Of a stretch of DNA of 64,000 bases, positions 1-64,000 are shown piece after piece. The DNA comes from Mobula hypostoma (taxonomy: Eukaryota): positions 112,780,001 to 112,844,000 of the forward strand of contig NC_086097.1 in assembly GCF_963921235.1 (NCBI RefSeq), read 5' to 3'. The notes below the pieces were generated by a model that had not been told where the DNA came from, made no database searches, and worked only from the letters and a program-made list of their open reading frames with translations. Positions within the stretch are counted from its first letter, which is position 1. The number at the start of each line of letters is the position of its first letter. A program made the translations under genes and the position numbers.

Positions 1-395
1 TTAGATTCAACTTTATTGTCATTGTGCCGAGTACAGATACAAAGCCAATGAAATGCATTTTGCATCTGACCAGGAATGCAAAGAATAGTGTTATTTACTA
101 AATAACTGTGAATAAAAAAGTTCTACAGCACACAAATATAAAAGTACTGAGACAGTACAATATGGATGCAATACTGCTTAGCACTGTGATGAGAGGTTCA
201 GCAGTGTCACAGCCTCAGGGAAGAAGCTCTTCCTGTGCCTGCAGGTGCAGGAGCGGAGGCTCCTGTAGTGCCTACCGGATGGGAGGAGAGTAAAAAGTCC
301 ATGGTTAGGGTGGGATGCATCCTTGATAATGCTTTTCGCTCTGCCCAGGCAGCGTTTATGGTAGATGTTCTCAATGGTGGGCAATTGAGTGCCCA
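1..395 (-). mobile_element. Rex1/Babar-type LINE 3' fragment
   Basis: ORF 178..396 reads LPTIENIYHKRCLGRAKSIIKDASHPNHGLFTLLPSGRHYRSL...SFFPEAVTLLN, the C-terminal ORF2 motif of this LINE group, followed by a 3' UTR with AATAAA. Confidence 0.75.
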
Positions 396-885
396 CTAAA
401 TGACCAGATGGTGCTGATGTTCTTCCAGAGTTTATGCTAACAGCAAATATAGATTAGTTAGAAGGACTTGGGATTCGAAATCTTTAGAAACTAAAAACAG
501 GTTGATGTTCAGCCTTGCTGTCAGTGTTAGAAAGGTCTGGGCTCAATAAGCACAAACGGTCTGCTTCCATGCAGCGTTTTCTGTAAAATCCCATCTGAGC
601 ACTTCTTCATCCTATGCAATTTCACCAGAACTTGAAGATTTTGTTCTGCTACTGTTAGAGCCTGTAACCTATATTCTGGCAGTGTGATTTCAGGCTGATG
701 GGGCGCTTCTGAAAGAGTTCCATGAGGCTGCGGTTAAAGCATTGTAGATTTGGACTGTAATTCAGGTTTATGGTCTAGTTTCTAGTCCTAGATCTGGTTC
801 CTTTATTTTGTTCCTACTCTGGGGTGATTTTTGAATTGGGGTGGCCTGCAGATAATGAACAGTGAACGAAATACACCTTTTGATT

Positions 886-1110
886 CACAAGCAAGAGTGA
901 ATCTGCAGATGCGATAAATCCAAGTAACACACACAAAATGCTGGAGGAACTCAGCAGGCCAGGCAGCAGCTATGGAAAATATACAGTCGATGTTTCAGGC
1001 CAAGACTCTTTAGTGGGACTGAATGATCCTCGTCCTGAAACGTTGACTCTACTTTTTTCCATAGATGCTGACTGGCCTGCTGAGGTCCTCCAGCATTTTG
1101 AGTGTGTTAC
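886..1110. mobile_element. Fold-back element made of two inverted Penelope-like terminal segments
   Basis: Arms 924-979 and 1055-1110 are near-perfect reverse complements. Degenerate hammerhead motifs lie at the centre. Confidence 0.7.
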
Positions 1111-2109
1111 ACGTTTTGATTTTGTGTTTTGTATTCTGTGTCTTTGCTCATTTTTTGCTGCCGTTTGCGTGTGGAGGGGAGGTGTGTTTGATGCTGGATG
1201 TTTTTTTTGAATGGGTTGGTTCCATGGTTTTCTTTGTTTTCTGGCTGTCTATCGGAGAATGAATCTCAGGGTTGTATACTGCATACATACTTTGATAATA
1301 AATGTTCTTTGAATCTTGAAATAATGACAGGTCTCAGCAGCCAAAACAAAAAAAAAACATTAAAGATGAGCACCAAACAAAAACAAAATAACAAAGGAGC
1401 AAAATATTCTAAAATTATAAATTAACTGGCAAATTAAGTATGTACTGTCTTTAAGAAAAACGATTGATCAGATTGGGCTCAGAAATGCAATCAGCCACAC
1501 CTCTGCAGATATTTTCATTTTCATTCTTTCCAATTGCAACAAGGGAAAAAAAATCCTCCGACTCAGCCCTCTTCTGTTACAATTCAGCTATTTCATGCAT
1601 TACTTCCGCTGTGGATAATATCAAGTCTTCACAAATTAACCATTAGGTTGCATTATTTGGCTAGTCCACTTGCATGGCAACCCAATACCTTGTCTTCATC
1701 CAAAATAAATCACTTTAAATTAAGTTAGGATTAGGATTAGTATTGGTAAAATGACAGATATATTATTTCATTTGGAGCTTCTTATTAGCTTAATTCAGAT
1801 GGCAAATAATACATCTGAACCTCTTGTTATGGATTTCTTATATTTTCTTTTCAATCACAGCATACACAGTGGCCTGTAAAGGAGTACAGTACACCAAATA
1901 CTGTTAATTACCATAGACATGATGCATGAAATGGTCATGGAAGAGGATTTTGAAGAAATTTTGCTTACCTTGATAGTCTGAAGTATTACATGTCAATCAA
2001 AATGCTTGTTATGGTTAACTAATCAATAGTAACCTTCTGAAGTTATACTATTCTATTCATAAAAAGGCTCACTTCAGTAACATCCACTCATACAGTCTTT
2101 TGTCACTTA

Positions 2110-2590
2110 GTCACAGTGTCACTCACGAATTTCTACGGATGTACCGCGGAGAATATCACCGTCTGGTTCAGAGGGTTGGGAGGGTGGGGGCACTGCAGAG
2201 CATTCAAATAAGCTGCAGAAGTTGTAAACTCAGTCAGCTCCACCATGGGCTCTACGCTTCCCAGCATCCTGGGCATCATCAAGAAGCAATGCTTCAAAAA
2301 GGCAGCATCCATTGTTAAGGATCCCCATCACCCAGGTCATGCCCTCTTCTCATTGTTGCCATCAGGAAGGAGGTACAGGAGCCTGAAGGTGCACACTTAA
2401 CAATTCACGAACTGCTTCTTTCCACCTGCCATCTGATTTCTGAATGGACATTGAACCCACGAACACTTTCTCACTACTTTTTTTGCACTACCTATTGAAT
2501 TTTTCATATATAAAATATATTGAAATATACTGCGCCATATAACAACAAATTTCATAACATATGCTGGTGATATTACATCTGATCCTGTTC
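2110..2590 (+). mobile_element. Rex1/Babar-type LINE 3' fragment
   Basis: ggcagcatccattgttaaggatccccatcacccagg...ccatcaggaaggaggtacaggagcctg motif plus 3' UTR. Confidence 0.7.
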
Positions 2591-2989
2591 CATTACTATC
2601 CCAACAATGAGCACAAGTTGCATCACATTTATTCATTGTCTACTTTGGTTTTATGTTCCGTCTATAACCCAAGCAACATATTAGGTTGTTTCTCTTAGTT
2701 ATCAGACATGAACATAAAATTAGAAGATCATTTGGTGCCTTAAGCCCTGCTCTGTCACTGAATAAGATGACGGCTGATAAAATTGCTCAATAATTGCAAA
2801 CCACAGTGAACCTGGCTCTTCCCAAAAGACAAATCCAAGAGCTTTTCATCCTTTTGATACAACTTTAAGCAGTTCAAGCACGAGAAAGTGAAGATAGGGA
2901 GAGAAAAAAATCTGATATCCAGAGCAGGCTTGTATCCCCCTCCTCACTAAACTGAAAGTGCGCTATTTGAAAGTATCTATCATCTCCAG

Positions 2990-3245
2990 CAGAATTTATT
3001 TAGAGAGATACAGCACGGTAACAACCCCTTCTGGCCCAACGAGCCTGCACTGCCCAGTTACACCCATGTGAAGAATTAACCCACTAACCTGTATGTCCTT
3101 GGGAAACCGGAACACACGGAGGAAACCCACACAGTCACAGGAAGAACGTACAGTACAAACTCCTTACAGACAGCGGCGGGAATTGAACCCAGATCACTGG
3201 TGTTGTAATAGCATTATGTTAACCGCTACGCTACCGTGCCACCAC
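2990..3245 (-). mobile_element. tRNA-derived V-SINE (HE1-like)
   Basis: The reverse strand has a tRNA-like head (ggcacggtagcgtagcggtta...gggttcaattcccgccgctg) and the V-domain core (gtgggtttcctcc...tccggtttcc). Confidence 0.7.
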
Positions 3246-3249
3246 TTCA

Positions 3250-5560
3250 GACCATAAGACATAGAGGCAAATCTAGGCCACTCAGCCCATCGAGTCTGCT
3301 TCGCCATTTTATCATCGTTGATCATTTCCCATTTAACCTCATTCTTCTGCCTTCTCTCCATAACCTTTCATGCCCTGACTAATCAGGATCCTATCAGCCT
3401 TCACCTTAAATGCATCCAGTGACTAGTCCTCACAGCTACCTGTGGCAGTGAATTCCACCAATTCACCACCTTCTGGCTAAAGAAATTCCTTCTCACCTCT
3501 GATGTAAATGGATGTTCCTCTATTTAGAGGTTGTGCCCTCTGGTCCAAGTCTCCTTCAACAAAGCAGTCACATCCACTCTATCTAGGCTGTTCAACATTT
3601 GATAGGTTTCAATGAGATTGCCCCACATTCTTTTAAATCCCGGCGAGTACAAGGCCAAAGCCTTAAATCACTGCTGATATCAGAAGACTTTTATTCCTGA
3701 AATCATTCTCACGAACATCCTCTGAACACTCTCCAATGTCAGCATATGTTTTTTCTTAAATAAGGAGCCTAAACCTGCTTACAATACTCTAAGTGAGGCC
3801 TCACTAGTGCCTTATAAAGCCTCAACATTACATCCTTGTTTTTATATTCAAGTCCTCTTGAAATGAATGCTAACATTGTATTTACTTTCCTCACCATCGA
3901 TCCAATCTGTAAATTAACCTTTAGAGAACCCTGCATGTGGACTCCATAATAGTTTATGCTTTTATTCCTTCTATCACGGTGCATGACAATACACATCCTG
4001 ACCCTGTATTCCATCTGCCACATCTTTGCCCATTCTTCCAATCTGTCCTTCTGCAGCCATTTCTGCTTGCTCAACACTACCTGCCCTCCACCTATCTTTG
4101 TATCATCTGAAAACTTGGCCACGAGGTAATCTATTTCATTATCCAAATCACTGACATACAATGTAAAAAGAAGCTGTCCCAACACAACTAGTGGAACACC
4201 ATTGGTCACCAGCAGTCAATTTGAAAAGGATCCCTTCATTCCCACTCTTTGCTTGCTGCCAATCAGCCAATGCTTTATGAATGCTAGTACCTTTCCAGTA
4301 ACACCCTAAGCTCTTCTCTTGTTTAGCAACCTCATGTGCTGCAACTTGTCAAAGGACTTCTGAAAATCCAAGTACACAACATCCATTGACTCTCCTTTGC
4401 CACTGACTCTGTTTGTCATTTCTCCAAGGAACTCCAGCGGATTTGCCAGGCAAGAATTTCCCTTATGGAATCCATGATAACTTGACCTATTTAGTCATGT
4501 GCCTCCAAGTACCCTGAAACCATATCCTTAACAATTGACTTCAACAGCTTTCCAACCACTGAGGTCAGGCTAACTGGCTGTAATTCCCTTTCTTCTGTCT
4601 CCCTCTCTTCTTGAAGAGCAGGGTAATATTTGCAATTTTTCCTGTCCTCCAGAATGATGCCAGACTCTCTTTATTCTTGAGAGATTATTACTAATGCCTC
4701 CATAATCACTTCAGTTACTTCTTTTAGAAACCTAGGGTATAGTCCATCAGGTCCAGGAGACTTACCTGCCTTCAAATCTTTCAGTTTGCAAGCACCATCT
4801 CCCTAGTAATAGCAACTACACTCGCTTCTACCCCCTGATACTCTCATACTTCCAGCATACTACTAGTGTCTTCCACAGTGAAGAACGATGCAAAATATTT
4901 ATTCAGTTTATCTGCCATTTCCTTGTCCCCCATTACTATCTCTCCAACGTCATTTTCCAGTGGTCTAATATCTACTCTCACCTCTCTTTTATTCTTTATA
5001 TATTTGAAAAAAAAATTGGTATCATTTTGATATAATTGGCCAGCTTACCTTTGTATTTCATCTTTTCCCCCTTTATGGTTTTTTTAGTTGCCTTCTGTGA
5101 GTTTTAAAAATTTCCCAATCCTCTAACTTCCTACTAATTTTTGCTCCAATACATGCCCTCTTGTTTGCTTTTATGTTGGCTTTGACTTTTCTTGTCAGCC
5201 ACAGTTACATCATCCTGCCTTTAGAATATTTCCTCTTCTTTAGGATGAATCTCTCCTGTGCCTTCCGAATTACTCCCAGGAACTCCAGCCATTACTGCTC
5301 TGCCATCATCCGTGCTAGTATCCCCTTCCAATCAACTTTTCCAGCTCCACTCTCATGCCTCTGTAATTCCCTTCACTCCACTGTAATAATTTTACATCTG
5401 ACTTTAGAGTCTCCCTCTCAAATTTCGAGTGAATTCTATCATAATATGATCACATAAACTCCCTAATCATATCTGGTTCATTAAACAACACCAAATCCAG
5501 AATTGTTGATCCCCTAGTGGGCTCAACCACAAGTTGCTCCAAAAAGCCATCTTGGCGTTT
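3250..5560 (-). mobile_element. Degenerate CR1-clade LINE (ORF2 RT region + 3' end)
   Basis: ORF 3769..4209 has KFSDDTKIGG and YKALVRPHLEYC motifs, many stops/frameshifts, and a CR1-type 3' tail. Confidence 0.85.
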
Positions 5561-7594
5561 ATTACATATCTAGATATAAAGATATACATTTTAATAATAT
5601 ACATAGAATTGTTACATATTTTGAAGATAATATTCACAGTTTAATGCCATAGGTCTCTTCAGTTAAGACTCTTGGTCAAATATCTTGCCAGTGATGATAA
5701 TATGGCCCAGGGATTCCAATAAATTTGGTCTTTGTGTGCCTTGAAATCTAAGTATATATCAACGGTTGATTGACCAACAGTTCAGTGAGATAAATTCCTG
5801 TCAACCAATGTGATCCTTTACTTATATATGTATGAATAAATAGAATACTTGTAATGAATTTGCACTGTATAATGAGTAGTAAGAAGGAAGACACTCCATA
5901 TATGACATATTAAAAGCTGAAGACCTATTTTTTTTAGAGGTCCAAGTTCATTTTTTCTATAAAGTAATTTCCTAAATTCAGTCAAATGCAAGGTAAGGAA
6001 AACTCCCTCACTCCTTGTACTTATATTAGCTTGAGCAAGAAAGCACGTGGATCATTCCAGTAAGGCAATAGATAGGATCCTTAAGAGGTAACGGTCATAT
6101 CACAAAGTATTATCGGAATAAAATAATAAATTCTCTGTTGTAAATGACTTGCAAGTCAGGATGCCTCTCAAATGTGTTACTATTAGGTATATGTCAGCTT
6201 TCTCCGGTATCATTCCCACTCTGGCCTCAAGAAAATGAATCGTGAGCAATGGAACTCACTGGACCACCTCATGCACTACCATGGACTGTCTCTATTGTGG
6301 TTTAATGTCCTAATATCTTATTTTGCAGTTTTGTTCTCTTCACTGCCATGTTTAAATTATGTACAAGTTATGTGTTGTCTAAGTCTACAGTATATGCCTG
6401 TAACATTGCTGTGAACAAGCTTTTTTATTGTATCTTTATCTCACTACAGTTGTCCACATGACAATAAACTCAATTAGACTTAAAACATACTTAAAAAAAG
6501 AACTACAATAGGCCCTTTTCTCAAGTTGAAATGGTATGCAGTTATCACGATCTGGACAAATGTTTTATATATGCATAATTAGTTAACTGTTCTGTGTGTT
6601 AATTCTATAGTCAACAGCTAAATTTATTTTAATAACAATTTCCTTATTAAAATAGATAATCATCTTTTACATTAAAGAAGTCAAATTCCTAGGGCATGAT
6701 GAAAAGTATTTTGCTCACCTGAAAGGTCAATATTAATAAGGTTTCTCTGTCTACAGATGCTGCTTGACCTGCTGGGCATTTCCAGATATTTCTGACATAT
6801 TTCAGATTTCCAACAGCTAAAGAATTTTTCTTTATCAATTTTAAAAAGCGCTACTGTAAAGTCTGGGGAAGGAAATTTTCGTTAACAAAGGTCACCATTA
6901 GCCAGTATTTTCAACTTCTTGCTAACAAATCACTTACACTCTGGGAATGAATTAGTTCAGTTTAGCAACAGGACCAATTTCAAGGCTGGACTATTTTCTT
7001 CAATGCAATTCCATGATATGAAAACATGGATAACTGAGCTGGAACTGGATCAGATCCTCCCTCAGCAATATACTCTTGAGAAGGTTAGAATTTTCCTGGC
7101 AGAATTATTATTTGTATCTTTTGAATTAATAGATAATTTTGAGAAGGATAGAAATGGGAGGATTTTGTGCTGAACTTATATTCCAGTAAAAAGAAGTCAA
7201 TGAATAATACTATTAAATTGGTTAGATAACCATTGCGAATCCATTAGGTACTGCAGAGCCATAGCTAAGCTCATTTGGAAATGGTCAGAATTATCTGTTA
7301 TTTTTCACATACCTATAAATGGACATAAAATTTACATTGTCCACATGACTGTGGAATAAAATCCATATGAACTGGTAAAGCTGAATGGCCTACCTCCCTT
7401 TTGTATCCAATTCTTCGATCTGATTATTCAGTAATCTGTTCCTTTCCGCATTAATAATTTCAATTGAATGTATAAGCAGTTACCATTTTTATAGAAAGAA
7501 TAAGAGAACAATCTCAGAATATTGGCCAACCGTAAGTTTTTATACTGCCACTACATGCATAGTATTTATTACCTTGTACTAAAGATATATATTT

Positions 7595-9760
7595 AACCAT
7601 TAGATGTAGAAGCAGAATTAGGCCACTTGACCCATCGAGTCTGCTCTGCCATTCTATCATGGCTGATTTATTATACCTCTCAAACTCATTCTCCTGCCTT
7701 CTCCCCATGACCTTTGACATCCTGATTAACCAAGAACTTATCAATATTTCCTTTAAATATACTCAATGATTTTGCATCCACAGCTGTCTGTGGCAATGAA
7801 TTCCACAAATTCACCTTCCTCTGGCTAAAGAAATTCTTTCTCAACTCTGTTCGAAATGGACATCCCTCTATTCTGAAGCTGTCCCTCCTGGTCCTAAACT
7901 CACCCACTATAGGAAACATGTTCTCCACATCCACACTGTCTCAGCATTTCAAATAGGTTTCAATGAAATCCCCACACATTCTTCTAATCTCCAGCGAGTA
8001 CAGGCCCACAGCAATCAAATGCTTCTCATACAGTAACACTTTCATTCCTGAAAACATTCTTGTGAATACTTTCTAGACTATTTCTAATTTCACACATCTT
8101 TTCTTAGATTAGGGGCCCAAAACTGTTCATAATACTCCAAGTGCAGTCAGACTAATGTCTTATAAACCCTCAGGATCACATTCTTGCTCTTATATTCTAG
8201 TATTCTTGAAATGCATGCTAATATTGCACTTGCCTTCCTTACCACCAACTCAATCTGCAAGTTAACCTTTAAGGAATCCACCACAAGGACTCCCAAGTCC
8301 CTTTGCACCTCTGATTTTAGAATTTTCTTCCTGATTAGAAAACTGTCTATGCCATTATTCCTTCAAACAAAGTGCATGACAATATACTTCCCTACACTAT
8401 ATTCTATCTGCCACTTCTTCGCCCATTCTCCAGATTTGCCCATGTCCTTCTTTAGACTCCCTACTTCCTCAGCATTACCTACCCCTCCACCTACCTTTGT
8501 ATTGTCTGCAAACTTACCCACAACACCATCAATTCCATCTCCCAAATCACTGACATATGACCTGAAAATAAGTGGTCCCAACACCTGCGGAACATGACTA
8601 GTCACAAAGAGCCAACCAGAATAGGCCCCCTTTATTCTGACTCTTTACCTCCTGCCAATCAGCCAATCTTCTGTCTATGCCAGTATCTTCCCTGTAAAAA
8701 CATAGGCTCTTGTTAAGCAGTCTACTGTGCGGCATCTTGTCAAAGATTTTCTCAAAACATGAGTAAACAACATCCACTGACTCTTCTTTGTCTATCCTGC
8801 TTGTTATTTCCTCAAAGAATTCCAACACATTTGTTAGGCAAAATTTCCCTTAAGGAAACTATGCTATCTTTTGCTTCCAGTTACACCAAATCCTTATCCT
8901 TAATACTGGATTCCAATATCTTCCTAAACACTGAAGTCATGCTAACTGGTCTGTAATTTCTTTTCTTCTGCCTCCCTCCCTTCTTAAAGAGTGAAACAAC
9001 ATTGGCAGTTTTCCAGTCCTCTAAAACCATTCTAGTATGTGGTGATTCTTGAAAGATTATTACTAATGCCTCCACAATCTCTTCAGCTGCCTCTTTCAGA
9101 ACCCCAGAGTGCGGTCCATCTGGTCCAGGTGACTTCACTACCTCAGACCTTTCAGCTTCACAAGCACCTTCTCCTTAGTAATATCAACTGGACTCACTTC
9201 TGCCCCCGACACTCTCGAATTTCTGTCTTCCACAGTGAATACTGACATAAAATAATTATTAGGGTAATCCACCTTTGCTTTGTCCCTCGTTACTAACACT
9301 CCCGCATAATTTTCCAGCAATCCAATATCCATTCTCACCTCTCTTTTACTCTTTATACAGTATATCTGAAAATAAAACTTTTGGTATCCTCTTTCATATT
9401 ATTGGATAGCTTACCTTCATATTTCATCTTTTCTCTCCTTATGCTTTTTTTTTATTAGTTGCCTTCTGGTGGTTGTTAAAAGCTTACCAAGTCCTCTAAC
9501 TTCCCACTACTTTTTGCCATATTATATGACTTCTCTTTTGCTTTTATACGGTCTTTGATGTTTCTAGACAGTCACAGTTGCCCCATCCCGCCCCCACCCG
9601 AGAATACTTCTTCATCTTCGGGATGTATCAATTCTGTGCTTTACGAATTACCCCCCGAAACTCCAGCATTTGCTGTTCTGCCATTAGCCCTGCTAGTGTC
9701 CCCTTCCAATCAACTTTGGCCATTTGTTCTCTCATGCCTCTGCAATTCCCTTTACTCTGC
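7595..9760 (-). mobile_element. Degenerate CR1-clade LINE, similar to the 3250-5560 copy
   Basis: Fragmented ORFs with KSPGPDG, NYRPVS, KFADNTKVGG and NFFSQRKVNLWNSLP. Confidence 0.85.
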
Positions 9761-9812
9761 TTTCTCTCTCTATATATATTATTACAGACCTTGTTTTGTG
9801 TATGTGTGTATA

Positions 9813-9835
9813 TAGATAGATAGATAGATAGATAG
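9813..9835. repeat. (GATA)n microsatellite
   Basis: tagatagatagatagatagatag. Confidence 0.9.
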
Positions 9836-12370
9836 AACCATAGAAACTACAGCACAGAAACAGGCCTTTTGGCCCTTCTTGGCTGTGCCGAACCATTTTC
9901 TGCCTAGTCCCACTGACCTGCACACGGACCATATCCCTCCATACACCTCCCATCCATGTATCTGTCCAATTTATTCTTAAATGTTAAAAAAGAACCCGCA
10001 TTTACCACCTCGTCTGGCAGCTCATTCCATACTCCCACCACTCTCTGTGTGAAGAAGCCCCCCCTAATGTTCCCTTAAAACTTTTCCCCCCTCACCCTTA
10101 ACCCATGTCCTCTGGTTTTTTTCTCCCCTTGCCTCAGTGGAAAAAGCCTGCTTGCATTCACTCTATCCATACCCATCATAATTTTATATACCTCTATCAA
10201 ATCTCCCCTCATTCTTCTATGCTCCAGAGAATAAAGTCCTAACCTATTCAACCTTTCTCTGTAACTGAGTTTCTCAAGTCCCGGCAACATCCTTGTAAAC
10301 CTTCTCTGCACTCTTTCAACCTTATTTATATCCTTCCTGTAATTTGGTGACCAAAACTGAACACAATACTCCAGATTCGGCCTCACCAATGCCTTATACA
10401 ACCTCATCATAACATTCCAGCTCTTATACTCAATACTTCGATTAATAAAGGCCAATGTACCAAAAGCTCTCTTTACGACCCTATCTACCTGTGACACCAA
10501 TTTTAGGGAATTTTGTATCTGTATTCCCAGATCCCTCTGTTCCACTGCACTCCTCAGTGCCTTACCATTAACCCTGTATGTTCTACATTGGTTTGTCCTT
10601 CCAACGTGCAATACCTCACACTTGTCAGTATTAAACTCCATCTGCCATTTTTCAGCCCATTTTTCCAGCTGGCCAAGTCCCTCTGCAGGCTCTGAAAACC
10701 TTCCTCACTGTCTACTACACCTCCAATCTTTGTATCATCAGCAAACTTGCTGATCCAATTTACCACGTTATCATCCAGATCATTGATATAGATGACAAAT
10801 AACAATGGACCCAGCATTGATCCCTGTGGTACATCACTAGTCACAGGCCTCCACTCAGAGAAGCAATTCTCTACCACTACTCTCTGGCTTCTTCCATCGA
10901 GCCAATGTCTAATCCAATTTACCACCTCTCCATGTATACCTAGTGACTGAATTTTCCTAACTAACCTCCCATGCGGGACCTTGTCAAAGGCCTAACTGAA
11001 GTCCATATAGACAATATCCACTGCCTTCCCTTCATCCACTTTCCTGGTAACCTCCTTGAAAAACTCCAACAGATTGGTCAAACATGACCATTTTGACATT
11101 TTCACAAAGCCATTTTGACTCTCCCTAATAAGCCCCTGTCTATCCAAATGCTTGTAGATTCTGTCTCTTAGTACTCCCTCCAATAACTTACCTACTACTG
11201 ACGTTAAACTCACCGACCTATAATTTCCCGGATTACTTTTCGATCCTTTTTTAAACAACGGAACAACATGAGCCACTCTCCAATCCTCCGGCACTTCACC
11301 CGTAGACAGCGACATTTTAAATATTTCTGCCAGGGCCCCCGCAATTTCAACACTAGTCTCCTTCAAGGTCCGAGGGAACACTCTGTCAGGTCCCGGGGAT
11401 TTATCTACTTTAATTTTTCTCAAGACAGCAAGCACCTCCACCTTTTCAATCTGTACAGTTTCCATGGTCTCACTACTTGATTCCCTCAATTCCATAGATT
11501 TCATGCCAGCTTCCTTAGTAAATACAGATGCAAAAAACGTATTTAAGATCTCCCCCATTTCCTTTGGTTCCGCACAAAGCCAACCACTCTGATCTTCAAG
11601 AGGACCAATTTTATCCCTTACAATCCTTTTGCTCTTAATATACTTGTAAAAGCTCTTTGGATTATCCTTCACTTTGACTGCCAAGGCAACCTCATTTCTT
11701 CTTTTTGCCCTCCTGATTTCTTTCTTAAGTATTTTCTTGCACTTCTTATACTCCTCAAGCACCTGATTTACCCCCTGTTCCCTATACATTTCATACAACT
11801 CCCTCTTCTTCTTCATCAGAGTTGCAATATCCCTTGAGAACCAAGGTTCCTTATTCCTATTCAATTTGCCTTTAATCCTGACAGGAACATACAAACTCTG
11901 TACTCTCAAAATTTCCCCTTTGAAGGCTTCCCACCTACCAATCACATCTTTGCCAGAGAACAACCTGTCCCAAACCATGCTTTTTAGATCCTTTCTCATT
12001 TCTACAAATTTGGCCTTCTTCCAGTTCAGAACCTCAACCCTAGGACCAGATCTATCCTTGTCCATGATCAAATAGAAACTAATGGTGTTATGATCACTGG
12101 AACCAAAGTGCTCCCCTACACAGACTTCTGTCACTTGCCCTAACTCGTTTCCTAACAGGAGATCCAATATTGCATCCCCTCTAGTTGGTCCCTCTATATA
12201 CTGATTTAGAAAACTTTCCTGAACACATTTTACAAACTCTAAACCATCTAGACCCCTAACAGTATGGGAGTCCCAATCAATGTATGGAAAATTAAAATGC
12301 CCTACCACCACAACTTTATGTTTCCTGCAGTTGCCTGCTATCTCTCTGCAGATTTGCTCTTCCAAGTCCA
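9836..12370 (-). mobile_element. Young 5'-truncated CR1 LINE (end of APE endonuclease + RT), with a premature stop and a frameshift
   Basis: ORFs 10992..12371 (GHFNFP, LDLLL, SDH; PGPD; NYRSVSLTS), 10554..10925 (PQGSMLGP, FADDTK) and 10075..10641. Confidence 0.92.
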
Positions 12371-12410
12371 AGATAGGTAGATAGGTATTCTATATATAGA
12401 ACAAGATGCT

Positions 12411-13567
12411 CATAGAAACATGGAAACATAGAAAATAGGTGCAGGAGTAGGCCATTCGGCTCTTCGAGCCTGCACCGCCTTTTATTATGATCATGGCTGA
12501 TCATCCAACTCAGACCCCTGGCCCAGCCTTCCCTCCATAACCCCTGATCCCCGTAGCCACAAGGGCCATATCTAACTCCCTCTTAAATATAGCCAATGAA
12601 CTGGCCTCAACTGTTTCCTGTGGCAGAGAATTCCACAGATTCACCACTCTCTGTGTGAAGAAGTTTTTCCTAATCTCGGTCCTAAAAGGCTTCCCCTTTA
12701 TCCTCAAACTGTGACCCCTCGTTCTGGACTTCCCCAACATCGGGAACAATTTTCCTGCATCTAGCCTGTCCAATCCCTTTAGGATTTTATATGTTTCAAT
12801 CAGATCCCCCCTCAATCTTCTAAATTCCAATGAGTACAAGCCCAGTTCATCCAGTCTTTCTTCATATGAAAGTCCTGCCATCCCAGGAATCAATCTGGTG
12901 AACCTTCTTTGTACTCCCTCTATGGCAAGGATGTCTTTCCTCAGATTAAGGGACCAAAACTGCACACAATACTCCAGGTGTGGTCTCACCAAGGCCTTGT
13001 ACAACTGCAGTAGTACCTCCCTGCTCCTGTACTCGAATCCTCTCGCTATAAATGCCAGCATACCATTCGCCTTTTTCACCGCCTGCTGTACCTGCATGCC
13101 CACTTTCAATGACTGGTGTATAATGACACCCAGGTCTCGTTGCACCTCCCCTTTTCCTAATCGGCCACCATTCAGATAATAATCTGTTTTCCTATTTTTG
13201 CCACCAAAGTGGATAACTTCACATTTATCCACATTAAATTGCATCTGCCATGAATTTGCCCACTCACCCAACCTATCCAAGTCGCTCTGCATCCTCTTAG
13301 CATCCTCCTCACAGCTAACGCTGCCACCCAGCTTCGTGTCATCCGCAAACTTGGAGATGCTGCATTTAATTCCCTCATCCAAGTCATTAATATATATTGT
13401 AAACAACTGGGGTCCCAGCACTGAGCCTTGCGGTACCCCACTAGTCACTGCCTGCCATTCTGAAAAGATCCCGTTTATTCCCACTCTTTGCTTCCTGTCT
13501 GCTAACCAATTCTCTATCCACATCAATACCTTACCCCCAATACCGTGTGCTTTAAGTTTGCACACTC
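12411..13567 (-). mobile_element. Young CR1 LINE 3' fragment with an uninterrupted 351-aa RT C-terminal ORF
   Basis: ORF 12510..13565 (GVPQGSVLGP, FADDTKLGG, VRPHLEYCVQFWS). The 3' end carries (CTATGTTT)-type tail repeats. Confidence 0.93.
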
Positions 13568-14904
13568 ATATATAATAAATCTCTATACATAGGTTTATTA
13601 AAATAAATATTTTCAATGAATGAGGAGTAAAAGAAGATAGATCACTATTAGGTTATGTGAATATCTTGACATCCAGCCTCAACAATGCTTAGCTTCATAG
13701 AATTTGAAAATAACTTAATGAGAATCAAAACAGCTAGTGAAAGCCGATCTGGCTGTAAAATAGAAACTATAAAGAAATGGACATAAAATTTAAATTGTCC
13801 ACAAGAATGAAGAATAAAATCATCATGTTTTCCTATATGTTCTTATATACAGTATGTTTTCATATATGAATCTATATGTTATTTTGTGCTTGGAAATTCA
13901 CCCTGAAATGATGAGGCAAAGGTGAGCTGTGGTGCAGTGATTCTGGAATGTAGGGGTTTGATTTTCTAATACAAGTGATGTGTAAAGCCTTCTGTTGTGA
14001 CAGGAACACTTTGTGATGGTTACTGCTTCAAGTAGCAGGGCTGATTTGTGTCCACATTACTTTGAATGATGGATTTGTAAAGGAGTGGTTACCATGCAAA
14101 CCAACAGTGTTTGGAAGGAACTCCACAAATGGTGGTGCCTGCATTCAGAAATTCACTTTGTAAAGTAATAAACAACAGGGATGACAACATATCTATCTTG
14201 AGAGGTTTCCTGCACAAGGAATAATTGTTCAATGATTTCAACATGGCATGATAAAATTATACAATTGTGGATAAATTCTTACGCAAGTATATTGGACTCT
14301 ATATGCATTAGTTATTACTCTACTTTTTAAGAACAAACAGCCTTTTAATATAAAAGGGATGTAGGTGTAGATTTCCATTTCTTTTCACCCGCATCATTCT
14401 TTCATGCATAATTTCAGTTTTATTTCCTTACCACTAAAAGATTATCGTCAAGCCCACAGTGAGATATCACCACGGGTTAACAAGTTAGTTCTTTGACTGC
14501 CCTAACAGAGGGAAAACAACGAGCAGGATGAAAGTCTGAGTAATGGAGTTCTGGAGCATAGGACCAATCCACTAGAAGCATAGCCAAACACAGTACAGCA
14601 AATGAATCAAAAATTCACAGGAGAGAACAATTGAAATGATTTAGAAATCAGCATTGTGGAGTTGAAGGAGATAGGGAGAGAAAAGGCCATGCAAAAAAAA
14701 AGGCATTGCAAACTGCTGACCTGTTTGGTCAAACTTAGTACCGTGCTTAACCAAAAATGCATTTTTCTTAGCAAGGTTGATTGCTATGTAAAAGGCATCT
14801 TTGGTTAAGCATATAACTAAGTTTGCTCAGAAAAGAACTGAAATAGGTCAAAGGCTGAATGAGAATGTCAGCAGCATGGTGTATGGACTATTCTATGAAG
14901 CTCA

Positions 14905-15360
14905 AAGAAAAGATCGATCTTGCTGGAGCCGACCAGTCCCATGGGAGGAGTGCTGGAGGAGGCCCAGGAGAGGAAGCTTGCCAGATACAAGGAGCTGGTT
15001 AGCGACTGCTGGAGGCAACGATGATAGGCAAAGTGCATGCCTGTGGAAGTGGGCTACCGGGGTGTCATTGGACAGTTTCTTCACAGAGCTCTCAGCGCAT
15101 TGCGCATCGTTGGTACAAGGAGGCAGAGAGCCATCGGCAATATTACCGAAGCAGCAGAGAAAGCTTCAAGATGGCTCTGGATGTAGAGAACAAGTCCATG
15201 GTGATCCTCAGCACATGCTACCAGAACAGAAATTGTGGCTTAATCAACCATGGCTGGCTCACCTGGATGCGGGTGTCTGGAGTAGAAAAACCTAAAACAC
15301 TCAATGACCACAGGTTACATCATTGATGATGTGCTCAGAGCAGTCTGAGATATATTCTTC
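14905..15360 (+). mobile_element. Degenerate RLE-type non-LTR retrotransposon C-terminus (Hero/R2-like)
   Basis: Across frameshifts it reads VPWEE..EEAQERKLARYKELVSDC...AKCMPVEVGYRG, the restriction-like endonuclease signature (ELTVPWE / K..KY / PVEVG.RG). Confidence 0.65.
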
Positions 15361-16530
15361 AAATCCTGGTCAGGAAGAGATTTTTTGTGAGAATCCTTAA
15401 CATCATCTCAGATTAGTCGTGAGGATCTACTCTACTTTGAATCAGTGATTTAGAAATAGGATATCTTCACCAGGGAAGAGAGCTTATAGGATGGGTAGAA
15501 AACAATGGCTTTGATTTTTTTTTTGTACTCAATTTAAGGATTTTTTTGCTGATCCAGCAGCAGATGTTGAAAAGAGTTTGATAAATAGGTGCATTGGGAG
15601 GATTGAGAGATTGAGGGGAGCTTGGTTGTAGTCTGTACACAAGGAAATTGATGTTGGGAATTTCAATGAAGTGCAGAAAAGTGGGATTCCATGTTCTTTC
15701 GAGTTAGTGCTTTATGAATAAAACAGGATTGAAATAAGAAAGTCAGACTCGAAGCTCCCAGTGCACCAAGGGGCAGACATACCTTGCTTATTTCTGATAT
15801 CATCAGCAGACAATATATTACATACAGAAAGCATTACCTAAATAGAATGTAAAATATTGATGTACATTAATATATGCCAATATTTCAAAGTTTTGAATTA
15901 TCTTATACAGCCTACAGTACCTGGTCTAAGGCTAAGTTTACACATGTGACTATTCTTTATTTTTCAGTTTATAATGTGATTTCAAATTTATGCATAGCAT
16001 TAAAATATTAATGGTTATCACTGTTTATCCAAACAATTAAGCCAACAACACATAAACTTTCCTTTCATAATGAGAGCTTCCTTTCAAATAATTCCGAAAG
16101 TCCTTAAAAAGTAGGAAGAGTGCTTTAAAAAAAACAGATTGCATACAAATACTTATTGCTCTACTTATTCCTCTCCTAAAGGGATGATATAATTCAGGTA
16201 CTTTGGTGTTTCATCCACTTTAGTGCATGTTGGCAGACAGTTCAATCAAGAGACATGAAAACCAAAACTTATTTGATATGGCTACACTTCCAGCTGGATA
16301 ATAGTTCAGTGCCAATTACTGGCCTAGCTGAGAACAGCTAACTCCATGTAAACTTGTGATCAGAACCAGGCCTTCCCAGTCTAATAACTCGGCAATTCAT
16401 TACTTAAAACAGTATTACATTCTACATATTACTTTGACAGGAAAATATCTCTAAGAGTAACAAAATTAATACCATTTCAGATAAACCAGGGAAGTATACG
16501 GCAATTTTAACACATATATAAAATGCAACA

Positions 16531-16845
16531 TTGCCTTTACCATTTTCCTTTTGTACCGTACAGACAGTAAGAAATTCACATACAAGTTGAAGCAAACTCT
16601 ACATTTATGATAGATATCAATTAATTTTTCCATAATTCTTGGAATTTCACATGATGGAAATTATATTCAAATGCCATATAGAATGTGTCTTTTAAAAATC
16701 ATTTAAAATTATTAATAAACAATCCAACAGTTACCCTTGACTTTAAAACATATTTGGGAGTAGCCAAATTCTGGGCACAATAAATTTTGAATTTTCTCGA
16801 TCCTGCAGATGCCTCAAAGTGTATTTCTGTATGGTTATATACATA
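16531..16845 (+). repeat. Copy A of an old ~310-bp direct duplication
   Basis: Collinear with 19000-19330, sharing blocks such as ctctacatttatgata, ccataattcttggaatt, aaatgccatata, cagttaccctt and ccaaattctgg. Confidence 0.85.
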
Positions 16846-17230
16846 ACACATGTATTTTATGAGAAATTACCTTAAACTTATTAGAAAAGTAATTTTCCAA
16901 CTTCTAAGTTATCCTCATTGAAAACATAAACTCCTATAGTGATGTGATGCCAGGACACCAGCCATACAGTGATACTTTCCCCAAGTTTCTTTTCAGAATC
17001 TATACAGTCTCATTAAGCTACTAGATCGGGAGACATTACCAGTGAGCCAAATAAACTTCAGGCACAGAGCAGGATCAAAATTGTGAACATCATTATCCAA
17101 ATAATTGAATGGTATTAGCTTTAATTAAACTAAGAACTTTGAGCAACGTACTTACACGACCTTAACCTAAATTAAAATCAGATAAATTATTTAACGCAGT
17201 AGAAATGAATAAATGTCTGTGAATGCTTAC

Positions 17231-18180
17231 CTTTTTCACTGACACTTTCACTCTCAATTTCTACGTCATCACAGCTGGTATATTCTGGAGTAGATGCAAG
17301 CTCTTCCTCTGAGCTGCTCAACGAGACCTGCCGCATTTTACCTCCTTTCTTTGTTTTATGTGGCTTTGGTGGTGGTGGCCTCACTGATTCCGACTGATCT
17401 GAGCTGAGCGAGTCGTTTCGCAGCATGGTTTCCATCTTTTCCCGTTTAGTTTTCTTAACTGCAGAACTTGGATCCAAGTGTTGTTGTTTCCGCATTGAAT
17501 CAGAATGACGAACGTCACCCCTATCAAATGGAATTGGACTTCGCCTGGGTGTTGGTGGACTGTGATTTGGGGTCCTTTGCCAACTAGAACTAGGCCCTTG
17601 TAGGTCTTGAGTTCTCTCCATTGAGTAAGAACGCTGACTTTGCACAGGGACCCTGCGATCACATGCAGAACGTTGTCGTGACTGCCTTTCCATTCTATGC
17701 TTTGAAATTTGTACATCATCCATCTCTGTGTATGCCAAAGAAACATCACTGTGTCTTCGTTCATGACGTACCCGAGACATCTCAGCATGCATTCGCATTT
17801 GCTCCTCGTACGGTTGTGGTTTGACAGGATAACGTGCCAAATTTGGATCACTACGATAACGAGTCTGATACTCTCCCTCTCGTCTCTGTCGCTCATATTC
17901 ATCTCTACTTTGTGTATCAATATCCTCATCTACTAAATCTCGGAACTCTTGAGACCGCCTTAGACTTCTGCGTGTGGAGTCCCTGCTTTCTCTGTACTCA
18001 ATGTGTTCAGAGTCATCGTAAGCCCACGAGCCTCGCAACGATCGCTTGTCACGGTCTGCATATTCTGTCGGCGACCTCTGCATTGCACTTTCCAAAAGTG
18101 CATACTGTGATGGATCTGCTCTGTCGTCCTTCTGGTGGTATTTCCGATTGTGTTCCCTGGATGTTGATGGGCTCCTTTTC
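17231..18180 (-). CDS. RIMS2: RIMS2 internal coding exon (950 nt; region between the zinc finger and the PDZ domain)
   Basis: Translates as (R)KRSPSTSREHNRKY...YQTRYRSDPNLARYPVKPQPYEEQMRMHAEMSRVRHERRHSDVSL...MLRNDSLSSDQSESVRPPPPKPHKTKKGGKMRQVSLSSSEEELASTPEYTSCDDVEIESESVSEK(G), which I recognise as RIM2. Acceptor tttccttccAG|G at 18181/18180 (phase 2). Donor AAAG|GTAAGC at 17231/17230 (phase 1). Confidence 0.96.
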
Positions 18181-18572
18181 CTGGAAGGAAATAAATATAA
18201 ATTCAGTCAGAGGCACTTTGCATGCAGCAAAGTGCTAAATTAAACCATCAATGCCTTGCTGTACATACAAATTGAAAATTGTGAAAGACAGTTAGGCATT
18301 AATTATGACTATCATAAGTGCAAAATATTAAAGCATTTTGCTTACTATTCATTCTAAATTAAACTGCGAAACAAAGCCTGATATCAAAGCACGTCAACAT
18401 CAAATCATTTTACGACTCATCACAAAATATTGCTTTCAAACAGAAATTTCAGGCCCATGAAACATCATAGCTTTATTCACACATTTTAAGATTACATCCT
18501 CACCTCCCCCCTCTCCCCCCTCCCCCCCCCCGCACCACACACACTTTTTATTAAACATCTTCCTCGGTTTAC

Positions 18573-18631
18573 CTTTCCGTTTGCCATTGCACATCTGGGA
18601 GATAGAGGAAATTATATCCAGAAGAATGCAT
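18573..18631 (-). CDS. RIMS2: Candidate proximal alternative first exon of RIMS2 (MHSSGYNFLYLPDVQWQTE-R)
   Basis: ATG at 18631 with an upstream in-frame TAA, 19 codons + AG, donor AAG|GTAAAC in phase 2, 392 nt from the large exon's acceptor. G-runs follow the donor. No homology support. Confidence 0.38.
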
Positions 18632-18999
18632 CAAATCCAAGCTGGCAAGCACTTTTCCTTAATCTCCCCAAGCTCAGCAAAATTACATTCAAAAGCTTCC
18701 AACAATTGCTGCCTTGCTGAGCTTTGCACACAGAATTATTCTCTCCATATATTGTGATTTCATCCACAGCAGCAAATCAGAATCTGCACCGCCATCTCAA
18801 AGCAAGAAAGTAGGACATCAGCCCACCAACCTAACTTTGATATGTGGTGACATACAGTGGGAGGAGTGAGGAGTTTTACAGTTTAATGTCGTTATCATGT
18901 GCTGTATATAGCTGGAGGTCAAGTAAGATTTTACTCTCCAAGGAAGATTATGGTACTTAGCTGATTACCGACGGACAGTTATGCTTGTAAATTGCAGGA

Positions 19000-19330
19000 T
19001 TGCCTTTACTATTTTCCTCTGTACCACAGAAATGATTATTTCACTCAGAAATTCACATAAAATATGAAGCAAGCTCTACATTTATGATAATAATCAATTA
19101 ACTTTTTCCCATAATTCTTGGAATTCTGCATAATGGAAATGATATTAAAATGCCATATAAAATGTGACTATTAAAAATTCATTTTAAATCATTTAAAAGA
19201 GCAACACATAAACAATCTAGCAGTTACCCTTAACCTTGTACCATATAGGGGACTATCCAAATTCTGGTCACAAATACTGAATTTTTTAGATTCCACAGAG
19301 TCCTCAAAGTATATTTCCATATAGTTATTT
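19000..19330 (+). repeat. Copy B of an old ~310-bp direct duplication
   Basis: Collinear with 16531-16845. Confidence 0.85.
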
Positions 19331-20464
19331 TAAATCCAGGGTACCAGTTTATACATTCCCTTAATTTATTGCTGAACAAAAAAAAAATCACACAGGAAAT
19401 GTGCTTTATCATTGCACACGGCTGAACAGTCAATTATCTAGAACTTTCTGTCATACTTGGAATTTAGCCAGTTTTGGAAGTCATTTCAGTTTAGTCACTG
19501 CCATTACTCCAAGCACGTATGACAAAAGGTTGCTGTCTCTGATGGACCAAGATTTAACTGCTGATGTGAAGGATTTGAACAGACAATAAAGTGAAAACAA
19601 GTAAGTGTTCCCTTATCACTGGAATGCCAATCAAAGGAACGGGAAAACCATTTCTCCAGAAGTTAAATAGAACAAAGCCCAAAAATGTCATAGCTGAAGT
19701 TTCAAATTTTGCTTTAAATTATATAATCATATCATTTGGATCTGGCACTGCTAATACAGGTCTCATAATATTTTAGTATTTGAAAATGTTAAATATTTGA
19801 CAAAGAACAATTGTTTTCTTTTCATTTTCAAGCATTTTAGTGGTATGTTGGAATAACCTGGTCAATTTTAACAACATAAGATGAAATGAGGTAAGGTTGA
19901 ACTGAAATTTTGGAACATATTATTAAGAGTAGACCCTTCAGTCTGGTCTATGACCTAACTGCACAAATCCTTTTATAGCTAGTCTCCTAATATATTTAAT
20001 GGACAAAGATAAATCAAACTCAGATTTGAAATCAGCAATTGACTTATCATTAATTGATGTTTGCAGTACTGTAGTCTGTTCCAAACTTGACTCTGAAAAT
20101 ACAACCAAACTAGTCCCAGAGTGCTTAACCAGTTTATTTCATCCACCTTATTTGTTCCCCATAATACTTTTTTTTAAAAAAAATAAGCTTTCAAACCTCT
20201 TACATTCAAGGGATATGATTTTAAAATCTATGCCCATTGTTTAATGACTGGAATCCGATAGAATTCTGTTAAAGCAATGTTGCCCTCCTGCAAAGGACAA
20301 TGATTACACATCCTAAGGTATAATAAGAAGAATTGCTGGGCTTTGTAAACTGGTTGGGCTACATTTGAAGTACTATTAGGAGGTTATACTTACTTGTAAA
20401 CCTTGAACACAAAGGCCAACAGTCCATGATCTTTTTGATTACTGTCAGTACCTGTCAGTGACAT

Positions 20465-20898
20465 ACCCACCAAGAGGGCCACAACCTTGCCGGAGGGTTT
20501 GGAGGCTTGCGTGTCTCAATGACCCAGAGAACTATGTTGGCTGAAGCCAGGACTTTATGTTGTGGCTCTTGGTAGAATCACCCATGTCAAACAGGTCAAA
20601 GGGTAGAGGCCAGACTAAGAGTGGTCTACTGGTTCTCCAGGTTTGGGATTCAGCTCAAGGCTAACAACCCTGACTGGTCAAACAAAATTGTTATGGAAAG
20701 AGCAATGAAGATTCCTTCTCCATCTGAGTGCGATGGTATTCCTGTGTCTCCACTTGGGACTTGCATGACTGACAGTAGTGAAAGCCAAGAGGAAGCTACT
20801 GACATGACAAAAGGAAGCCCTGAACACCACCAGAGATGGAGGACCTTCATTGCTGCCCTAAATGTCAGCAGTGTAATCGGCAGTAAGTAAGCAAGTAA
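20465..20898 (+). mobile_element. Non-autonomous RTE-clade element (5' UTR joined to 3' end)
   Basis: RTE/Expander-like 5' UTR (ggaggcttgcgtgtctcaatgaccc...caaacaggtcaaagggtagaggccagac), 3' end (agatggaggaccttcattgctgcccta) and an (AAGT)n tail. Confidence 0.55.
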
Positions 20899-21519
20899 TT
20901 CAGTGACATAAAATGATCCATCACCTTCTCTCTGAATCAGTTTTACACCACTTAGAAACTATTCCATTCTAAACCCCTTTAGCTCAAAGTAGATGGCCTC
21001 ACATCTCTCTGCACTGAAATCCATATCCATTCCCCAGTGTTTTAGCCAGGCAATGATGATATCCAACAAGAGAAAATCGCCTCCTGACGTTCTCTAGCAT
21101 TACTATCATTGAATCCCGAACTATAAATACCCTGTGCATTGTTATTGACTAGCAACAGAACTGAAGTAGACAGCTGCAGCTACAAGAGCAGGTCAGAAGC
21201 CAGAAATCCTGCAGTGAGTAACTCACCTCCAAACTCCGCAAAGCCTGTCTATCATCTACAGGGCTCAAGTCAGCAGTGTGATAGAATACTCTCCACTTAT
21301 CCACATGAGGCTAGCCATAAAAACAATTTAGAAGTTCAATATGGGGAGAACACAGCAGGCTGTTTGATTGACAGTCCATCTATCTAGCAGAGTGGCAGTA
21401 GTTTGCACCATCCTCAGTATGCAAACCAGCAATTCCCCACGATTCCTTCGACAGCACCTTCCAAATCCATGACATCTACCAGCTGGAAGGGCAGCAAAAG
21501 AACAGGAACACCCTTGCTT

Positions 21520-22935
21520 CCTTAGGAGTCTGCAGGGATTCGGCATGAATCAGACTCAGAATCAGGTTCGTTATCGCCGGCATGAGACGTGAAATTTGTT
21601 AACTTAGCAGCAGCAGTTCAATGCAATACATACACTAGCAAAGAGAGAGAAAAAAATAATACTCATAAATAAAATAAAACATAATAATAAATAAACAAGT
21701 AAATCGATTATGTCTATTGAATAGATATTTTAAAAATGTGCAAAAACAGAAATACTGTATATTAAAAAAAAAGTGAAGTAGTGTCCAAAGATTCAATGTC
21801 CATTTAGGAATTGGATGGCAGAGGGGAAGAAGCTGTTCCTGAATCACTGAGTGTGTGCCTTCAGGCTTCTGTATCTCCTACCTGATGGTAACAGTGAGGA
21901 AAGGAGATGCCTGGGTGCTGGACGTCCTTAATAATGGACACTGCCTTTCTGAGACACCATTTCCTAAAGATGTCCTGGGTACTTTGTAGGCTAGTACCCA
22001 AGATGGAGCTGACTAGATTTACAACCCTCTGCAGCTTCTTTCGGTCCGGTGCAGTAGCCCCTCCATATCAGACAGTGATGCAGCCTGTCAGAATGCTCTC
22101 CACGGTGCAACTATAGAAGTTTTTGAGTGTATTTGTTGACATGCCATATCTCTTCAAACTCCTAATAAAGTATAGCTGCTGTCTTGCCTTCTTTATGACT
22201 ACATCAATATGCTGGGACCAGGTTAGATCCTCAGAGATCTTGAAACCGAGGAACTTGAAGTTACCCTCTCTCTCCACTTCTGATCCCTCTATGACAAACT
22301 TATGTAGATGTATAGCAGAAAGTGTATTGACTGGCTGCATCCGGGCCTAGTATGGAAACACCAATGCCTTTGAACAGTAAATCCCACAAAGGGTAATGGA
22401 CTTGGCATAGTCATCACGGATAGAGCCCTCCCAGCCACCGAGCACATCTACGTGAAACACTGTCGCAGGAAAGCAACATCCATCATCAGATCCTAGCCAT
22501 GCTCTTTTCTCACTGCTGCCATCAGGTAGAAGGTACAAGAGCCTCAGGACTCACACCAGCAGGTGCAAGAAAAATCTCTACCCCTCAATCATCAGGCTGT
22601 TGAACAAAAGTGGATAGCTACACTCACTTGCCCTACCATTGAAATGTTCCCACAACCAAATGATCTCGATTTTAAGGACTCTTTATCTTGTTATGTTGTC
22701 ATTATTCATTGATCCTGTTATGTATGGGAGGTATTTCCTAGCTCGGACTGGACTCATCAGTCGCGCCCAGTTACACAAATAACAAATACACCCATTCAAG
22801 GACGTCAGTGGTCCTCATCGCTCGCAACAGACACGCACACACATATAGTTAATGAGTATGCCCGCAGGAAAAATAAACCTCGTGGTTGTATGTGGTGACA
22901 TATATGTATTTTGATAATAAAATTTACTTTGAACA
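21520..22935 (+). mobile_element. Host Rex1/Babar-type LINE fragment (split by the 21549-22290 insertion)
   Basis: LRSLQGFGM | TNLCRCIAESVLTGCI continues across the insertion, followed by an LLPSGRRYKSL motif and 3' UTR. Confidence 0.7.
21549..22290 (-). mobile_element. Rex1/Babar-type LINE fragment nested in an opposite-strand copy
   Basis: ORF 22068..22340 reads FKFLG..ISEDLTWSQH..KKARQQLYFIRSLK...CTVESILTGCITV. ATGA occurs on both flanks (21545-48, 22291-94). Confidence 0.8.
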
Positions 22936-23269
22936 TTGGTACATCACCATCTTGAAGTTGCCTTCCACAGCACTTACCGTCCCTGTTTGGAATATATCAT
23001 TGACCCTTCACCATTGCTGGGTGAAATTCCTGGAACTTTCTCCCTGACAGCATTATGAGTTTCTATCACCTCAAACACTGCAGCAGTTCGCCACCACTTT
23101 TGCAGGGGTAATTAGGGAATGATAATTAAATGCTGACTGCCTATGAAGCCCTTCAATGAATTTAAAAATGAACCATCAATATAACTCTGTGAATTAATAC
23201 TCTGACCTACACTACAGGAAATGCTGATCATTGATGTGTGGGTTTCAATCCCATCGTCTATAAAAACGA

Positions 23270-23560
23270 CCTACACAAAATTCTGGCGGAACTCAGCAGG
23301 TCAGGCAGCATCTGGGGAAAAGAATAAACAGTTGCCGTTTTGGGCCGAGACCCTTCTTCAGGACTGAGAAGGAAGGGGGTAGGTGCCAGAATAAAAAGAA
23401 GCAGGCTATCTGGAAGGTGAGAGGTGAAGTCAGGTGGGTGGGAAAGGTCAAGGGCTGGAGAAGAAGGAATCCGATAGGAGAGGACAGTGGACCATAGGGG
23501 AAAGGGAAGGAGGAGGGGACCCAGGGAGAAGTGGTAGGTAGGTGAGACAGGGTGGGGAAG
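23270..23560 (-). mobile_element. Penelope-like element terminal fragment
   Basis: Terminal motif shared with other copies, decayed hammerhead at 23328-23366, and a purine/pyrimidine-biased UTR. Confidence 0.65.
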
Positions 23561-26500
23561 TGATGTTTTTGGAATTGGTTTATTATAGTTACTTGAACCG
23601 AGTATACATAAAAAAACTCTAGCTTTGCATGCCATCCGTACAGATCATTTCAAAAGACGTCCATTGAGGTAGTGCAAGGGAAAGATGGTAATAGTGATCG
23701 AGAAAATGTCGTGTAAGGAAACAATAAGATCATAGGTCATGGGGGGTGATTGTGAGGTCAAGTGTTCCTTTCTAAGGCAGAAGAGAATTTTCAGGAAGTT
23801 GGGTGATTTTCCAATCTCTAATGCAGAGGGACAGTGGCATTTCAAATGCAGACATAATCATGCATATGTTGTGGACACTGCTAAAAAGAAATATCTGGGC
23901 AGATATAAACTCCAAGGTGAAAGGCAAGTATCTATCACCCCTAATCTGTGGACATTACTTTGGTGCACAGCAGCGTATAGTTAAGGATGGCACAGTGCAG
24001 TATAGATGAATGATCAACTTTATCTGCTGTACAATTAGGAAATTGCTGTGTTGTGTTGGTGTGACCATGCAACCAAAAACAACACTCAATAATCATAAAG
24101 AATAAAAATTATATTAAAATAAAGTTAGAAGTACAGATCTGTATAAAAAGAGGTTTAAAGTGTTTACAGTGCAGTGTCTGAAGTAATATATGGGGGAGGG
24201 GTGTGCTTCCTGAACAGATTTCTCACATCCTCTTATTTGACAACAGAGGGTGTGAAGGTGTGGGGCACCAGCAACGGTCTGGCTGAACAGGCACTTGGGG
24301 GGGCAGTCTTTGAGGTTTGATCTCAGAGTCAAATCCGCGGTAGAACCTGTTCAACTGGTTTGAGAAGAGGGGCAGGTGGGCACATTGTTTTTGTAGTTGA
24401 TAATAGACTGAAGATCTTTTGAAAATGAACAGTTATTTGCAGAAAACTGCCTCTCTGGTTTGACTGAATATTGGTGTGTGCCAGCTCTGATTGCCTCCTC
24501 CAGCTTGCACAAGCACAGAAGTGAAGCAATCAATGCTATAACAAATCTGAGACTTGTCTTCTCCAGGTAGCCACAAAACAAGGAAAGAACATGAAAGTCT
24601 TTCAGAGAGAAATATCAATCCCGCCCCCTCCCCCGCACAAAAAAAGAATGGGATCATGATCATCAACCCCCAAAATCCTTCCCTCCACACAAAATGGAAC
24701 ATAAACATCGACCCCAAACCCACCTCCCTCACTCCCTCACAGACTCCATCTCCAGCAGTGATCAAAGGGCAGGCATTTGATGCTGAACACTCACTCGCCA
24801 ACGATATGCAACCAGTCAGAAATGTGGAAAATTCCTCAGCTATGTCCTAGTAAGAAGAAGCAGGACAAATCCAATCTGGTTTACTACCAGCCATCAGCCT
24901 AGTTTAACCAAGAATAAGGTGATAAAATGCTATTAAATGCCACTTACTCACCAACAACCAATGCATGAATGCCCAGATTAGGTTTTGCCAGAACAACTTG
25001 GCTCCAAATTACATCACCACCTTGGTCTAAAGATGGACCAAACAACTGAATTTGACTACTAGACAGCTTCGGACACTATCAGACATCAAAAGTTTCTGGT
25101 AACTATTAAAACAAAGGGCAGAGAAGGAAAACACTCCATTGGCTGGAGGTATAAATCAAACAAAGGGGCTGTTGTTATTGAAGGTCATTCATCCCAGTTC
25201 CAGTAGTTTGTGAGAACAGTATGCTCGACCCAACCATCTTCAGTCACTTCATCAATGACCTTCCTTCTATCAAAAGGTCAGAGGTCAGAATTGTGTATGT
25301 TTGCCATAATGTTTAACTGCATCTGCCTCTACAAGTAATGAAGCAGCCCACAAATGCAAGCACTGAGAGCTGAGCAATATTCACGCAAGTAACTTTTGTA
25401 CCACAGAAGTCTAAAGCAGTGACTATTTCCAAAAATTGAGAGCAGAGCTCACTATCCTTGATCTTAAATGCCATTGCTCTACAGAACTCTCTAATCCAAC
25501 TTGTATCTTTTGTTGTACAGCCTCCTACAAATAACATGAAACATCCCATTGGATTAAAAAAAATATATATCCTTTGGACCCAGGGTGATCTATCTATTCA
25601 CCCATAATTTCCTAGTTCCTCAGCATATAGTAAGTACATTAATCTGCCTTGCTCAGGAACAGAATGGCTGACCTCACACTTCTCCACACTAAATTGCATC
25701 CATCAAGATCTCTCAATGTTCCAAATGTTCTGCTTCCATCCACACTATTTATTGTGTTACCTAACTTAGTGCCATCAACAAGTTGGATATAGAGCTGTAA
25801 AACTGATGCCCTTGTGCAGATCACCCATATGTAATTATGCTGCCAATTAATCACAGTTAATGCACAGGATCAACACATAGACAAATGCACTAATAAATAT
25901 TTTGCTTCAATTCATAGACAGCTGTTTGATATCTGCTCTATCCAAGCTTAACTTATGAGGGCACTTCATTTCCGGAACAACAACAGCAAAGTTCACGGTG
26001 ATAATACGATGAAGGAGAGAGCAGGGCAGAATAGGCCCCAATCATTGAATTGCTGTAAGATAAAGTATCTTTGGTGCCTAAATTGTCCTCATTAGTGTAC
26101 GCAACTGTGAAACTTGTCACTAAAAGCTTCTGGAGACATGATCAATCTGCTGGAGGAACTCCAGATGCAGAATTGTTGATGTTTTGGGTCAAAACCCTGC
26201 ATCAGGACAATCCCAGCCTCTGCAGCCTCTTGGGTCTCCACTGAGTGCTTTTGAACACCTCTGGGATAAGAGATATGAGAAAATATTCCTGAAGTAGTTA
26301 TAGCAGAGAATGGACCCTTTCCTCCATCACATTTGTACTATCTCTGTGGAAGTTGATTCTTCACTTATCTGGAACCCATTTCTTAGTTCCCTTCCCACTC
26401 CCTAAGTTCTTAAGATCTCTTCCACTGGGTAGGGCTCATTACCCACATACTCTTCCACTCAGCAGGGCCCCAGTTCCCACAATTTCCTTTCATCTGGTAT

Positions 26501-26857
26501 GTCTGGTTCACTGATGCCTTGGTCCCCACACTCCAGTTCAACTCATTGAGACCCCTCAAGCTGACCAAGCTCCTATAAACTTACTGATTTCACTAGGAAA
26601 TTAAATACCATGTAACACCTAAACAATCAATTAAAAATGGGTTAGTGTATCAATATGAATAACACCCAGCAGACTGGAAGATCTGAGCATTTGGCACTAC
26701 AGAAGTCTGATCATGCCAGATTACTGGAGTTTCACTGTTTTATGTATCTGAATGTTTACAGTGCATCCCTTAAGTGAGTAGCGAGCAAAATCTCCTGCTG
26801 CATTTGTGAACTCAACAAACTGTTCCTTTGGCCAAGCCAGCAGTAAAATTTATATAC

Positions 26858-27465
26858 AAGCCAGAGGAAATCTGCAGATGCTGGAAATCTGAGCCACATA
26901 CACACACAAAATGCTGGAGGAACTCAGCAGGCCAGGCAGCATCTATGGAAAAAGTACAGTTGACGTTTCAGACCAAAACCCTTCAGCAGGACTGCAGGGA
27001 AAAAGCCGAGGAGTAGATTTGAAAGGTGCGGGAGGGGAGAGAGAAACGCCAGGCGATAGGTGAAACTTGGAGGGGGACGGATGAAGCAAAGAGCTGGAAA
27101 GTTGTTTGGTGAAAGAGACAGAAGGCCATGGGAAAAAAATGGTGGGGGAGGAGAAGCAGAGGGAGGTGATTGGTAGGCAAGGAGAAAACATGAGAGAGGG
27201 ATAAGGGGATGGGAAATGGTGAACAGGGTGGAGGGGAGTCATTATTGGAAGTTTGAGAAATTGATATCCATGCCATCAGGTTGGAGGCTACCCAGATGGA
27301 ATATAAGGTATTGTTCTTCCAGCCTAAGTGTGGCCTCATCCTGACAGTGGAGGTGGCCATGGATGGACATATCGGAATGGGAATGGGAAGTGGAATTAAA
27401 ATGGGTGGCCACTGGGAGATCCCACTTGTTCTGACAGATGAAGCGTAGATGCTCGTTGAAACAGT
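26858..27465 (-). mobile_element. Penelope-like element 3' fragment (GIY-YIG end + terminal repeat)
   Basis: The minus strand encodes ATLRLEEQYLIFHLGSLQPDGMDINFSNF, the C-terminus typical of this family. Hammerhead-like motif at 26956-26994. Confidence 0.75.
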
Positions 27466-27619
27466 TTCACGTTGGGTGAAATGTATTTACTTTAGTAAGC
27501 TCAGTATAAGTGAGTTGTGATTACTATAGTCATAGAATTGTGCAGCTTGCACACAAGCTCTGTGGCTCAACTTGCCCTTGCAGATCATGGCGCCAACCAA
27601 ACTAATCCCACTTGCTCAC

Positions 27620-28055
27620 ATTCAAATTTCAAAGTAAATTTATTATCAAAGTACGTATGTGTCACCACATACTACCCCGAGATTCATTTTCTTGCAGTCA
27701 TTCACATTCACAGTAGAAGAAAGAAATACAATGGAATCAACAAAAAAGCACACACAAAAACTATCAAGCAGCCAACGTGTAAAAGAAAACAAACCGTGCA
27801 AATACAAAGAAAGGTAAATAAATAATACAGAGAAAATGAGTTGTAGACTCATTGAAAGTGAGTCCGTAGACAGCCGAATCAATTCAGAGTTAAGGTGAGT
27901 GAAGTTATCCATGCTGGTTCAGAAGTCTGATGGTTGAAAGGTAATAACTGCTGCTGAACATGGTAGTGTGGGGCCTAAGGCTCATTCCCAATGGCAACAG
28001 TGAGAAGCGAGCACTTTTCTTGTGGCAGCAATCCTTGTAAATGTGCTTCGTGGTG
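27620..28055 (-). mobile_element. Rex1/Babar-type LINE 3' end/UTR
   Basis: Same 3' UTR as other copies (tcaaagtaaatttattatcaaagtac...ctgatggttgaaaggtaataactg). Confidence 0.65.
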
Positions 28056-28391
28056 GGCATATGTCAGTCACTATGCAAATTAAGAAAGCAGCACATTGGG
28101 AAAATGCTAAACTAATCCAGTAAAGTCATCACAGACTCATGAAGGAGAACAAATTTATTAGAGGTTCCTGAGGAGGTCTCGACCAGAGGCATAGAGGAGA
28201 ACCAGGAGATGCATTGCACTTGAATTTCCAGAAGACATTTGACTAAGTGTCTCACAGTAGCTTAAGTCACAAGATAAGAACACATTGTGTTGGAGATAAT
28301 ATATTGGCAATGGATAGAGGACTGGATAACAGGCAGGATGGATATAGAAGTCATTTCAGGCTGGCGACCTCTACTCTAACCATAGAAATCA

Positions 28392-29090
28392 GTCACCGAA
28401 AGTAAGCATGCAGGTACAGCAGGCAGTGAAGAAAGCTAATGGCATGTTGGCCTTCATAACAAGGGGAGTTGAGTATAGGAGCAAAGAGGTCCTTCTGCAG
28501 TTGTACAGGGCCCTGGTGAGACCACACCTGGACTATTGTGTACAGTTTTGGTCTCCAAATTTGAGGAAGGACATTCTAGCTATTGAGGGAGTGCAGCGTA
28601 GGATCACGAGGTTAATTCCCGGGATGGCGGGACTGTCATATGTTGAAAGATTGGAGCAACTGGGGTTGTATACGCTGGAATTTAGAAGGATGAGAGGGAA
28701 TCTGATTGAAATATATAAGATTATCAAGGGATTGGACACGCTAGAGGCAGGAAACATGTTCCCGATGTTGGGGGAGTCCAGAACCAGAGTCCACAGTTTA
28801 GGAATAAGGGGTAGACAATTTAGAACGGAGTTGAGGAAAAACTTTTTCACACAGAGGGTTGTGGTTCTGTGGAATGCTCTGCCTCAGAAGGCAGTGGAGG
28901 CCAATTCTCTGGATTTTTTCACGAAAGAGTTAGATAGAGCTCTTAAAGATAGCGGAGTGAAGGGATATGGGGAGAAGGCAGGAAAAGGGTACTGATTGTG
29001 GATGATCAGCCATGATCACAGTGGATGCTGGTGCTGTCTCAAAGGGCTGAATGGCCTACTCCTGCACCTATTGTCTATTGTCTATTGTCT
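28392..29090 (+). mobile_element. Young CR1 LINE 3' fragment, related to 12411-13567 and in opposite orientation
   Basis: ORF 28408..28995 (VQQAVKKANGMLAFI...LELYTLEFRR-like). (CTATTGT)n tail. AAATCA on both flanks. Confidence 0.9.
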
Positions 29091-29389
29091 AAATCAATAC
29101 TGGGATTGTAGCTGCTTACAATACATGTCAAAGACCAGGAGAAGGAAATGTGAAAAAACGCAAAACTGTGAATGTCTTAACTATAGGTGGGAAGGGAAGC
29201 TGTGAGGAGGACACAAACTGTTTATACAGTAGAATTGATAGGTTAAGTAAATAAGCCAAAATTGGGCAAACAGTTTAATGGAGAAAAATGTATATTACAT
29301 CTTGGAAAGATGCATAATACATATTCATTAATGGAGAAAAACTATCGAAAATTAAAACAATAGGATTTGGGGATCATTTCAAATGAAGA

Positions 29390-29710
29390 TTAAGGATTAG
29401 CTTTATTTGTCACATGTACATTGAAACATACAGTGAAATGCGTCATTTGTGTCGAATAAAACCTGTGAAGATCGTGCTGGGTAGCCCACCAGTGTCACCA
29501 CGCTTTTGGCACCAACATAGTATGCCCATAACTCACCAACCCTAACAGTACATCCTTGGAATTTTGAAGGAAACCGGAGCACCCGGAGGAAACCCATATG
29601 ACCATGGGAAGAATGTACAAACTCCTTACAGGCAGTAGTGGGAATTGAAACTCAATGGGTCATCACCAGTTCTGAAATAGCTTTATCACAACCCCATGCT
29701 ACTGTGCCCC
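29390..29710 (-). mobile_element. V-SINE with LINE-derived tail
   Basis: ggaaaccggagcacccggaggaaaccca is the reverse complement of the V-SINE core. Confidence 0.7.
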
Positions 29711-30409
29711 CCCCCACTCCTTTCCCCACTTTTTATGATTTATGGTTTAATGCATCTTAGCACAATAGAGTTTTGTACTCGGTAGATGTTAGAAGTGCTA
29801 GGAGATGAGTCATTTCCCAGAAACACAGAAAAGGAGTACACAGGTACCATAGGTTATAAGGAAAAGTAATTGAACATTAGCCTTCAAGAAGATATAAGAG
29901 GAAGGTTTCACTGCAACTAGTGAGAATTATCTATTAAGAACAATCCATTTCAGGAAAGATATAATTTTACTGAAGGCATTTCAGTGACGTTTCATGAGGA
30001 TGATTTGTGTAAGAATGGGTTGTACTACAATGAAAAGTTAAACAGATTGGGAGTCAGAGGATTGTGCGTCTCTGAATGCCTTGCCATAGATTTCTGAGGC
30101 AGAACCTTTTGTAGATGTAAGGCTAAAATGGATCTTTAATTAGTGCAAGAATCAGCAATCATGGGGAATGAGCAGGAATTTGGACCTGAGGAATATCAAA
30201 TCAGCCAGGACCAGGTAAGTGGTGAACTACACTCAAGTGCCTGAATGGCCGACTCCTGTTCCCACCTCTTATGATCTTATGCTATTTTAGTAGCGTACAG
30301 ATTTGTGCCCTGCAGATGTTAGAAGTGCTGTGAGATGAGCCGTTTTCCAGCGAGTACACAGTCTCTGACCTATTCTTGCAGAGACAATATTTATATCTTG
30401 GTTTAGTTA

Positions 30410-30980
30410 TGTTTCAGAACCTTACAAGCTCTGGTATGATTACGCTCGGAGCACTGCGTGCTGCATACAGATTTGGTATTTATATTTAAGGAAGGATATG
30501 CTTGCTTTAGAGATCGTTCGCAGAAGGTTTATTCAGTTGATGCTTTGGTTGAACAGGTGTGACACATGATGAGGGGTTGAGAAGGTTGGTTCTCACTGAG
30601 CTATGGAAATCTGAGAGTGATCTTCTTGAAACACACAGGATTCTGAAGGGGACTGACAGAGCTCATGTTGATAGAAAGCTTCCTGTAGTGAGTATATCTA
30701 GAACTAGCTTCAAAATCAGTGGTTGTCCTTTAAGTACAAGATCAGCATGTTTCTTTTTCTTAAAGCATTGCAACTGTGGAATTCTTTACACCAGGAAACT
30801 GTGGAGGTCAGTAATTGAATATATTTGCAGCAAGAATTGACAGATACTTGTACAAGGGAATTGAAGGTTTAAGAAAAGCACAGGGAAGTGACATGAAGCC
30901 AAAAATGCATTGACCATCATTTTATTGAAAGGCAGAGGAAGCTCTTAGGGCTAAACAGTCTTATCATTCTTTCTTATAAA
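30410..30980 (+). mobile_element. Old CR1 LINE 3' fragment
   Basis: ORF 30559..30840 has a DLLETHRILKG.DR motif, plus a decayed 3' end. Confidence 0.6.
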
Positions 30981-31321
30981 CTATATAGCAAATAAACTAC
31001 ATACTATGGATCACTATTTATTGTGTTTTGCAATCTGTTGTGTGAATTTTTTTTAGAATACCCATGGTAGCACTCTCTTTCGACAATGTCTTTGACCTGA
31101 AACATGAACTCTGATTTTCTTTCCACAAATCCAGCCTGACCTGCTGTGTGCTTCCAGCACTCCATGTTTTTATTCGAGTGCTTTGGCATCTACAGCTTGA
31201 TTTTCATTTTTTTTTACTGGCTAATTGTGAGTTCACCTTAAACAATTATCTACCTCAACATCACACCTTTTATAATGTAGTCACCAAGAGCATAGAGGAT
31301 TGCACTTAACCCCCTAAAAAG

Positions 31322-31825
31322 TTCAGAATTCGAAGCGTATTCTATTATCAGAGTACATACATGTCACCATGTATAACGCTGAGATTCATTTTCTTGTGGG
31401 CATACTCAATGAATCTATGGAGTAGTAACAATAACAGAATCGATGAATGTCCGCGTAATGAGGGCTTTCAACCAGAGTGTAGGAGACAACAAACTGCAAA
31501 AGCAAAAAGAAGAAGCAATAACATAAATAAATAAGCAATAAATATCAAGAACATGACATGAAGTGTCATTGAAGGTGAGTCATTGTGGGAACATTTCAAT
31601 GATGCTGTAAGTGAAGTTGAGTGAAGTTATTCCCTTTATTCAAGAGCATGAAGGTTGAGGGGTAATAGCTGTTCCTGGACCTGATGGTGTGAGTCCTGGG
31701 GCTTTTGTATCTTCATCTTGATGGCAGAAGTGAGAAGAGAGCACATCCTGGATGGTGGGGCTCCCTGATGATGGATGCTACTCTCCTGTGACAACGTTTC
31801 ATGTCGATGTGCTCAATGGTTGGGT
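31322..31825 (-). mobile_element. Rex1/Babar-type LINE 3' fragment
   Basis: gatggcagaagtgagaagagagcacatcctggatggtggggctccctgatgatggatgc motif plus UTR. Confidence 0.65.
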
Positions 31826-32124
31826 GTAACAAGCTTTTCAATAACTCAGAGATAACCTCATGAAACTTAATCATCTCCAACTAAGGAAATAGCAGTTACC
31901 GAGTCATTTCACTGTAAGCGTTTGATTGGACAAAATAATATCCATATGTTCTGCAGTGTAGGGAAAAAAGATAAACAAGGTCTTAGGATATTTTAATTTC
32001 AATGTTTCTAACCTTGTTGGAAATTGGGGATGGAGCAATGAAAAGAACTTCAAGGGGAGTCTAATAAAAATGGATTTGCAACTCCTGAACTTTACAGCCA
32101 CATATCAGAAAAAATCAGATAGTG

Positions 32125-33835
32125 AAACACATGCAAACTGCTGGAGAAACTCAGCTGGTCAGGCAGCATCTATGGAGGGGAATAAACAGTTGACTTTTTG
32201 GGCAGAGACCCCTCACCAGGACTGGAAAGGAAGGGGGAAGAAGCCAGAATAAGAAGGTGGAGTGGGGAGGGAAAGGAGTACAAGCTGGCAGGTGATAGGT
32301 GAAACAGGTGAGGGGAAAGGCGGGTGGGTCGGCAGTAAGAAGCTGGGAGGTGATAGATGGAAAAGGTAAAGGTCTGGCAAAGAAGGAATCTAATAGGAGA
32401 GGGTGGTGGAGCATGGGGGAAAGGGAAGGAGGAGGGGAACCAAAGAGAGGTGAGGAGAAAGGTGGGAGGTTAACCAGAATGGAGAATAAGATAAAGAGAA
32501 GTGAGGAGGGAGGAGTGATTATCAGAAGTTGGAGAAATCGATGTTCACACTATCAGGTTGGAGGCTACCCAGATAGACTATGAAGCTCTGCTCCTCCATG
32601 AGTTTTGCCTTGTTGTGGCAGTAGAAGATGTCCTGGAGGGACGTGCCAGAAAGGGAATGGGAAGTCAATTTGACCGAGCTTGCCTTTTGCAGTGGACAGA
32701 ATGATGATGCTTGATGAAGTAGTCCATGGTTGGGGTTAAGACTGTGTTGGGTACCAGCAATGTAGAGGAGGGCACGTGCTGAGCACCAACAGACACACCG
32801 TGAGGTGTCACTACACCTGGAAAGACTGCTTCGGTGTCTCAACGGTGTTGAAGGAGGAGCTGTAGGAGTAGGTTTAGCACTTGCTATGTGTCTCCCATCC
32901 ACTACATAATGTACTGGGTGGGCACAGGAGTACATTCAGCCAGAGACTCATTCCACCGAGATGCAGCACAGAGCGTCATAGGAAGTCATTCCTGCCTGTG
33001 GCCATCAAACTTTACAACTCCTCCCTTGGAGGGTCAGACACCCTGAGCCAATAGGCTGGTCCTGGACTTATTTCCTGGCATAATTTACATATTAGTATTT
33101 AATTATTTATGGGTTTATTACTATTTATTATTTATGGTGCAACTGTAAGGAAAAGCAATTTCCCCAGGGATCTATAAAGTATGACTATGACTATGGATAA
33201 GTGCTGGGAAGTGAGATTAGTGGGTAGAGACGAGTGGACAAGGAAATCACATAGAAAGTGATCCCCATTGAAAGGGTGGGGAGGAGGGAAAGGTGTGCCT
33301 GGTGGTGGGAGCCCATCGGAAGTGGCAGAAGTTCTGGAAAATAATGCACTGGATATGGAGTTAGGTAAGGGCAAGGGGAAGTGGGAGGATGAGGTGAAGG
33401 CAGAAAGGTGGAGGAGATGTGTGTGTGTGAGAGCAGTATTGATTGAGACAGAAGGAAAGTCCCATGCTTTGAAAGAATAGAAGACATTCAGATGTTCCAT
33501 AATGGAAAGACTCATCCTGAGAACAGATACATCATAGAAAGAAGGAATGGGAGATGGAAAAGGCATTTTTGCCCAAGGGGCGGCATGTGATATAGTGAAA
33601 ATAGCTATGAGAGCCAGTAGGTTTCTAAAAGGTATCAGTGGATAGTCTGTCTCCAGAGACAGAGACAGAGACAAAGAGATGAAGAGAAGTGTCAGAGAAG
33701 GGCCAAGTCTATTTGAGGGCAGGGTAGAAGTTGAAGACAAAATTGACGAAATTGAAGAGCTCAGCATGGGTGCAGGAAGAAGCACCAATGCAGTTGGCGA
33801 TGTAGCAGAGAAAGAGTTGAGGAGCATTACCAGTG
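32125..33835 (-). mobile_element. Decayed Penelope-like element (RT to terminus), interrupted at ~32936-33195 by a LINE 3' end
   Basis: Minus-strand remnants of the RT thumb region, YLGSLQPDSVNIDFSNF, and the terminal repeat with a decayed hammerhead at 32187-32224. Confidence 0.65.
32936..33195 (+). mobile_element. LINE 3' end with (ACTATG)n tail
   Basis: Encodes SQRLIPPRCSTERHRKSFLPVAIKLYN, followed by gggatctataaagtatgactatgactatg. Confidence 0.6.
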
Positions 33836-36079
33836 TAAGACAGTATTCTGAGGTGCAGTTCTATATTGTACTGCTATGAATTTATCAAAACTGAAAAAAA
33901 TTGCATCATTACTGGTGTTCTGAAGTTTATAACAGTCCTTGCAATACTGGTGGGGAAGTCACAGGTAGGGGACCTCCCATCAGACTGACTGCCCCTGCTA
34001 CATTGTGCTCCAGAATGTTGCCATGCTGTCACTCGTCCTGTCTGGCTGGCCATGGGGGAATTCAGTCATCTCTCTTCTTTTCCTTGTAGCTCTTGTTGAG
34101 ACTTGAGCAAAGCACAGCAACGTTGCAATGGCAGCTTGTATTCAGCCTTCCTGAGAAAGTGGTATATCAAGTCAACTGATGCTGGAGACGAGCGGTATTT
34201 GTTTTACATTTCGATATTCCTTTCAGCCTCAGTGTTGGCATCTAGTTTTCCATTTGAGAGTTTTAATTAACGGCCCTGTTTGGCCTAGCATTTATTGTTT
34301 GTTGTCCCTTAAAATCATGTTTGCATTAAAGACTGTGAACTATCGACCTGCTTCAGTGTCTCTCACTCTCCGCACTTGGGTCACATCTGAATGTAGTGAT
34401 ACTGTAGTTACAATTTCTCTTTAAAAAGTCACAAAATTTTGTGGAATCACAGTTCGGATCAAAACAAAATGACTTAGAAATCATTCAGATTAAATTTCAT
34501 TCTCGGAAAAACAAAACGATTTTCAGTTGCAACACGATGAAAAAACCTGCATATATGTGATAGATTTTCCAAGCACTTTCTGATTTAAATTCCCATATTC
34601 ACCATATATGGAAAAACACCACTTCACGCAAATTAGGAAGTATTGATTTCAGATTTCTCAGCAGTTATTTTTTATCTTTGCTCGGCTGCAATGAAAACAC
34701 TTCTATGTTGAATCAAATTTTAAAACTAGCACTTAGCAATTTTTTTGTACCTGTGTGTTCTTTGGTGCCTGAAATCCACTCGTCACACAAAGTTGAAATC
34801 TGGCTTTCATTTCTTCCATATCTTTTATATAGTTATACAATATTTTTAGATATAAACAGAACACTCACGGTAAAATTTTTATTACAAGGAATAGGTTTGG
34901 TGCAAGCCAAATCAACCAGTCAGGTCAGACCTTACAGGGCAGAAACACTATTGTGCTGGTCCAGGGAAGATTGGGATTTTGAGATCAAGGCAGGATTGGC
35001 CAGTGATGTGGAACTGTAGCCTAGGTCATACTGTGCAAAGTGCTGGAGGGCAGGGAAGTAACTGCAAAATGTTCACTTGGGATCATTCACAGTCAAAATC
35101 CAATCGGGGCAAGTGTTATATCTTGCCTATATGGGCACATGGTTATTGTGGAAGCATAAGTGAACAATGTATTTGGAGCAACCTGATCTCACTCACTAAG
35201 TTACTGGTACAGAGATTAACATCACATGGCACTTTAGTGGTCAGCAGCATGGAATAATGGTGTCTAACCACATGAATAAGAACTCTAGCATAGACCTTCG
35301 TCAGTACCCATTCTCATAGAGGTACGTTTATATTTTTGGTCCAGAGTAATCAGATGCAGATTTTGATGTAGCTGGCTGTGGAAGAAAGTTGATGTTGATA
35401 CACCAATAGATATTTGGACCATTGGAAAGACGGCCAAAGAGCTTGCAGATGATGCTACCTGGCATATAAAAGTAAATCTCCTAGAATACATTGATCTGAG
35501 CCAAGTTGGGAGCCCAGCCATGGTTTCATTCCTCCAGTTAAAGCCCACTGTGAGAATTACTTGCACACTGCTATCTAATCCATGTGTCGTCAAAGTGAGA
35601 ATTGCACGCTGTTTGACAAGATTGTGCCCTGCTCAGTAGCCTCATGTCCATAGGTATCGTAGCTGGAGGACCAACAACAACAAATGCAGACGTTCCACTT
35701 CTACACTAAGAACCTTTGCTACTCATCTGCAAACAAGAAATATTACAGGAAACAAGAGGATTTCTATCTCCTTATTCTAGTCTGATACCTCTACACTCAG
35801 ATCATTAAGCAATCAATAGAACCAGAATCAGTCGTTCAAATAATAACACCTCTGCATTAGATTTACTTGCTCAGTCAGTTGCTTTTTCTGCTCCAGTAAT
35901 TAAATTAATGGGTGTATTTCCAACGGGCTCTGCGCATATTTATTTAAATCACAATTCAGCAAAACTTGGTTCAGAATATCTGGGCTACAGTAAAGCATGT
36001 TTTTTAAAAAAATTGCTTGTGAAGGATGAAAGCCATCCTAACATATTCTAAAAATATTCCTTCTGGCATTGTTACTCAC

Positions 36080-36151
36080 CTCCACATGTCCTCTTGACGG
36101 GAGAGGAAATGAGTTGTGCATTCGTTCATTACACTCAATATCAATCCTTCA
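36080..36151 (-). CDS. RIMS2: Candidate 72-nt phase-2/2 cassette exon or alternative first exon of RIMS2
   Basis: Possible acceptor tgcctcttatgcatacAG, open frame xEGLILSVMNECTTHFLSRQEDMW-R, near-consensus donor GAG|GTGAGT. An ATG at 36129 is in frame. No homology support. Confidence 0.3.
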
Positions 36152-36324
36152 CTGTATGCATAAGAGGCACACAGTATGATGCAACATCAAACAAGCAGCA
36201 CTACCATTTTCTTTCTTCTGTCCCACATAGCCCACGTCCTCCTCTTACCTCCTATGAGCTGGTCTAAATGGCTTCTTTTATAAAGGATCATGATCTTAGC
36301 AACAGTTTGCATTAGACCTCTCAA

Positions 36325-36572
36325 AACACCTTAGAACGGAGATGAGGAGGAATTCCTTCAGCCAGAGAATGGTGAATCTCTGGACTTCGAGGCCAAGTCA
36401 TTGGGTATATTTAAGGCAGAGGTTGATAGATTCTTGATTAGTCAGGGATGAAGAGATAAGGGGAGAAGATGGCAGGCTGGGGCTGAGAAGAAAATGAATC
36501 AGCCTTGGTGAAATGCTGGTGTAAACTCAATGGGCCAAATGGACTAATTCTGCTCCTATATCTTATGGTCTT
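36325..36572 (+). mobile_element. CR1 LINE 3' end
   Basis: ttagaacggagatgaggaggaattccttcagccagagaatggtgaatct...ctcctatatcttatggtctt. Confidence 0.75.
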
Positions 36573-37547
36573 AAGTAACATCAATCTACTCTCAAAAATC
36601 CTTTAACTCATATTGGAGAACTGATGTTCCACCAGTTCCTGTGGGTGGACCATGTCATCTTCATGTCTAGCACAAAATTCCTGAAGCAGGTATTCTCACT
36701 GGCGCCCCATCACTGTAAGCTGTTTTCAGGAGGACGGAGAATGAATTTTAACCATATTGCAGTATGGAGCAGTACCATGTAGGTTGTGTCTTCAATGTTC
36801 AACACGATTTCTATCTCAATTGCACAAAATGAATAGAAGGTCACTGTGCTGGGAAGAAAGTTAACGCAGACACCATTAAGCAGGATATTCTGTTGCATCA
36901 TTCCAAAAAAACATTTGCGTGGAGTTGACAATCTCTCGTGCTCTTGAGCAGTCTCTTGGATTTAAGGATGACATGTTTCTGCTGCACGTCCATAGACTTG
37001 GAGATGCAGGTGAGTCCTTTGTGTGACACATAGGCTCTGTCACAGGTCTGGACTGGTGCTGATTAGGTAAGTGGATTGATTGACGTGTTGTGTTTCCTTT
37101 TGACTGCTCTGTACATGCCCTCTATGTGTTCCTGTTGTGGACAGTGAAGATGGTTAGGACCTCCTGAATGTTTGTACTCCACTTTGAGTGGCCACAGGGC
37201 AGGCATTCCCTTGAGTCTCGAGAAAGGTGGTTACAATTCATCAAGGAAACTTTGTGAATGCCCTTAAGATGCATCTTCCGTCCTCCTAGAAACTGCCTGG
37301 AGTGATGGAGCACCAGTGAGAGTACAGTACTTGCTTCAGAAGTCTGGGGTCAGACATGCAAATGAATTGGACCACCCACAGGAACTGGTGGACCATCAGT
37401 TCTCAATTCTGACCAGTGGTTGAAAGGATTTTTGAGAGAGTATGTTGATGTTACTTCTCCAATGCTTTAAGAGGTCTACTGCAGTGACAAGAAAAATTCC
37501 TGCAAGCAGCAACGTGCTCCATGCAGCTCACCGTGATTAACCCCACA

Positions 37548-37895
37548 AGGTGGCAGTGTGGCACAGTCAGCAGAACAGCTGTCTCATAGCTACAGAGAGG
37601 TGAGTTCAATCCCTGACTTCAGCTGCTCGCTGTGAAGAACTTGCTCATCACTATGGGTGCTCGAGTTTAACCCACATTCCAAAGACATACGTATTTGTAA
37701 GTTAACTGCCCCTCATGTAGATAGAATCTGGGAAGGTGAGGGTGAGTGAGTGGAGGGGGTTGGGAGAGTTGAGGGGGTTGTGAAGAAAATAAAATGGGAT
37801 TAGCAGGGGATTAACGTGAAAGGGTGGCCAGTGGTAGGTCTTTACCCAATGGGCTGAAAGGGCTGTTTTTGGGTTGCATCTCTCCACAACTCCAT
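37548..37895 (+). mobile_element. Decayed V-SINE
   Basis: tRNA-like head, cccacattccaaagac core and CR1-like tail. Confidence 0.5.
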
Positions 37896-37997
37896 GAAGA
37901 CAGCTTCAACTTTATCAAATGAGAGGGATTATGGAGAGTTGTTGACAAATGGGGTTATCATCAACAATTTGTTACCATTCTAAGCCTGCTACATGGT

Positions 37998-38225
37998 AAG
38001 ACCATAAGATATAAGAGCATATTCAGTCCTCTTTGCCCTTTGAGTCTGCTCTACCATTTCATCACGGCTGATCCATTTTCCCTTTTAGCTCTAATATCCT
38101 GCCTTCCCCCTCACCCCTTTTCCCGTCGTGCCCTGACCAATACATAAAGACTTGGCCTCCACAGTTGCCTGTGGCAATGAATTCCACAGATTCGACACTC
38201 TCTGGCTGAAGAAATTCTTCCTCGT
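37998..38225 (-). mobile_element. CR1 LINE 3' end
   Basis: RKNFFSQRVSNLWNSLPQATVEA motif plus tail. Confidence 0.75.
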
Positions 38226-39374
38226 GATTACAAAGCAGCTAAGATTCCAACTGATATGTTCACCACAGGCAGTTTGGGGTGTAGCAGTATTGGGCATCAT
38301 CTCACCAAAGTGTTCCTCAATCTTTGTTGCAATACTTCACCTCACCTCTAATGAACTCCTTATCCAACTGGGGCCTTCAATCTACTTCACTGAGGAAGCA
38401 AGGCCACCCCACCCCATCCTCGGTCATTCCAGTTAAAGTATAGAGTCAACGTTTGCACATATGCTGGTTATTCATCCTGTCCTACAATGACAGGAAAGGT
38501 GTGCAGGAGAGTTTTTAGAGTGGAAAAGCCATTTTGCCAGGGCATTCCCAGTCTCTCAACCTCAGAAGTCTGGGACCAGTGGTAATAGCAAGTGTCACAA
38601 ATTGGGGTCTTCCTAGGTTGCACTGGATGACCGTGATGTCTTCTACGTCTTGTCAATATGACAGGAGCAGCTGGAAGTCACATGAGCCCTCAAGTCCACC
38701 CCAGCATTTAGTAAGATCATGGCTGACACAACTGTAATCTCTGCTCTGCCTTACAATTACCAATGGTAACCTTTCACCCTCTTACTTACTAAATATCTAT
38801 TTATAGCTGCCTTAAGAACATTCAGTGGCTTTCTTTTCACTGCCTTTGATGAAGAACGTTTGTAAACGGCACAATCCCTGAGAGAAATAAAAGACATCTC
38901 ATTGCTGCCTTAAATAGGCAACCTTTTATTTCTAAATGGTGACTCCAGTATTTGATTCTGCGGCAAGAGGAAATTCCTCTATGCAAGCACCTTGTCAAGA
39001 CCCCTCAGTATCTTAAGCATTTTGATCAAGTCTCCTCTCATTCTCCCAAACTTTAGCATTTTGAAGCCTGGCCTATTCAACATTTCCTCAAGTCCTGCTA
39101 CCCCATTCTACGTATATGTCTGATGAATCTCTTCTGGGCTACATTCATTGAGTTTACATCCAGGATAGCAATATCGTATTCAACATATGGCCTCACTAAT
39201 GTCCATGTTATTGAAGGACACAGATTTGCTATCTTTGTATTCCATTTCCTCTGCTGATAAACAGCAATATTCTTTCAGCCTGTCTAATTGCTGGTCACAT
39301 CTGTGGATGAAAGTTTTGAGATTCAAGCATCAGAACACTCAAATCTTCCTGCATCTCAAAGATCAACAATCTCT

Positions 39375-39975
39375 CAATTTTGAGAAACTTCTCTAGATGC
39401 ACAGTGGAGAGTATCCTGACTGGTTCGGCCAGGGTCTGGTATAGAAACACCAATGACCAAGAACAGAGAAGTCTACAGAAAGTGATGGATACAGCCCAGT
39501 CCATCATTGTAAAAGCCGTCTCTACCACTGAGCACGTCTACAAAGAAAACTACCACTAGAAAGCAGCATCAATCATCAAGAGCCCCTAGCATACAGGCTA
39601 TGCTCTCTTCTCGCTGCTGTGATCAGGAAAGTGGTACAGGAGCCTTAGGTTCCACAACACCAGATTCAGGAACTATTATCCTTCAACCATCAGACTCCTG
39701 AACCAGCGTGGGTAACTTCACTCACCTCTGATTCCACAACCTACAGACTCACTTTCAAGAACTCTACAACTCATGTTCTCAGTATTAGATTCTTATTTAT
39801 TAATATTATTTAAATATTTGTACTGCTTGTCTTCTTTTGCACATTGGTTGTACGTCGGTCTTTGTGTGTACTTGCTCATTGATTCTGTTGTGTTTATTTG
39901 TTCTACTGTGAATGCCCGAAAGAAAATGAATCTCAAGGTGACATATATGTACTTTAGCGATAAATTGAACTTTGC
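39375..39975 (+). mobile_element. Rex1/Babar-type LINE 3' fragment
   Basis: CTVESILTG..VWYRN...LQKVMDTAQSII motif plus 3' UTR. Confidence 0.75.
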
Positions 39976-40390
39976 AGAGGATGCACCTGCATATGAAAAT
40001 GAAAATCAAGCATCAGAATACTCAGGCCCTTCTGTGTCTCAGAGGTCTACAACTTCTCACTGTTCTGATAAAATCTTCTCTTTTAATTTTTCCTGCTATG
40101 TGGAAAGTACAGATTTCCCTGCATTATCCTTCATTTGACAGATATTTGTCAATTCATTTAACTTATTGCCTTTCCTTTGTAGCCTCCTCATGCCCTCTGC
40201 ATAGCATACTTCGCTACTTTGCTGGAAGCAAATTTAGCAACCAGGCCTACGGTGCATTCATTCAGATCATATGCCTATATTATAAGAAGTTGAGGCTTCA
40301 GCTCTAAACCTAGTGGCACACCACCTATTGAAAAAAGGTCTACTCAAGCCTTCCACTTTACTGCTAGCCATCCAAACTGGTATCCATATC

Positions 40391-40964
40391 TCCCAGTGGC
40401 CACACATATTAATTCCACATCCCATTCCCATTCTGATATGTCTATCCACGGCCTCCTCTACTGTAAAGGTGAAGCCACACTCAGGTTGGAGGAACAACAC
40501 CTTATATTCTGTCTGGGTAGCCTCCAACCTGATGGCATGAACACTGACTTCTCTAACTTCCGCTAATGCCCCACCTCCCCCTCGTACTCCATCCGTTACT
40601 TATTTATATACACACATTCTTTCTCTCTCTCTCCTTTTTCTCCCTCTGTCCCTCTCACTATACCCCTTGCCCATCCTCTGGGTTTTTCCCCCCCTCCCCC
40701 TTTTCTTTCTCCCTGGGCCTCCTGTCCCATGATCCTCTCATATCCCTTTTGCCAATCAACTGTCCAGCTCTTGACTCCATCCATCACCCTCCTGTCTTCT
40801 CCTATCATTTTGGATCTCCCCCTCCCCCTCCCACTTTCTAATCCCTTACTAGCTCTTTTTTCAGTTAGTGCTGATGAAGGGTCTTGGTCCGAAACGTCGA
40901 CTGTAGCTCTTCCTAGAGATGCTGCCTGGCCTGCTGCATTCACCAGCAACTTTGATGTGTGTTG
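40391..40964 (+). mobile_element. 5'-truncated Penelope-like element with a 14-bp flanking duplication
   Basis: Encodes ATLRLEEQHLIFCLGSLQPDGMNTDFSNF. ctggtatccatatc occurs at 40377-40390 and 40965-40978. Confidence 0.85.
40865..40903 (+). ncRNA. Minimal type I hammerhead ribozyme motif (best-preserved copy)
   Basis: TTAGTG-CTGATGA-A-GGGTCTTGGTCC-GAAA-CGTC-GACTG. Both core boxes, a stem II hairpin, a palindromic ACGT stem III and a GUC cleavage triplet are present. Stem I has one mismatch at the closing pair. Confidence 0.6.
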
Positions 40965-40978
40965 CTGGTATCCATATC

Positions 40979-41880
40979 AACAAGTTACCTCCTCCACCAC
41001 GAGATATATTTTTCCAAATGGCCTTTGATGTGGCATCTTATCAAATGTGTTCTAGAAACCTTAGAATATCCGAAGGTTCCATTTTATTCACTGCATATTA
41101 TTTCCTCAAAGAACTCCAGCAGATTAATGAGACATCATCTTCCTTTTAAAAAACACACTGACTTTCCTAAATACCCTATGTTTTTTTTCACAGAGTACTC
41201 TGTCATAAAGTCTTCATCATACTTGCTATCATTTTCCTTATTACAGATGGCAAGTAACCACCCTGCATTACGCTTCCTTCTTTTCTGAAATGAAGTTATA
41301 TTTTCCATTTTCCAATCTGGCAAGAAGCTTCTCCAAATTGAGGGATTCTTGACAATTAAAACCAACACATCAACATCAATAGCTATTTCTTTAAAGGTTC
41401 TAAGATGAAGCCAATCAGTCCTCAAAAACATGTCATCGCAGTGCTTCAGCAATCTGCTCAGCCCTCTCTTTCCTGGAGATTGTAACTTTTCTGCATTTCT
41501 CACTCCCTTCCCATTCTCAATGTACAGTACATATTTTTTCCCAGGTATGTCATTCATATTTACTGTAATGAAGGATAATGTAAAATACTTCATTAATTCA
41601 GCTGCCATCTTATTATTATCCTATACACTCTTTTCACAGGACAATATTATTTTTCTATGCTCACTCTGTTAACTCTACATTTTAAATACCCATTGAAATT
41701 GAATACAAGTTTTATCTCATAATCTGGTCTTTCCTTCCTTATTAATCTTCAAGTCAACTGCTGTTGTCTTTATCTTCTTTCCAATTTTCTGACTTGCAGG
41801 TCATCCTTGAGCAATTAAAAATGCCTTTTTCTTTAACTTTGATTCTACCTTTAACATTTTGTTTTAGCCGTCACTGATGA
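40979..41880 (-). mobile_element. Old CR1 LINE fragment (host of the 40391 insertion)
   Basis: ORF 41135..41608 has LPDWKMENIT / LHLRTFKEIA, a CR1 ORF2 remnant. Confidence 0.55.
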
Positions 41881-41899
41881 TGGACTGTTTATTTGGAAT

Positions 41900-42115
41900 T
41901 ACAAACACGTGGAAATTTGAAGATGCTGCAATTCCAGAGCAACACACGCAAAATGCAGGAGGAACTCAGCAGGCCTGGCAGCATCTATGAAAAAGAGCAA
42001 ATAGTCGATGTTTTGGGCCGAGTCCTGATGAAGAGTCTCAGCTTGAACTGTTGACTGTTTACTGTTTTCCTTGATGTTGCCTAGCCTGCTGAGTTCCTCC
42101 AGCATTTTGTGTTTC
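41900..42115. mobile_element. Fold-back element of two inverted Penelope-like termini
   Basis: caaaatgcaggaggaactcagcaggc pairs with gcctgctgagttcctccagcattttg, with a central agtcctgatgaag. Confidence 0.7.
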
Positions 42116-42209
42116 TTTGGAATTAATTTTTTTCTCATTGCTATACAAACCGTGTATTCTGAAAGATCTCCTAAAGCATCTGCCTCTCCTTTAACCTCTG
42201 CTCACTCTG

Positions 42210-42812
42210 CTTTCAAGATTCAAGATTGTTTAATGTCATTTCCAGTACAAAAGTGTCAAGTAAAACAAAATAATTGTTACTCCGGATCAGATGCAGCACA
42301 AAACAAACACGTGCACACGCACAATAAATATAAACACATGAGATAACTTATATATGGAGATTGATTGCATGTCCATAGAGTGACACTAGGCACAGGAGTG
42401 TCTGTACAGGAAATGATAACGTACTGGTGGTGGGTGGAGTGGAGGTGTTGATCAGCCTTACTGCTTGGAGAAATTAACTGGTTTTGAGTCTGATGGTGCT
42501 GGTGTGGATGCAACAGAGCCTCCTTTCTGATGGGAGTGAGACAAACGCTCCATGAGCAGGGTGGGTGGTATCCTTCTTGCTGTTGCTGGCCTTTTTCTGT
42601 ATATCCTTGGTGATAGGTAGGCTGGTGCCAGGCAGCTTTGACTACCCATTGGAGAGGCTTCCTGCCCGCTGCAGTGTAGTGACCGTATCAAGCTATGACA
42701 CAGCATGTTAGGGTGCTCCCTACTGCACATCTGTAGGAGGATGTGAGTATGGATGTGCATAGTCCAGCTCTCTTCAGCCTCCTCAGAAAGTAGAGGTGTT
42801 GGTGAGCTTTCA
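42210..42812 (-). mobile_element. Rex1/Babar-type LINE 3' fragment
   Basis: The minus strand shows FYRCAVGSTLTC...IPTHPAHG..LPSERRL motifs and a (TTGAA)-like tail. Confidence 0.6.
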
Positions 42813-42874
42813 TATTTTAAGTGTAAAGCATTAACCTTTCACCCATTCTTCTCTCTTTCAAACTGAATCCAGAA

Positions 42875-43700
42875 TATGATGGAGGTCTATAAGATCATGA
42901 GAGGCATAGATACCGCCAACAGACAGTATCTTTCTTCTAGGGTTGAAATGTCTAATACTAGAGGGCATGCATTTAAGGTGAGAGGGGGCAATTTTAAAGG
43001 AGATGTGGGGAACAAGTTTTTTTTTACACAGAGAGTAGTGGGTGCCTGGAATGGGTGCCCATGGTGGTGGTAGAAGCAGATACATCAGGCACTTTTGAGA
43101 ACCATTTAGATAGGCACATGAATGTAAGGAAAATGGAAGGGTATGGACATTGTGTAGGCAGGAGAGATTAGTTCAGTTGGTCATTTCAAAGTTCAAAGTA
43201 AATTTTATTATCAAAGTACATATATGTCACCATATATAATCCTGAGATCCAAGTCCCTGTGGGCATACTTAGCAAATGATAACTATAACAGGATCAATGA
43301 AAGATCAACCAGAATGCAGAAGATAAGAAACTGGCCAATGAAAATATAATCAAATAGTAATAAATAACAACAACATGAGATAAATAGTTCTTAAAGCAAG
43401 ATCATTGGTTGTGCCAGTATTTCAATAATAGGGTAAGTGAATACAGTATAGTTATCCCCTTTTGTTCAGGAGCCTGATGGCTGTGGGGTAGTAACTGTTC
43501 TTGAACCTGGTGGTGTGAGTCCTGAAGCTCTTGTATCTTCTACCTGATGGCAGCAGTGAGAAAAGAGCACGGCCTGGGTTGTGAGGATCTCTGAGGATGG
43601 ATGCTGCTTTTGATTCATTTGATTGCTAATTGAAATGTTTGAAATGCACAACACTGTAGGCTGAAGGACCTGTTCCTGTGTTGTGCTGTTCTCTGTTCTA
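42875..43700 (+). mobile_element. CR1 3' fragment interrupted by a minus-strand Rex-type 3' end (~43186-43612)
   Basis: ORF 42876..43073 (EVYKIMRGID...TRGHAFKVRGG...FFTQRVVGAWN). The CR1 tail resumes at ~43615-43700. Confidence 0.7.
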
Positions 43701-44359
43701 ACTCAGTCATATTACGATCACTACTCCTTGCAGCAACTTCATGACGCAGTTATTAATTAATGTGATCTTGCTGCACCATACAGGCCTGAAATAAACTAAA
43801 AGCGGAAAATACTGGAACAGCTCAGCGCCTTTGGATACAGAAATAATCAGTGCTTTGAGCCTACAATCCTTTGTGAGAACAGAGACTATCTGACCTGCTG
43901 ATCACTTCCAGTATTTTCTCTTATGTTTCAGAATTCCGGTCAATGAAGGCATGTGTGTGCATGTGTTGTTTTCTTTTGATTTTCATAGCCTGCTTTCTCT
44001 TTGGTTCCAAAACCAAGAAGTTATCCCAAAGACAATAGGGTCCTTTAAGAGACTCCTGGATGGATACATGGAGCTTAGAAAAATAGAGGGCTATGGGTAA
44101 GCCTAGGTAGTTCTAAGGTAGGGACATGTTCAGCACAGCTTTGTGGGCCGAAGGGTCTGTATTGTGCTGTAGGTTTTCTATGTTTCTTTGTTTCTAACTC
44201 TTCAGCTAATTCCCTTTGCCCACCAGTTTCCTTCTCTCCTTATGCAAATTAAAATCACCCATGATATTTGCTGTACTTCCCTGACAAGCTCCATAATTTT
44301 TCTTTAATATTCTATTCTACTCTGGTGTTACAGTTTGAGGGCTTGTACCTCACTCCCAT

Positions 44360-44945
44360 AAGATGCATCTTGCCCTGATGATTTGCTCCATCTGCCATAT
44401 AAGGCAGATTTTCCAAGTGGCCACCCACTTCAATTTGACTTCCCATTCCGACATTCCGACATGTCAGTCCATGGCCTCTTCTACAGCTGCGATGAGGCCA
44501 CTCTCAGGTTGGAGGAGAGACACCTCAAATCCCATTCGGTTAGCCTCCAACCATATGGCATGAACAACAATTCCTCTAACCTGGTAATTTCTTCCTGCTC
44601 CCCTTTGTCTCTTTTTCCATTCCCAATTTGGTTTCCTCTGCTCCATCTCTCCTGTCCATCATCTGGTGCTCTTCCTCCTTCCCTTCCTCCCAGGTTCCAT
44701 TTCCCTCTTCTATCAGATTCCTTCTTTTTCAGCCTCTTACCTCTTACACCTATCACCTCCCAGCTTCTTACTTCATTCCCCCACCCTCACCTGGTCTCAC
44801 CAACACCTGACATCTTGTACTCCTTCCTTCTCCATGGCTTCTTCCACCTTCCTTTTCAATCCTGATGAAGTGTCTTGGCCTGAAACATCGACTGGGTATT
44901 CCTCTCCATTAATGCTACCTAACCTGCTGACGTACTCCAGCACAT
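44360..44945 (+). mobile_element. Penelope-like element 3' fragment
   Basis: DEATLRLEERHL..SLQPYGMN motif, with a hammerhead-like motif at 44857-44894. Confidence 0.75.
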
Positions 44946-45854
44946 TATCTCCATTCAAACTGCTTCTACATGATTGGTTACTGAACGCATCCCTCTCTGT
45001 GTCTCTAAAACAATCATTCAGTAACAGAGGCACTTAATGCAAAGCTCAAACTCATCCCTAATTTCTTCACTTAAATATGTAAGAGGAAGATACTGTAAAT
45101 AAACCTCACCATCCTGCAATCCTTCCCTCACCCCCATCTCCCCACCCACAACCATGTTGCCTCACCACAGTGACATATACTTCGGCTGGTAGGGGTGCGA
45201 TAAGGGTTGCAGGGGAGAGCTAAAGTGGTTGCACGTTTGTTCAAAGTGAATGCAAGCCCTTGACGATAAGATACAGGTACAGATGAAGGTTCTACGTGCA
45301 CAGGAGAGAAGATGCAACAGGTCAACCATATTAGGAGCTTGCAGAAGACCATAGCAATCTTCTCCATGAGTGGCAGTCCCGAGATGATGGCGTAATGGGC
45401 AAAAAATGTTGTGTCTTCACAGGGTATGTCAAGATGCCTTGTGAATCACTGTTTGCACCAGCGGAATGGTGATCCCTGCATAAAATGAGCTCTTTAAACA
45501 AGTTGCTTCTCATTAGTTTGCAACATTGTGTGGTGGCATCTCCACATCTGCTTGGCTAAGAACTGGTTGCTGCAACATTTTGCATTTGATCACCAGAGTA
45601 AGTGACACTGTGCAGCTATAAGAAAGCTGGCTATATATAAGAAAAACACATTTCTGTTCCAGGAGTCTCAGAATAGAATACAATCATGATTATGTTGGAA
45701 CTTTCAGAAGTAATGTAATCCCCATTGCTTTTTCAACACCAGTGAAATCCAGTTCAAACAACTGCCAGGCTGATCTGGCTTTATTTGGCATTTACGGAAT
45801 TCACTCTCCCTGAATTCACACTCAAAGGTCATAAATCACCAGGAAAAGTATTTG

Positions 45855-46340
45855 AACACAAGAGATTCTGCTGATGCTGGAAATCCAGAGCAACATACGC
45901 ACACGGTGCTGGAGGAAGTCAGCAGGTCAGGTAACAGCAGGGGCAGCACAGTAACGTATTAGTTACAGGTGACCTGGGTTCAATTTCAGCCGCTGCCTGT
46001 AAAGAGTTTGTATGTTTTTCCCGTAACACTGTGGGTTTCCTCCAGGTTCTCCGGTTTCCTCCCATATTCCAAGAATGTACCGGTTGATAGGTTAATTGAT
46101 CATTGTAAATTGTCCCGAGATTAGGCTAGGATTAAATCAGGGGATTGCTGGGTGGTGCAGCTTGAAGGGACAGAAGGGCCTATTCTGAGCTGAATCTCAA
46201 TAAATAAATTAATGAATAAATAAACCAACATCTATGGAGGGAATAAATATTCAACATTACAGATCAGGGCCTTACATCAGGACTGCTGAAGGATCTCGGC
46301 CCAAAACGTTTACTGATTATTCCCCTCCATGGATGTTACC
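45855..46340. mobile_element. Fold-back Penelope-terminal element with a V-SINE (~45940-46222, +) inserted
   Basis: The terminal motif at 45855-45935 resumes at ~46225. Inverted catctatggagggaataa/ttattcccctccatggatg arms. V-SINE core gtgggtttcctccaggttctccggtttcctcccata. Confidence 0.65.
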
Positions 46341-46884
46341 AAGAAAAATAATCACTTCCTATTATCACTAGTTTGAAGAGTTCTTGCAGCCAGTCTTAGT
46401 GAGAATTTACAAAAAGAGAGAAATGAATATAAAACATCTGGTGAATCTGGCTGCTGATAGATAAAATTATATTAGCAACAGCCTTACAGTTTAATCTTGG
46501 ATTGTACTACTAAATGGAAAAGGACAAATGCACCGGATTAAAGAATGTTTTTCAATATACATCCACTTTCAAATGAATAAAAAAAGCTGCAACATTTAGT
46601 AAATAGATTTTACTTAAGAACATTTATTATGCCCATCCTTGCAACCAAGAAGCTCATCAAAAGAACTTTTAAAGTTGCTATTTGATCCATACAGAAATAC
46701 ATCAAATATACAGCAGCAGAACAGATTATTTGACCTTTCTAGTCTCTTATTTCATTTATCTCAACATATTTTTGTATGTCTTTCTATTAGTGTTATTTTC
46801 AGGTACTTGTCATTGTCCTTTTGAAAGTAAATGTTTATTTCAACAACCTCTTCTGGTATCTTGTTACATAATCTAACTCCATAC

Positions 46885-47432
46885 ACACTTTTCAATTCTA
46901 CATCCCATTCCCATTTTAACATGTCAGTCCATGGCCTCCTCTTCTGCTGTGATGAGGCCACAGTGAGATTGGAAGAACAACACCTTATATTCTATCTGGA
47001 TAGCCTCCAACCTGATGGCAAGTTCAAGAAACTTCTGGTAATCGCCCCCCTTCGCCATTTCCCATTCCTGTTTTCCTCTATCTTTCCTTATCTCCTTACC
47101 TGCCCATCACCTCCATCTGCTGACCCTCCTTCTTCGCTTTCTTCCATAGTCCTTTATCCTCTCCTGTCGGATTCCCCTTTCTCCAGCCCTGCATCTGTTT
47201 CAACAATCAACTTCCCAGCTCTTCACTTCACTCCTCCCACTTGCCCAGTTTCACGTGTTTATCACCTACTACCTTGTCCTTCTTCCTCCGCACCCTCTCC
47301 ACTTTCTTACTCTGACTTCTCATCTCTTTTACCAGTCCTGATGAAGGGACTCAGTCTGAAACATTGACTGTTTACTCTTTTCTACAGATGCTACCTGGCC
47401 TGTTGAGTTCCTGCAACATTGTGTGTGTGCAG
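46885..47432 (+). mobile_element. Penelope-like element 3' fragment
   Basis: ORF 46831..47367 reads HFNMSVHGLLFCCDEATVRLEEQHLIFYLDSLQPDG. Decayed hammerhead at 47333-47370. Confidence 0.8.
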
Positions 47433-47708
47433 CTCCATACACACTTAATTCCTGATTAGATCTATTACAAATCATTTTGTAATCCTGCATCTTCAGATTG
47501 TCCATAGATAGATTCTTCCACCTTTTCCAAATCATTCAGAACTTTAAAGATTTTTGTTCTGCCCATCCACCGCTCTTGACATTTCCAAACAAATCAAGGA
47601 CCGATCTGTTTGATCTTTTGCAATGAGTTGGATGCTTCAGTTCCGGTACTAGTTTTATAAACTTCTCTGCAGTTTTTCTTCAGAACAACTACATCCTTCT
47701 CATCTAAT

Positions 47709-48515
47709 CAGTGCTTATAAAAATCATTCACCCCTGCCTTGGACATTTCCGTATTTTGTAGGTTTTCAATTGGATTGAGGTCTGGACTCTGACTTGGCCA
47801 CTCCAGGATTTTAACTTTGTTGTTTTTAAACCATTCATGAGTAGCTTTGGTTTCATGCTTGGGATCATTGTCTTACTGGGAAACAAATTTTCTCCTAATT
47901 CACAGTTCTCTTGCAGACAGCATCAGGTTTTCCTCCAGGATTTCCCTGTATTTTGCTGCATTCATTCTACCCTCTACCTTCACAAGCCTTCCAGGGCCTG
48001 CTGCAGTGAAGCACCCCCACAGCATGATGCAGCCACCACCATGCTTTATAGTAGCGATGGTCTGTTTTTGTTGATGTGTGGTGTTTGGCTTATGACAAAA
48101 ATAGCGTTTAGTTTGATGGCCAAAAAGCACAACTTTGGGTTCATCAGAGCATAGAACCTTCTTCCAGTTGACTTCAGAGTCTCCCGCATGCCTGCTGGCA
48201 AATTCAAGCCCAGATTTCATGTAAGATTTTTTTCAACAGTGGCTTTCTCTTTGCCACTCTCCCGTAAAGCTGCGACTGGTGAAACACCCAAGCAACAATT
48301 GTATACGCAGTCTCTGCCATCTCAGCCACTAAAGCTTGTAACTCCTTCAGAGTTGTTGAGTTGTCATAGGTGTCTTGGTGGCCTCCCACACTAAAGCTGT
48401 GCCATATTCTTTCCATTTCTTGATGATTGACTTAACTGTAGTCCGAAGGATATTCAGTGACTTGGAAATTTTTTTTGTTTCCATCTCCTGACTTGTGTTT
48501 TTCAATATCTTTTGT
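47709..48515 (-). mobile_element. Tc1-family DNA transposon remnant (transposase pseudogene)
   Basis: ORF 47900..48220 reads WKKVLCSDE.K..LFG...TIKHGGGCIMLWGCF...GRLVKVEGRMNAAKYREILEENL. Tc1-type end cagtgcttataaaaatcattcacccc at 47709. Confidence 0.85.
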
Positions 48516-48634
48516 ACAGGCACTTTACGTACTTGATTTAGGATCCAGTATGTTTAATAAAATTTCACAGGATTTGAATTCTATTGCATAGCATTTCAAT
48601 TGTGGAACACTCTAATTCTCAGCAAACCGAAGAG

Positions 48635-49295
48635 CAGATCATTGTTTCCAGCAACACTTCATCTGCCAATCTGCTGGGGTTGTCTATTATCCTGGTGACA
48701 CGCAACTCAGCCTCCTCTACATTGGTCAGACCCGTCGTAAATCGGGGACCGCTTCATCAAGAACCTCCACACTATTTGCCAAAAGCGGAACTTCCAACCA
48801 GCCAAACATTTTAATTCCCATTCCAACATGCTGGTCCATGGCCTCCTCTTGTGCCAAAATGAGGCTACCCTCAGGGTGGAGGAACAACATCTTATATTCC
48901 GTCTGGGTAGCCTCCAACCTGATGGCATGAATATTGATTTCTCCTTCTGTTAAAAAACTTCCCTCCTCCTCCCTTCTTCCCCTATTCCCCACTCTGACCA
49001 TTTACCTCTTCTCACCTGCTTATTACCTTCCCCTGGGTCCCCACCTCCTCCTTCTTCTCCTATGGCCCACTCTGCTCTCCTATCAGATTCCTTCTTCTCC
49101 AGCTCTTTACCTTTCCCACCTACCTGGTGTCACCTATCACTTCCAGCTATCCTCCATCCCCTCTCCCCAACATTTTTATTCTGATGTCTTCTCCCTTCCT
49201 TTCCAGTCCTGAAGAAGGGTCTCAGTCCAAAACATCGACTGTTTATTCATTTCCATAGATGCTTGACCTTCTAAGCTCCGCCAACATTTTGTGCA
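48635..49295 (+). mobile_element. Penelope-like element GIY-YIG + terminal fragment
   Basis: LYIGQTRRKSGDRF (YIG motif) and RVEEQHLIFRLGSLQPDGMNIDF. Decayed hammerhead at 49203-49241. Confidence 0.82.
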
Positions 49296-49889
49296 TGACA
49301 ATGTAACTAAATGTATTTCCAAATTGAATAGCACCACTTCAGATATCCGACCTGGAACTTCCCATCACAAATTGTGCAGTTGAGGCATATTCCATTTCAG
49401 GAGTGAGCATAATGATAACTTTCCTGGTGCGCGGCTCATTTACAGCATTACTGGGAGAAATTAGGTCGTGCTGATTCAAGCCACATTTATCATTAGTAAC
49501 ACACAAATAACCAGGTTTTCACAGAGTTCACTGCTTACCCTGCAGCTGCACTGTTTAAAGGGGTCTCCCAGAGCGAATCCCAGTATTGTGCTGGGATCTG
49601 ACGTGATTTATTTATCATATCTCCTTTGGGCTACCTTACAGGCAACTCATCTCCTCACCAAAGCCTATGAACCTCCACCCATGTCCTACATCACCCAACA
49701 CCCCCACATTGTTCATCCACTGAGTAACCAGCCCTAACCACAGACTGCAGTGCCATCATTTCACTGCTAGCTCAATGATAGTCAATTGTATTCCCTTTGA
49801 TATTTTAATATTCTAACCAGAGTCCACCAATACTAATTACTGGCAGCCAGCACTCACCCTACGACACAATCGATCCATGACCCATCATC

Positions 49890-50342
49890 AGCAAGCTCCC
49901 CCCCCCCATCCCGCTGGGTCTCATCACTTCGTTCCACTCCTCTTACCATTCCTCCCTTGGCCTACTGCCCTCTCCTATCAGATTCCTTCTTCCTCAGCCC
50001 TTTACCTCTTCCACCTATCTGCTCCCAGCTGCTCACTTCTTCTCCCTTGCCCCACCCATCCACCATCCCAATCACATGGCTTCACCTATCATCTGCCAGC
50101 TTTCACTCCTTCCCCTCCGCCCATCTTCTTATTTTGGCTCCTCCTCCCTTCATTTCCAGTCTTGATGAAGGGTCTCAGTCTGAGCCGTAGACTGCTCATT
50201 CCCCTCCATTGATACAAGAAAATCTGCAGATGCTGGAAATCCAAAGCAACACACACAAAAAGCTGGGAGAACTCAGCAGGCTAGGCAGCGTCTATGGAAA
50301 AGAGTAAACAGTCGACATTTTGGGCTGAGACTTGATGAAGGT
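49890..50342. mobile_element. Two adjacent Penelope-like terminal fragments in opposite orientation
   Basis: A + copy ends at ~50210 (cagtcttgatgaagggtctcag), and a - copy spans 50213-50340. Confidence 0.6.
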
Positions 50343-50629
50343 CATCTATGCCAGAGACATAATGAATACCCTCTTCCCTCTCCACTTCTCAGTCAGCATC
50401 CCCCTCTTTCTCATGTCTTGATGGTGGGCTTGTGAACCTGCAATAATAAACGAAAGAAGAATAGCATAGCTCTGCTGTGTTCTTCGATCTTCTTGAGAAA
50501 GTGGGTAGCAGATGCAAGATTTATGTAGACAGAGGGGCTAACTCAATGAGTGAGGACTTATTGAAGAAGGTTAATAATGGAATTTGCCTTACTGTGACGA
50601 TGGTTGCTTCAATTCTCAAAGAACTCATA

Positions 50630-51015
50630 TTTACTGTGATGAATCATTTTGAGAGGTTGGTCATGGCTACAATTAATTCCTGTCTGAGTAAGGACCTGGA
50701 TGCACTGCAATTTGCCTACTCCCATAATAGGCCTATGGTAGACAAATTCTCATTGGCTCTCCATTCAGATTTGTAATACCTAGACCACGGCAAAATACAT
50801 GTCAGGCTGCTGTTTATCAATAACAGCTTGGCATCCACTCAGTCTAATTTAGCAAGCTTCGAAACCTTGGCCTCTGTACCTCCAACTGCAACTGGATCCT
50901 TGACTTCCTCATCAGGAGACCACAGTCAGTGTGGATAAGTGATAACATATCCTCACTGACACTTAAATCAGCCACAGTGAAAGAATGCGAGCTTAGCCCA
51001 CTTCTTTTCTCTCTC

Positions 51016-51059
<44 letters not shown>

Positions 51060-51575
51060 GTCATGACTGTGTGGCTAAGTATATATTTCCTGATGGCACC
51101 AGAGTTGTTGGCAAAAGCTCAGATGGCAACGAGGATGTGTACAGGAGTGAGACTGAATAGTTGAGTGGTGTCACAACAACAACCTTGCAATCAGCATCAG
51201 CAAGACCAAGAAATTGATTATGGACCTCAGGAAGGGGAGGCTAAGAGAATACACACTGGCACACCGGTCTTCATTGGGGGATCAGCATTGGAAAGGGCGG
51301 GCAGCTTCAAGTTTCTAGGCGTCAGCATCACAGAGGATCTACATTGGGCCCAACATATTGATGCAATGATAAAGATGCTAAGTCATTTGGAGTTTGAGGG
51401 GATTTGGTATTTCATCAAAGACTTATACAGATTTCTATAGATGTATGGTGGAAAGCCTTCTGAGTGGTTGCAACACTGCCTGGTATGGAGACTGCAATAC
51501 ATAGGAATGCAAGAGGCTGCAGAGGGTTGTAGACACAACCAGCTCCATCATGGACACAACCCTCCCCATAAATCT
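50630..51575 (+). mobile_element. Rex1/Babar-type LINE RT fragment containing a (CT)n tract at ~51009-51057
   Basis: VMNHFERLV...[26 protein letters not shown] and FKFLGVSITEDLHW motifs. Confidence 0.78.
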
Positions 51576-52394
51576 GGACAAAATTCTTAAGGCTATGGCT
51601 GTAAATCCAAAAATCAGTAGCCACTTGACAGAAGACCACTGGAACATCTGATAACTAGACCAGGTGTTAAATATTTCAGGCATTAACCCTTTGATCACCT
51701 TTGGAAGTTTAAAGTTACCATACACTCCAAACATAGCCATCCTCATAACCAGAACAGAGCAATGCCAAAAGTCCAAGTGAACACATCCTGGGTTTTCAGT
51801 TAGGTGAAATACATCTGATCATCTTTGGCCATGATGGCAAAGACACTTGCTCTTGGCACGCAACCTGGGAATTTGCCCTGACCTTGGAAAATTTGTTGAT
51901 AATAGAGGGTGATGTTCCTGGCAGGTATACGGCTGCACTTGTGAAAATGCCTCCAGTGGGTCTACTTGTAGTTTATAAAGTGGTAAGCTTTTCAAATAAA
52001 CAAGTAAAAAGATGACGTTTTACTTATTATGGTTACTTTAAAAATATGCTTGTCAGGACATTAATTTGGCCAACAGCAGCATATGTTTTCTTGGTATTGG
52101 AAGAGGTAAGGATTATTTTCCTTTGTTCTGGTGTATCTTTTCCTGATTGCTGTGTTAAGGCTGCAGTCAGTATGCAAGACCTGATGACTTATTTAGTGAT
52201 GATGAAAGAATAACGGTCTTATGTATCTTTCTGGGTTTACGTCATTTTACAACTGAGGGGACATCTGAGAGCTAATCTCTGAAGTAGAGTTTCATATGAT
52301 CCGATGCTCAAAATGTAAATGTATCTGTTCTTCTGATGTAGTTTATGCAATGCTGAAGTACGAGTTTTTTAACCCCTTTCATATCTCACTAGAT

Positions 52395-52478
52395 CAGAGG
52401 TTCCCAACCTCTTGTGGTCCACAGACCCCCTTGGTTAATGGTAGAGGTTCACGGCATAAAAATGGTTGGGAACCCCTG
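52395..52478. mobile_element. 84-bp hAT/Charlie-type MITE
   Basis: Terminal inverted repeats CAGAGGTTCCCAACC / GGTTGGGAACCCCTG. 8-bp flanks cactagat / ctctagat (7 of 8 match; NTCTAGAN-type target). Confidence 0.82.
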
Positions 52479-53084
52479 CTCTAGATCAAATCTGAGCTGC
52501 GGTCAACATGCTTCAACCTATACAGGTAAATAAACGGCCAGTGGAATTCAATGGGTCAAGCAGCATCGGCAGAAGTAAAAGGATGTCCAGCTTTAGGGTT
52601 GAGACCCGAAGCATCAATCATCCCTTTGCTTCCACCGATGTTACTTGACATGTTGAGTTTCTCCAGCAGTTTGGTTTCTTGTTCCCAATTCCAGCATCTG
52701 CAGTTTCTTGTGTCCCCATTCTTTAATTTATGGAGATTTTCAGGGAAATTACCCAAGACAATTTCTAATCAACCCTTTTCATTGTATTGTGCAAAAAAGC
52801 GCCCAGCAATTGAATGTCAACTTTTGTTTTGGTAGGCGCAGCATGTGCTGTATATAGCACCTGTACCCAATGGACCCCTCTAAAAGCAAACATCCTGAAA
52901 TTGGCCAAAATAAAATTTAAAATAAAAAATATCAGTTCACAATCAGAAATAGATTCAAGTGAATGATCTTCATAGCTCCTGATAGACCAGGCTCAACTGA
53001 ATATTGCGCCAACAATTTGTTGCGTGTCTAAGTGACACTTAGTTCTTAAAGGCACAATTCCAAAAGAAGTAAGTGCCTCTGGAC

Positions 53085-53636
53085 TCCTACGAATTGCTAC
53101 AGATGTACTGTGGAGAGCATTCTCACTAGCTGCATCTCTGTCAGGTATGGGGGGGGGGGCGCGCGACAGGGGTTGCTGCTGTACATGATCAAAATAAACT
53201 GCAGTGAGTTGTAAACTTAGACAGCTCCATCATGGGCACTAGCCTCTGTAGTATCCAGGACGTCTTCAAGGAGTGATGCATCAAAAAGGTGGCATCCATC
53301 ATTAAAGACCCCCATCATCCAGGACATGCCTTGTTCTCTTTGCTACCATCAGGAAGGAGGTACGGAAGCCTGAAGACACAACGATTCAGGAACGGCCTCT
53401 TCCCATCTGCCATCCAATTTCTGAATGGACATTGAACACATGAACACTACCTCACTACATTTTTATTTCTCTTTTACATTGCTTACTTAATTGAACTATC
53501 TCATATAAATATATTTACTGTAATTCATGTTTTTTTCTCTATTACTATGTATCGCATTGTATTGCTGTCACAAATACTACAAATTTCATGACATACGCTG
53601 ATGATATAAACCTGAATTTGATTCTGATTCTGATTC
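53085..53636 (+). mobile_element. Rex1/Babar-type LINE 3' fragment
   Basis: YRCTVESILTSCISV...ASIIKDPHHPGHALFSLLPSGRRYGSL and an (ATTCTG)n tail. Confidence 0.8.
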
Positions 53637-53916
53637 AGTTTACACTCTAATCATCATGGGAGAGAGAGAGTTTGCAAGAAAGAGGGACAGCACCCCTAGA
53701 TTTAGTGAAAAATCTCAATAATGAACATTCTCATTAATGAGATGAAGGCATGGGAGGATGACTTGTTTGCTGAGGGAAATCTTAGATGCTAGCGACAACC
53801 TTCTGTTTGCGAAGAAACTGGCAGGGCCACAACAGAAAGTACGTGGCAGGAGGTGACAGCCAATTGCATTCTCGTGATACGATATGTAGAAGTAAATTTC
53901 ATTTCCTCATAACATA

Positions 53917-54479
53917 CACTCTGTGGCCATTTTATTAGGTACCTCCTGTATCTAATAAATTGGCCACTGAAGGCATGTTTGTGGTCTTCTGCCTCTGCAG
54001 CCTATCCACTTCAAGGTTTGACATGTCATGTGTTCAGAGATGACCTTCTGGACATTACTGTTGCAACGTATGGTTATTTGAGTTACTGTCACATTCCAGT
54101 CCATTTGAACCAGTCTGGCCATTCTCCTCTAACCTCTTATTAACAAGGCATTTTCACCCACAGAACTGCCACTCACTGGATGTTTTTGCTTTTCGCACCA
54201 TTCTCGATAAACACTAGTGACTGTTGTGCTTGAAAATCGCAGGAGATCAGCAGTTTTTGAGATACTCAAACCACCCCATCTGGCACCAACAATCATTTTA
54301 CAGTCAGTCACTTAAATCATATTCTTCCTCATTCTGATGTTTGGTCTGAAGAATAACTGAACCTCTTGACCATATCTGCATGCTTTTATGCATTGAGTTT
54401 CTGTCATTTGATTGGCTGATTAGATATTTGTATTAATGAGCAGGTGTCCAGATAGACCTAGTAAAGTGGCCATAGAGTG
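53917..54479 (-). mobile_element. Non-autonomous Tc1-like element with TA target duplication
   Basis: TA|cactctgtggccattttattagg ... cctagtaaagtggccatagagtg|TA. Retains the transposase N-terminal HTH (ORF 54129..54311, IVGARWGGLSISKTADLLRFSSTTVTSVYREW). Confidence 0.85.
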
Positions 54480-56454
54480 TACTTCGGAATGAGCTGAACA
54501 CAACAGGAAGCAGTTACAGGGAAACATTTCAATAAATGGACTGAGGGTTAATTCATTGGTGTGTGATTATTAGTACATGTGGAAGCCATGAAGGATTATT
54601 ATGTACACTGTGAAGATATTGACTGATTATAATCAATAATTATTGATGAACTATGAAAAGGAAATGCTAGGATACTCAGAAATCCGGTGAAAGCTGTGGA
54701 GAAAGAAGCAGCAGGCTTACATTACATGCCAAACTATTACTGCAATTTTCTCTCCACAGATCCTTCCTGATGTGCTGAGTATTACCGGCATTTTCTGTTT
54801 TAAATTTCAAATGTTTACTGTCTAACTTCATTGATTTTAGTTGGTGAACTATATTAATGTTAAGGATTGGAGAGTGGATTGGGGTTGTTCTGATCTAGCA
54901 GCCTTCTTCTGAAAAGCTCTAATGCAAGATGAAACTGAAATAATTCTGCCCAGCCTTCTCCCATTTGACGTCCTTGACTTCTTACTATTTTCATCATGTG
55001 CTTCAGGGCTCCTAGGCTCCCGGTGTGCACTCTGTTCTTCTTTTGGCACAGCAACCACGCATTGGAGCACCAGGCTGTGCAGCATACAGTTTCCACTCCT
55101 GCTGGGGTAAGGTGCAGAATGCCCTTAGAAAGATACAGACATTGGATTCTCATCTTCATCAGACAGTTGGCACTTTCAAAAACAACTGAGGAACCTGTGT
55201 AGTTCTCGCACTCCATTTTTTGATCAGGAGGTCAATCCCGTGATTGGCTGAGTGAAGTTCAAACTTCAGGGCCCAGTGTCTGAGAATCTGGGGAGAAGGA
55301 CTGGAGGCCCAGGCTAGCCTGTGTTGGGGTGGGACCTTTCTCGATGTATGACTGGATGAGAGGGAAGGATAGGAAAGGGGCTTGTTTTACTGCTGTCATT
55401 TTGTTTTGTTCCGTTGTTACTACTAATGCTGTTCCATGGAACATTGTGGCCATCCTATATTGGCACAGGAATGTAGTGTGACACTTGCAGGCTGCCCTCA
55501 GCACATTACTGGGTGTGCTGGCTGTTAACACAGACAACGCATTTCCCTGTATGTTTTGATGTACATGTGACAAATAAACCTGAATCTGAATCTGGGTGCA
55601 CTTTGATGCGAGAAGCAGGTAAATGGTTGGAAGGAACAAATTATCTGCCAGAGTAACTCAGCAGGTTAAGTTACATCTGTGGGGGAAAGATGTTTCAGAC
55701 AAAAATGTGCCTCAGAATCATATTGTGAAGCAAAGTTTCAATGCATAGAATTGACAATTATTTCCCATCCCCCTCCACAGATGCTGCTGGACCTGTTGAA
55801 TTCCTCTGTCAGATTCTGGGTCCAGCATCTGCAGTTTCTTGTGTCTCCAAGTAGAGGAAAGGACCCAGCTCTCCAGACAGTGTTGCCTCCAGAGAGAATG
55901 GGGCAATTCTATTTCCCAGGAAATAAACATGTCAAAATCTTAGCTTTCATTGTCAGGAAAGTCTGATGATTGTAATAACCTCAAGCAGAGGAAGTGGACA
56001 CTTCTGCTATTGATGAATATTGTTATTAGTGGGAGCTTCTGTGGGTGCAACAGTGAAGTCAATGGTTACGTTTATGGGAACAATGAACACACTCGCATTG
56101 CCTGAGAAGCCACTTGGTTATGATTGGAGACAGATCAGGTTAATCAGTGCTAAAACATGAAGCTGTGGTCAGCAGCAAGTTGAGACATATTACAGAGATC
56201 TGTTGTGAATCTGTCCCGTGATCGTGAAGTTGAGAGATTTTGATCCGAACACTCCAAGTAGGAAAGAGAGGCTGACAATCTACCCATATCAGTCCTCAGT
56301 CATTAGTAAATCTGTGTAGTAGGTGGCATCTTTGAAGACTATGACTTCACAGATGGACGTGACAGCTTTCTACCCAGAGGCTTTACTGAGTGAGCATTTC
56401 AGTAGGAATATTGGAGAACATTCTATCTATTAGTAGTATTTGTTACCTCACATA

Positions 56455-57030
56455 TCAGGCTGGTTGCATCATGGCCTGGTATGGAAATACCAATGCCCAG
56501 GGGCAGGATTGTCTACAAAATGTTGTGGACACAGCCAAATCCATTCCCATCACTTACAAGGACCTCTGCAACAAGAAACATTATCCATCATCAAGGACTC
56601 CCACCATCCAGGCCCTACTCTCTTCTCAGTACAACCATCAGGCAGGAGGTACAGGAGACTTAGGTCCCACACACCAGATTTAGCAACAGTTATTACCTTA
56701 CAGCTATCAGGCTCCTGAACCAGCGTGGATAATTTCACTCACCTCAGTACTGAACTAACTCCACAACCTATAAGCTCACTTTACAGGACTCTACAGCTCA
56801 TGTTCTCAACATTATTTATTTACTTTTTTCCTACTTTTTTATTATTTGCACAATTTGTCCTCTTTTGCACATTGTTTGTCTGTCAGTGTTATTTACAGTT
56901 TTTCACAAATTCTATTGTATTTCTTTATTTTCCTATAAATGCCTGCAAGAAAATTAATCTCGAGGTAGTATATGGTGATACTTAAATACCTTAATAATAA
57001 ATTTATTTTGAACTTTGATCTTTGATCTTT
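56455..57030 (+). mobile_element. Rex1/Babar-type LINE 3' fragment
   Basis: GCIMAWYGN...LQNVVDTAKSI...SIIKDSHHPG..LFS..PSGRRYRRL plus UTR. Confidence 0.78.
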
Positions 57031-57149
57031 GTGCAGTTTGAGCTCATTGTGAACATTGGAAAGTGTTTGAGCGGCTTTCCAATCAAGCCTTTTAATATCA
57101 ACAGAGTGCCCCTTTAAAGAGAAACATGCAATAATCAGGCACATGCCAC

Positions 57150-57445
57150 AGGTCGCCATGGTAGCGTCATAGTGCGATGCTATTCCAGCTTGGGGCATCA
57201 GAGTTTTGTGTTCAATCCTGCGTTGTCTGTATGGAGACTCTGTACGTCCTCCCTGTGGAATGCGTGGGTTTTCTCCAGGTGTTCTGGTTTCCTCCCACAG
57301 TCTAAAAACATATTGGGTAGGTTAATTGGTCATTGTAAATTGTCCTGTAATTAGGTTGGTGTCAAATCAGGGTCATGGGGGGAGGGGTATTGCTGGGTGA
57401 CATGCCCGGAAGAGCCTATTCCAAGCAGTATCACTAAATATATAA
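57150..57445 (+). mobile_element. V-SINE
   Basis: gcgtgggttttctccaggtgttctggtttcctcccacagtctaaa core; tail shared with 45940-46222. Confidence 0.7.
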
Positions 57446-58244
57446 ACAAAGTACCTTTGCTTGAACTGTAACTTAAGATCAGATAGAATAGTTGCAGGTT
57501 ATACTAATAACCTAAAAGAAGTGTGTAGGGCACAACTTATGATGCCTGTTGGCGCTCATCTCATGCTAGGAAAATATCCAGGTGAGCGATGTGAATGGTG
57601 GTTGGAGGGGTTCAGGCCAGCTTCTCAATGGGCACAACTTCCCACTTATTTAATGATCACCACTATGATCTAACCCAGCTTAAACCACCTTCATGCACAA
57701 GTCGGTCATAAAAACATCAGATATTAAGAGATCCAATTTCATAACCATGACATTTGCAGTTCAGTAAGAGTAACCATGTTTCATGATTTAAATTGTTTCA
57801 TTTTGTGTTTATAAACATATTCTAAAGGAGATGACGCCTCTTGTTACCTCAAATGGAACCACTGCAAATTTTTTTAAGGTTTTCTTTCTGCCTGTGAGTT
57901 GAATACAGTAAGGCTGCTCCCTAAATTACCAGCTTACACTGAACACAATGCAAAATACATTAGCTGGATATTTGCAATGACTCGGAAGCAAGTCATAATC
58001 TATCAAACAACACTTGGAAATCCATTTATTTTAGCAGAAATGAACATATTTCCTATTGCTTCCAACCCTAAACATGAATTCCAAAAGTAGGGCATGATTT
58101 AAGAAAATGAGAATGTTTTGGAAGGAGAAGGGCATCAAAATATGCTATAAAATAAATTCAAATTTACTATTCCATACAAGCATTTTCATCTACTTTTATC
58201 CCCATTTCCCTTTTAGTATTCAGATACCTAATGTCAGCGACAAT

Positions 58245-59850
58245 TCAAAGCTCAAAGTTCAAAGTAAATTTAGAATCAAGTATGTGTATGTCACCAAATA
58301 CTACTCTGAGATTCATTTTCTTGTAAGCATTCACAATAGATACAATGAAACACAATAGAATCAATGTAAAAGTACACACAAAAATGGATAAACACTAATG
58401 TACAAAAGAGGACACACTGTACAAATAAAAAAACAAATAATTAATAAATAAATAATATTGAGAATATGAGTTGTTGCGTTCTTGAAAATAAACCCATAGT
58501 TTGTGATATCTCCTCTTATTTACCCCTTGAACATGACCCCACCAAGGAGCACCAGGCCATTGTCTCCCACACTGTCACCGACCTTATCAGCTCTGGGGAT
58601 CTCCCATCCACTGCTACCAACCTCATAGTTCCCACACCGCACACTTCCCATTTGTACCTCCTACCCAAGATCCACAAACCTGCCTGTCCAGATAGACCCA
58701 CTGTTTCAGCTTGCTTCTGCCCCACCGCATTTCTGCATGCCTCGACACTGTTTTATCCCCTCTTGTTCAATCCCTTCCCACCTATGTTCGTGACACTTCT
58801 CATGCTTTGGATTTTTTCAATGATTTCAAGTTCCCTGGTCCCCATCATCTTATTTTCATCATGGATGTCCAGTCCCTATATCCCTCCATCCCCCACCAGG
58901 AAGGTCTCAAACCTCTCTGCTTTTTTTTGGATTCCAGACCTAACCAATTCCCCTCTACCAGCACTCTCTTCTGTCTAGCGGAATTGGTCCTTACTCTTAA
59001 TAATTTCTCCTTTGGCTCCTCCCACTTCCTCCAAACTAAAGGTATAGCCATGGGCACCTGTATGGGCCCCAGCTATGCCTGCTTTTCTGTTGGCTTTGTG
59101 GAACAGTCCATGTTCCAAGCCTATACTGGTACACTCAGGTTGGAGGAACAATACCTTATATTCCACCTGGGTAGCCTCCAACCTGATGGCATGAACATTA
59201 ATTTCTCTGACTTCCGTTAATGCCCCTCCTCCCCTTCTTACCCCATCCCTGATTTTTATTTTATTTTATTATTTTTCTCTCTTTCCCTCTCACAATAACT
59301 CCTTGCCTGTTCTCCATTTTCCTCTGGTTCTCCCCTCCTCTTCTCTTTCTTCCAAGGCCTTCTGTCCCATGATACTCCCCCTTCTCCAGCCTTGTATCCC
59401 TTTTGCCAATCAACTTCCCAGCTCTTAGCTTCATCCCTCACCCTCCTGTCTTCTCCTATCATTTTGGATCTCCCCCTCCCCCTCCCACTTTCAAATCTCG
59501 TACTATCTCTTTTTTCCGTTAGTCCTGACAAAAGGTCTCGACCCGAAACGTCGACTGTACTTCTTCCTATAGATGCTGCCTGGCCTGCTGCCTTCCACCA
59601 GCGTTTTGTGTGTGTTGCCATAGTTTGTGGAATCAGTTCCGTGTTGAGGTGAGTGTGGGTTTCCACACTGGTTCAGAAGCCTGATGGTTGAAGGGTAATA
59701 ACTGTTTCTGAACCTGGTGGTGTAGGACCCAGGGATTCTGTATCTCCTTCCCAATGGCAGCATCAAGAAGAGAACATGGTTTGGATGGTGGGGGGATACT
59801 CTGATGACAGATGCTGTTTTCTTGTGGCAGTGCTCCTTGTAGATATGATC
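58245..59850 (-). mobile_element. Rex1/Babar-type LINE 3' fragment split by a Penelope-like insertion
   Basis: The 3' UTR at 58245-58505 continues at 59630-59850. Confidence 0.7.
58506..59617 (+). mobile_element. Internally deleted Penelope-like element with a 12-bp target-site duplication
   Basis: PLE RT motifs (LYLLPKIHKP; MDVQSLYPSIP; QTKGIAMGTCMGPSYA) are fused directly to TLRLEEQYLIFHLGSLQPDGMNINFSDFR. ccatagtttgtg occurs at 58494-58505 and 59618-59629. Confidence 0.9.
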
Positions 59851-60138
59851 AGAATCTAAATTTCAAATGTGCAGTTGATTATTGCATTTAGATCCAATGC
59901 AATAGTGCACTCAAGCTAACTGCCTCATGACTTGTCCTCAAAAATTACTGCTCATTATGAAAGTGAACTGATTGTTAGATCACAATCCATGCGTAAGCCT
60001 TGTTTTCTGATTTGACTTAGACTATTTGATACCCTATAGTTGGGATCAAGTCATAATTATAACAAGGAAAGTTTATTTTTATGGGTATTAGTTAATACAT
60101 GGGATATATATTAATTGTTGGGGGCTGATGTACAGTCA

Positions 60139-60660
60139 TGTACCTAATAAAGTGGCCACTCAGTGTATGTCTGTGGTCTTCAGCTGCTGTAGCCCATTCA
60201 CTTCAAAGTTTGACATGTTATGCATTCAGAGATGCTCTTCTACACTGCACTGTTGTAACACATAGTTATTTAAGTTACTGTCACCTTCCCATCAGCTTAA
60301 CCAGTCTGGCCATTCTCCTCTGACCTCTCTCATTAACAAGGCAGATTTGCCCACAGAACTGCTGCTCACTGGATTTTTTTTTTCATTTTTCACAACATTC
60401 TCTGTAAACTCTAGAGACTGTTATGTGTGACAAACCCAGGACATCAGCAGTTTCTGAGATACTCAAACCACCCCATCTGGCACCAACAATCAAAGTCACT
60501 TAGATCACACTTCTTCCCCATTCTTAAGTTTGGCCTAAAAAACAACTGAGCCTCTTGATCATGTCTGCACGCTTTTATGCACTGAGTTGCTGCCACATGA
60601 TTGGCTGATTAGATATCTGCATTAATGAGCAGGTGTACCTAATAAAGTGGCCACTGAATA
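60139..60660 (-). mobile_element. Second copy of the Tc1-like non-autonomous element (outer left TIR missing)
   Basis: Collinear with 53947-54479. gtacctaataaagtggccact occurs at both ends. Confidence 0.8.
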
Positions 60661-61449
60661 TATTTGATTTCCTTACAAACAATTAAGGAAAAGCTTTTCA
60701 CAGTTTCAACCTCACTTTATCTTAGTTTGTTTGTGCAGCTACATTAATAATTTGTGGCATTTTGGACGTTACATCAGTTTACAAATTTCTCACATCAACC
60801 CTGACCTGGAAACTATAGGCCTCAATCTTATGGTTTATAAATAACCGTAGCAAATGTTGTCAAATTTAAAGGTTTGTCAAGGACATATTTTCTGTCTTTA
60901 CACATTAACCAGTTTGATCAATTTCATAAATAAATCCACCAGAATATACAGTATCTGTGCACAAACACATCAAAATTAAAAATATTTGCAATTGAAAACA
61001 TTGGAAAACATTGAAAGTTCCCTCCAAACACCCATTCTTTATCTGTATTTGTATCCAGCAGATTCTAATATATACTTCTCTGATTAAATAAATTAAAGCA
61101 GCGACTACCTCGTCAAATACTTTCATAACGTATTTCTTATAGACTGTTCTAAAATACATAAAACTGTAATTTAATAATTGGTTTATAAAATGTTAAAATG
61201 ATTATACAAGGAAAACCTTGCCATTTTTATTTATAAGATGAGAGACCCTCCAACAACCCTTGGACAGAAACTTTTAACAATGGAATTTTCCTACCTTTAG
61301 ATCTTTGATGGTCTCCCTCTTGCCTGCTTGCAAGTACGTTCTGTGTAATACTTTACCTGATACTATGGCAGAACTTACACAACCTATGCAATCCAACACC
61401 AGAAAAGTGATCAGTTCCTGAAACAACTAATTTGAAATGGGCCAAGTAC

Positions 61450-61517
61450 CTGCAGTCAGACGTATCTGTTTCCTCAATAGTTGGTAGCCTGCTAGTCGTA
61501 CCAGTAACCCTGAACAT
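61450..61517 (-). CDS. RIMS2: Candidate second alternative first coding exon of RIMS2 (MFRVTGTTSRLPTIEETDTSDC-R)
   Basis: ATG at 61517 with an upstream in-frame TAG, 22 codons + AG, donor CAG|GTACTT in phase 2. A second in-frame phase-2 donor (CAG|GTAAAG) lies at 61357/61356. The region is TE-free. Confidence 0.6.
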
Positions 61518-62499
61518 CCACACGCTATCCAAACAGCAGAGTGGGCAGAAGAACTACCCATCACACTAATTAATTACTTAGTTTCAAATGATGGCAGCAA
61601 TTTCTTCAAAACTTTAAAACACATGTCACCGGGATTCCAGGAAAGCTCTGTGTTTCTGCTTTGGTTTTCTGACAGTTAAAGTAGATTTCAAGATTTACGA
61701 GATCCATTGCCACTGGAAGTCTCCCTGCAGCAAAGAGGAGGAGGAGCACGAATTGTTGCCTGAGCAGTCAACTGCACCTGTCCAAGTCACTGTGCACTTT
61801 TCAAAAGCAACCCAGCATGATTATGTCTCAAAAAAATGTGCATTTTGTGGATTTTGGTACTTTTTAGTTTACGTGTAGTATTTTCCCTCAATATCAATTT
61901 CTTGAAAGATATACTATATACAATAGTATATAACAAAACAATAATACAAGACCAATATCAAAAATAAATACACCTACTTGAACAATTGAAATGAATATTA
62001 AGCATTAAGACTACCCTTTAAGAGAGTGCTGTATTTTCTATGTCACATGCCAAGGCCATACTATGTTACAGTTTGCAAACAATGAAATTAATCCTCTTTT
62101 TAAGAAAAGTTATACACTGTCTTCGCTTGCAATCATACCCTCAATACTGTAAGATCGAATTCTCACAGGAAAACAATAGTACTTCTGCAGATAAAATGCC
62201 AGCATAATTCAAACATCATCTGGTAGTTAAGATTGAACATTAAAATGGTAATGAGATCAAGACCTTTAAAATTTGTAATGAGCTCAATACAGATTTTAAA
62301 TTTATTGTTTTCAATTCCTACAGAGCCTTAGAGTATAATCTGATTAGTTCCTTTTATTTGTGTAAACGGTATTCTAACTTTTTAAATTTCTATCAATGCC
62401 ATTTTAATACATCAAATAAGGGTTTATTTTTCAGGGATGGGAAATTTGAAACGAGACTTATACTGTCTTCTGCAATTACATGAGAAGTGATTTACTCAC

Positions 62500-62624
62500 C
62501 CAAGGTTGCTTAGTGCTCGTTCAAAGAACTCATTTTGGAGAAGGATGTCATGTTGGTTTGAGAAAACATTATTTAAACTGGTTAAAACAGAACTGCAGAA
62601 CTGACGCAGTGCTTCAAACTGCAT
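62500..62624 (-). CDS. RIMS2: RIMS2 alternative first coding exon (RIM2-beta-type N-terminus)
   Basis: ATG at 62624 gives MQFEALRQFCSSVLTSLNNVFSNQHDILLQNEFFERALSNL+GG, then donor GG|GTGAGT. Phase 2 fits the 18180 acceptor. It closely resembles the mammalian RIM2-beta start MQFETLRQVCNSVLSHFHGVF...ILQNELF (recalled from memory). Confidence 0.88.
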
Positions 62625-63080
62625 TTTCAGCCTTTACCCCCATGTACTGTGAGGCCGTCTATCTCACTTGTAACATCAAATGCCAAAATGCCAATCACAT
62701 GCCTAAATCATCCTGACCTGTGTAAAAACTACGATCTGATGAACACCAGTCAATGGTTAATTGTTCAGACGCCACCCGCTAATTCATCCAGAGAGGCTAA
62801 GAATTTTTAACACCATTACTGACTGTAGCAATAGTGCTTTGCAGCAGTGAGGGCTCCCCATTCCCAGCTGCAGCGTCGAGCACTCACAGATTTCTACTAT
62901 CTGAATGCTTATTAAACAAACACAGGCAAGATGCTTTCATCAGGAATTCAAGCACATCTGACTTCCAACAACCAGGCTTCGCACGGAATCAGACCAAGGG
63001 AGGAGGCAAATGCAATGGAAAAGGAAAAGAACAGCCCGTACGTCTATACGTCTTTAAGGTACATCTCAAATGAAAAATAG
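62625..63080 (-). promoter_or_regulatory. Putative 5' UTR / internal promoter of the RIM2-beta-type transcript
   Basis: Unique, TE-free sequence directly upstream of the ATG at 62624. Position is the only evidence; no transcription start site is visible. Confidence 0.4.
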
Positions 63081-63087
63081 GCAAATA

Positions 63088-63107
63088 ACGGAGAGGGAGA
63101 GGGAGAG

Positions 63108-63142
<35 letters not shown>

Positions 63143-63495
63143 AAGAGAGAGAGACAGAGATAGAGAGAGAGAGAGAGGAGGGAGTGAGAGAGAGAGAGAG
63201 GAGAGAGAGGAGGAAGAGGGAGTGAGAGAGAGAGAGAGAAAGAGAGAGCAAGTGTGGGCATATATGTGTGTGAGAGAATGAGAGAGCAAGTGCGTATGTG
63301 AGACGGAGAGAGAGAGTGTGTGTGTGAGAGAATATGAGGGTGAGTGTCTGCGTGAAAGAGAGAGAAAGAGAGCATGTGTGTGAGACAGAGAGAGAGAATG
63401 TGTGCGAGAGAGAATGAGAGAGTGTGTGCTTGAGAGAGAATGTGTGTGTGCAAGAGAACGTGTGTGCGAGAGAATGTGTGTGAGAGAATGAAAGA

Positions 63496-63526
<31 letters not shown>

Positions 63527-64000
63527 GGAGAATGAAAGAGTGTGTGTGTGAGAGACAGAGATAGTGTGTGTGTGAGACAGAGAGAGAGTGTGTGTGTGTG
63601 TGAGAGGGAGAAAATGTGTGTGTGAGAAAGTGAGTGTGTATGTGAGAGAAAGAATGAGAGTGAGTGCGTGTGTGTGCATCTGAGAGAGTGAGTGTGTGTA
63701 TGTGAGACAGAGAGTGAGAATGTGTGTGTGAGAGAATGAGAGAGTGAGAGTGTGTGCGAGAGAATGTGTGTGTGAGAGAAAGAAAGAGAAAGTGTGTGTG
63801 TGTGTGAGAGAGGGAGAAAGTGTGTGTGAGAGAGTGTGTGTATGAGAGAGAGAATGTGTGTGTGAGAGAGTGAGTGGGTATGTGAGAGAAATAATGAGAG
63901 TGAGTGCTTGTGTGTGCATGTGAGAGAGTGAGAGTGTGTATATGAGACAGAGAGTGAGAATGTGTGTATGAGAAAATGAGAGAGTGAGTGTGTATGGGAG
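63088..64000. repeat. (GA)n/(GT)n compound low-complexity array, running off the window end
   Basis: Mixed GA/GT tracts. A ~110-bp block at ~63640-63750 recurs at ~63880-63990. Confidence 0.95.

Follow-up and report, generated by a model that had tools for sequence, protein, structure and literature searches.

A candidate alternative 5' coding exon of RIMS2 shared by a ray and a shark, with a predicted phosphatase-docking leader

The RIMS2 gene of Mobula hypostoma probably contains an old alternative 5' coding exon, present in a ray and in a shark, which would be transcribed from an internal promoter of its own and would encode a leader peptide with a predicted phosphatase-docking motif. Alternative first exons are common. 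The candidate exon, in its short form ending at position 61450 of the 64,000-nt stretch of DNA analyzed here (the window), is very likely real. The sequence anatomy of the exon, its orthology, its join in one shark gene model and its motif match were established here; expression in this ray, the promoter, the start of translation and B56 binding are inferred.

The RIMS2 intron and its leaders

The window lies inside RIMS2, which runs on the minus strand, and it includes one large exon shared by all leaders, two other leader exons and a block of single-copy DNA, as follows.

17229..18180, minus strand: shared large RIMS2 exon, where all leaders join; its acceptor at 18180 takes phase 2
18573..18631, minus strand: third leader exon; ATG at 18631, 19 codons plus 2 nt, phase-2 donor
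60640..63090, no strand: single-copy block with the beta and candidate exons, each of them at a local rise in G+C
62500..62624, minus strand: RIM2-beta-type first coding exon; ATG at 62624, 41 codons plus 2 nt, phase-2 donor

When translated, 18180-17229 agrees with RIMS2 of both Mobula hypostoma and M. birostris at 100% identity. The window does not include the last alpha exon (best score 21 of 148 in a six-frame scan), which would lie upstream of it. The beta exon has 93% identity over 42 residues to a skate leader (P0044), and the beta leader was also found in a catshark (P0069) and an eel (P0183). The candidate exon is located between the beta exon (62624) and the acceptor at 18180 and is not RIM2-beta itself, the leader of which maps to 62624-62500. 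The sequence-only reading had placed it about 1 kb below the beta exon, in agreement with the 983 nt that separate the beta donor (after 62500) from the candidate ATG. The same reading described a block of about 2.4 kb free of transposable elements, and the corresponding region (~60640-63090) is indeed single-copy in three related runs, with a depth of ~4-31 vs >100,000 in the flanking repeats. The G+C content rises locally at the beta exon and at the candidate exon (0.43-0.47, vs 0.26-0.39 in the other bins). The related sequencing runs compared (4 of the 12 listed) consist of contigs only.

A long and degenerate GA/GT simple repeat (63091-64000) abuts the single-copy block from above. Long open stretches at 10078-13565, 28348-28992 and 58448-59217, on both strands and within introns, resemble pieces of retrotransposon reverse transcriptase. 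One of the runs, X1, which is RNA only by guess, has a single contig (62441-62999) identical to the window, comprising the beta exon, ~375 nt above the beta ATG and 59 nt beyond the beta donor. X1 has no contig over the candidate exon, which speaks neither for nor against it. The protein atlas contains one RIMS2 cluster at 0.76, considered here as a lead only.

The third leader exon is found 392 nt above the acceptor at 18180. Leaders annotated in two species of bamboo shark match it, and one of them, that of isoform X2 (P0113), is identical to it at 15 of 20 residues. A parrot model (P0174) has a leader of equal length with a five-residue core in common, a weak match (E = 0.015); judged by these similarities, the third leader may be conserved from sharks to birds. 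With this leader at 18631 added, there seem to be at least three internal leaders in the intron that are joined to a single acceptor.

The candidate exon and its shark ortholog

The elements of the candidate exon, as read on the minus strand from its ATG, are given below.

61450..61517, minus strand: candidate exon, coding part; ATG, 22 codons plus 2 nt (an Arg is completed at the join), ending at donor 1
61444..61449, minus strand: intronic hexamer of donor 1; phase 2, the same donor as in the horn shark model
61357..61449, minus strand: in-frame extension of 31 codons between the two donors; its coding use is unsupported
61351..61356, minus strand: intronic hexamer of donor 2; phase 2, overlapping the TAA that closes the unspliced frame

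The candidate ATG (61517-61515) opens a frame of 54 codons, which is closed by TAA at 61355-61353. Donor 1 (CAG/GTACTT, last exon base 61450) leaves 68 coding nt and donor 2 (CAG/GTAAAG, last exon base 61357) leaves 161 nt, both in phase 2; each of them agrees with the consensus at 7 of 9 positions, the best values among the 14 GT sites in the frame. An ATG at 61517 leading to two in-frame phase-2 donors (61450 and 61357) was thus correctly recognized from the letters, and the phases match the acceptor at 18180. The in-frame stop claimed upstream of the ATG is present in the window (TAG, 61556-61554), whereas all three related runs have CAG at this place; a second upstream in-frame stop is found four codons above the TAG. 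The 44-kb intron has 19 combinations of an ATG, an open frame and a phase-2 donor that agrees with the consensus at 7 or more of its 9 positions, so that this pattern alone amounts to no more than chance, and the evidence beyond chance comes from homology with a leader of the horn shark.

The RIMS2 isoform X1 of the horn shark, Heterodontus francisci (XP_067888409.1, P0111), starts with an orthologous leader of the same length, identical at 17 of 23 residues, which begins at the same Met and meets the shared exon precisely where donor 61450 would place the join. When this leader is compared with the window in all six frames, the top score is 74, at 61517, and the next is 31; the tblastn match (E=0.002) spans the ATG to donor 1. 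The splice of a 22-aa leader from 61450 to the shared exon, as the sequence-only reading proposed it, is therefore the same join that a RefSeq model has, this being one computed gene model in one species. The Pfam domains listed for XP_067888409.1 are PDZ and C2 only, without PF02318 and PF22601, and a described function for this protein was not found. Rays and sharks diverged long ago, and an exon shared by both is consequently old.

The frequency of the leaders was surveyed in 172 shark and ray RIMS2 proteins from 19 named species, comprising the best 120 of 8000 scored hits to the shared exon and 52 further cluster members. The sequence before the shared exon is of the alpha type in 145 of them, beta in 5 (from 2 of the 19 named species), the 20-residue third leader in 2, the candidate leader in 1, and two single other forms, while the start of the shared exon is missing in the remaining 17. 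Rare annotation is thus usual for RIMS2 leaders (beta 5/172, third leader 2/172, candidate 1/172). The candidate leader is found in none of the 24 Mobula proteins of the survey. The two single forms are a catshark model (P0068), which has a 9-residue leader before the shared exon, with no convincing match in the window, and a stingray model (P0029), in which the end of the alpha exon is altered before the shared exon.

A tetrapod ortholog was not found among 145 representatives at 50% identity that were retrieved with the shared exon, only 6 of which contain the start of this exon; with the same 6 informative, none of the 145 has a leader of the kind that the sequence-only reading suggested for a mammalian RIMS2 isoform. 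The protein search with residues 1-40 of P0111, which is too insensitive for tetrapods, returned P0111 as the sole candidate, and a search for a PDB sequence match gave none. The human cDNA FLJ51805, labelled RIMS2 in PMC2780955, was considered as a counterpart and rejected, because the supplement of that paper maps it to chr6, while RIM1 is located on chromosome 6 and RIM2 on chromosome 8 (PMC10169678). One RefSeq model includes the exon, and a published description of it was not found in a search of mainly open-access papers.

The related runs add a closer comparison, in which the X2 contig over this region has 44 differences, 37 of them listed, X4 and X5 have rows only where X2 also differs, and some indels are not shown. 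Across the 68 coding nt, three substitutions are listed in these runs, all of them non-synonymous, changing residues 8, 9 and 10, at a rate equal to the background (3 seen, 3.05 expected); the DNA is hence without the classic coding signature at such a distance. The ray and the horn shark differ at six residues (4, 5, 6, 8, 18 and 22).

Start, splicing and other readings of the exon

The most likely reading is that an internal promoter just above 61517, ~1 kb below the RIM2-beta promoter, would start a transcript in the ray, that this transcript would be spliced from the donor at 61450 to the acceptor at 18180, and that its translation would begin at ATG 61517. The context of this ATG is weak, with T at -3 and at +4, and two further elements are found directly above it.

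61559..61561, minus strand: ATG 44 nt upstream of the candidate start, out of frame and with a strong context; its frame would overlap that start if transcripts begin above it
61525..61554, minus strand: candidate acceptor with pyrimidine tract and YAG; an exon entered here would begin at 61524 and form a symmetric 75-nt cassette of phase 2-2

After splicing, the frame opened by ATG 61561 would run for 110 codons, and if the transcript includes this ATG, it could damp translation from the candidate start. Both the upstream ATG and the weak start context become irrelevant if the exon is real but internal, that is, a 75-nt phase 2-2 cassette between the acceptor at 61525/61524 and the donor at 61450, which would follow either a non-coding 5' exon or one of the alpha and beta exons; after alpha or beta it would insert 25 residues with the motif into longer isoforms. 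The YAG of such a cassette lies 7 nt above the candidate ATG, its pyrimidine tract equals that of the true acceptor at 18180 (fraction 0.71), its length is a multiple of three and it is entered in phase 2. However, this pyrimidine fraction falls in the top 7% of 1437 intronic YAG sites, so about 7% of these sites are equally good; the shark model begins at the Met, the peptide occurs inside none of the 145 alpha-type and none of the 5 beta-type joins of the survey, and the G+C content is raised for ~300 nt above the ATG, as it is likewise around the beta exon. With these observations on the two sides, an internal cassette is considered unlikely.

An equally doubtful reading concerns the second donor, by which one promoter would give two leaders, of 23 and 54 residues, through the use of both donors. 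Donor 2 equals donor 1 in its consensus match and is in phase, and the 93-nt extension between them has none of the listed X2 substitutions, vs 4.2 expected (nominal P 0.015), a zero that depends on the differences listed, with some indels not shown; the nearest listed changes in relatives past donor 2 are at 61350 and 61348, that is, at +7 and +9. On the other side, chance alone leaves 31 successive codons open in ~12% of cases, and the extension is absent from all 172 shark and ray proteins. The direct protein search with the 53-aa frame gave two candidates, neither of which was scored, in a search of longer proteins only, and the 54-residue frame has no occurrence in the protein collection. 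The 53-aa form ending at donor 61357, which the sequence-only reading had put beside the short one, is not supported, its DNA conservation being weak, and use of donor 61357 for protein is improbable. The proposal of tandem leaders with distinct N-termini is thus supported for the 22-aa form, with the third leader at 18631 in addition, and is not supported for the 53-aa form.

The least probable reading is a conserved non-coding element (an enhancer or a splicing regulator of the beta promoter), at which the shark model would be a product of prediction and the motif a coincidence. It draws on the coding changes, all of them non-synonymous, and on 61351-61488, the longest unchanged X2 stretch (138 nt with zero of the listed X2 substitutions vs ~6 expected), which reaches from the motif over donor 1 and the extension to donor 2 and so crosses donor 1 into the intron. 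On the other side, that stretch is weak once the search is allowed for (P ~0.08), and the residue changes between ray and shark leave the motif intact, with an acid at its position 8 in both. A model arrived at by chance is also unlikely to have hit on the ortholog of this site, one of 19 such patterns in the ray's intron, and to agree with it in start, length and donor phase. Neither an Rfam match nor a stable fold (z = +1.69) was obtained for the unchanged stretch.

The predicted docking motif and its meaning

The alternative first exon with its own promoter, which is the preferred reading, would encode a leader with the following element.

61461..61487, minus strand: predicted LxxIxE PP2A-B56 docking-type motif; codons 11-19, with Thr, Asp and Thr at motif positions 7-9

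The motif LxxIxE is a docking motif for PP2A-B56, which is strengthened where positions 2, 7, 8 and 9 are acidic or phosphorylated, and its score N counts acidic or Ser/Thr residues minus basic ones at these four positions, with the best consensus at N>=1 (PMC5586252). In the candidate leader, Leu, Ile and Glu at motif positions 1, 4 and 6 are residues 11, 14 and 16, and by the rule of PMC5586252 the leaders of the ray and the horn shark both have N = 3, from one acidic residue and two Thr. The horn shark protein keeps the strict motif, all six of its differences from the ray being outside motif positions 1-6; the acid at position 8 is kept between the two, and three close relatives have no change in the motif among the differences listed. 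Taken together, the six differences between ray and shark and the three listed substitutions all lie outside residues 11-16 (chance 0.03). The strict motif occurs in 1 of the 916 ATG-started open 22-mers of the window, which is the candidate leader, in 1 of the 172 shark and ray proteins, which is its horn shark ortholog, the other 171 being without it, and in 0.3% of peptide shuffles. These P values are post hoc, since the motif was noticed after the alignment had been seen.

Being free, polar and N-terminal, the leader is likely disordered. Docking of PP2A-B56 by this leader, as predicted from its residues, is put forward tentatively. Among the rows listed in the B56 motif table of PMC5586252, canonical RIMS2 appears only with another, low-scoring site. 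A published link between RIMS2 and LxxIxE was not found, nor was the motif with its leading Arg, in a search of mainly open-access papers.

RIM2-beta is one of the closest known forms: it uses the same intron, acceptor and phase as the candidate exon, and differs in having an unrelated 42-residue leader without the strict LxxIxE motif (P0044). Liprin-alpha, an active-zone scaffold that binds RIM, is a precedent for the motif. It has an N-terminal B56-binding motif for which binding has been demonstrated (PMC8044993, PMC10970375), of the form L/M-x-x-I-x-E near the N-terminus and with Pro-Thr at positions 2-3 as in the candidate leader; binding to B56 is shown in liprin-alpha, whereas here it is predicted from sequence and on an optional exon. 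The inhibitor peptide of Kruse et al. 2020 (PMC7327492) has the same first four motif residues and Glu at position 6; however, this high-affinity peptide has three Glu at positions 7-9, where the candidate leader has Thr, Asp and Thr, and because of this difference the affinity of the leader is probably below that of the peptide, unless it is phosphorylated. The review PMC10169678 describes RIM2-beta as being without the alpha-helix and the zinc finger and names three RIM2 promoters, alpha, beta and gamma.

Under the preferred reading, the product of the candidate exon would resemble RIM2-beta in being without the Rab3-binding helix and the Munc13-binding zinc finger and in keeping the PDZ and C2 domains. 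The binding of Rab3 and Munc13 and the contacts with calcium channels and scaffold are established roles of the RIM domains. The calcium-channel and scaffold contacts would accordingly be kept, Rab3 and Munc13 binding would be lost, and a B56 docking site would be gained, through which the 23-residue leader, with its predicted B56 motif, would recruit PP2A-B56 to the RIM scaffold. As a rather speculative proposal, this would be an undescribed RIM2 isoform, one that brings PP2A-B56 to the release site and has no part in Rab3/Munc13 priming, from an intron with at least three internal leaders and one acceptor.

On present evidence, the reach of the finding is confined to sharks and rays. A further old leader of RIMS2 would mean an isoform that alpha-, beta- and gamma-specific primers or antibodies may miss or confuse with beta, and if the exon is also present in tetrapods, it would be a candidate source of those forms of RIM2 that lack the Munc13-binding head. 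Proteins of the active zone carry heavy phosphorylation, and the targeting of phosphatases to them is an open question. If true, an optional B56 docking tag on RIM2 would offer a precise handle on it, testable by one peptide-binding assay, and the choice of promoter would then switch the RIM2 scaffold from priming to phosphatase targeting.

Follow-up and report, generated by a model that had tools for sequence, protein, structure and literature searches.

A probable RIM2-beta-type first coding exon of RIMS2 in a Mobula ray, with counterparts in cartilaginous and ray-finned fishes

Three promoters have been described for RIM2, one of which gives rise to a beta form that lacks both the helix and the zinc finger (PMC10169678, PMC7273530) and, in human, the beta transcript (RIMS2-beta, cited as NM_001348494) is ascribed to an internal promoter (PMC7273530). 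Internal promoters also provide the RIM2-gamma first exon and the N-terminus of RIM1-beta (PMC10169678); compared by description, RIM1-beta is devoid of the N-terminal helix, whereas RIM2-beta is devoid of helix and zinc finger. Outside the RIM genes, the alpha isoforms of DLG2/PSD-93, whose palmitoylated N-termini derive from alternative promoters (PMC6389146), offer a model of how a membrane-anchored RIM2-beta might work, in the sense that, as in RIM2-beta, use of another first exon makes a protein-binding domain at the N-terminus of a synaptic scaffold give way to a short end with Cys, no homology being claimed. RIMS2 loss causes retinal synaptic disease (PMC7273530), most photoreceptor RIMS2 is without the zinc finger according to a passage that does not name beta (PMC7273530), and RIM2-alpha and -beta have been related to the abundance of CaV1.3 in hair cells (as cited in PMC10169678). 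RIM2-beta itself has so far been described only by what is missing from the protein. Passages of PMC5462952 hold no beta data and, in a mostly open-access literature, no title was found that deals with how old the beta exon is or with what its peptide does; a word of this peptide was likewise unmatched.

The locus presented here is no new kind of system. Like mammalian RIM2-beta, the ray form would have a short N-terminus of its own, joined in phase 2 to an exon beginning with KRSPS, and neither helix nor zinc finger; promoter activity and expression have been shown for human RIM2-beta, whereas the ray form is known here from sequence. The elements concerned, within the window (the whole stretch of 64,000 nt of Mobula hypostoma DNA that was analysed), are the following:

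62500..62624, minus strand: coding part of the putative RIM2-beta-type first exon, 41 codons + 2 nt, with a predicted helix at residues 2-22 and an invariant Cys10
62494..62499, minus strand: phase-2 splice donor GTGAGT, identical in sequence and position in the metagenome loci L001 and L002
18181..62499, minus strand: intron of 44,319 nt with many LINE-like remnants, in which the alpha (zinc-finger) exon was not found (best alpha match E 0.79)
18181..18205, minus strand: acceptor site of the large exon, with polypyrimidine tract and AG
17231..18180, minus strand: RIMS2 large linker exon, KRSPS...ESESVSEK, 950 nt, with a phase-1 donor at its end, common to alpha and beta forms

The start codon occupies 62624-62622 and the last exon bases, GG (62501-62500), are directly followed by the donor (62499-62494), so that the coding part measures 125 nt and ends in phase 2. 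Joined to the acceptor ...tttccttccag/G at 18181/18180, this GG and the G at 18180 form a Gly codon, after which KRSPS follows in an open frame. The earlier note had described precisely such an ATG-initiated frame of 41 codons, with a GG/GTGAGT donor in a phase fitting the large exon, about 44 kb upstream of its acceptor, and both the frame and the distance are confirmed by the coordinates. Since there is an in-frame stop four codons 5' of the ATG, the frame is not enterable from far upstream; read without splicing, it runs into a stop just past the donor and yields 42 aa, which is under the usual ORF cut-offs. The large exon is that of RIMS2, as 316/316 of its residues are identical to the Mobula hypostoma protein and 315/316 to that of M. 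birostris, which points to a devil ray, or a species very close to one, and hence to a chondrichthyan. No alpha-type exon (Rab3 helix or zinc finger) was detected anywhere within the window (best E 0.79), which fits a placement of the alpha exons beyond 64000. RIMS2 exons past 17231 are not found inside the window either, the PDZ and C2 exons being outside it, and no Pfam domain was recognized in the 41-residue peptide or in the large exon.

A protein search with the 41-residue peptide gave six matches out of 10 candidates, all of them RIMS2 and with E values down to 1e-13: four models from Rhinoraja (93% identity; among them XP_078253997.1 and XP_078253994.1 of Rhinoraja longicauda), one from Scyliorhinus torazame (88%; XP_072323302.1) and one from Callorhinchus (76%; XP_042188124.1 of C. 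milii). In all six chondrichthyan matches the peptide is the N-terminus of the protein (preceded by two further residues in S. torazame) and is joined straight to KRSPS, and the window and the skate form share 38/41 residues. As for the domains recognized by Pfam, protein P0003 bears PDZ and C2 domains and is without the zinc finger, which the alpha-type protein P0106 has. The HMMER search returned six matches, four of them bearing the exon, one of which, from the eel Anguilla anguilla, shows an identical join; two others, P0127 and P0129, proved to be unrelated proteins of the TPR type, whose helices match by chance, and were set aside. When the eel exon was used as query, 650 matches were obtained from 660 candidates at E up to 10. 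Those listed (120 of 650) are all from ray-finned fishes, Polypterus, Erpetoichthys, Acipenser, Polyodon and Danio among them, and in 118 of these 120 proteins the ATG codes for the first residue; ray-finned-fish models, such as the Danio rerio X35-X44 series, are 56-63% identical to the ray peptide. Among the matches listed in the three protein searches (120 each for those of 136 and 650 matches), there was no tetrapod or named mammalian protein. Of the long proteins fetched that contain the junction word, 125 begin with the beta exon and 165 with other or alpha-type ends, and the beta exon and the zinc-finger word co-occur in none of the fetched proteins. RefSeq XP models are predictions, usually drawing on RNA-seq.

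Since the exon occurs in holocephalans, elasmobranchs and actinopterygians, its age, judged by this distribution, is at least that of the jawed-vertebrate ancestor, a dating for which mammals are not required. A similarity to vertebrate RIMS2 N-termini, which the earlier note had anticipated, was thus found in skate, catshark, chimaera and ray-finned fishes, and its proposal that a chondrichthyan source would take the beta exon back to the jawed-vertebrate ancestor is supported by the chimaera, elasmobranch and ray-finned-fish N-termini. Its assignment to the RIM2-beta type is supported as well, in that the exon appears orthologous to that of a known isoform; the novelty that it implied is lowered, because RefSeq already predicts the isoform in sharks, skates and chimaeras. 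These RefSeq models of other fishes share with the ray the same N-terminal exon and junction, but in the records listed they are numbered as 'isoform X' and not named beta. With an isoform already known in mammals and predicted by RefSeq in other cartilaginous fishes, the result, although real, was for the most part to be expected, and RefSeq records that already exist suffice for the dating. In Mobula, none of the 21 fetched RIMS2 proteins bearing the large exon starts with the beta exon, which therefore looks unannotated there and makes an annotation gap probable. Short chondrichthyan RefSeq RIMS2 models of the gamma type were also noticed (P0134-P0136, P0143 and P0144; 267-284 aa), some of them labelled 'protein 4', and all three RIM2 starts seem to be present in cartilaginous fishes, as far as these models indicate. 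The beta and RIM2-gamma N-termini show no significant similarity to each other (shuffle p 0.34-0.92); a word common to both, 'FEAL', was considered and rejected as not significant by shuffles.

The connection with mammals is more indirect. A metagenome scan yielded two confirmed loci, L001 and L002, out of 118 pattern matches; both keep the ATG and the phase-2 GTGAGT, and their exon is one codon shorter than that of the window, as it is in most bony-fish forms. L001 is teleost-like. The L002 exon reads MQFETLRQVCNSVLSHFHGVFSSPPNILQNDLFGQTLNNT and then AG/GTGAGT, and it matches the window exon with 71% identity over 136 nt (E 1.6e-11) and 21/40 residues, the peptide alignment scoring 96 against a maximum of 46 in 5000 shuffles. 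On the human side, a qPCR forward primer specific for beta (PMC7273530, Table S1C), read by eye, encodes T-L-N-N-A-R-K-R and spans the same junction: the residues before it are T-L-N-N-A-R/KR in the human primer, A-L-S-N-L-G/KR in the window and A-L-N-N-L-G/KR in the skate. By eye, the last 17 exon bases agree with this primer at 13/17 positions in L002, 9/17 in the window and 8/17 in L001. L002 being the best match, it is closer to the human form, and it is probably a tetrapod contig. The chain from the window to L002 and from there to the human primer supports orthology with the mammalian beta exon, and the evidence that the window exon is homologous to it, with 17 primer nucleotides as the human link, is indirect but consistent. 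As to what the earlier note said of the mammalian protein, internal promoters of RIMS2 and a beta form without helix and zinc finger are described in the literature (PMC7273530, PMC10169678), and the mammalian beta start that it gave agrees with that of L002; a named mammalian protein is absent among the matches listed.

On this basis, the exon at 62500..62624 would open the coding sequence of the RIM2-beta form that RIMS2 produces in a Mobula-like ray, a reading to which we assign a probability of about 0.9. In the mechanism that we propose, an internal promoter near 63000, located in the intron after the alpha exons, would start the beta transcript, which would be spliced from 62500 to 18180. 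The resulting protein would keep the PDZ, C2A and C2B domains, and with them the binding to calcium channels and scaffold, and would be without the Rab3/Munc13-binding region, so that its calcium-channel role would be uncoupled from priming; at release sites, beta RIM2 would then serve to organize calcium channels or to modulate them, with no part in vesicle tethering and priming, as described for mammalian RIM2-beta. This channel-organizer reading fits the hair-cell CaV1.3 role and the zinc-finger-less RIMS2 of photoreceptors. With representatives in chimaeras, sharks, rays, bichirs and teleosts, and in the human lineage through the primer and L002, a priming-deficient RIM2 appears to be as old as jawed vertebrates.

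What, then, do the 41 residues contribute? In the last and least certain step, they might form a moderately amphipathic helix with an S-palmitoylated Cys10, so that the vesicle tether would be swapped for a plasma-membrane anchor, a suggestion by analogy that we hold only tentatively. AlphaFold2, run on an 8-row alignment of low diversity, predicts helices at residues 2-22 (pLDDT ~82) and 27-40, with a mean pLDDT of 73.9 and a pTM of 0.39; three unnamed ESM Atlas matches at 0.76-0.79 were uninformative. Residues 1-21 have a hydrophobic moment of 0.39 (shuffle p 0.027). Cys10 is present in 9/9 distinct N-termini and in L002. The alternative, which leaves the isoform as it is and competes with the anchor step only, is that the 41 residues are a mere carrier of the start codon or a protein-binding helix with an unlipidated Cys10, and that what matters is the promoter (through cell-type control, perhaps by E-boxes) together with the loss of the zinc finger. 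In its favour, Cys10 is the sole Cys, with no double-Cys motif and no basic cluster around it, while the DLG alpha ends, for which palmitoylation is described, carry a double-cysteine motif (PMC6389146); in ray-finned fishes the hydrophobic moment is of borderline significance (p 0.06-0.08); and no title on RIM2 palmitoylation was found in the searched literature. We rate a membrane anchor as no likelier than a protein-binding helix or a plain start carrier, and lean slightly towards the alternative.

Against the notion of a bare carrier stand the signs of constraint on the peptide. Substitutions fall mainly on third codon positions: between L001 and L002, they are distributed by position as 6/7/22 (pS 0.88, pN 0.14); with one window codon gapped at the best-scoring place, the corresponding counts are 11/7/22 for the window and L001 (pS 0.83, pN 0.22) and 12/10/16, a weaker codon bias, for the window and L002 (dN 0.35, dS 0.79). 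With low pN and saturated pS, the exon evolves like coding sequence, as judged by these comparisons. Moreover, 12 of the first 13 positions are invariant across nine distinct fish N-termini, which is beyond the needs of a bare carrier. Compared with five ray-finned fishes, 23-26/41 residues of the exon are identical, versus 27-30/60 in the next 60 linker residues and 180-230/316 in the whole large exon; by this measure the exon surpasses the adjoining linker in conservation but not the large exon as a whole, the latter point being in line with the alternative. The 41 residues of beta and its 5' region appear to be under selection and offer a small target (the helix at 2-22, Cys10 and two E-boxes), which matters for an isoform linked to the abundance of calcium channels in hair cells (as cited in PMC10169678).

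The 5' region in question lies immediately upstream of the start codon:

62632..63008, minus strand: conserved non-coding block, putatively 5' UTR and proximal promoter, ~370 nt collinear with L002 1607-1999

The alignment of this block with L002 scores 219.5, versus a mean of 50.6 and a maximum of 83.5 in 200 shuffles, while the downstream intron, taken as a control, scores 95 against L002, with a shuffle mean of 95.9. Aligned as a whole with L001, the long block gives no alignment (score 52, shuffle mean 50.4); a 70-nt part of it matches between L001 and L002 (E 4.7e-6). Two E-box words, CAGATG (62960) and CAGCTG (62870), are common to the window and L002; such E-boxes bind neural bHLH factors. 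In 63100-62625 there are ten upstream ATGs, which, if all of them were in the mRNA, could dampen translation; for most of them neither frame nor length is conserved. Further upstream, from 63100 to 64000, the block is adjoined by ~900 nt of degenerate CT/CA simple repeat with a strong GC skew.

An improbable alternative to the internal promoter is that the coding exon is real but not the first of its transcript, being entered through the weak acceptor TTTTTACACAG/G at 62718. It would then be spliced either to a non-coding exon further upstream or into the alpha transcript, whose frame would end there. The acceptor-like word does lie inside the part of the block that is conserved in the window, L001 and L002, and the upstream block contains neither a TATA word nor a CpG island (CpG o/e 0.52). 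However, the tract at 62718 is short, the place of its AG differs among the window, L001 and L002, and conservation with L002 goes on unbroken for ~290 nt further upstream; the zinc finger is joined to the beta exon in none of the fetched proteins, and an internal promoter is what has been described for the human beta transcript (PMC7273530).

Still less probable is that the first exon is a conserved relic, silent in the ray lineage, for which the 0/21 fetched Mobula models starting with it could be adduced. The ATG, the frame, the donor and the upstream block are all intact, and 38/41 residues remain those of the skate form. Furthermore, the contig of a relative (X3) shows three differences over 62791-63100, compared with 33 over 60903-61704. 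This contig comes from one of four runs that were compared over 60900-63100, none of them recorded as RNA, and neither a joint nor a loose end was seen at 62500. X1, which is RNA only by conjecture, gave one contig (62441-62999) that is identical to the window and crosses the donor, running 59 nt into the intron, and is thus either unspliced or DNA; X2 gave one contig (62562-62773), X10 none, and X3 covers all 30 bins. The contigs of the four runs are counted as no evidence on expression.

The pattern of an ATG followed by a donor proves little by itself, as it is not unique in the window: ATG-to-phase-2-GTRAGT frames of at least 20 codons occur three times on the minus strand, starting at 62624, 49949 and 20464. 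The remaining reading, a chance pattern of this kind in a long intron, can find in the two further cases its only encouragement, and it is refuted by the matches to RIMS2 N-termini at E 1e-13 and by exon boundaries that are kept in L001 and L002. The frame at 62624 is the only one of the three with homologues among the fetched RIMS2 N-termini. The other two (49858-49949 and 20394-20464, minus strand) are unmatched there and were taken as chance.

Besides the RIM2-beta-type exon, two stretches of the window resemble other N-termini of fish RIMS2 models:

61450..61517, minus strand: candidate second alternative 5' exon (exon B) of 22 codons + 2 nt, ending in phase 2, with a weaker donor AG/GTACTT and the LxxIxE-type word LPTIEE
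18573..18631, minus strand: candidate third alternative 5' exon (exon C) of 19 codons + 2 nt, ending in phase 2 with the donor AG/GTAAAC, ~390 nt above the large-exon acceptor

Candidate exon B is identical at 17/23 positions to the N-terminus of a Heterodontus RIMS2 X1 model (P0068; E 4.8e-7), and exon C at 15/20 to those of two Chiloscyllium RIMS2 X2 models (P0072 and P0138; E 2.7e-7). Accordingly, among the fetched long proteins with the junction word, one begins with exon B and two with exon C. Neither was found in the L001 or L002 loci; these extend only ~0.8 and 2 kb beyond the donor, too little for exon C to be expected there. Both are to be taken as leads only, and against exon B speak its single model, its weak donor and the three differences listed in it between X3 and the window, all residue-changing by eye. 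Its LPTIEE, followed by acidic residues, is present in the window and in Heterodontus and is left unaltered by these three differences. Since LxxIxE is the consensus for PP2A-B56 docking (PMC7108865), LPTIEE is a candidate docking word by consensus match. The most far-reaching reading of the locus would combine these elements: the beta N-terminus would be a hitherto unrecognized membrane-targeting module, in place since the jawed-vertebrate ancestor, whose amphipathic helix and palmitoylated Cys10 would make of RIM2, otherwise a tether in vesicle priming, an organizer of calcium channels anchored in the plasma membrane, under an E-box promoter in sensory and secretory cells, with the elasmobranch exon B adding a PP2A-B56 docking word. 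As a whole, we consider this combination rather unlikely.

Some minor observations concern the surroundings of these exons. An acceptor-like tract (ctcctcctcctctttgctgcag/g) occurs at 61725, 207 nt upstream of the exon B ATG, and an exon starting from it would measure 275 nt and would not preserve the frame. Nothing in the window convincingly matches the N-terminus of S. torazame X26, which is 9 residues long. Broken ORFs that by eye look like reverse-transcriptase/endonuclease remnants (LINE or Penelope-type) lie at 10075-13565 and 3769-4215 on the minus strand and at 28348-28995 and 58448-59220 on the plus strand, and the ORF pieces at 47762-48232 resemble, also by eye, the remnant of a Tc1/mariner-type transposase.
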